Source: Chiloscyllium plagiosum
Taxonomy: Eukaryota
Direction of reading: 5' to 3'
Length of the DNA: 40,777 bases
Assembly (NCBI RefSeq): GCF_004010195.1
Contig: NC_057718.1
Location: 103,109,566 to 103,150,342, forward strand
The position numbers and the translations under genes are program-made. Positions 1-40,777 of this stretch are shown in pieces; within the stretch, counting starts at the first letter, position 1; the number at the start of each line of letters is the position of its first letter. Below the pieces are notes generated by a model that made no database searches, was not told the DNA's origin, and worked only from the letters and a program-made list of their open reading frames with translations.

Positions 1-224
1 AAATCACTGGTGTGTTGATAAATACTTCCCTGACACTGTAACAATTGTATCACACTTGATTATTTGGGTGGACAGCCTGCTAACCATTGGTATCAATTGT
101 TCTGACAAAGCAGTAGATTTGTGCTTCTAAGAAATGTGAGCAACTATATTTCTCCTAAATACTGAATTGTGATATGTATCAGTAGATGTGTTTACAAATT
201 TTATTAACATTCAACATTTTCAAA

Positions 225-1165
225 GTCATTATTTATTGCCCATCCCTAGTTGCCCTTGAGAAGGTGGGGGGTGAGCTGCCTTCTTGAACCACTGCAGTCC
301 ATGTGCTGTAGGTAGACCCACAATGCTTTTAGGGAGGAAATTCCAGGATTCTGACCCAGTGACACTGAAGAAACAGCGATATATTTCCAAGTCAGGATGG
401 GAAGTGGTTTGGAGGGAACTTGAAGGTTTATTGACTTTGCTTGTCCTCTAGATGGTAGAGGTTATGGGTTTGGAAGGTGCTGTCTAAGAAGGCTTTCAGC
501 GGGTTTCTGGATTGCAGCTGGTGTGGGTAATCCCTCAAAATGAGGATGAAGTATGGTCGTGACAAGAACATGCATGTGGTCTTTAACATGGGGAGACTGT
601 TATGTGGATCTGGCTGACCAGGAGACCACTTACTATGTGCCATAGATGTATTGGAAGAATTTTCAGACTGATGGTCACACTGTTAAGTAGTATTGTGACA
701 TATCTCCCATGGTCTTCAAGCTTGGATGTGGGATTTGAACACAGAGCGTCTGGTCCAGTGGGAGAGACGCTATCCATTGCATCAGTCCTCTTTTAGCATG
801 TGGGACACACACTGGGGCTAATGTGCACCATTGGTGAAGGAAGTGGATGTTTACAGGGTGCTCATCAAGCTATTGCTTTGTCCTGGATGGTATCAAGCTT
901 TGCAGGTGTTTTTGGAGCAGACAATTGGCAGGTATTCTATCACACTCTTGATTTGAGCTTTGTAGTTGGAGAGCAGATCTTAGGGAGTCAGAACAGAAGT
1001 TATTCAATACAGAATTCTCAGCCACTGACCTACTGTTACAGATAGAGTAATTATATAAATGGTCCCATTAAGTGTCGATTTAATGCAAACCCCTGGGGCA
1101 ATTTGATGATGGCAATGCCTTTGAATCTTCAGGGGAGATTGTTAGATTCTGTCTTGTTGGAGACA
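225..1165 (-). mobile_element. Degenerate 3' part of an L2/CR1-group LINE (family B), interrupted at ~520-795
   Basis: Matches the better copies at 22597-23090 and 33450-34107 (ATCCCTAGTTGCCCTTGAGAAGG...TTCCAAGTCAGGATGG...GCTTTGTCCTGGATGG). Confidence 0.75.
520..790 (-). mobile_element. Old tRNA-derived SINE inserted in the LINE
   Basis: The minus strand of 721-785 reads as a tRNA-like head with B-box-like GTTCAAATCCC. It interrupts otherwise collinear LINE sequence. Confidence 0.5.
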
Positions 1166-1844
1166 ATTTGAGGTCTTTGTGTGACCCAGGTGTGGATCAA
1201 AGTGAATTGTGTAGTAGAACTGCACAATTGCATAAAGGAAACACAAAAAATCTGTTAACAGAGAATGGAACATGTTTTTATTAAATATTTCTTCTCTTAC
1301 AGAGGCTCTTCTCCAGAAAACCATCGAGTTTCTGGCTTTATAGGCCCAGCAATGCTGGGGAGCCTTCAGTTTCATAAGAGATGGTGATACCTTAAGTGTG
1401 CATTGGGGTAGGGAGTAGTAATGGCCCTTTTGATGTGTCTGGCATTTGTTCAGAAACCCCAGCTCAATCCCATCCAATAATTACCATACATGGACTTTCC
1501 ACTTCAAACCCACAAGATAAGAAACCACACAGTAAAAACTCTTTCTACATTTTCCACCTACCGGAACGTACCTGTTGATCCCTCCTCGACCCAGACAGAA
1601 ACACCCTGGATCCATTCTTGTCCCAGTTGAGATCATTAACTAAACACAGTTGAGTAGAGAATTGCCTTGGGATTTTTTTTTTTTGACATTTGCCATTTCA
1701 TAAATGAATTCTTAAAAAATGCAATTCAGCTTTCACTATTATTGCAACAACAATAAGTTGCATTTATATCGAGTCTTTAATGCTCCAGGGGTTCTTACAT
1801 TTGATGCACAGAAGAAATTCCCAGTTTACTTTGCACAGTGTGGT

Positions 1845-2216
1845 GCTTTTTAAAAATGGCCACATCGAGACACTGATTACCAGCGAGGTCCATCGGGGAC
1901 TCATGGTAGTGAGGGGATTGGTGGAGGCAGAGATGGCGCCAGAGAGTGGGTGATTATCATTCCAGCGGGAGCAATGAGGTGAAGGGCACCCATGCCTGGC
2001 CACCAGGCTGCTAGTGGAACAATGAACAAGAAGGACTGTAAAGATGGACACTTGCTTTGTTTCTTCCTTTTTCTGCCTTTATGTTCTATGTTTTGATTTA
2101 TTTTTCTGCGTTTTAAGATGGCACCAGAGAGTAGCAATATTCTGCACCACGTTTCACCATAGCTTTGTAACAAAATACACATGACAATAAATATATCAAA
2201 TAAATAAATCAAATCA
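1845..2216 (+). mobile_element. Probable non-autonomous non-LTR element with Rex/Babar-like 3' tail
   Basis: Ends in TACACATGACAATAAA...AAATCAAATCA. A similar tail lies on the minus strand at ~39760-39845. The 5' boundary is uncertain. Confidence 0.35.
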
Positions 2217-2565
2217 TGATTAAGGGGAAAGTCACACACATGTGGGTATTCATCCACTTTGCATCGCTATTGTTGAAAAAAATGCACATTTTGTTAAAGA
2301 TTTTCATCTTGCATTTATTGAGACAATTTTCAAAGAATACCAATTTAATGGGAACACCAACAGTTCTTTTACATTTACATACCATCAATGTTGAATTACT
2401 ATTCTGGCAAATTGTTCTAACGGGTGCGAAATGAAAAAACATCTACAAAATGTGTCCCTTTTCAGCATGATTCAAATTCTGTACCATCAAGCAACTTGTA
2501 TACGTATATCTAATTGTGCTAACCAGAGCGTTCCAGTCTTCAAAACAAGCAAGAACAAATTTTAT

Positions 2566-2744
2566 CAAAAACTGAAAGAACTGCAGATGCTGTAAATCAA
2601 AAACAAAAACAGAAATTACTGGAAAAGCTCAGCAGGTCTGGCAGCATCCGTGGCGAGAAATCAGAGTTAACGTTTCGGGTCGAGTGACCCATTCTCAGAA
2701 CACTGAGACCTGCTGACCTTTTCCAGCAATTTTGGTCTTTGTTT
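2566..2744 (-). mobile_element. PLE-derived short element, family 2, with inverted arm and degenerate hammerhead
   Basis: Flanked by AAGAACAAATTTTAT (2551-2565) and AAGAACAATGTTTAT (2745-2759). The right arm (~2706-2744) is the reverse complement of ~2600-2639. The minus strand of 2666-2701 is GTT-CTGAGAAT-GGGTC-ACTC-GACCC-GAAAC-GTT-AAC. Confidence 0.75.
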
Positions 2745-5700
2745 AAGAACAATGTTTATATCATAGGAGGAAATCTGTTGGGACAATGCATTGTTGGATT
2801 GTTCTGCCTGTGTATCAGAAACTGTGACAAACCCTTGCCACCATTAGAGGAATGGGAGCAAGTGGTGGATGAGATCCATGCTCTGTCCTGCTTGTCTAAA
2901 AACTTTCTAAAGTCGCAACTGGGTGACTGAAATTGCTAATGTAACTTTCAAACTTCTGTTTAAATATCTTTTTCCCTTAGAACATAATGAGCATATGGCA
3001 TGCACACTCACTTGGAGCTTTGAACGACAGGAGGGACTTTATTCTGAATCTGCATCCTGTCATCAGTGAATCCCAGGATATTTTTTTTGCTAAAACTTAA
3101 GACGTGATTTGCATTTGCCATTCGGATAGAGCTTAATATAATGCCTCTTTACTGCAGGAGCCCTCAATCAGTTAATTAAACATGAAATAAATCACGGCAT
3201 GAATTTGTAAAGTAAGATTAATATGGCGAAGTGAAGGTAATAAAGAAGCATTGCCATTGTCTGAGTGTGAATCAGGAATATGAAGATTACCCTGTTTGAA
3301 ATCAGATAGCTTTGAATGTTCTTTGTGGCTAATCTGTCGGAATGCTTTGTGGAACCTGAAACTCAGAGCTGTCATCTTTAGCCAAGTTCAGCTATAACTT
3401 CCTCAGCTTTCTCCATGAGTTGAACTATCATTTGAGATCCCAAGATCAAACCTTTCGTCAGACAATGGGGCTTCTCAGTCCCACCTGAGACACAGATAAC
3501 ACATTTAATAAATATTTTATCTAAAAATAAAGAGTCGTTCTTTTGGAAGACAAGGAGTACAAAATGCCCTTGATCGCTATATTCGGATAATTTGGAAAGT
3601 TAGATTTATATATTTAATTAGAGAAAATCATATTCTTTTGCAGTGATTAATGCTCTACCATCTTATTAATCTCGCCAATTATAGTAACACAAGATATATG
3701 CTTGAAAAGAACATCAAAGGCTTTTGAATTTTGCGCTGTATGAAGCAAGGGCTATTAATTGATGCAGAAAAAGTGCACTGAAAACACACCTCATAAAAGA
3801 AAATGTTACGTCCATAAAATTTTCAAATAAATGGCAGGACAGAAGAGCTGAAACTTCACACTAGGCGGGCAACTTTAACACTGGATCGAGACTCGAGGTC
3901 ATGGTAGCTTGCGGTAAGTGAGATTTTACAGGATGTTGTAGCTGTTTAATAGCACTTTAATGCCTAATGAGTGTCTGCACAAGCTATTCTGCTTCAGGTA
4001 TGGCAGAGTGATAATGTTAGTTGCACAAGCCTGAGATTCTATTGTTCTCCCTGATATCATGTTCAGTAAGTTGGTAATGAAACTGAAAACAATGAAATAT
4101 GTTTGATGTCATTTACAGAGCACTTATGTCATATTTGATGCTACCTATATCATATTTTGTCTGGCTGAACATTAGGCTTATTGTTTAGTGGAGTTACAGA
4201 TGGTCTGGACAAACTCAGTCCAAAATGACTAAATGTACAAACTCCAGAAGGTCAAATGCAAATCTTTTTTAGCACATTTGACAATCTTTAGAAATTTCAA
4301 ATTATACACCTGCAGAACATTTTCTTTGCTAAGACTGAGATTGGAGAGATACTTTCAAACAATTTGCAAAGTCTTGTAGCAGGTGAAATACTCTCATTGG
4401 ATGGAATTACTGTTCAGGTCTGAACTTATCAGGTCAAAGGAATAGTTACTGTCCAGTGTGGCATTCTGTAGGTCTCTGAGTTGTGATTTATTTGCAGTCT
4501 GGTTAGAACATAGGGCACAGGGGAGCTCTGCACCAAAGCACATACCTAAGTAGTCAGTTCTGCTGTTAACAATGAGCTCCACTGGTGCAAAGTCTGGGGA
4601 GGTGACAAGGGTCATGATTTCTCAGTCCTCAAAGCTAATAAAATATTTTCCATTGACTGCCCTCAGAAAAGAACATTGAACTAATCATCAAAACTAATCA
4701 TCAAAGGATGCTTGCACCAATACTCAACACTTTGTTTGACATTCCAGCAGATTGACAGAGCAAATGAGTTTGACAAACACCTCCTATTCCACACACTTAC
4801 CTGTTCATTGTGCTGCTATTTACAGTAGCCCCTCTGTTATCCTGGTAAATAAGTAAGTTTGGAGTAGAACCTCAGAGAAAGGGAGCCAACCACGGGTATC
4901 TTAGTGTTCTTTTAGAACCACTGAAGAATTTTTAAAAATTGCACAGGAAAGGTTGTAATTGGTATCCAAACACACTAGTGATGAATGAAAAAAGGAAATT
5001 AAATTAATGCCATTGGGACCGACTTTGTCAGAGGCACTAATAGAAGAGGGAAGCAACATATTTAGCAATTGGATAGGGAAAATCATTGCTGGGACTGAGG
5101 TAAAGTGCAAACATGCATCTGCTTTTTTTTATTAAGAGAAACATGAGGAACATTCAATGAGTGCTCTGTTTTTAAAATAGTCATTTTAAAAAAATATTGA
5201 AGACCACAATTAAAGGAGAGCTTTAGACAGACACCTAACACCTCAGGGGTGTATCAAAGGATGTCTCTTTGGAAAGAAACTTGGATAAAAGCCAAGTAAA
5301 GCCCAAATATTGAACAGTGAGGCCTTTCTGCATTCTAATATAAAACTTGGATCAACTTAATCCTAGTGATAAGAATGGCTCCATTTGTTTCCCAATGCAA
5401 TTTGTCATACTTCAGTAGTCATACGTTTGCCTCTGGTGCAGGTTAACATGACATTGAGTGGAAGATCAGAGCTTTTCTGAGAAAAAGGTGTGCAGATTAA
5501 AAGGACTCGAACTAAACCTATTAGAGGCTGATCTGTGCCAAGCCACCTTCCTGTCTGTATCCATCAGAAGTTAAGTTTTCATCAATCGACTTATATGGCC
5601 CCAGGAGTTCAAACAAAGCTGAATGAATCTGATATCACAGCGAGTGAGGTCATGAATAGTGAGGTAATTTCGCTCTCATGACAATATGAAAGGAAACATT

Positions 5701-6068
5701 TAGTCATAAATGGGTACCCTAAGGTCAGCATTTCTCACACTTGCCTCAACTTGGAACTAATTTGTCAACTCATGTTGAAAAATGGATTAAACAATTACAG
5801 CTAGGAACAGGATGAAGGCAGCTGAAATCTGAAGGACACAATGTCCAGCGTGCAGTGTAAGGTTACTGGGAGCTTGTAGTTGCATTGTTGAGCATCACTT
5901 AACCTTGAATGCTGATTGGGTGCGACGTGCAGCAGCATGTATCTGACTAATGCTCTCCTGAACATCTCAACCCTCAAATACCTCTGCAAACAGGAAGACC
6001 TTTGAGAAGAATGTTTCATTCTGATTTGTGAGGCAATTGCTCTTGAGACTCACCGGGGCAAAAAACCT

Positions 6069-7025
6069 GGAGAAAGTGAGGACGGCAGATATTGGAGATC
6101 AGAGTCGAGAATGTGTTGCTGGAAAAGCACAGCAGGTCAGGCAGCATCCGAGGAGCAGGAGAATTGACGTTTCGAGCATAAGCCCTTCATAATAGAATCA
6201 TAGAGATGTACAGCATGGAAAAAGACCCTTAGGTCCAACCTGTTCATGCCGACCAGATATCCCAACCCAATCTAGTTCCACCTGCCAGGCCTATATTCCT
6301 CCAAACCCTTCCTATTCATATACCCATCCAAATGCCTTTTAAATGTTGCAATTGTACCAGCCTTCACTACTTCATCTGGCAGCTCATTCCATACACGTGC
6401 CACCTTCTGCATGAAAAAGTTGCCCCTTAGGTCTCCTTTATGTCTTTCCCCTCTCACTCTAACCCTATGCCCTCTAGGTCTGGACTCCCCCACCTCAGGG
6501 AAAAGACTTTGTCTATTTTCCCTATCCATGCCCCTCATGATTTTATAAACCTTTATAAGTTCACCTCTCAGCCTCCGGTGCTCCAGGGAAAACAGCCCCA
6601 GCCTGTTCAGCCTCTTCCTATAGCTCAAATCCTCCAACCCTGGCAACATCCTTGTAAATCTTTTCTGAATCCTTGGTGTCATCAGGAATGAGGCTTGTGG
6701 GTTGGGGCTGAGAGATAAATGTGTGGGGGAGGGGGAGGAGGAGGTAGGTGGGAAAGCTGGAAAAGGGACACCCACACCCACCAACCCCACCGCCCCCTGG
6801 ATGAACACTTCAACTCTCCCTCCCACTCCATCAAAGACGTGCAGGTCCTGGGCCTCCTCTACCACCAAACCATTACCACCTGATGCCTGGAGGAGGAACA
6901 CCTCATTTTCCACCTTGGGACCCTGCAACCACATAGGATAAATGTGGGTTTCAACAGCTTCCTCATTTCCACTCCCCCCACATTATCCCAGTCCCAAGCC
7001 GCCAACTTGGCACCGCCCTCTGGAC
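6069..7025. mobile_element. Penelope-like element: minus-strand terminal repeat (6069-6190 and 6679-~6765) plus inverted plus-strand GIY-YIG C-terminal fragment (~6765-7025)
   Basis: Terminal-repeat sequence matches the other copies. ~6790-6965 encodes a degenerate EHFNSPSHSIKDVQVLGLL...LEEEHLIFHLGTLQPHRINVGFNSF. Confidence 0.85.
6191..6672 (-). mobile_element. CR1 (HER1-like) LINE 3' end
   Basis: Encodes RFTRMLPGLEDLSY..RLGLFSLEHRRLRGELIKVYKIMRG..RGNFFMQKVARVWNELP..FKRHLDGYM (CR1 ORF2 C-terminus), followed by a CTATGATTCTA-type tail. Confidence 0.92.
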
Positions 7026-7607
7026 AAACAAACTGTCCACAGAGATCCAGTAATGTCTCTCTTCGATTTCTGGATATTAATTTTATTCCAGAAACAGTTG
7101 CAGCAGATCTCCAGGAGCCCAGCAACAAGGATGTCAATAAACAGGCCAAGCAGCCAATCACGTTGAAGAATTCTCAGATTGCGGATGAGGATGTGTTTTT
7201 ATTAATCGTTCACAGGGTATGGGCATTACTGGTTAAAGTGACATTTACTACCATTTCTAGTCACCTTGCAGAAGGTGATGGCAGAAAATGGTGTTCCCAT
7301 AGAGGTCTATAGTAATTACCAAAAGCTTGCAGAACTTAATCAAAAGTAGCTGATGTTTCTTTCATGCTTTGTCAAGCCATAATGCGCTCAGACCAGATGA
7401 CGCTGTCTTTTCCCTCTCTCCAACCTTCTCAAATAGCCACAATAAAAAAATAAAAATCTTGAACATGCAGCTCTAATTCACTCCAATGAAAATGTTTACC
7501 AGAAACAATGGGGGTGGGGGTGAGGCAATTGTAAGGTCTGCTTCAGTGAAATGAAAAGCAATTGTTTTATTTGTTAACCTCCCAAAAAAATGCAATAGCA
7601 AATGTGT

Positions 7608-7830
7608 ACATGCACACACACATACACACGCTCTCTCTCTGACACACAGAAAACTCTCTCTCTGACACACACTCTCTCTCAAATACACACTCTCTCTGAC
7701 ACACACATACACTCTCTCTCTGACACACACATACACTCTCTCCCTCTGACACACACACATTTTCTCTCTCTGACACACATACACACTCTCTCTGAAACAC
7801 ACACACTCTCTCTCTCAGACACACACACTC
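7608..7830. repeat. Compound (CA)n/(CT)n microsatellite with a ~22-bp higher-order unit
   Basis: Repeats of CTCTCTCTGACACACA(CATACA). Confidence 0.95.
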
Positions 7831-7935
7831 GTACAGGTTAGTTTAAAAAGGATGGTGTCCAGCACAAAAAGGAAGATAAAATATGCAGTGTACAGTGCTT
7901 CGGGTGTTATGTTTTCACCTGAAACCCATGATTAA

Positions 7936-8330
7936 ACCATAAAAACATAAGGAATAGGAACAGGAGGAGGCCATTCAGCCCCTCAATCCTGCTCTGCCAT
8001 TCGATAGGATCATGGCAGATCTGACATTCCTCACATCCAATTTCTTGCCTTTCTCCATAATCCTTGATTTTCCGACTGATCAAGAAACTATCCCAGCCTA
8101 AAATGTACACAATGACTCTGCTCCCACAGCTCTCTGTGATGAGCAGTTCCAAAGACTTACAACCCTCAGACAAGAAATCCTCATCTCCATCTTAAATGGG
8201 TGCCCCTTTATTCGGAGGCTGTGCCCTCTAGCCCCAAGCTCTCCCATGAGGGGAAACATCCTCTCAGCATTGACCCTGTCAAGCTCCTTAAGAATCTGAT
8301 ATGTTATAAGATCATCGCTCATTCTTCTCA
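7936..8330 (-). mobile_element. CR1 LINE 3' end (older subfamily)
   Basis: Encodes RRMSDDLITYQILKELDRVNAERMFPLMGELGARGHSLRIKGHPFKMEMR..RVVSLWN, followed by a CTCCTGTTCCTATT..TTATG tail. Confidence 0.88.
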
Positions 8331-9597
8331 ATTACTATCATTAGATTCAAAACCCATTGAACCTTTGCTTATGCATCGCTCATGTTTGGTTAGGAATATT
8401 CTGGAACAATGCCAGCCATAAATATTGCAGATATCTTTGAGGTCTTGATGATCAGATGTCTCTCTCCAGTTTGCATTAGCACTGGGTGGCTTTGTCCTTT
8501 CGGAGACTGGGAGAAAGCAGAAGAAAGAGGGGGATGTTTCCAGTTCCAGTAACAAATCCAGCTCACTGCTTCACCATTAAAACCTCCCTGAAATAATTCT
8601 GGAACTCAGTGTCTGAAATCTTTCTTTTCAAGCTGATTAGTCAAGGTTTCTTTTTTAAAATCTCCAACATATGAACTTCTTGTAAAGGTGTGAATTAAAT
8701 AGGAGCTACAGATATGGTTCGCTGGTTTCAAGGTGCTTGATAATTAGCTAATATCAGTTCGGACTGGTTCTTGTTTATCGATATGTTCATCAAGGCTGGC
8801 TTAACTGTGACAAGAACTATGACCATTTTTAAAAATAATACTTTTAATTTTGAAATCATTTCAGTCCATAACAGTCCTAAAAATTAAAACCTGATTTTGG
8901 ATTTGACAAATTCGTAGCTGATATTTTTCTACTATCATGATGAAGTTCATCATCTGTTCTCCCAATTGAATACAAAAATATATTTGCTTGTTCAGCTTCT
9001 TATTTAATATTTAGGTTCAAAGCAATTCTGCTTCTTATGAACTTCCTATCTCACCCCATAGGTAGCCATTTAAGGACCACTTAATGGCCTCATCCCACTG
9101 CCATTAGAATTAACCCCAGCTGTTGCCATGCTATCTTCCTAAAAGCAGGAAATATGTGGGCTATCTGTTGGCTTGCCAGAGGGTTATTCCCAAATCAAAG
9201 ACATATCACGTCTGATCGAGGACTCGGCTATAGGGCAGTAGCTCGGGAGATGTAACCATTAGCAGACACCTATTCTTCCTTGCTCCTGACCTCTACAGCC
9301 CTCTCTCTCCATATCCCCCACGCCAGGAAACATTACCCTCATCAAGTCCCCACACAAAGACTTTCCCCCACTCCTGGTACTTCAGTGCTGCCCCTCGAAC
9401 TTCTTGATGGGCAGGAAGTCCCAAGGATCTTCTTTTGAATATGTAGCCTGGATCTCTCCATGACTATCTGCACAAACAGCTGCCAACAAAGGAATCTGAC
9501 TCAGGTTTGTGCAACTATGCGTCAGGGAACCCCGACACCATCCAAGCCCCTTTCACAGGCTCCTTTGTGGGTCAGTGTCGTGCGCAGCATGTGCATT

Positions 9598-9700
9598 GGG
9601 CTCTTGTGGAGCAGGGGTAGTGTCCTTACCTCTTGACTAGAAGTTCCAGCTGCTCCAGAAATGAACCTTAACACCCCTGGACAGGCTGATCAGAAAATAC
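9598..9700 (+). mobile_element. Short degenerate tRNA-derived SINE fragment
   Basis: A-box-like TGGAGCAGGGGTAG; resembles the head at 721-785. Confidence 0.35.
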
Positions 9701-10556
9701 CTGCTACACTTGCACTGGGAGTCAGTGTACTGCAGCCACACTGACCAATCAAGATACCACATCAAACTTTACCTCCATTTCCAGGTTCCAAGCCCGGAAG
9801 CCAGGTTGTTCAGTATGACCTTGGGACAAAAGGCCCAGAGCAGATTTTCTTTTCTCTGACCAATTTTATCCGAGTTAGATCTCCATTTGAAACCATTCAT
9901 GAAATGAGTTCTCTTTTGTTGACTGGCTCATGCAAACTGTTCAGGTGAAATAAACCCAGTCTCCCATATCCTTGCTGACACAGTGACATTTTAATACACA
10001 GGATGATAACACCATTACACAGCAAACACACAATGTACTGACGTGCGTTGCCAGCCTGTTACATTTCTGACGGGCACCCAGTGCCAGTTAAGGGAAAACT
10101 TCAGCAATTTGCTCCCGATTCAAGATGTGACAGGTTTTTAAACAATGTAAAATTTATTCATTTTTTCAAATGATTTTTCACTCACTCTCTGTTTACTTTC
10201 CGTCAGATTTCAGACTTGGCCTTGGCTATCGCCTTTCTGTCATTAGTGCCACCAACTGCTTTCAATTTGTCTGCCAACTCCTTTAATGTGTTCCCTTGTC
10301 TTGTGGAAAAGGCTGGTGTTGTAGCAGGTTGTGAGAACAGCCAAGGGAGTATGTGAGCAGTGAACATGAGGGGGATGGACATTAAGATATGGTGCCCTGT
10401 GTTAACCAGAGCAGGGTGTGTCTGTGGGTCTTTCACCTTTTACACCATGTTTAATGATTTTTGTGTCACTCATGTTACAACCTGACAAGGAAGGGAAAAT
10501 CAATTCCCCTCTTTTTAAATCCCCACTTCGTCGGACGCAACAGATATTTTTATTTC

Positions 10557-10632
10557 CTCAGCTCGGTTGGGTGGACGGCTGGTTTGCAATACTAGCAGCG
10601 TGGGTTCAGTTCCTCCACTGGCTGAGGTTCCC
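10557..10632 (+). mobile_element. tRNA-derived SINE head remnant
   Basis: CAGCTCGGTTGG (A-box-like) and GGGTTCAGTTCC (B-box-like). Confidence 0.45.
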
Positions 10633-10896
10633 TAGTTGCCTGTTTTTTAGACTCCAGGTTAGTACTTAAAAAAATAAGTGCTTTGAAATTTCAAACATTT
10701 AGCCATTTTCTTTGTACAACGGCTGTCAAGAAATGGGTGCCTCATGTACTTCATCACGCTATAACTTGACAGTAATGTGCTGGGCAAAGAGAAATGAGCA
10801 GGCCCAAACTGTGGATAAGCAGGTCCCTCCATCTTAAACCACCAGCAAGTTGTCATTTGGTAATGAGTAGCCCTACAGTCTGGCAACCTAACCTTC

Positions 10897-11190
10897 AGTG
10901 TGTCAGCTATAGCTCAATGGATAGCATACTCGCCTGTGAGCCATGAGGCTCTGGGTCTGAGTCCCACTTCAGGTCCAAAGCGAATGAAGTCTAACCTGAC
11001 CCTCCAGTGCAGTGCTGAGGGAGCGCCACACTGTCAGAGGTACTGTCTTTCTGATGAAGAGTTAAAACAAGGCCCCTAGTCCATTGCATGGAGAGGGCCC
11101 AATGGAAGTTCAGCAGCTCTCCCTGGTATGTTAACAATAATCAGCCCTCAGTCAACATCACTGTTAAAAATATCTATCTCCATCATCTGC
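10897..11190 (+). mobile_element. Deu-domain SINE (SacSINE1/AmnSINE1-like)
   Basis: tRNA-like head (TAGCTCAATGG...GGGTCTGAGTCCC) followed by a Deu-core-like CCAGTGCAGTGCTGAGGGAGCGCCACACTGTCAGAGG...CCCTCAGTCAACATCAC. Confidence 0.75.
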
Positions 11191-11211
11191 TAACTCTGAC
11201 ATTCCTTAAGA

Positions 11212-11347
11212 CTTCATTCCTGATGAAGGGCTTTTGCCCAAAACATCGATTCTCCTGCTCCTTGAATGCTGCCTGACCAGCTGTGATTCCCCAGCACCTC
11301 ACTCTCGACTCTGATCTCTAGCATCTACAGTCCTCACTTTCTCAGAG
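11212..11347 (+). mobile_element. Short PLE terminal-repeat insertion with decayed hammerhead
   Basis: TSD ATTCCTT(A/C)AGA at 11201-11211 and 11348-11358. Contains ATTC-CTGATGA-A-GGGC-TTTT-GCCC-AAAACATC (G12 lost). Confidence 0.85.
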
Positions 11348-11399
11348 ATTCCTTCAGAGCTGATGAGATGGAAGCAATTCGAACAAGCAACCAGTAGCC

Positions 11400-11600
11400 T
11401 GGTCAGAAAAGTAGATTTGAAGGAAGGTGTGGAGGATAGTGACTCCTGAGCTTTAGGCCCAGGTAGGTGAAGGGAGGGCCACCAATAGAAAAGTGAATAA
11501 AACCATGGATTGTCCAGAGGTCAGACTGGGAGCAGTACAGAGGGTTGTAGAGACTAAACAGATGAAAGGGCAATTCAAAAGGATGGGGTAGAGGCTGTGT
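11400..11600 (-). mobile_element. Old L2 LINE remnant
   Basis: Degenerate similarity to the L2 3' region also seen at 29690-30030 (minus) and 40320-40460 (plus). Confidence 0.4.
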
Positions 11601-11760
11601 ACATTGGCTATCTTATTATATCTTCCAAATGTTATAACTTTACACAGCATGACAGAATATCAGCTGGAATATACAGGGTTGGTTGAGATACAAGTGAAAA
11701 CTGGCCCTTCAAGTGGTTCGAGTCTCCGATTCTGGAGTAAGATAATGGGAAATTATTTGT

Positions 11761-11850
11761 ATCATAGAACCGTACAATCCCTACAGTGTGGAAACAGGCT
11801 ATTCAGCCCAACAAGTCTACACCAACCCTCCAGAGAGTAACCCTACCCAT
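11761..11850 (-). mobile_element. HE1 SINE 3' fragment
   Basis: CCCTACAGTGTGGAAACAGGC..CAGCCCAACAAGTC matches the HE1 tail of the full copies. Confidence 0.8.
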
Positions 11851-12109
11851 TTCCAGGGCCACAGTTTTCGACAACGATTTGGAGCTGTTGAATAGCCATG
11901 TCAGATTATCTACACTGTCAGCTAGGATGGCCAATAGGTTCTAGCACCTTCCATCTAGTTATTCGGAGTTGCTATCTAATTTCTAACTGGTTGTATTCTA
12001 ACAAACTAATTGTTAGATTCAACATTGTTTTATGTCACTTTGCAGGATCTAAAACAAATTTTAAACAGTCTTGAGGAAATTACTCTAAAATGTCTTTCAG
12101 TTGAATTGT

Positions 12110-12305
12110 CTATTGAGGAGACTGGGAGTGTTCGGCCTATGTTGTTTAGAAGATCGAGAGATGATTAACCAAAACCGCCTAGGTGCTGAGAAAATGCTTT
12201 CTCTCCTGGTTGAGCAATCTAGTATAGATGTTTGGATATTAAGTGAATTAAGGGGATGGTGTGGTAAGGTGGGATTAAGGCAGATGACCATCCATGACTG
12301 ATGAG
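12110..12305 (+). mobile_element. Highly degenerate CR1 3' remnant
   Basis: LRRLGVFGLCCLE..AEKMLSLLVEQS resembles the CR1 ORF2 C-terminus. Confidence 0.45.
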
Positions 12306-12407
12306 TGAGCTGCTTTTTTAAACCAGTGCAGGACCCTAAAGTGCAGTGAAGAAGAGGGTTCCAAGTAACAGTGAGATATTTCCAAGTCACAGTGGTAAGT
12401 GGCTTAG

Positions 12408-12520
12408 AAACGTAGAAAATAAAACCAAGAGTAGACCATTCAGCTCTTCGAGTTTGCTCTAATATTCAAGCAGATCAACCAACTCAGTCCTCTGTTCCCA
12501 TTTCCTCTATCCATTGACTG
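12408..12520 (-). mobile_element. CR1 3' tail remnant
   Basis: AGAAACGTAGAAAAT..GAGTAGACCATTCAGCTCTTCGAGTTTGCTC matches other CR1 tails. Confidence 0.6.
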
Positions 12521-13819
12521 ACAGATCGACGTCTACTCCAGTTTCTAATTCTCATGCTTGTTAGCACCTTCTCCTTACACACTGAGCACCTATTATAGAT
12601 TAGTTTGGTGTTCAGTCTATCATACATTGACAAGTAGCACCAGATTGGTTTAAAAGATCAAGTCCATAATACTCCATAACCAGGTCCATCGATCAAATTT
12701 ATTGAAACACACCCTGCTTGGAAGAGATCAATTTTCTTTAATTTGTGCTGTAGTTATTATCATAGACACTGTGGGCCTAAGAAGAACAGATTTTATGGAT
12801 GTATTTCCAGTTTTCAGAGTCTGAACACTTAAGCTAATTAGACATCAGATGATTCCCCCTTGCTAATGTTTGGCAAGCTGCTTGGCTAATTTATGAAATA
12901 TGAATTTATGCAGATTTCCTTTGTTTGCAGCAGCTGTTTGGCAATGCTGTTTTCTCCTAACCAAGTGGCTCCCTGGAGCTGCTTCACAGAATTGTCCCTT
13001 CAGCTGAGTCAGTCTTTCTGTCACACACAAAGGAGCCATCACACTTTGTGAAATGAAACAAGGAGAGTTTTATTTCATAGAGGTTCATCTTATCTGCTCC
13101 ACTTACCACCGCACAGCATTCAGTACGAAGAGACCATCCATCATTGTCTGATTTCCGCATTTCTTTGGCCTCCTTGTTTATTTTAGCTCCGATCCTTCCT
13201 CTATCAGCCCTCCCAACTTCCGTCTCCCTGTTCAATTAAAGGAAATTCTGTTGTTGAGACAGCAGTGAGTACCCGAAAGTTGTTCGTAAATGTAAAGCGA
13301 AGGCCAGGGACAAACTCAGTTAGCCAACTATCTTGATAGTGTGCTAGGATACAAAGCAGGTGCCCAGGTCACATGCGGAAGTATGGTAATGGCTAAGACC
13401 TTCTCAAAATTGAGATTCTTAAATATTGATAAACAGAACCCGGGGAGGGGGAAGAGCAGGGGAGGGGTGGGTGAAAATAACAGAGAAGCAGAGAAATGTC
13501 GGGAGGAAATGAAAGAACTTCAGTTCAAAGTGATAGTGATCAATGGTGGAACAAGTAAAATGGAGTGTAGGTAGGTGAATACAGAGGACAGCAGAGATCA
13601 CAGAGGTTTGTGAGGGTAGAGGATATCACAGTGTTAAAGTTCTGGACAACGACACGGACAAAGTAAGGATTGTAACTTGTTTGGATGCTTCTTGGCTCTT
13701 TTGCTGCCTTTCCAAACAGGTTGCTGGGGAACTGGTCAAGAGTTACAGAAAGTACTCGTCCTGCGAGAGGCAGATACAGAAAGACTCACACTGAGATTGT
13801 TTTTTCAAAACCACTGGGC

Positions 13820-14000
13820 GACTCGAAGTGCTTTCCAGCCAAAGGACGAGTTTTTGAAGTCTAGTCCCTGTTGTCATTTAGGTAACATGGCAACAGAACC
13901 GTACACAGAAAGATCCCACAATGTTGCATTGACTAGCTCATGTTTTTTACGATGTTGGTTGAGGGAATAAATATTGGCCAGGAAACCATGTAACCCACCC
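13820..14000 (-). mobile_element. Deu-domain SINE 3' half
   Basis: GATGTTGGTTGAGGGAATAAATATTGGCCAGG is the reverse complement of the Deu core; AAGTGCTTTCCAGCCAA tail. Confidence 0.8.
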
Positions 14001-14328
14001 CTGCGCTGCTTGTTCTGTGTTCTTGTGAAATTAACCAAATAGTCACAATTAGCTCCCTCAGGTGGCATCACGGTTGTTGTTCTATGCTAATTGCCAATGG
14101 CAACAAAATAAAAGTTAATTGTTGGGAGCGTTTACATTTTGGAAAACTTCCCATTGCTGCAAAACATTTTCAAGAATTTTTGCACCAGCAAGTTGATTTT
14201 TTTTTTCCCAGTGTGTTTCAGATTCCCGAATGCAGTGCTATGACTGACAGGATGATAAATTGACATGTAACAGAATGGAAGGAGATTAAAGTCACACATT
14301 AACATTGTTCAGTCAGTCGGATTAGGTG

Positions 14329-14410
14329 CTAATGAAGGGTTTTGCCCGAAATATTGACTCTCCTGCTGCTCGGATGCTGCCTGACCTGCTGTGCTTTTTC
14401 CAGCGCCACA
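14329..14410 (+). mobile_element. PLE terminal-repeat fragment starting at a decayed hammerhead
   Basis: CTAATGAAGGGTTTTGCCCGAAATATTG...GATGCTGCCTGACCTGCTGTGCTTTTTCCAGC. Confidence 0.8.
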
Positions 14411-15092
14411 TGTGATCGACATCCTCAATGGACTCAACGTCAGTGCAAGTTCACTATCAAATTTCATCCTCAGGTTAATACAGCAGTAATGCCCTTGGAT
14501 TCCAATCTACATGGTGACCAAATCTCTGCCAGCTTATGGCATGTAATGCCCATCCACATTTAACTGGTCTCTTCAGACCTCTGTTCCAAAAACAGTGCCC
14601 TCACCTCAACCACTGTAGTGAACTGGCTAATATTTATCCCTCAATCAACATCAGATTTTGACACTTTATCTGGTCATTATCGCCTTGCTGTTTGTGTTGA
14701 TGTGCACATATTTGTTGCTGTATTGCCTACATTACAACAGTCATTATTTGGAATATTGCAATAGGTAACTCACTCCTCCCCAAAACCCGTCCGCCATCTA
14801 CAAGGCACAACTCAGGAGTGTGATGGATTACCTCCCACTTGCCTGGATGGGGGCAGCTCCAACAACATTCAAGAAGCTCGACACCATCCAGGACAAAGCG
14901 GCCCGCTTGAAAGGCTTCAACAACCCTCCACCAGCCATTTCCTTTACCATCAATGCACAGTAGCAGCAGATATGTATCGTCTACAGGATGCACTGCAACA
15001 ACTCACTGACGCTGCTGAGATGGCAGCTTCCAAATCTGTGAGCACTACCATCAGAAGGCCAAGGGCACACCAGCACCTGCAAGTTCCCCTCT

Positions 15093-15365
15093 AGAGGCCA
15101 CTGTCTAAGGATACAGGATTGGCCATTTAGGATGGAGATGAGGAGAAATTTCTTCACCCAGAGAGTGCGGAGCCTGTGGAATTCTCCATCACAGAAAGTA
15201 GGTGAGGCCAAAATATCGATGTATTACCAAGGAGGAGTTAGTTATAGTTCTTAGAGATAAAGTGATCAAAAGATATTGAGAGAAAGTAGGAACAGGGGAC
15301 TGAGTTGATTGATCAGACATGATCAGTTTGAATGGTCCTCTCTTGGTTTTATTTTGTACGTTTCT
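15093..15365 (+). mobile_element. CR1 3' end inserted in the family-B LINE
   Basis: Encodes RGHCLRIQDWPFRMEMRRNFFTQRVRSLWNS, followed by the tail. Confidence 0.85.
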
Positions 15366-15647
15366 AAGCCACTTATCATCGTGACTTGGAAATATCTCAC
15401 CGCTCCTTCGCAGTTATTAGGTCAATATCTTGAAATTCTCTTTGTCACTACACTCCAGGGGCACCTGCGGCAGATGGACTGCAATGGTTTAAAAAGGCAG
15501 CTGACTACCACCTTCTCAAAGGCAAATAGGAGGATAGGACTATAGGAACAGGAGTAGGCCATGCTGCCCATCGAGCCTGCTCTGCCATTCCAACAGAATG
15601 ATACCATTTTCACCCTACTGTCCCCCATCCCATGGTGTCACTAGTAC

Positions 15648-15759
15648 CCAGACTATCCCCATATCCCTCAGTGTAATTAATATCCAGACTATCCCATATC
15701 TCTCAGTGTAATTCATATCCAGATTATACCCGTATTCCTTGGTGTAATTCATATCCAGA
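15648..15759. repeat. Three tandem ~35-bp units inside the CR1 3' end
   Basis: CCAGACTATCCC(C)ATATC(C/T)CTCAGTGTAATT(A/C)ATAT x2, plus a more divergent third unit. Confidence 0.9.
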
Positions 15760-15941
15760 AATTGATCAATCTCAGTCTTGGATCTATTTAATGAACGAGC
15801 TTCCATGAGCCTCTAGGGTAGAGAATTCCAAACTCTCATCACCTTCTGAGTGAAGAAATTCCTCCTCATCTCAGCCCGAAACCTCCAGCCCATTATTCTA
15901 AAACTATGGCCTTGGTTTTAGAGTCACCAGACATGGAAAAT

Positions 15942-16457
15942 GGCACCTCTGGGCCACCCGGACGAACCAACCCAACCAACCTGTGGCACAGCATTTCAAC
16001 TCCCCCTCCCACTCCACCGAGGATATGCAGGTCATTGGACTCATCCACCGCCAAACCACAACAACCCGACGGTCGGAGGAGGAGCGTCTTATCTTCCGAC
16101 TGGGAACCCTCCAACCGCAGGGGATGAACTTGGACTTCACCAGTTTCTTCATCCCCCCTCCCCCCACCTTGTCTCAGCCGGATCCTTCCAGCCCGGCACC
16201 GCCTTCCTGACCTGCAGTCTTCTTCTTGACCTCTCCGCCTCCACCCTACTCCGACCTATCACCCTCACCTTGACCTCTTTCCACCTATCACATTTCCAAC
16301 TCCCCTCCTCCAAGTCCCTCCTCCCTACCTTTTATCTTCTCCTGCTGAACACTCTCTGCTCATTCCTGAAGAAGGGCCTGTGCCCGAAACGTCGAATCTC
16401 CTGTTCCCTGGATGCTGCCTGACCTGCTGTGCTGTTCCAGCAATAAAGTTTCAACAA
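15942..16457 (+). mobile_element. 5'-truncated young Penelope-like element (GIY-YIG C-terminus plus terminal repeat)
   Basis: 14-bp TSD CAGACATGGAAAAT (15928-15941, 16458-16471). Encodes VAQHFNSPSHSTEDMQVIGLIHRQTTTTRRSEEERLIFRLGTLQPQGMNLDFTSF. AATAAA at 16442. Confidence 0.93.
16362..16397 (+). ncRNA. Minimal type-I hammerhead ribozyme (intact core)
   Basis: ATTC (stem I) - CTGAAGA - A - GGGC CTGT GCCC (stem II) - GAAAC - GTC - GAAT (stem I'). Loopless palindromic stem III (ACGT). Predicted cleavage after C16393. Confidence 0.8.
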
Positions 16458-16584
16458 CAGACATGGAAAATATCCTATTCACATCCATCCTGCCATATTC
16501 TGAAGAATTTTACAACTCTCAATGAGACCTGTCTTTGAAACTAGAGAATATGGGCTCAGTTTCCTAAGTCTGTCCTCAGAAGAC

Positions 16585-16715
16585 TTTCTCCCCACCCCCA
16601 CCCTCCTCTCATTTATCTCTCCACCCTTCAGGCTCTCTGCCTGTATTCCTGATGAAGGGCTTTTGCCCGAAACATTGATTTTACTGCTCCTCAGATGCTG
16701 CCACTCTAATCTAGA
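16585..16715 (+). mobile_element. Short PLE terminal-repeat insertion with decayed hammerhead
   Basis: 10-bp TSD CTCAGAAGAC (16575-16584, 16716-16725). Contains ATTCCTGATGAAGGGCTTTTGCCCGAAACATTG. Confidence 0.88.
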
Positions 16716-17070
16716 CTCAGAAGACAATCCTGTCACTCCAGTGGTTAACCTGGTGATACTCCATTGAATTCCCTCTCTGGAAAGTATATCCTTCCTTAGA
16801 TAAGGAAACTCAAACTGTACACAATAGTTCAGGCACTGTCTCACTGCGTTTCTATGGAACTACAGCAAGACATCTCTACCTCTGTAATCAATCCTTTGTG
16901 ATCAAGACCAACTATAGCTGCTATAGCTGCAAGCTACTTTAAGTGACTCGTGAACAAACACACCCAGGACCAGTTGGACATCAAGAATTCTCAACATTTC
17001 ATCTTTGAGAGAATGCACTGTCTTTCTGTTTTTGTTTACCAAATTAGATTAACCTTGTACTTACTCATTT

Positions 17071-17204
17071 CCAGCACTAGAGGGCACAGGTTTAGGGTGA
17101 GAGGGGAAAGATATAAAAGGGACCCTAAGGGGCAACATTTCCATGCAGATGGTGGTACGTGTATGGAATGAGCTGCCAGAGGATGTGGTGGAGGCTGGTA
17201 CAAT
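17071..17204 (+). mobile_element. Internal CR1 fragment lacking the 3' tail
   Basis: Encodes STRGHRFRVRGERYKRD..VVRVWNELPEDVVEAGT. Confidence 0.85.
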
Positions 17205-17732
17205 CTCTCTGACTATGCCTGGCATATTTCATCTGCCATGCTCTTGCCCATTCATTTAACCTTTCCAAGTCCCCTTGACTCTTCCTTGCTCATCCTCAAA
17301 ACATACAACATTCCTTCTTAATTTTATGTCATCAGCAAATCCGGAAATCTGATATTTGGTGGGATAACAGTAAATACTGATCTACCTAGCAATGCTGACA
17401 TCCCATTTAAAAATCAAAAATACTTCACAAATTTCTGCATTGGCTATAAAGCCCTTTGGAACACCATGACATCATGAAAGACCTGATGTAAATTCAAATC
17501 TTTCTTACAATTTCTCAGAGGGAATTAAAATTGAGGTCTGTAATTCTGAAAGCTATTCTCATTTTCCAGGAGTAAATATCATTCCATAACAGAAGTAGCT
17601 TTATGCTATTTATGTTATAAGTTTTTATGACTAGAATCCACACTTGAAATAATTTCTAAAGAAGAAATATACTAAATTTCACGGTTCACTGTGCTCTCAT
17701 TCCATTTTGCCAATCTCTCTCCTTTCTGCTTG

Positions 17733-18210
17733 AGAGTCATAAAGAGGTCTTCAGTGCAGAAAAAGGCCCTTCAACCATCAAGTCTGTGCCAGGCAAAAAC
17801 AGCCATTTAATTATTCTAATCCCATTTCCTGCACTGGGTCTACAGTCATGCATGCCTTAGCATTGCAAATGCCACCTAACTGCATCTTAAATGTTGTGAA
17901 GATTTTTGCCTCTCCCACCCAGATTTTGACCACCTTCTGGGGGAGAACAATTTCCTCACGTATCCTCTAAACAGCTTGCACGGGACCTGCAAATCGATTC
18001 TGCCAGGCATTGATCCCTACAACAAGGGTAAAACTACCTTCTTATCTGCCCTATCTACGTCACTTATCATTTTAACAACCCTAGTCTGTCCACTCTCTCT
18101 TCATAATTAAAGCCCTCCAGCCCAGGCTATACCCTGGTCAATCTCCCTGTACGCTCTCTCCAGTGCGATCTCATCCATCCTAGAATGTGGATTCCTGAAC
18201 TGCACTTAAA
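17733..18210 (-). mobile_element. Degenerate CR1 3' end
   Basis: Tail AGAGTCATAAAGAGG..AGGCCCTTCAACCATC. Internal CCCTCCAGCCCAGGC..CCTGGTCAATCTCC..CTCTCCAGTGCG corresponds to ALE..RLTR..PGLEG. Confidence 0.7.
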
Positions 18211-18622
18211 ACCTGTGCTCGTTTTTATTGCTGTCAAATATGTGATAATCTGCCTACTTTCATATTTCAAAAGCATGGTTTGCATTATTTACTTTTGTTT
18301 CTTTATCCCTAGTGTCCAATTGATTGTTGTCAAATTAATGTCAGTTTGGCTACAATTCTTTTCCAAAGATTATTTTGTCCCTCACAGTGAGTATTGCCAA
18401 CCACGTTCTCCCCCACCCTACCCCCACCAACCCCTCAATTAAATATACCACTATTCCAGAAGACCATTTGATTGGACCAAATCAGCTTTGGGATCTCTCA
18501 GTTGTGACGTTAAACAAGATCCTTTTTATCCTGAAGGGAGGATTACACAGTCCCAATCCAAGAGCAGACTGCACTCCAGAGTATTAGTAAACTTTCAGTA
18601 CGTATGATTAGATTATCGACCT

Positions 18623-18914
18623 GGTGGCTTAGTGGTTAACACTGCTGCCTCACAGCGTCAGGGACCCAGGTTCAATTTCAGTCTCGGGCGATTCTCTGTG
18701 TGGAGATTGCACATTCTCCCAGTGTCTGCGTGGGTTTCCTCTGGGTGCTCTAGTTTCCTCCCACAGTCCAAAGATGTGCAGGTTAGGGTGGATTAGCCAT
18801 GGGAGATGCAAGGTTACAGGGACAGGTGGGTGGGTCTGGGTGGGATGCTCTTCAGAGGGTTGGTGTGTGGACTTGTTGGGTCGAATGGCCTATTTCTATT
18901 CTATAGGAAGTCTA
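18623..18914 (+). mobile_element. HE1 SINE (V-SINE)
   Basis: A box TGGCTTAGTGG, B box GGTTCAATTTC, V-domain GTCTGCGTGGGTTTCCTCTGGGTGCTC..CCCACAGTCCAAAGATGTGCAGG, CR1-like tail. Confidence 0.93.
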
Positions 18915-18917
18915 GGA

Positions 18918-19060
18918 TTTGCTCATGTTGTTGTCTGTGGGATCTTGCTGCCAGACAACAGGTCACTGTATTTCTTCCATTACATCGGTGACTATACTTT
19001 AAAAGCAATTAATTGGCTTTAACATGGGACATCCAGTGATTGTGAATTGTGTTGCTTCAG
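18918..19060 (+). mobile_element. Deu-domain SINE tail remnant
   Basis: TGTGGGATCTTGCTG..CATTACA..GTGACTATACTTTAAAAG..ATTGGCT. Confidence 0.6.
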
Positions 19061-19773
19061 TACACACCTTTCTTCACTTGATCTAATGTGGAACTGCCAG
19101 GGCTGCATGAGATTTTGGTCATCCAAGGAATTTTCCACTCATTCTGGTAAGAAATTGGAATCAAATTTCTCTGTTAGCGTTGCACCTTTATTGCTGATTA
19201 ACTAAAGCATGTGGGTCCAAGGATGCACCGTATCATCATTCTGTGCCTGGGGGTCCTCTCAAATTCCAAACATCTCCACTAAATCCCTTCGCTCCCTCTT
19301 GCATGCCTGAAGCTTCTGTGCACTCAAGTACAGTGGACAGATTGATGGTTTTAATTTGGAAGGAAAGCGAAGATTTAATTGCAGTTTACACCAGTGAGAG
19401 GCATGTATATTGTTCACAAACATGCAGTCAAGCTGCTAAATGCAGAGGATAGAAAATGTTATTCTCCACAAACAGACACACTAAAGAAACAGAAAAGGTT
19501 AACAAGACAGATAGAATATGGAGGTGAGTGCAGGATTGCAGTGGGAAAGGAGAATTTAAACAAAAACATAATCTAATATGGGCAAGTTCACATTGAAAGT
19601 TAACAGAAAAGTTGGTCATGTGATTTTCCTCTCCCAGGTCCAGTCTGAAGCCATGTAATTGTTCCAGTATGTAGTGAGCAAACTTGAATTGAAGTGACTC
19701 AGGCAGCACACAGCAGGTGGAGAGGTAAAAACAAGGACTGCAGATGCTGGAAACCAGATTCTAGATTAGAGTG

Positions 19774-20128
19774 ATTAGATTAGATTAGATTAGATTAGAT
19801 TACTTACAGCGTGGAAACAGGCCCTTCGGCCCAACAAGTCCACACCAACCCGCCGAAGCGCAACCCACCCATACCCCTACATTTACCCCTTATTACCTAG
19901 GTAATACCCCTTATTACCTAACACTAAGGGCAATTTAGCATGGAACAATTCACCTAACCTGCACATCTTTGGACTGTGGGAGGAAACCGGAGCACCCGGA
20001 GGAAACCCACGCAGACACGGGGAGAACGTGCAAACTCCACACAGTCAGTCGCCTGAGTCGGGAATTGAACCCGGGTCTCTGGCGCTGTGAGGCAGCAGTG
20101 CTAACCACTGTGCCACTGTGCCGCCCAC
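19774..20128 (-). mobile_element. Full-length young HE1 SINE with (TCTAA)n tail
   Basis: Head GGCGGCACAGTGGCACAGTGGTTAGC, B box GGTTCAATTCCC, V-domain. AGTG is duplicated at 19770-19773 and 20129-20132. Confidence 0.96.
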
Positions 20129-20178
20129 AGTGGTGCTGGAAAAGCACAGCAGGTCAGGCAGCATGCGAGGAGCAGGAA

Positions 20179-20214
20179 AATCGACGTTTCGGGCAAAAGC
20201 CCTTCATCAGGAAT
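20179..20214 (-). ncRNA. Minimal hammerhead motif, intact core
   Basis: Minus strand: ATTC-CTGATGA-A-GGGC-TTTT-GCCC-GAAAC-GTC-GATT. Stem I has one U.U mismatch. Confidence 0.7.
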
Positions 20215-20438
20215 GTGCCTGATGAAGGGCTTTTGCCCGAAATGTTGATTTTCCTGCTCCTCAGATGCTGCCTGACCTGCTGTGCTTTTCTAGCACCACT
20301 CTGATCTAGAACACAGCAGGCGGAGAGGAGAGGGTGTACTATTAGGTGAAGGCAGGTCAAAGGAAACATTCTGGCACCTTAAAACTACAGCAGCAGAATC
20401 CCAGCAAAGCAACAAAACTTCATGTGTTGTAGGTTTCC

Positions 20439-21445
20439 AGTCACACAGCATGGAAACACACCCTTCTTCCTAAGCTGACCGTGTTCCCAAAACTACCCAG
20501 GTCCCACCTGCTTGTGTATGGCCCATATCCCTCCAACCCTTTCCTATTTGTGTACATTATCCAAATGTCTTTTAAGTGTTGTAACTGTATCCGCATCCAC
20601 CACTTCCTCAGGAACTTCATTTCACACACGAACCACTCTGGAAAAAAAATTGCACCTCATGTCCTTTACAAATCTTTCTCCTCTCACCTTAAAAATTTGC
20701 CCCTTAGTTTTAAACTCCCCCATGCTATGGAAAGGACCATTGCTAGTCACCCTATCCATGCCCCTCGTGATTTTATAAACCTCAATGAGGTCACCCCTCA
20801 ACCTTCTACGCTCCACTGAAAAACGTCTCAGCCTACCCAGCCTCTCCTTATAACTCAAACCTTCCAGCCCCAGCAACATTCTGGTAAATCTATTCTGAAC
20901 CCTTTCCAGTTTAACAATATCCTTCCTATAACAGGGCGACTAGAACTGGACAGAGAACTCAAGAAGAGGCCTCACCAATGTCCTGTACAACCTCAACATG
21001 ACACCCCCAACTCCTATACTCAAAGGTCTGAGCAATGAGGGCAAGTGTGCAAGATGCCTTCTTAACCACCCTGTCTACCTGTGACACAAATTTAAAAGAA
21101 TTGTGTCCCTGAACCCGTAGGTCTCTCTGTTCTACAACACTCCCCAGGGCCCTGTCATTAACTGTATAAGTCTTGCCTTTGGTTGTTTTACCAAAATGCA
21201 ATACCTTGCATTTATCCAAATCAAACTCCATCTGCTGCTCCTCAGCCCATTGGCCCAACTGACCAAGATCATTGTCATTTTAGATAATCTTCTTCACTGT
21301 TCACTATCCCACCAATTTTGGTGCCAACCACAAACTTACTAACCGTGTCATGTAAATTTTCATCCAAATCATTTATATAAGTGACCAATAAAAGTAGACC
21401 CAGTACCAATGCCCGTGGAACACTGCTGTCACTGGTCTCCAGTCC
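20439..21445 (-). mobile_element. CR1 LINE 3' ~1 kb, degenerate
   Basis: Encodes GQWAEEQQMEFDLDKCKVLHFGK..VVEQRDL..; MLLGLEGLSYKERLGRL..RRLRGDLIEVYK. Confidence 0.92.
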
Positions 21446-21823
21446 GTGTGAAATAGCAGGTTCAGAACGGTCAGCAGCTTACACATCTCAGATTGCAGAA
21501 TTGCAGTTCTCTGTGACCTTCTTATCTTCCTGTACAAGCTGCACTCAGTGAATGCTTTTCATTTTTCATTCAAGAGATGTGGGCTTCATTGGTTAGGCCA
21601 GCATTCAATACCGACTCCCACAGCTACCTGGATTACACCTCTTCCCACCCTACCTCTTGCAAAAATGCCATCCCGTATTCCCAATTCCTCCGCCTCCGCC
21701 GTATCTGCTCCCAGGAGGAGCAGTTCCACCATAGAACACACCAGATGGCCTCCTTCTTTAGAGACCACAATTTCCCTTCCCATGTGGTTAAAGATGCCCA
21801 CCAACGCATCTCGTCCACATCCC

Positions 21824-22441
21824 NNNNNNNNNNNNNNNNNNNNNNNNNNNNNNNNNNNNNNNNNNNNNNNNNNNNNNNNNNNNNNNNNNNNNNNNNNNNN
21901 NNNNNNNNNNNNNNNNNNNNNNNNNNNNNNNNNNNNNNNNNNNNNNNNNNNNNNNNNNNNNNNNNNNNNNNNNNNNNNNNNNNNNNNNNNNNNNNNNNNN
22001 NNNNNNNNNNNNNNNNNNNNNNNNNNNNNNNNNNNNNNNNNNNNNNNNNNNNNNNNNNNNNNNNNNNNNNNNNNNNNNNNNNNNNNNNNNNNNNNNNNNN
22101 NNNNNNNNNNNNNNNNNNNNNNNNNNNNNNNNNNNNNNNNNNNNNNNNNNNNNNNNNNNNNNNNNNNNNNNNNNNNNNNNNNNNNNNNNNNNNNNNNNNN
22201 NNNNNNNNNNNNNNNNNNNNNNNNNNNNNNNNNNNNNNNNNNNNNNNNNNNNNNNNNNNNNNNNNNNNNNNNNNNNNNNNNNNNNNNNNNNNNNNNNNNN
22301 NNNNNNNNNNNNNNNNNNNNNNNNNNNNNNNNNNNNNNNNNNNNNNNNNNNNNNNNNNNNNNNNNNNNNNNNNNNNNNNNNNNNNNNNNNNNNNNNNNNN
22401 NNNNNNNNNNNNNNNNNNNNNNNNNNNNNNNNNNNNNNNNN
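21824..22441. other. Assembly gap (618 N)
   Basis: Run of N. Confidence 1.
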
Positions 22442-22495
22442 CCCACCCCCACCCTCCTCTAGCTTATCTCTCCACGCTTCAGGCTCTCTGCCTTT

Positions 22496-22531
22496 ATTCC
22501 TGATGAAGGGCTTTTGCCCGAAACGTCAATT
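22496..22531 (+). ncRNA. Minimal hammerhead motif, core intact, stem I weakened
   Basis: ATTC-CTGATGA-A-GGGC-TTTT-GCCC-GAAAC-GTC-AATT. Confidence 0.6.
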
Positions 22532-23861
22532 TCGAAGCTCCTCGGATGCTGCCTGAATTGCTGTGCTCTTCCAGCACCACTGATCCAGCATTCAATGCCC
22601 CATCCCTAGTTGCTCCTTGAGAAAGTGGGGGTGAGCTGTCTTCTTGAACTGCTGTAGTCCATGTACTGTAGGTAGACCCACAATGCCCTTAGGGAGGGAA
22701 CTGTAGGGTCTTGACCCAGCGACACCGAAGGAACAATGATTTCCAAGTCAGAATAGTGAGTGGCTTAGAGGGGAACCTGCAGGGGGTAGCATTCCCATAC
22801 ATCCACACCCCTTGTTCTTCTGGATGGAAGTTGTTGTGGGTTTGGAAGGTGCTGTCTGAGGATCTTCGGTGAATTTTTGCAGTGAATTCTTGTAGATAGT
22901 ACACACTGCTGCTACTGAGAGTCAGTGGTGGAGGGAGTGGATGCTTGTGGATGTGGTGCCAATCAAGTGGCTGCTTTGTCCTGGATGGTGCTGAGCTTCT
23001 TGAGTGTTGTTGGAGTTGCACCCATCCAGGCAAGTGGGAGTATTCCGTCACCCTCCTGACTTGTGCCTTGTAGATGGTAGGCAGGCTTTGTAGATTCAAC
23101 CAGCCAAATGAGCTAACTGACCCTTATTGATGTAAAGAGGTCACAATGGTTACATGATTGTGTTTCTTAGTTTCAATGTCTTGCTCCGCGTATAGTTACG
23201 AAAAGTGGAGTCTTTCAGTCAAAGGGCCATTCATGGTTTATGGAACTTAATAATCTTTCAGGAAACGTATGAACTTTCACACAAAAGGCCAGGGCAAATT
23301 GAACAGCAACTGCTCAGGTACAATTCAGGGTTCCCATTTCTTGCAGGCGTTTGTGTTTTGAGTCCTAATGACTCTGATTTGTTTAAAGAGTAGGCAGTAT
23401 TGCAAAGTAGTGTTTGTATTTTTCATTTTTTAATTTATGGTCCTCATTAAACGATGGTAAAACCAGAGCAATTATCATTTATCTTAATATATAATTCACT
23501 AGGTCTTACCGTCATGGTTAGGGACCTAGGGCAGGAGGCCTGGGAATAGAGACAGGTTACAGAACTGCTCGCATGAGGCTCTTGCATCTTATTGAGCAGC
23601 TGGCACAGAATAAAACAGCCCACATTTTGACATATGAGGGGAGGTGCTCACTGCCTCATCAACACTCAGGAGGAAGCATGCGAGGAAGATAGCATTACGC
23701 TACTTAATGAAGCCTCAGGATGATTTAATGAGCACTCCCTATCAGGCCACTCAGCTCATCAATAATTAACATTCCCTCCCCCTCCACACACACTCACACT
23801 CCTGATCCTGTACCTTCCTCTTCCCCACAGTGAACTGGGCAAGAACCAACCCCGTTCAGGG

Positions 23862-23982
23862 AACAAAGGACTGCAGATGCTGGAAATCTGGAACAAATAA
23901 GTGCTGGAGAAACTCAGCAGATCTGACAGCTTCTGCGGAGAGAGAAACACAGAATGAACATTTTGAGACCCTTCTCCAGAAC
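23862..23982 (-). mobile_element. Degenerate family-2 PLE terminal-repeat fragment
   Basis: ACTGCAGATGCTGGAAATCTG..GCTGGAGAAACTCAGCAGATCTG..GAGACCCTTCTCCAGAAC, similar to 2566-2701. Confidence 0.7.
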
Positions 23983-24189
23983 ATGGGGATAAAGTTGGCT
24001 TTAGGATTCCTCCAGTACATAGCTCTCTCTTCCCACGTCAGGAGGGGAGGGGAGGGGAGCCTCCTATCTAACACACTTTGCCCCCTGTCTGGTTGCCCAG
24101 CAATTGACTTTGTCTTCTTTATTTTCATTTACTTACTTTCATCCCGATGTAGCATTGTCTCCCCTGAGTTTCAGATTCGAAGTTTTCCC

Positions 24190-25060
24190 TTTTGTAAAGC
24201 ATGACAGGTGCCTAATTGAATGATGAATGTCCCTTTATTACTCTGTAATTGAACTGCCAGCCTTTCCATTGGGCTGCAGAATGTTCCACCCTTCATCAGG
24301 CACTGCGGGGGTCTCTGTGGCTACCAGCCAGGGCCCCACACTCCATCTGTCTAATCACATCGATCCCCCACTTGCTTCTTTTTTTTAGGAAGGGGGGTTC
24401 AAATCATAATAAATTATGCTAATGTGCGTGTATTCTGACAATATGAATTTCCCATTGTGCCCTGCATCTTGCTTGTAAATACTTGCAGTCACTTGCAATC
24501 AAGGCCGCTTGAAGCAGCCTGTCCAAGATGAAGATTAATGATTCTTACCTGAGTGACAGAGCAGGGGATTTGGGAGCTCCCAGGGTCATTTATCATCATG
24601 TGACAGGTGCCATTCAGTGGCACAACAGCTCCTGCATCACCCAGACGGCGGTTCCATTCCTTTGGCCGTTAAACAAGCACTTTAATAACAACGCAGAATT
24701 AAAACTCATTCTCTGGTGCAGGCCTGACAGCTCAGAATAAGAAAATCGATTCCTCACGTGTTCCAGCCCAGCTAAGTGACCAGAGAGGGGGATTGCCTTT
24801 AATTTTGAGCTTCACAATGCATTCCAAGTGAGCCCACATTTACAAACTAACATCGATTATAATTTGCAAAGATCTTCAACTTTCGTTTCATTGTGTCGGC
24901 AAATTAATGGCCCCGCTTTGAGCCCAGGCATGAATTTCTTGTTGAGAATGGTCAGGGTGAGTAGCTATCTCACATCAGCAGCATTGTGCATGTTTAAACT
25001 ATTTCTCTTAATGAATATTGATTCCAAATAAGGAAGGCAAACAAAAGGGACACTCATTTA
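24190..25060. promoter_or_regulatory. Candidate conserved non-coding enhancer block
   Basis: No recognisable repeat. TGACAG x4 (24202, 24554, 24601, 24725), ATCGAT x3 (24359, 24745, 24852), many TAAT cores. Conservation not tested. Confidence 0.45.
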
Positions 25061-25305
25061 CACACAGAGAAATAAATGTTAGTGACTTTGTGCAAACTGC
25101 AGTGACTAGACTGTCAATGCGATGCATGAATGTGCTGGACAGTGATTCTGCTCATCAGAAGGCTGACTGATCAGTGTCCTTACTCCTGCTTCCATTCCTC
25201 AGCATCCTCTTGTTTCTACATCCCGCATCCTTTCACTTATGTTAAATCTACAATTGCAAAAATAAAGACTGTTCTATTTTAAAAAGGAACATCTACATAC
25301 TTTTT

Positions 25306-25578
25306 AGAGTCGTAGAATCATAGAGATGTACAGCACGGAAACAGACCCTTCGGTCCAACCCGTCCATTTCGACCAGATATCCTAAATTAATCTAGTCTCA
25401 TTTACCAGTATTTGGCCCATATACCTCTAAACCCTTCCTATTCATATACTCATCCAGATGTGTTTTAAATGTTGTATTGTATCAGCCTCCACCACTTCCT
25501 CTGGCAGCTCATTCCATACACGCACCACCTTCTGCATGAAAAAGTTGCCCCTTAGGTCCCTTTTAAACCTTTCCCCCC
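25306..25578 (-). mobile_element. CR1 (HER1-like) 3' end
   Basis: Encodes GERFKRDLRGNFFMQKVVRVWNELPEEVVEA; tail GGGTTGGACCGAAGGGTCTGTTTCCGTGCTGTACATCTCTATGATTCTA. Confidence 0.92.
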
Positions 25579-26173
25579 CACAGACAGACAGGCGGTTCTG
25601 TGGACATGGGCGAGACTCTCGGTTGGTTTGTTGCCTCCCGGGTGCCAGAGTCCGAGACGTCTCGGACCGTGTCTTCAGAATCCTTAAGGGGGAGGGTGTG
25701 CCGCCAGCAGTCGTGGTGCACATTAGCACCAACGACATTGGTAGGAAGAGGGGTGGGGAGGTCATTCAGGAGCTCAGGGAGTTAAGCTGGAAGCTAAAAG
25801 CTAGGACGGACAGAGTGTCTTCAGAATCCTTAAGGGGGAGGGTGTGCCGCCAGCAGTCGTGGTGCACATTTGCACCAACGACATAGGTAGGAAGAGGGGT
25901 GGGGGAGGTCATTCAGGAGCTCAGGGAGTTAAGCTGGAAGCTAAAAGCTAGGATGGACAGAGTCGTCATCTCTGGGTTGTTGCCGGTGCCATGTGACAGT
26001 GAGGCAAGGAATAGGGAGAGAGTGCAGTTGAACACGTGGCTGCAAGGATGGTGTAGGAGGGAGGGCTTCAGGTATTTGGACAATTGGACTGCATTCTGGA
26101 GAAGGTGGGACCTGTACAAGCAGGACGGGTTGCACCAGCACCAGAAGGGCACCAATATCCTGGGAGGTAGGTT
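25576..26173 (+). mobile_element. CR1 ORF1 esterase (SGNH/GDSL-like) fragment with internal 146-bp duplication
   Basis: Encodes DRRFCGHGRDSRLVCCLPGARVRDV..VVVHISTNDIG..VVISGLLPVP..LNTWLQGWCRREGFRYLDNW..DLYKQDGLH (GxND-like block III, DGLH block V). Confidence 0.88.
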
Positions 26174-26740
26174 CCCCTATCCTTAGTTGTCCTTGAGAAG
26201 GTGACGTTGAGCTATATTCTTGTAGATGCAGTCTATTTCGTAAGGCCACCTGCCATGCCATTAGGGACGGAATTCCAGGATCTTGAACCAGTGACACTGG
26301 ACGAACAGTGATATATTTCCAAGTCAGGATGGTGAATGGCTTGGAGGGGAACATGCAGGTGGTCATGTTCCTCTGTATCTGCTCATCATTTGGGAGGGAA
26401 GTGGTCTTAGGTTTGGAAGGTATTGACTAAGGGGCCATTAGACCATAAGAAATAGGAACGGGGGAGGCTGTTTGGCCACTCATGCGTGGTCCACCATCCA
26501 ATAGGTCTTGGGGAATTTCTACATTGCAACTTGTAGATGTCACTGCTGCCACTGAGTGTCACTGGTGGAGAGAGTGGGTGTTTGTGAATGTGGTGTCAAT
26601 CAAGCAGGCAGCTTTGTCCCGGATAGTGTTTGAGGAGTCAGGAGGTGAGTTATTCATTGTAGAATTCCTAAGCTCCGATCTGCTTAGTATTTGTATGGCT
26701 AGTCCAGTTCAGTTTCTGATCAATGGTAAACTCAGAGTTA
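26174..26740 (-). mobile_element. Family-B LINE 3' part with a small CR1 tail insert (~26435-26510)
   Basis: Encodes TIDQKLNWTSH; collinear with 33450-34107. Confidence 0.8.
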
Positions 26741-26778
26741 TTAAAAGCTACCTCTTTAACCAAGTATATGATCATGCT

Positions 26779-27077
26779 ACCTGAATTCGATTCCAGCCTC
26801 AGGCTAATGTGGAGCTTGCACATTCTCCCCATGTCTGCGTGGGTTTCCTCCTGCTGCTCCGGTTTCCTCTCACAGTCCAAAGATGCGCAGGTTCGATGGC
26901 CATGCTAAATTGCTCCACAGTGTCCAGGGATGTGCAATCCAGGTGGATTAACCATGGGAAATGCAGTGTTACAGGGACAGGGTAACAGAGTGGGTCTGGA
27001 TGGGATAGTCTTTGTGAGGATTGGCATGGACTCAATGGGCCAAATAGCCTACTTCCACACTGAAGGGATTCTATGAT
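26779..27077 (+). mobile_element. 5'-truncated HE1 SINE
   Basis: V-domain TGTGGAGCTTGCACATTCTCCCCATGTCTGCGTGGGTTTCC; tail GGGATTCTATGAT. Confidence 0.9.
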
Positions 27078-27147
27078 CTGTGCTGGTAATGTTTTTCTTT
27101 TTTCTTTCATGGCCAGGTCAGGCTCATCCCTAACTGCCCTTGAGTTA

Positions 27148-27465
27148 CGCACTGGAGTGCTGTGTGCAGTTTTGGTCTCCTTTACCACGTATGGAGTCAG
27201 CTATTACGAGGGGGCATAGCTTTAAATTAAGGGGGGGTAGATATAGGACTGATGTTAGGGGTAGGTTCTTCACTCAGCGAGTCGTAAGTTCATGGAATGC
27301 CTTGCCAGTAGCAGTGGTGGACTCTCCCTCTTTATGGGCATTTAAGCGGGCATTGGATAGGTATATGGAGGATAGTGGGTTAGTATAGGTTAGGTGGGCT
27401 TGGATCGGCGCAACATCGAGGGCCAAAGGGCCTGTACTGCGCTGTATTCTTCTATGTTCTATGTT
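27148..27465 (+). mobile_element. CR1 3' end preceded by a non-contiguous upstream CR1 piece
   Basis: LECCVQFWSPL is joined directly to PRMESAITRGHSFKLRGGRYRTDVRGRFFTQRVVSSWNALP; (TCTATGT)n tail. Confidence 0.9.
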
Positions 27466-27629
27466 ATCTGTATTTCTCTATTAGCTGTTACAGGTAGCAA
27501 AGTTTTAACTTTACATTACCGCGCTGTCAACTTTTATTAGAGTGTCAAAAATAACTATTGATGGAAAGTAGTTTTAATCTTGCGTCCTTCTCCCATTTTA
27601 ACTTCAGAAGATTGTGCCTGAACAGTTTT

Positions 27630-27980
27630 TGTTCTTTCATGAGTTGTGGGTGCTGCTGATAAGGCAAGCATTTGTTGTCCATCCCTAATTGCCCTTGAGC
27701 TGAGAAGAATTGAAAGTCAACCACATTTCTGTGGGTCTGGACCAGTCTGAGGAAGGATGGTAGATTTCCTTCCCTAGAGGGCATAACAAATTCGATGAGG
27801 TTTTTAAAACTCAATCAAACAATGTTAGTTGCTGTGGTCAGTTACTGAAGCTAATGTTTGATTCAGAATTTAATTGCTTGATTTTGAAATTCTACCACTT
27901 GCCATGGTCGGATTTGAGCCCATGCCTCCAGACCATTACCTGAGTTTCTCGAGTATTACTGTCATTGTCACTATGCTACC
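27630..27980 (-). mobile_element. tRNA-derived SINE with family-B LINE tail
   Basis: Reverse complement of the 30270-30590 type: CCATCCCTAATTGCCC..AGTCAACCACAT..TGGGTCTGG..GATTTCCTTCCCTA..GGATTTGAGCCCATG. Confidence 0.7.
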
Positions 27981-28084
27981 ACATTTCCTGACTGCTACAT
28001 GGATGAGAATTTTACAATTTCAGGAAAGGTGCAGGTCATTCAGCCTATCTTGTCAGGGGTAGCTTTTCGAAAGTACTATTCTGG

Positions 28085-28146
28085 GGAGGAGATGACCTAA
28101 TGGTATTACCATTGGACCGTTAATCCCGAGACTTGGGTAATGTTCT
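28085..28146 (+). mobile_element. SINE head of the same family, cut by the CR1 insertion
   Basis: TAATGGTATTACCATTGGACCGTTAATCC..GGTAATGTTCTG matches 32300-32378. Confidence 0.5.
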
Positions 28147-29310
28147 GAGGGTAGAGCAGTGGATGTAGTGTACATGGGTTTTAGTAAGGCATTTGATAAG
28201 GTTCTCCATGTTAGGCTTATGCGGAGGTCAGGAGGCATGGGATAGAGGGAGATTTGGCCAATTGGATAGAAAACTGGCTAACCGGTCGAAGGCAGAGAGT
28301 GGTGGTAGATGGTAAATATTCAGCCTTGAGCCCAGTTACAAGTGGAGTTCCGCAGGGATCAGTTCTGGGTCCTCTGCTGTTTGTAATTTTTATTAATGAC
28401 TTAGATGAGGGAGTCGAAGGGTGGGTCAGTAAATTTGCAGATGATACGAAGATAGGTGGAGTTGTGGACAGGGAGGGCTGTTGTCGGCTGCAGAGGGACT
28501 TAGATATGATGCAGAGCTGGGCTGAGGAGTGGCAGATGGAGTTCAACCCTGCCACGTGTGAGGTTGTCCATTTTGGAAGAACAAATAAGAATGCGGAATA
28601 GAGGGTTAATGGTAGGGTTCTTAGTCAGGTGGAGGAACAGAGGGATCTTGGGGTCTATGTACATAGATCTTTGAAGGTTGCCACTCAGGTGGATAGAGTT
28701 TGTAAGAAGGCCTATGGAGTATTATCGTTCATTAGCAGAGGGATTGAATTCAAGAGTCGTGAAGTGATGTTGCAGCTGTACAGGACTTTGGTTAGGCCAC
28801 AGTTGGAGTACTGTGTGCAGTTCTGGTTGCCTCACTTTAGGAAAGATGTGGAAGCTTTGGAGAGGGTGCAGAGAAGGTTTACCAGGATGTTGCCTGGAAT
28901 GGAGAGGAAGTCGTACGAGGCTAGGTTGAGAGTTCTCGGCCTTTTCTCGTTGGAACGGCGAAGGATGAGGGGTGAGTTGATAGAGGTTTATAAGATGATC
29001 AGAGGCATAGATAGAGTAGACAGTCAGAAACTTTTTCCCCGGGCACAACCGAGTGTTACAAGGGGACATAAATTTAAGGTGAAGGGTGGAAGGTATAGGG
29101 GAGATGTCAGGGGTGGGTTCTTTACCCAGAGAGTGGTGGGGGCATGGAATGCGCTGCCTGTGGGAGTGGCAGAGTCAGAATCATTGGTGACCTTTAAGCG
29201 GCAATTGGATAGGTACATGGATGGGTGCTTAAGCTAGGACAAATGTTCGGCACATCATCGTGGGCCGAAGGGCCTGTTCTGTGCTGTATTGTTCTATGTT
29301 CTATGTTCTA
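28147..29310 (+). mobile_element. Well-preserved 5'-truncated CR1 LINE (RT and C-terminus; pseudogenised)
   Basis: Encodes [34 protein letters not shown] (FADD at 28434-28445). In-frame TAG at 28599-28601; (TTCTATG)n tail. Confidence 0.96.
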
Positions 29311-29743
29311 AATATGTTTTTCACTTAGAATTGCATTTGTTTCATGTCCTGCATCTGGACCACAATGCACAGGAAATGATTTTCTGCTGAGAGGGGTTGT
29401 CAGGCGCCTATTAGCTCTGGAGCTTCTGAGGAATATATTTTTGAATGGCATCTCTCCTTTTTAAGTTTTGCAGTCTGACATTCTTTACGCACAACATTCC
29501 TAGAGTACACTGTCAGGACTCAGTCTAATTGCCACAGTAATGGCAAGACAGCTGTTCAATTTAAATAGTCAACCATAATTTTGTTGCAGTGTCGTTCTTT
29601 TGAAAAAGACATGTTCTCCTCAAGTATTCAGTAAGTTTGTCAGTAATTCGGGATTTATTGCTGTGGCAGTACCTGAAAGGCATTAAGAGGTAGTAAAGTT
29701 CTTGGAGGTGAATTCTAAAGGGTAGGGTGCAGGTATTTGCAGG

Positions 29744-29862
29744 TTAGGAGAAAGTGAGGACTGCAGATGCTGGAGACCAGAGTCAAAAAGTGTGGCACTG
29801 GAAAAGCACAGCAGGTCAGGCAGCATCCGAGGAGCAGGAGAATCGATGTTTCAGGCATAAGC
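29744..29862 (-). mobile_element. Short PLE terminal-repeat insertion truncated within hammerhead stem II
   Basis: 10-bp TSD TATTTGCAGG (29734-29743, 29863-29872); lies in an old L2-like remnant (~29690-30030). Confidence 0.88.
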
Positions 29863-30269
29863 TATTTGCAGGGTCCAATAGTGGAGGAATTGAGAAGGTG
29901 AGATGTGTAAAAAAAGACTGGAATCAGAGAGACACTGAGATCATAGAGAGTTGTGGGGCAGTACGGATATACAGCAATAGGGAGGGGTGAGGTCAAGAGG
30001 GATTTGAACACAAAAATGGGCAAGTTTTTTGCTCATTTAAAACCCCCTCTATTTGCTGTAAATCAAGCCCCACATCTAGCCAAGCCCTATCATTTTCATT
30101 GGATTGATCCACAAATAAACACTGCAGCAAAAAGTGAGTGAACGATGGTCAAGCATGGGAACCATTGCAAACCTTTCCTCCCTCTTGAACCCATACAGAT
30201 CGAGACCAGTCCACGCGAAAACACCCAACACTGGCTCCTCCACATCATGACCACTGCAGAGATTGGGGA

Positions 30270-30590
30270 GGTGTTGGTACAGCAATAATCCAGTCACTGG
30301 ACTGATAATCCAAAAGCCCAGATTCCTGCTCTTGTTGTTGTTCAGAGGGCATGAGTTCAAATCGCAGCCTTGAGAGCTAGTTTTGTTTGGTTTCAGTCAA
30401 ACTCTGCAATTAAAATCTATCCTAATGGTGTCCGTGAAACAACAATGTGGCTGACCAATCCCTTTTAGGACGGGAAATCTAACTTTACCCCGTCTGGCCT
30501 ACGTATGACCTCAGACCCAGAGTGATGTGGTTGACTTACCCTGCCCTCTGGGCAATTAGGGATGGGCTGGCCACATCCTGGGAACAACTA
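30270..30590 (+). mobile_element. tRNA-derived SINE with family-B LINE tail
   Basis: GTCACTGGACTGATAATCC..GAGTTCAAATC (B-box-like)..CAGACCCAG..TGTGGTTGACT..GGGCAATTAGGGATGGGC. Confidence 0.7.
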
Positions 30591-31449
30591 AAAGAAACTA
30601 CCTTTTTTATTTTAAACCAATTAGTGCCTCATTTAAATAGGGAGTGGAAATCCATTTATATGCGGGGATTGACAACGTTAAGGCTTCATCCTCTGCTAAT
30701 TGGCACCAGTAATTCCTACACTCTACTCTTTGTGTAACATCTCCTCTCTGACATGGATAAGTGTGTGATATATTGGGACACGTCAAAGTCTTGACATCTG
30801 GTATGTATTTGTCACACTTCTGAGATTGCTGCTACTCCTCGTGAGTTGGCTTTTTGATGGTAAAGGGAAAACGCAGTCGGACTCTCGCAACATCTCACAG
30901 AGGTGCCCGGCCCAACGGAAAATAACTTCTAATTGGCTTCAGGAGTTACACTTGAAAAGGAGCTATATAGAGAAGACAGCCAGACTGACCTCTTGTTGAC
31001 CCAATATTCTGCTCAGGGCAATCTGCCTCTAATTGACCTCAAGAAGGTACAGCAATTACACTTAGTAACCTGAAAGGGACAAGAAGCTGCTTGATATAGC
31101 TGCAAGTTATTCTAACAGATAGGTGAGGAGAAAATAGAAAATTGTCACAAAATCCAAGCATTCCAATCACATCTTTTTGAATGGGCCATTGGATATTTAT
31201 TTCCTAACTTTCCTTCCTGAATGTCCTCATCCTCATTGCTCTGTTGAATGACCCAATGAAATGCAGTCGGCAGCAAGGTTTGGAGATCTTGTTTTTGAGG
31301 AGGTTTTCCTTACGTAGCTGTTTTGAAAGACTATGAGGAGTTTACTGTACCGACAGTGAGGCCCAACACTGGGGCTGGTTCTCCTAGCATTCATCGCAAT
31401 GTTGGAACCGCAGCCCCCTGAGCCCAATTCGATATCTCAACAAGATCAG

Positions 31450-31778
31450 GAGAAGCTGATCCCATTCATCAAAGGAACAAGAACGAGAGGGGCCTAGATT
31501 TAAAGTGATGTGCAGAAGAAGCAAGGGAGATGGGAGAAACACTTTCACCCAGCGAGTAGTTAGGGTCTGGAATGCATTGCCTGGTTACATGGTGGAGGCA
31601 GGTTCAATTGAGGCATTCAAGAGGGAATTGGATGGTTATTTGCATAGATGGGGTGAGGGGGGATATGGAGAAAAGGCAGGAGATTAGTGCGAGATAATGA
31701 GGCTCATTTGAAGAGCCTGTACAGGCACGATGGGCTGGATGACCTCCTACTACATGTATCAACTCTGTGATTCTGTGT
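31450..31778 (+). mobile_element. CR1 3' end
   Basis: Encodes RNTFTQRVVRVWNALPGYMVEAGSIEAFKRELDGYL; CTGTGATTCTGTG tail. Confidence 0.88.
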
Positions 31779-32294
31779 GAATGACTTAGCTCTGCCTTTT
31801 CCCCATGTCCCCCTAACTAAATTCTTGAAATTATAACTTCAGCGAGCATCAGTTGTCATTTGCAGAAGAGAGTTCAACTTCTACCCCAGTGTGCAATGTG
31901 GCAAGATGGAGCTCTGTGTCTGGCTCTGTTGGTCTGAGTCAAACCTCAATCCTCTGCATTTGTTAGGTGACTCCTTTCTTGGCCAAGCTGCCCTCATTAG
32001 TGTTGCCAACACTGATTGGATACATGTCATCACATGACATCTGCCCTACACTCTCCTTCCATTGGTCACCTGATATGTCTATCACTGTATTGTTCCACCT
32101 TCTCACAGCCATTGGACATGAAACGTAGGCTCTTATTGGATGTTCCTTGAGCCTTATTCTAATAAAATTCACTTCTATCATCAACATTTTTAAATGTAAT
32201 AAGCTAAAACATCCAAATGCTTTCAGTTTTAATGTCCTCAGTGTTACTTCACTTGGGTCTGCTGTCAGCAGAATAGAACACAGCTCATACAGGA

Positions 32295-32600
32295 AGCAAT
32301 AGTGGTGTTATTGCTAGACGATTAAACAGGAAAAAGGTGAGGACTGCAAATGCTACAGATCAGGTAATGTTCTGGGGACTTGCATTCAAATCCTGCTACA
32401 GCAGGTGATGGAATTAAGACTCTAATGATTATTATTGAAACCAGTGTTGAGGGAAAACCCCATCTGGTTCATTAATGTCCTTAAGGGAAGGAAGCTGCTG
32501 TCCTATATGTGACTCCAGACCCACAGCAATTACTGAACTGGTCGACAGTAAGTGCTGGCCGAGCCAGTGTCAGCTCCATCTCCTGGATACACAGAAAAAG
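32295..32600 (+). mobile_element. Same SINE family as 30270-30590, with a short PLE-tail insert (~32328-32362)
   Basis: AAAACCCCATCTGGTTCATTAATGTCCTTAAGGGAAGG..TGTGACTCCAGACCCACAGCAAT. Confidence 0.7.
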
Positions 32601-32711
32601 AACTGAAATTCCTGCAAATTCCAGCAAGCCCCCTCGAACTGAGATAGTCATGTTTTGAGAGCTTATAAAGCAAGACCTCCATTCCTTTCTCTTGGTCACC
32701 AAAGGATGATA

Positions 32712-32825
32712 TATTTTTGCAGTGTGGTCACTGTTGTCATGTGGGGAAAATTAGGCAACAGTTTGTGCACAGCACAATGGTGATATTGCATCTGTTCGTG
32801 TGATGTTGGTTGGGGGTTAGATATC
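32712..32825 (-). mobile_element. Deu-domain SINE remnant
   Basis: AGTGTGGTCACTGTTGTCATGT..TTGTGCACAGCA..GTGATGTTGGTTGGGGG. Confidence 0.65.
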
Positions 32826-32844
32826 TTCTATCTCAATGCCATAC

Positions 32845-32922
32845 CCCTTCATTCTCTCTGTCTTTCTCTCTCTCTCTACCCCGCCCCCCCCCCCTCCTTT
32901 CTCTCTCTCCCACTCTCCATCC
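32845..32922. repeat. Pyrimidine-rich (CT)n/poly-C tract
   Basis: Direct inspection. Confidence 0.85.
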
Positions 32923-33449
32923 AGCTTCTAAGTGTTAGCCCAGTTGCTGTTTGACCTTCTACATGCAACAGATAGAATCAACTCAGCAGTTTCTGGCTCA
33001 ATAGGATCAGATATATTTATCCTTTAACATATTTGGGATCATTGAGCCCAGCCTGAAACCATATACGCTATCAGTCTTCAAAATCAACATACCTTTAACT
33101 TTCATTACACTTTAAACATGCTGCTTAATCAATGCTCCCACTTTATCTTTTATGGTCACATCAATCTGAGTGAGCAGATGTAGGAATGTCAGAGCTAGAT
33201 CAGCTTGAGTACCATAAGGACCATTCTCTAAACCTAAAGTCTTCTACAGTCACAGTCCCAGCTAAAGTTAGCCTTCAGTTAAACACTCGATGAGTTGACA
33301 AACATATCCTTAAAACAAATACAAATGAGGTTAAACGAGGAGTTGGAAAAGAGGGGTCACCCCCCAGAATCAGGATTGACACTTTGTCTCCTCAGTATCT
33401 GACAGCAGCAACAAGATGGCCTTAGCAAGCCACAATGCCACCTTGGTTC

Positions 33450-34107
33450 TTATTCACTTATGGGATGTGGACAGCACAGGTTGGGCCCAGTACTTATTGC
33501 CCATCCCTAGTTTCCCCTTGAGAAGGTCTAGGTGAGCTGCCTTCATGAACTGCTGCAATCCGTGTTCTGTAGGTCGACCCACAATGCCCTTCGAGAGAGA
33601 ATTCCAGGAACTTGCTCCAGCGGCACTGAAGGAATGGCGATAGATTTCCACATCACAATGGTGAGTGGTCCACAGGGGAAATTGAAGGTGGTGGTGTTTC
33701 CATGCACCTGCTGCCCTTGTTGTGGTTGTGGTTTTGGAAGGTGCTGTCTGAGGATCTTTGATGAGTTTCTACAGTACATCATGTAGATGGTACACACTGC
33801 TGTTACTGAGTGTCGACGGTAGAGGGTGTGGATGCTTGTGGATGTGATGCCAATCAAGCAGGGGCTGCTTTGTCCTGGATGGTGTCAATATTCTTGAGTG
33901 TTGTTGGAGCTGTACCCATCCAGACAAGTGGAGAGTTTTCCATCACACTCCTAACTTGTGCCTTGCAGATGGTGGACAGGCTTTGGAGAGTTAGTCACTG
34001 CAGGATTCCCAGGTTCTGACCTACTCTTGTAGCCAATATGATAATGTAGCTGGTCAAGTTGAGTTGCTGGTCAGTGGTAATCTTGAGGGTGTTTAACAGT
34101 GGGGAAT
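33450..34107 (-). mobile_element. Family-B (L2/CR1-group) LINE 3' end
   Basis: Encodes TIYMMYCRNSSKILRQHLPKP..EIYRHSFSAAGASSWNSL..GLQQFMKAAHLDLLKG, followed by the tail. Confidence 0.88.
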
Positions 34108-34129
34108 TTAAACTTCAAACCAAATAAAG

Positions 34130-35030
34130 CTTGAACCTCAATCCCAAGTTCTACATCCAATGACTTTGTCCATTTGGTACAATTCCTGACTGTCATTAAC
34201 AACAGTTTAGGCCCTTTCTGTGCGCCAATTGATTTCAATGATAACTTTCTCGATATCAGACATGCATCTTGATTGATGCTGATCACTGGAAATGAAGCAC
34301 TTTGTACTGCTGTGGTTGACCACAGTAAAACCAATGGCTGTACACAGTTGCTCCATGCTCCATCCAGGTTCAGACTGAAGTGCTATCAAACCAGTTCAGA
34401 ACAGAAAAATAAGCAGGATACGATTTGCAGGAGATTAAACCCTGATGAAAGGAGCAAATGGTGAAACTGTAAAGCAGAAACGAGAACAGTGGTGGAGAAA
34501 AGGGGGAGTAAAGAAAAGTTGGTGGGGGGGGGGGTGGTAACCATTCTCCTCCTCCTTTCCCTGATTTTGACGATCTGCTATAACCTTGCTGGGCAGCTCG
34601 CTCAAACTGAATCCATGGGGATGGTTTTCCCGGACTGGAAAATGAAGCCAGAATGGAGCCCAAAAGCCAATTCCCTGGGATTTCCCGCAGCTGACACATT
34701 GGTTTTTATGCACACACCTTCCCGGCACTGCCTAGTCCCAATGCTGGGAGCCTGGTGGGACAGAGCGAGGCTGTAAATGAAATGCCAGCCCAAAGTGGTG
34801 CCAGTTCGTCACACCCTTTGCCAAATGAATCTGCTTTGCCCTTTAGCTCTGCATGTTATACACAGTCATGGCAGATGTGGTCCTGGGGATGAGTTTAAAT
34901 TTGCCCCAGTGTCTGTGATTGAAGTAACTTCAGTACATATTAACAGCAGGCACAGTAATGATGGCTCACCAAATCCCATTGCACTTTGTCCCATGTCTTT
35001 GCAGCCTAGCCACATGCTGAGGTGAATGAA
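34130..35030. promoter_or_regulatory. Candidate conserved non-coding enhancer block
   Basis: No recognisable repeat; CTGTCA (34190) near TGATTGAT (34270). Conservation not tested. Confidence 0.35.
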
Positions 35031-35177
35031 GAGCTGGTTTGGTTGTGAGTATTGCACACGTTAAGGGTTCCAGACTGGCTGGATACTTTGCTCGCTGAGG
35101 TCGTTTGGTCTGGAAGTGTAGTGCTGAGCTTCCTTTCCGTCCTCTGTGCTAGCCTCACATTAACCTCTCCGCCCATA

Positions 35178-35290
35178 GCCTCCAATGAAGCTCAAGTGAA
35201 AGCTGAGAAACAGCTTGGCTTTCGATTGGCTGCATTACAACATTCCACTGAGTTGAAAATTCCAGATCATCCAATAACATGTTGTTTCCC
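35178..35290 (+). mobile_element. Ancient PLE C-terminal remnant
   Basis: SNEAQVKAEKQLGFRLAALQH resembles the EEERLIFRLGTLQP end of the younger copies. Confidence 0.45.
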
Positions 35291-35482
35291 CATCTCTCCA
35301 CCTGCCTGTCTTGTGAATGAGAATGGTCTAATTTATCAGAGGTTGATTATCTCTGTGGGTTAGTTGATTTGAAACAGTAAAACACATTATAAGTTGTGAA
35401 ACAGACATCACTGCAAAACGAACTGATCTCAGAGTGATTACCCAGAATGCAGAGTGGTCCCCGCATATGCATAGACCTGGGC

Positions 35483-36559
35483 TGTTACATCAACAGACAT
35501 CAGAAATGTCAGCATGTGTGGACTGCAAACTCCTAAGATATAAACTTCCTTTCCCCAGCAGTGTGTCCATTTTGTTATAGTCTAGACCAAACCCACTCAA
35601 AATATATCCAGGAGATAGCCTAGACTTTAACTTTTTATTTTCTTTAACGGCACTGCATTTCAAGTGTGAGTTAATTGGTCCTCCATGTGGCTTTGAGGAA
35701 AACACACTTTATTCTCATAACACAATTAAACTACAAACAAAAAAAGAATTGAAATTCTTTAACTCTATTGAAATACTTAGAAACATAACATTAGATTAGA
35801 TTAGATTAGATTAGATTACTTACAGTGTGGAAATAGGCCCTTCGGCCCAACAAGTCCACACCGACCCGCCGAAGCGCAACCCATCCAGACCCATTCCCTT
35901 ACATTTACCCCTTCACCTAACACTACGGGCAATTTAACATGGCCAATTCACCTAACCTTCACATCTTTGGACTGTGGGAGGAAACCGGAGCACCCGGAGG
36001 AAACCCACGCAGACATGGGGAGAATGTGCAAACTCCACAAGTCAGTCGTCTGAGGCGGGAATTGAACCCGGGTCTCTGGCGCTGTGAGGCAGCAGTGCTA
36101 ACCACTATTTAACTAGTTTTCATCAACTATTCCAATATAGCAGCATCTCATAAACACACCCTTAACAAGGACAAATTCAGCAAAACAGATTTTGCTTATG
36201 GGCTATCTTCTCCAGTCCAGGAGAAAGAAACACTGAAAGCAGCAATCTCACAGCACAGAGAGAAAGAGAGCTGCAGCAATAGAGAGAGAGCTGTATCTAC
36301 CAGCTTCAACCAGCAACTCCAAACCCCAGCTGAAAACAAAACTAAAACCCTGGGTCTGAGTGAGGTTGACTCCACCCTCTCATGCTTCTTTTGTCTAACT
36401 TAAAAAAAACACTCAGGGAGTTCAAAACTGCTTACCTCCTGCTTTGGAAGCAGATATTCTGGTACTATTGTGTCAACACCTCTCTGCAAGAGAAACAGCA
36501 CAGACCAAATCTCTCTTAAAGGCACCAGTTCCCCTCCACCACCACCCAACCCTGTCACA
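35483..36559. mobile_element. Possible solo LTR interrupted by HE1
   Basis: Begins TGTTACA and ends TGTCACA; minus-strand AATAAA signals. No clear TSD. Confidence 0.3.
35791..36106 (-). mobile_element. Near full-length young HE1 SINE with (TCTAA)n tail
   Basis: Highly similar to 19774-20128. Confidence 0.96.
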
Positions 36560-36659
36560 AAGCCTTTGCTGTGGTTCCCCACTGCTGCTTCATCACTCAA
36601 CTCTCCAATGCACAGCCATTCCCAAAGTCCAGAAGTCATGGGGATACCAATTTTTTTTT

Positions 36660-36795
36660 TAGAATCCCGACAGTGTGGAAACAAGCCCTTCAGCCCAACA
36701 AGTCCACACTGACCATCCAAAGAGTATCCCACCCAAGCCCATTCCTCATTACTCTACATTTATCCCTGACTAATCCATCTAATCTACACATCCCT
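36660..36795 (-). mobile_element. HE1 SINE 3' fragment
   Basis: AGAATCCCGACAGTGTGGAAACAAGCCCTTCAGCCCAACAAGTCCACAC. Confidence 0.85.
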
Positions 36796-37147
36796 CAACG
36801 CTATGTTCTATGTTCTATATGATGCTGAACAACTGGAACTTGACTGAGAAGCAGAGGCAGCTCCAGCCCCTGGACCCCAGCCGGGGGTGGGGGAGGTCAC
36901 AGAGAGGACAGAGGGTCTCAGCCGACACCCGTTCCTGATGCCAGGTCCCTCATCCCATCAGCTTCCTAATTAAATGGCCCCTGACATCAAACACCTCTGG
37001 GAAAGATGTTAAATTCCACCTGTTGTAACAGAATGTTTGTTAACCTTGTGTGAAAACACTTGTATAAAACAGTGAAGTCATTTGCCCGCAAATGGATACG
37101 CAACATTTACTGAATTAGATTAGAGACCACTCAGTTCCTATGTCAGA

Positions 37148-37277
37148 AGGGCCTGAAGAAGGGCCTGTGCCCGAAACGTCGAATCTCCTGTTCCCTGGAT
37201 GCTGCCTGACCTGCTGTGCTGTTCCAGCAATAAAGTTTCAACTTTGATCTCCAGCATCTGCAGACCTCACTTTCTCC
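37148..37277 (+). mobile_element. Short young PLE terminal-repeat insertion starting at the hammerhead core
   Basis: 12-bp TSD TCCTATGTCAGA (37136-37147, 37278-37289). CTGAAGA-A-GGGC-CTGT-GCCC-GAAAC-GTC at 37153-37180. Confidence 0.93.
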
Positions 37278-37422
37278 TCCTATGTCAGAGTAAAATGCAA
37301 CAGAAGATGTTGTTGAAATGGGAAATGCAAACTATATCCTCCATGTTGCATGTCATTAAAGATAGTCTGTAGTCAGCAGAACAATAACGACACATTTGTC
37401 TGTGTTAACCACACTGCTGGAC

Positions 37423-37509
37423 TATAAAGGGTCAGTTAGACTCAAAACGTCAGCTCTTTTCTCTCCTTACAGATGCTGCCAGAGCTGCTGAGATTTTCCA
37501 GCATTTTCT
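37423..37509 (+). mobile_element. Family-2 PLE terminal-repeat insertion, degenerate
   Basis: 9-bp TSD CTGCTGGAC (37414-37422, 37510-37518). Contains AAGGGTC-AGTTA-GACTC-AAAACGTC. Confidence 0.75.
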
Positions 37510-37702
37510 CTGCTGGACCACAGTATTCTGGTGCAATCTTGTAATGGGTAGAGAAGACTTCACCCATCATTCCAACAGAAGTAGGGAGCTTCAAAACTGC
37601 AGCACTCTTTCAGTGAAACTCAGTGACCGGGGAATCAGGTGGAACATTTCTCTTCACATGCTGGACAGAGACTATCAGCCGAGCTAGAAAGCTGGCAAGT
37701 AT

Positions 37703-37820
37703 TCACTGGCCGGAAACATTGACTCTGTTTCTCACTTTGCAGACGCTCCTCGACTAGTGAAGAGTTTCCAGCATTTTCTGTTTTTACTTCAAGTTTCCTG
37801 CATCCACGGTGTTTTCCCTT
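37703..37820 (+). mobile_element. Family-2 PLE terminal-repeat remnant
   Basis: GGAAACATTGACTCTGTTTCTC..TTTCCAGCATTTTCTGTTTTTA..GCATCCACGG. Confidence 0.6.
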
Positions 37821-37992
37821 AATGTTCCTTAAACATCTTCCTTTTCAGCAGAAACTTTGTAAAGTACTTTGGCAGAAGCAATTATTCTCAAAAATGGCTT
37901 TGACCTTATTCCTACCCTCACTGGGCAGATATGGTGTATCCATTCAGAATGACGTCTAATATAATTTGGAAACAATTGATAAATAAAGCAAC

Positions 37993-38070
37993 ACCATACA
38001 ACATAGGAGCAGAATCAGGCCATTTGATCTATTGAGAGTGTTCCACCATTCAATCGTGGCTTATTTGTTC
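37993..38070 (-). mobile_element. CR1 tail remnant
   Basis: CCATACAACATAGGAGCAGAATCAGGCCATT..CCACCATTCAATC. Confidence 0.7.
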
Positions 38071-38071
38071 T

Positions 38072-38380
38072 ATAGAATCCCCACAATGTGGAAACAGGCC
38101 ATTTGGCCCATCGAAAAGCATCTCACCCAGACCCAATCCCTTACCCTACCCCTGTAACCCTGCATTTCCCATCTATCCTACACAAAATGGACACTATCAG
38201 CAATTTAACATGGCCAAACTACTGAACCTGCACATCTTTGGACTGTGGGAGGAAACTGGAGCTCCCTGGAGGAAACTGGAGGAAACCAGAGCTCTCTGGA
38301 GGAAACTGGAGCACACCGGAGGAAACCAACAGAAACCAGAGCACCCGGAAGACACCAGAGCTCCCTGGAAGACAGGGAAT
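38072..38380 (-). mobile_element. HE1 SINE with tandemly expanded V-domain segment
   Basis: CTTTGGACTGTGGGAGGAAAC followed by reiterated GGAGGAAACTGGAGC/CCAGAGCTCCCTGG units (38248-38370). Confidence 0.85.
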
Positions 38381-39939
38381 TGCTGTGGTCTGTAGCACAA
38401 AAGCAACTGGATCAACACAAGATAGAAACAAATAGAAAGATTGCAACGTAGGTCAGACAAAGTGGCTGTGGGGTATGACTGAAGTGAAAGAAAAATGTAG
38501 CATGGTGCTGATGGGGTGAATGGCCTGTACTGTACAACCTGGGGAACAATATCTTGTGGTACAGCTCAACTACTTTGATGAAGTCTTTTGGACCACCATG
38601 GGAAATGTTTTTAAAATCCCAGTTTGGATTTCTAGAATCAGCAGTGTTTTTTATGATCATGCTCATGACCAAAAGTTATTTTAGCTGAATCAGCAGAGGA
38701 GACAAACAGTCCAATTGAGTTAGCTTCGGTTTGAGCTAAAGTAGTGAAGAAGTTGAACTCTATCTTTCACGCTGTGCTCAATCTGTGCCAACAGCTGAAA
38801 TTCTGACCTTCTCTTAATAAGACAGCCCAAGAACAGGAGTTTTTGCAGCCCCTCACCCCTGCTCACTCAGTCAGTGAGATCAGAGTGATCTGTGACCTGA
38901 CTCAGTGCACTCACACTGCACACCCTTTACAGCATCAAATTAAAACTGAGCAAACTTCCCGATTGACAAAGGGAAGGTCAGCTGCAGCAATGCAACCATT
39001 CAAAGCGCACTTCTGACCTCGCGAAATGCCTTGTGCGTGCAATGAGTGACTGTGGGAAGGAGTGACACAGGTAGAGAGCAAACTACGAGAGTGTGAAATT
39101 ACTTGTCAGTTGCAGATTACAGAGAGTGAAGACAAGGAAGTGCATTTCCTGCCTCGTCTGTTTCCTTGTGTGGACTTTCCACTGATATTAAACAGAGCCA
39201 TGCTGAGAATACAGACACGGTCACATAATTACTCCATCGAATGCAGTGTAAATATAGACAATTTAGTATCCCTCCTGTGGACACATGTTCCAATAGGAAG
39301 ACTCTGCCAGCTCTTGCAAAGATTGTCATAATGCTATCTCTCACCATTGTCAGCACTATCTTCACAACACTCCACCTTCTCAATAGTAGATAAACAGGTC
39401 AGCATGAACTCTGTATTAACACACCACATCAGTCTCTGAACTACCCCATTTCCTGGTGAAATACTGACCACCCGAATGGATCTTTAATACAATCAGTCAT
39501 TCCTCATGAGCTGTGTTTGTAATTTACCAATGTTTTTGTTTTGTGCTGGTTCAAATGATTTCCTCACTCCCCTCACTCACTCCCATTTATCTCTGACATA
39601 ACACGACCCTGAAATGCTTTTCTGAAAAAGTCCCTGAAGTCTGTGTTTGCTCCTTAACAAACAGGAGCAAGGAAGATCCATTTCACATCAATGTGAGCTC
39701 AGTGTCATGAAACTGAGGTTTGATACACTTTCCCTGCAAAAAAAATCTGAACTTGTTAACGATTTGATTTAATTTGATGGATTATTGTCGCATGTACCAA
39801 GATACAGTGCAAAGTTCTGTTTTGCTTGTTATTCAGGAAGATCATAAATTCATTAAGTATATCAGGGGAATAAAACAGACTGCAGAGTGATTCCACTAAA
39901 ATAAATCCAGATCATGGAAAAGGAACTGAGTCTACAGAA

Positions 39940-40460
39940 AGCCCCATACCTCGATCACCCTAGTGCTCACTGACCTGCACTGGCTCTCAATCAGGCAATA
40001 TCTTGATTTTAAAATACTCTTCCTTGTTGTACGTCCCATCAAGGCCTCCATCGATAATCTCCTCCAAACCCACAACCATCCAAGATACTTTTTAAAAATT
40101 CTTCCATGGGATGTTGGTGACACTGGCAAGGTCAGCCTGTCCCTGATTGCCCCTTGGCTGAGTGATCTACTCAGCCATTTTAGAGGGGGGTTAAAAATCA
40201 ACCCCATGCTGTGATCTGACCAGGTAATGAGGGCAGATTTCCTTCCTTAAATGCATCAAAGAACCGAATTGATAAGTGCAAACTGACCTCGGTAATACAT
40301 TCCTCATTAATATTGCTTTACCATTGCTGGCTAAGCCTCGAGCTGCCTAGGCACAAGCTCTAGAATTCCCATCCTCCATCTCTCTCTCTACCTGGCTCCC
40401 ACCCTCTTTGAAGGGACACCTTGGAACCTACAACTTTAACCAAACTGTTGGTCTTCTAAC
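39940..40460 (+). mobile_element. Old L2 LINE 3' end, interrupted by a minus-strand SINE (~40090-40260)
   Basis: ITLVLTDLHWLSIRQYLDFKIL matches the L2 C-terminal motif ITPxLxxLHWLPxxxRIxFK. Confidence 0.75.
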
Positions 40461-40487
40461 CAATGAGACTTAATCATTGAGAGCTGG

Positions 40488-40695
40488 GAGTCACAGTATG
40501 GATACTCGGTAAATCATTAGGGAATGAGATGAGGATTCTGGATTAGAGTGATGCTGGAAAAGCACAGCAGGTCAGGCAGCATCAGAGGAGCGAGTCACAG
40601 TATGGATACTCGGTAAATCATTAGGGAATGAGATGAGGATTCTGGATTAGAGTGATGCTGGAAAAGCACAGCAGGTCAGGCAGCATCAGAGGAGC
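40488..40695. repeat. Perfect 104-bp tandem duplication
   Basis: 40488-40591 = 40592-40695. Confidence 0.95.
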
Positions 40696-40777
40696 AGAAA
40701 AATCGACGTTTTGGGCAAAAGCCCTTCATCAGGAATAGAGGCAGGGTGCCTGCAGGGTGGAGAGATAAATGAGAGGG
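40637..40777 (-). mobile_element. PLE terminal repeat running off the window end; decayed hammerhead at 40701-40736
   Basis: Minus strand: ATTC-CTGATGA-A-GGGC-TTTT-GCCC-AAAAC-GTC. Confidence 0.88.

What the first reader, a model, noticed from the sequence alone, without database searches (positions are those of the whole stretch)
16362..16397. Minimal, probably dimer-dependent hammerhead ribozyme in the terminal repeat of a shark Penelope-like element
Seen: ATTC-CTGAAGA-A-GGGC-CTGT-GCCC-GAAAC-GTC-GAAT, i.e. the full hammerhead core (CUGANGA/GAAA/UH) with paired stems I and II and an extra A after A9, downstream of a GIY-YIG-type C-terminus. Related motifs occur at about a dozen sites (2666, 6165, 11216, 14329, 16645, 20179, 20219, 22496, 29845, 37153, 37427, 40701). 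Known: PLE terminal repeats carry minimal type-I hammerheads, and some cleave only as dimers. Inference: stem III has no loop (palindrome ACGT), so it cannot fold as a monomer and would need two copies, from tandem repeats or two RNAs.
Basis: partly seen in the sequence, partly recalled or inferred. Interest (0 to 1): 0.72.

Follow-up and report, generated by a model that had tools for sequence, protein, structure and literature searches.

The report
Known minimal hammerhead in shark retrotransposon
The motif is a real, intact copy of the small self-cutting RNA that Penelope-like jumping genes are known to carry, left behind here in a broken insertion in shark-like DNA, so it is an ordinary new example of a kind described in 2014.

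Summary
Confirmed. 16362-16397 (+) is an intact minimal type-I hammerhead motif: full core, extra A after A9, 4-bp stems I and II, loopless ACGU palindrome. It lies in a 516-bp 5'-truncated Penelope-like (Neptune-type) insertion (15942-16457) with an exact 14-bp target-site duplication, 151 nt after a GIY-YIG C-terminus that is 80% identical to a bamboo-shark protein. The dimer inference is not new: Cervera and de la Peña (2014) defined this class, with these features, and showed weak dimer-only cleavage. No shark appears in the part of their alignment I read. This copy is probably inert, with selection acting on source elements (3 compensatory pair changes, all from one other subfamily). The more interesting pattern: 8-9 of 14 copies start at the motif's 5' edge and none at the cut site, which suggests uncleaved RNA beginning there is the template. 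This scan has noted both the motif and that pattern before, in this genome and others. Cleavage and expression were not tested.

The parts
15928..15941 (.). Left target-site duplication, 14 bp, exact
   Evidence: 0 of 1500 random zone pairs reached 12 bp exact
15942..16210 (+). 3' end of the Penelope-like ORF: GIY-YIG endonuclease C-terminus (two His of the CCHH motif), Pro-rich extension, stop at 16208-16210; 5'-truncated
   Evidence: (80% and 73% identity to Chiloscyllium punctatum proteins P0002, P0003)
16211..16361 (+). Pyrimidine-rich spacer (3' UTR / upstream part of the pLTR)
   Evidence: a U-rich 5' flank is part of the published min-HHR consensus
16362..16397 (+). Minimal type-I hammerhead motif; predicted cut after C16393
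16362..16365 (+). Stem I 5' strand; also the edge at which many family copies begin
16374..16385 (+). Stem II hairpin, 4 bp with 4-nt loop
   Evidence: (pair probability about 0.85 in context)
16389..16392 (+). ACGU palindrome (15.1, 15.2, 16.2, 16.1): helix III only between two copies
   Evidence: sequence
16398..16457 (+). Conserved block downstream of the cut site, up to the short 3' end of the element; the optional 30-35-nt tail is absent in this copy
   Evidence: end at +91 from C3, against +120 to +128 in tailed copies
16458..16471 (.). Right target-site duplication
16585..16715 (+). Separate insertion of subfamily B with its own 10-bp TSD, internal deletion and broken palindrome (ACAT); not a tandem partner
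37148..37277 (+). Sister copy of the same subfamily, 100% identical over 91 nt, starting at position 2.1 (stem I lost), with tail and 12-bp TSD
20126..20311 (.). Head-to-head inverted pair of subfamily B ends; both arms start at the motif's 5' edge; motifs on opposite strands
2580..2744 (-). Subfamily C end with decayed core, compensatory stem changes and an adjacent inverted piece

Best explanation
SHOWN: the motif is a minimal type-I hammerhead sequence in the terminal repeat (pLTR) of a Neptune-type Penelope-like retrotransposon. This copy is a 516-bp 5'-truncated insertion made by endonuclease-nicked, reverse-transcribed integration (14-bp TSD). FROM THE LITERATURE: in full-length partial-tandem elements one transcript carries two such motifs. 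The GAAAC of one pairs with the GUC of the other through the ACGU palindrome, stem I forms between the two copies, and the double hammerhead cuts slowly after C17, probably with help from protein. INFERRED: selection for the fold acts on transposing source elements. Inserted stubs such as this one have no ORF start and no matched partner in cis and decay neutrally, first at the three CpGs inside the motif. This copy is intact because it is young, not because the host keeps it. It is probably inert unless transcribed together with, or alongside, another intact copy.
For: Exact match to the published consensus (CUGANGAH, G..C stem II, GAAAN-palindrome-NUH, U-rich 5' flank) and near-identical layouts in fish, tick, sea-urchin and Xenopus rows. 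Element context: homology to RT+GIY-YIG proteins; CX2-5CxxC linker in P0003 and in 104 of 117 relatives with a YIG-like motif, the Neptune/Nematis mark; vertebrates sampled hold only Neptune and Poseidon. TSDs, optional tail and inverted 5' pieces as described for PLEs. Covariation: 3 of 8 pairs changed on both sides, stem II 100% paired, slid controls at most 59% paired. In 8 subfamily-B copies, non-CpG positions of the motif differ from the majority in 1 of 169 cells against 20 of 314 downstream (p=0.002; about 0.035 with the gapped copy 14329 added by hand), while CpG positions differ equally, 11 of 48 against 4 of 16. Family-wide contigs list their largest variants in loop II and at stem I position 1.3, with none listed in the core. 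Homodimer forms 4+4 bp of stem I and 4 bp of helix III.
Against: No cleavage or expression data. All three double-sided changes come from one sequence (subfamily C), whose own core is decayed, and 19 of 500 shuffles reached the same score. Subfamily B has U·U at pair 2.3-1.3, so stem I is only 75% paired. The active homodimer fold (-13.1 kcal/mol) is not the minimum-energy dimer (-18.3), and the monomer folds no better than shuffles (z -0.81). The variant table shows 30 rows, ends at 16410 and misses differences known from the window (16370 A>T, 16434 G>T), so missing core rows are weak evidence. Downstream differences include subfamily polymorphisms, and 5' boundaries were set by match, which favours the motif. 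In the anole PLE the hammerhead needed protein and was dispensable; 8 of 9 predicted Xenopus retrozyme dimers did not cleave.
Confidence: 0.85

Rival explanations
1. Protein-assisted cleavage: the element's RT-EN protein binds the tail region and folds one copy (or bridges two RNAs) into the active core, so tandem copies in one transcript are not required.
For: The anole PAc hammerhead showed no cleavage without protein, and cleavage was lost with core mutants but not with endonuclease mutants (PMC11167929). The active dimer fold here is not the thermodynamic minimum. Subfamily B monomers bury the core by pairing it with the palindrome (-11.4 kcal/mol, z -2.46), which would need a chaperone.
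Against: PAc is Poseidon-type and this element is Neptune-type. A true monomer would need a 1-bp helix III with a 2-nt loop. The self-complementary ACGU occurs in all three subfamilies here and palindromy is a class feature, which dimer pairing explains.
Confidence: 0.25
2. The motif is kept in source elements mainly as a non-catalytic signal (RNA start or promoter element, protein-binding fold, or RT run-off boundary); cleavage is marginal.
For: None of 14 window copies starts at the cut site (+28) and 8-9 start at -8..+10. In PAc, uncleaved RNA was the main substrate and no RNA-seq reads ended at the cut site. Naiad elements thrive without hammerheads.
Against: All catalytic core residues and an H17 are kept in subfamilies A and B and across phyla. 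Related dimers do cleave in vitro, weakly.
Confidence: 0.12
3. This particular copy is active in cis with the 16645 copy, or has been adopted by the host.
For: 16362 is the only window copy with a perfect core, palindrome and 4-bp stem I; a same-strand relative lies 283 nt downstream.
Against: The neighbour is a separate insertion with ACAT. The heterodimer fold scores -5.1 with a mismatched helix III, and helix III pair probabilities in the read-through RNA are at most 0.0002. A 100% identical sister shows that youth explains intactness. No host ORF stood out among the 17 frames of at least 130 aa, several of which are retroelement pieces or gap artefacts (read by eye, not scanned).
Confidence: 0.04

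Closest known systems
Minimal hammerheads (min-HHR) of metazoan Penelope-like elements (Cervera and de la Peña 2014, PMC4209133; Lünse et al., RNA Biol 14:1499, not held, known through its citation in PMC6765202)
   Same: Type-I layout, CUGANGA plus one extra nucleotide, G10.1-C11.1, no helix III loop, palindromic 15.2-16.2, U-rich 5' flank, position in the pLTR after RT-EN, mostly solo in truncated copies, also as opposite-strand pairs.
   Different: Stem II is 4 bp (S. mansoni 7-8 bp; several published rows 3-5 bp). No chondrichthyan row in the part of their alignment read. Local density here is about 0.35 element ends per kb, most with decayed motifs, against about 4,000-9,000 motifs per genome reported for coelacanth and Xenopus.
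Poseidon element PAc of Anolis (Frangieh et al. 2024, PMC11167929)
   Same: Hammerhead in the pLTR; two 3' end points about 30-35 nt apart (optional tail), which they tie to two internal RT start sites; copies extend past the cut site.
   Different: PAc is Poseidon-type with the ORF starting at stem II; here the element is Neptune-type and the ORF start was not established. Protein-assisted cleavage is shown for PAc, untested here.
Non-LTR retrozymes (Li, Clavereau and Pollet 2026, bioRxiv 10.64898/2026.07.22.740005)
   Same: Derived from PLE pLTRs, type-I hammerheads (canonical and minimal models), reported in one chondrichthyan genome.
   Different: Defined as tandem arrays with a motif in each unit; this copy is a dispersed TSD-flanked insertion that still carries endonuclease sequence, and no hammerhead array occurs in the window.
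Dimeric hammerheads of newt satellite 2 and ASBVd (Forster et al. 1988, as cited in PMC6155905 and PMC4209133)
   Same: Double-hammerhead fold through a palindromic helix III.
   Different: Those keep a short helix III with a small loop and lie in tandem or rolling-circle RNAs.

Membership tests
min-HHR of metazoan PLEs | Core CUGANGA ... GAAA ... UH in type-I order | tested here: met
min-HHR of metazoan PLEs | Extra nucleotide between 9 and 10.1; G10.1-C11.1 pair | tested here: met
   A16373; G16374-C16385; criteria
min-HHR of metazoan PLEs | No helix III loop; palindromic 15.2-16.2 | tested here: met
   ACGU at 16389-16392
min-HHR of metazoan PLEs | Short stem I and stem II supported by covariation among families | tested here: inconclusive
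   3 of 8 pairs with double-sided change, all from one sequence; 19 of 500 shuffles as high
min-HHR of metazoan PLEs | Located in the pLTR of a PLE, downstream of RT-EN | tested here: met
   151 nt after the stop of a GIY-YIG C-terminus, inside one TSD pair
min-HHR of metazoan PLEs | Cleaves as dimer, not as monomer | not testable with these tools
   Only folding energies, which do not model the catalytic core
Neptune-type EN+ PLE | RT followed by C-terminal GIY-YIG endonuclease with CCHH | tested here: met
   In the closest relatives P0002/P0003 (Pfam hits below curated cut-offs); the window copy holds only the C-terminal part with the two His
Neptune-type EN+ PLE | CX2-5CxxC linker between RT and EN | tested here: met
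   P0003 and 104 of 117 relatives; the linker is not present in the truncated window copy
Neptune-type EN+ PLE | RT phylogeny against named Neptune, Nematis and Poseidon references | not tested
   No named references were held; Neptune rather than Nematis rests on the vertebrate distribution
Neptune-type EN+ PLE | 5' truncation, TSD, optional 30-40-bp tail, inverted 5' copies | tested here: met
   against descriptions
Non-LTR retrozyme | Tandem array with a complete hammerhead in consecutive units | tested here: not met
   No such array in the window; 16645 is an independent insertion
Rfam hammerhead families | Score against the covariance models | tested here: not met
   No hammerhead family among 16 matches up to E=10

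The most novel reading that the evidence does not exclude
The element's RNA begins at the first base of the hammerhead (A16362, in an initiator-like TCATTCC context; the initiator consensus is recalled, not tested). Reverse transcription starts internally 90-130 nt downstream, at either end of the tail, and runs off that 5' end on uncleaved RNA. One mechanism would then explain the mass of 90-130-bp hammerhead-headed stubs, the head-to-head pairs centred on stem I and the absence of copies starting at the cut site. Longer copies such as 15942-16457 would come from read-through of tandem elements. Shark genomes would hold on the order of 10^5 or more such stubs, a ready natural record of where PLE reverse transcription starts and stops, and a pool of partners for cleavage in trans.
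Probability: 0.35. Interest if true: 0.45.

Novelty: new member of a known kind. Interest (0 to 1): 0.17.

Why it matters
As a ribozyme report it adds one taxon to a class described in 2014. Its value is as material: three subfamilies in 40 kb, clean TSDs and a sharp pile-up of 5' ends at the motif's front edge bear on the open question of what PLE hammerheads do in transposition. The ends argue that inserted copies were not made from RNA trimmed at the cut site, in line with the anole in-vitro result.

Tried and rejected
No whole genome is held for this window, so no genome-wide count was possible. Rfam: no hammerhead hit; the miRNA-family matches at 20158-20271 are below gathering score and reflect the inverted pair. 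DNA pattern scans found nothing in viral or metagenome contigs; the P0003 scan of viral contigs confirmed 0 of 25 candidates. Expression: no RNA holder listed on record. The one raw-read RNA run laid (X21, about 6% of the run read) gave 0 reads, which the tool marks as no test; X4 and X9 are only guessed to be RNA and are contigs, so they show neither expression nor RNA ends. Summed contig depth (4-5.6 million over the motif against 6.4 in the unique flank, X18) is not a copy number and is used only as a sign of very high repetition. Rejected: 16362+16645 as a tandem unit (separate TSDs). Rejected: 6190(-) as a short copy; it joins 6692(-) as one copy split inside the core by a LINE 3' end. 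Rejected: the 104-bp tandem at 40488-40695 as a retrozyme (the duplicated unit lacks the motif). A possible ORF start at the ATG of 16412 found no support: no such peptide printed for any of the 154 stored proteins. A splice acceptor upstream of stem I (as in D. virilis) and a DPE-like element were considered; subfamily B has a pyrimidine tract with CAG about 15 nt upstream, but no shared upstream exon is seen in short copies. No TSD above background was found for 14329, 20126-20311, 23980(-) and 6066-7020 (4 of 11 tested). Lünse et al. could not be read. The sequence look-up of earlier findings returned nothing.

Full report
Observation. The 36 bases at 16362-16397 are as described. They read, in hammerhead numbering, stem I 5' strand (16362-16365), C3-A9 (16366-16372), one extra A, a 4-bp stem II with a CUGU loop (16374-16385), G12-A14, the palindrome A15.1-C15.2-G16.2-U16.1 (16389-16392), C17 (16393) and the stem I 3' strand (16394-16397). 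The exact pattern occurs 4 times in the window and in none of 100 shuffles. Rfam lists no hammerhead family among 16 matches up to E=10. A covariance model built from 7 window copies found 13 matches, all at sites already known, 7 of them by construction.

The element. The frame upstream encodes a GIY-YIG C-terminus. Pfam does not recognise the 99-aa fragment. A search of longer proteins gave 3 hits among 11 candidates: two Chiloscyllium punctatum proteins (80% and 73% identity) and one Leucoraja erinacea protein (56%). These carry GIY-YIG hits below the curated cut-off, two of them also RVT_1. P0003 has 1372 relatives at E<=1e-30. P0003 and 104 of 117 stored proteins with a YIG-like motif have the CX2-5CxxC linker that marks Neptune and Nematis elements (PMC8557442, passages). 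The insertion is bounded by an exact 14-bp duplication at 15928-15941 and 16458-16471; the longest exact match in 1500 random zone pairs was 11 bp. It is therefore a 516-bp 5'-truncated copy with no ORF start.

Other copies. Anchoring on the conserved block downstream gave 14 sites. I dropped 40583(-), part of a 104-bp local duplication, and added 16645, which lacks the anchor through an internal deletion; 14 copies remain, in three subfamilies. Duplications of 9 bp or more exact, or 13-15 bp with two mismatches, flank 7 of 11 tested; the shorter ones approach background. The neighbour at 16645 has its own 10-bp duplication and ACAT in place of ACGT, so the two are independent insertions. 20126-20311 is a head-to-head pair. 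6692(-) and 6190(-) are one copy split inside the core by a LINE end. 3' ends fall in two groups, +91 from C3 for this copy and +120 to +128 for three tailed copies, matching the optional tail of PLEs.

Is the fold under selection? On 7 copies with complete motifs, 87.5% of cells pair, stem II 100% and stem I 75%. Three of 8 pairs change on both sides, all in the single subfamily C copy; 19 of 500 shuffles matched this, and slid controls reached at most 59% pairing. This is one lineage contrast and only suggestive. In 8 ungapped subfamily B copies, non-CpG positions of the motif differ from the majority in 1 of 169 cells, against 20 of 314 downstream (p=0.002). Copy 14329 was left out for its gap; adding it by hand gives about 4 of 189 against 22 of 356 (p=0.035). 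CpG positions differ at the same rate inside and outside the motif (11 of 48, 4 of 16). The simplest reading is that source elements kept the motif while inserted copies decay neutrally. Contigs from three public runs (25018, 2852 and 5336 laid) show their largest listed variants in loop II (16378, 16380) and at 16396, about 4% at the CpG 16390/16391 in X18, and none listed in the core. The table has 30 rows and omits differences known from the window, so this is weak.

Mechanism. A monomer cannot close helix III with an ordinary loop; the 36-mer folds with stems I and II at -7.1 kcal/mol, no better than shuffles. Two copies can form a nested double hammerhead with 4+4 bp of stem I and 4 bp of helix III (-13.1), though a strand-swapped duplex is more stable (-18.3); the pair 16362+16645 scores -5.1, and in the read-through RNA helix III pairs have probabilities of at most 0.0002. 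These energies ignore the tertiary core. Weinberg et al. (PMC6765202, passages) review the dimer model and cite Lünse et al., which is not held. Frangieh et al. (PMC11167929, parts 1-2 of 4) found the anole PLE hammerhead cleaves only with the element's protein and is dispensable for insertion in vitro. Li et al. (bioRxiv 2026, parts 1-3 of 5; supplements closed) scanned one chondrichthyan for tandem hammerheads and saw cleavage in 1 of 9 Xenopus dimers. I also saw passages of PMC6155905, PMC2377424 and PMC3846280.

The 5' ends. Eight copies start firmly between -8 and +10 of C3 (2702-, 11216, 14329, 20214-, 20219, 29860-, 37153, 37427) and a ninth (23980-) probably does; five extend further, two of them to a gap or the window end. 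None starts at the cut site (+28). For 9 of 14, a uniform start over -70..+45 gives p=8e-5, but the interval was chosen after looking and two of the copies are arms of one insertion. In runs X4 and X9, 39, 19 and 39 contigs have loose ends just before 16362 or 16363 with low agreement (0.35-0.37), as expected for unrelated flanks; subfamily differences upstream could add to this. The pattern fits a template RNA that begins at stem I and is copied uncleaved from internal start points in the tail. A stall or processing site at that edge is not excluded. I noted this pattern in the same turn as, and before reading, the earlier notes of this scan, several of which report it for the same genome; those notes are unchecked and add no independent weight.

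Novelty. Paper searches: hammerhead + Penelope + dimer (25 papers); Penelope-like + hammerhead + shark (1 paper, where 'shark' refers to the ribozyme's name); Penelope-like elements + Neptune + hammerhead + pLTR (3 listed); Penelope + shark + elasmobranch and others (3); Penelope-like + ribozyme + truncated + solo + cartilaginous (5). None of the listings describes this shark family or the 5'-end pile-up, but the library lacks most subscription papers, and unseen supplements and repeat databases may list it. Verdict: real, correctly identified, a new member of a known kind; this copy probably inert. Interest 0.17.

Noticed in passing
window 6066-7020: One PLE copy with an inverted endonuclease part (6765-7020, +) and its pLTR on the minus strand, split inside the hammerhead core by a LINE 3' end (about 6191-6680).
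   Followed up: partly
window 21610-21822 and 22442-22600: An RT/thumb fragment 94% identical in protein to P0003 runs into the 618-N gap, and a subfamily B pLTR comes out of it on the same strand; probably one copy of 1 kb or more.
   Followed up: partly
window 37148-37152: Between the TSD and the motif lie a few bases that repeat the start of stem II, as if RT slipped back at the shared CCTG on reaching the motif's 5' edge.
   Followed up: no
window 20126-20311: Head-to-head pair with about 90-bp arms at 93% complementarity; a transcript would form a long hairpin and gives sub-threshold miRNA-family matches in Rfam.
   Followed up: partly
subfamily B copies, e.g. window 20179-20214 (-): With U at position 7 the monomer's core strand pairs with its own palindrome (-11.4 kcal/mol, z -2.46), an inactive fold that subfamily A (A at 7) lacks.
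   Followed up: partly
runs X18 and X9 laid on window 16240-16480: Single contigs join 16439-16443 back to 16360-16363, possibly short head-to-tail stubs that would place two motifs in tandem (one contig each, letters between not known).
   Followed up: no
window 40488-40695: Exact 104-bp tandem duplication spanning a PLE 3' end and its flank; recent duplication or assembly artefact.
   Followed up: no
window 16411-16432 and tailed copies (37198-37262): The start of the downstream block is complementary to a stretch in the tail in all three subfamilies, but predicted folds differ between copies.
   Followed up: partly
window 18624-18787, 19946-20116, 26808-26898, 35944-36039, 28239-29237: Other abundant repeats: a SINE-like family (resembles the shark HE1/V-SINE, recalled, not tested) and LINE RT fragments.
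   Followed up: no
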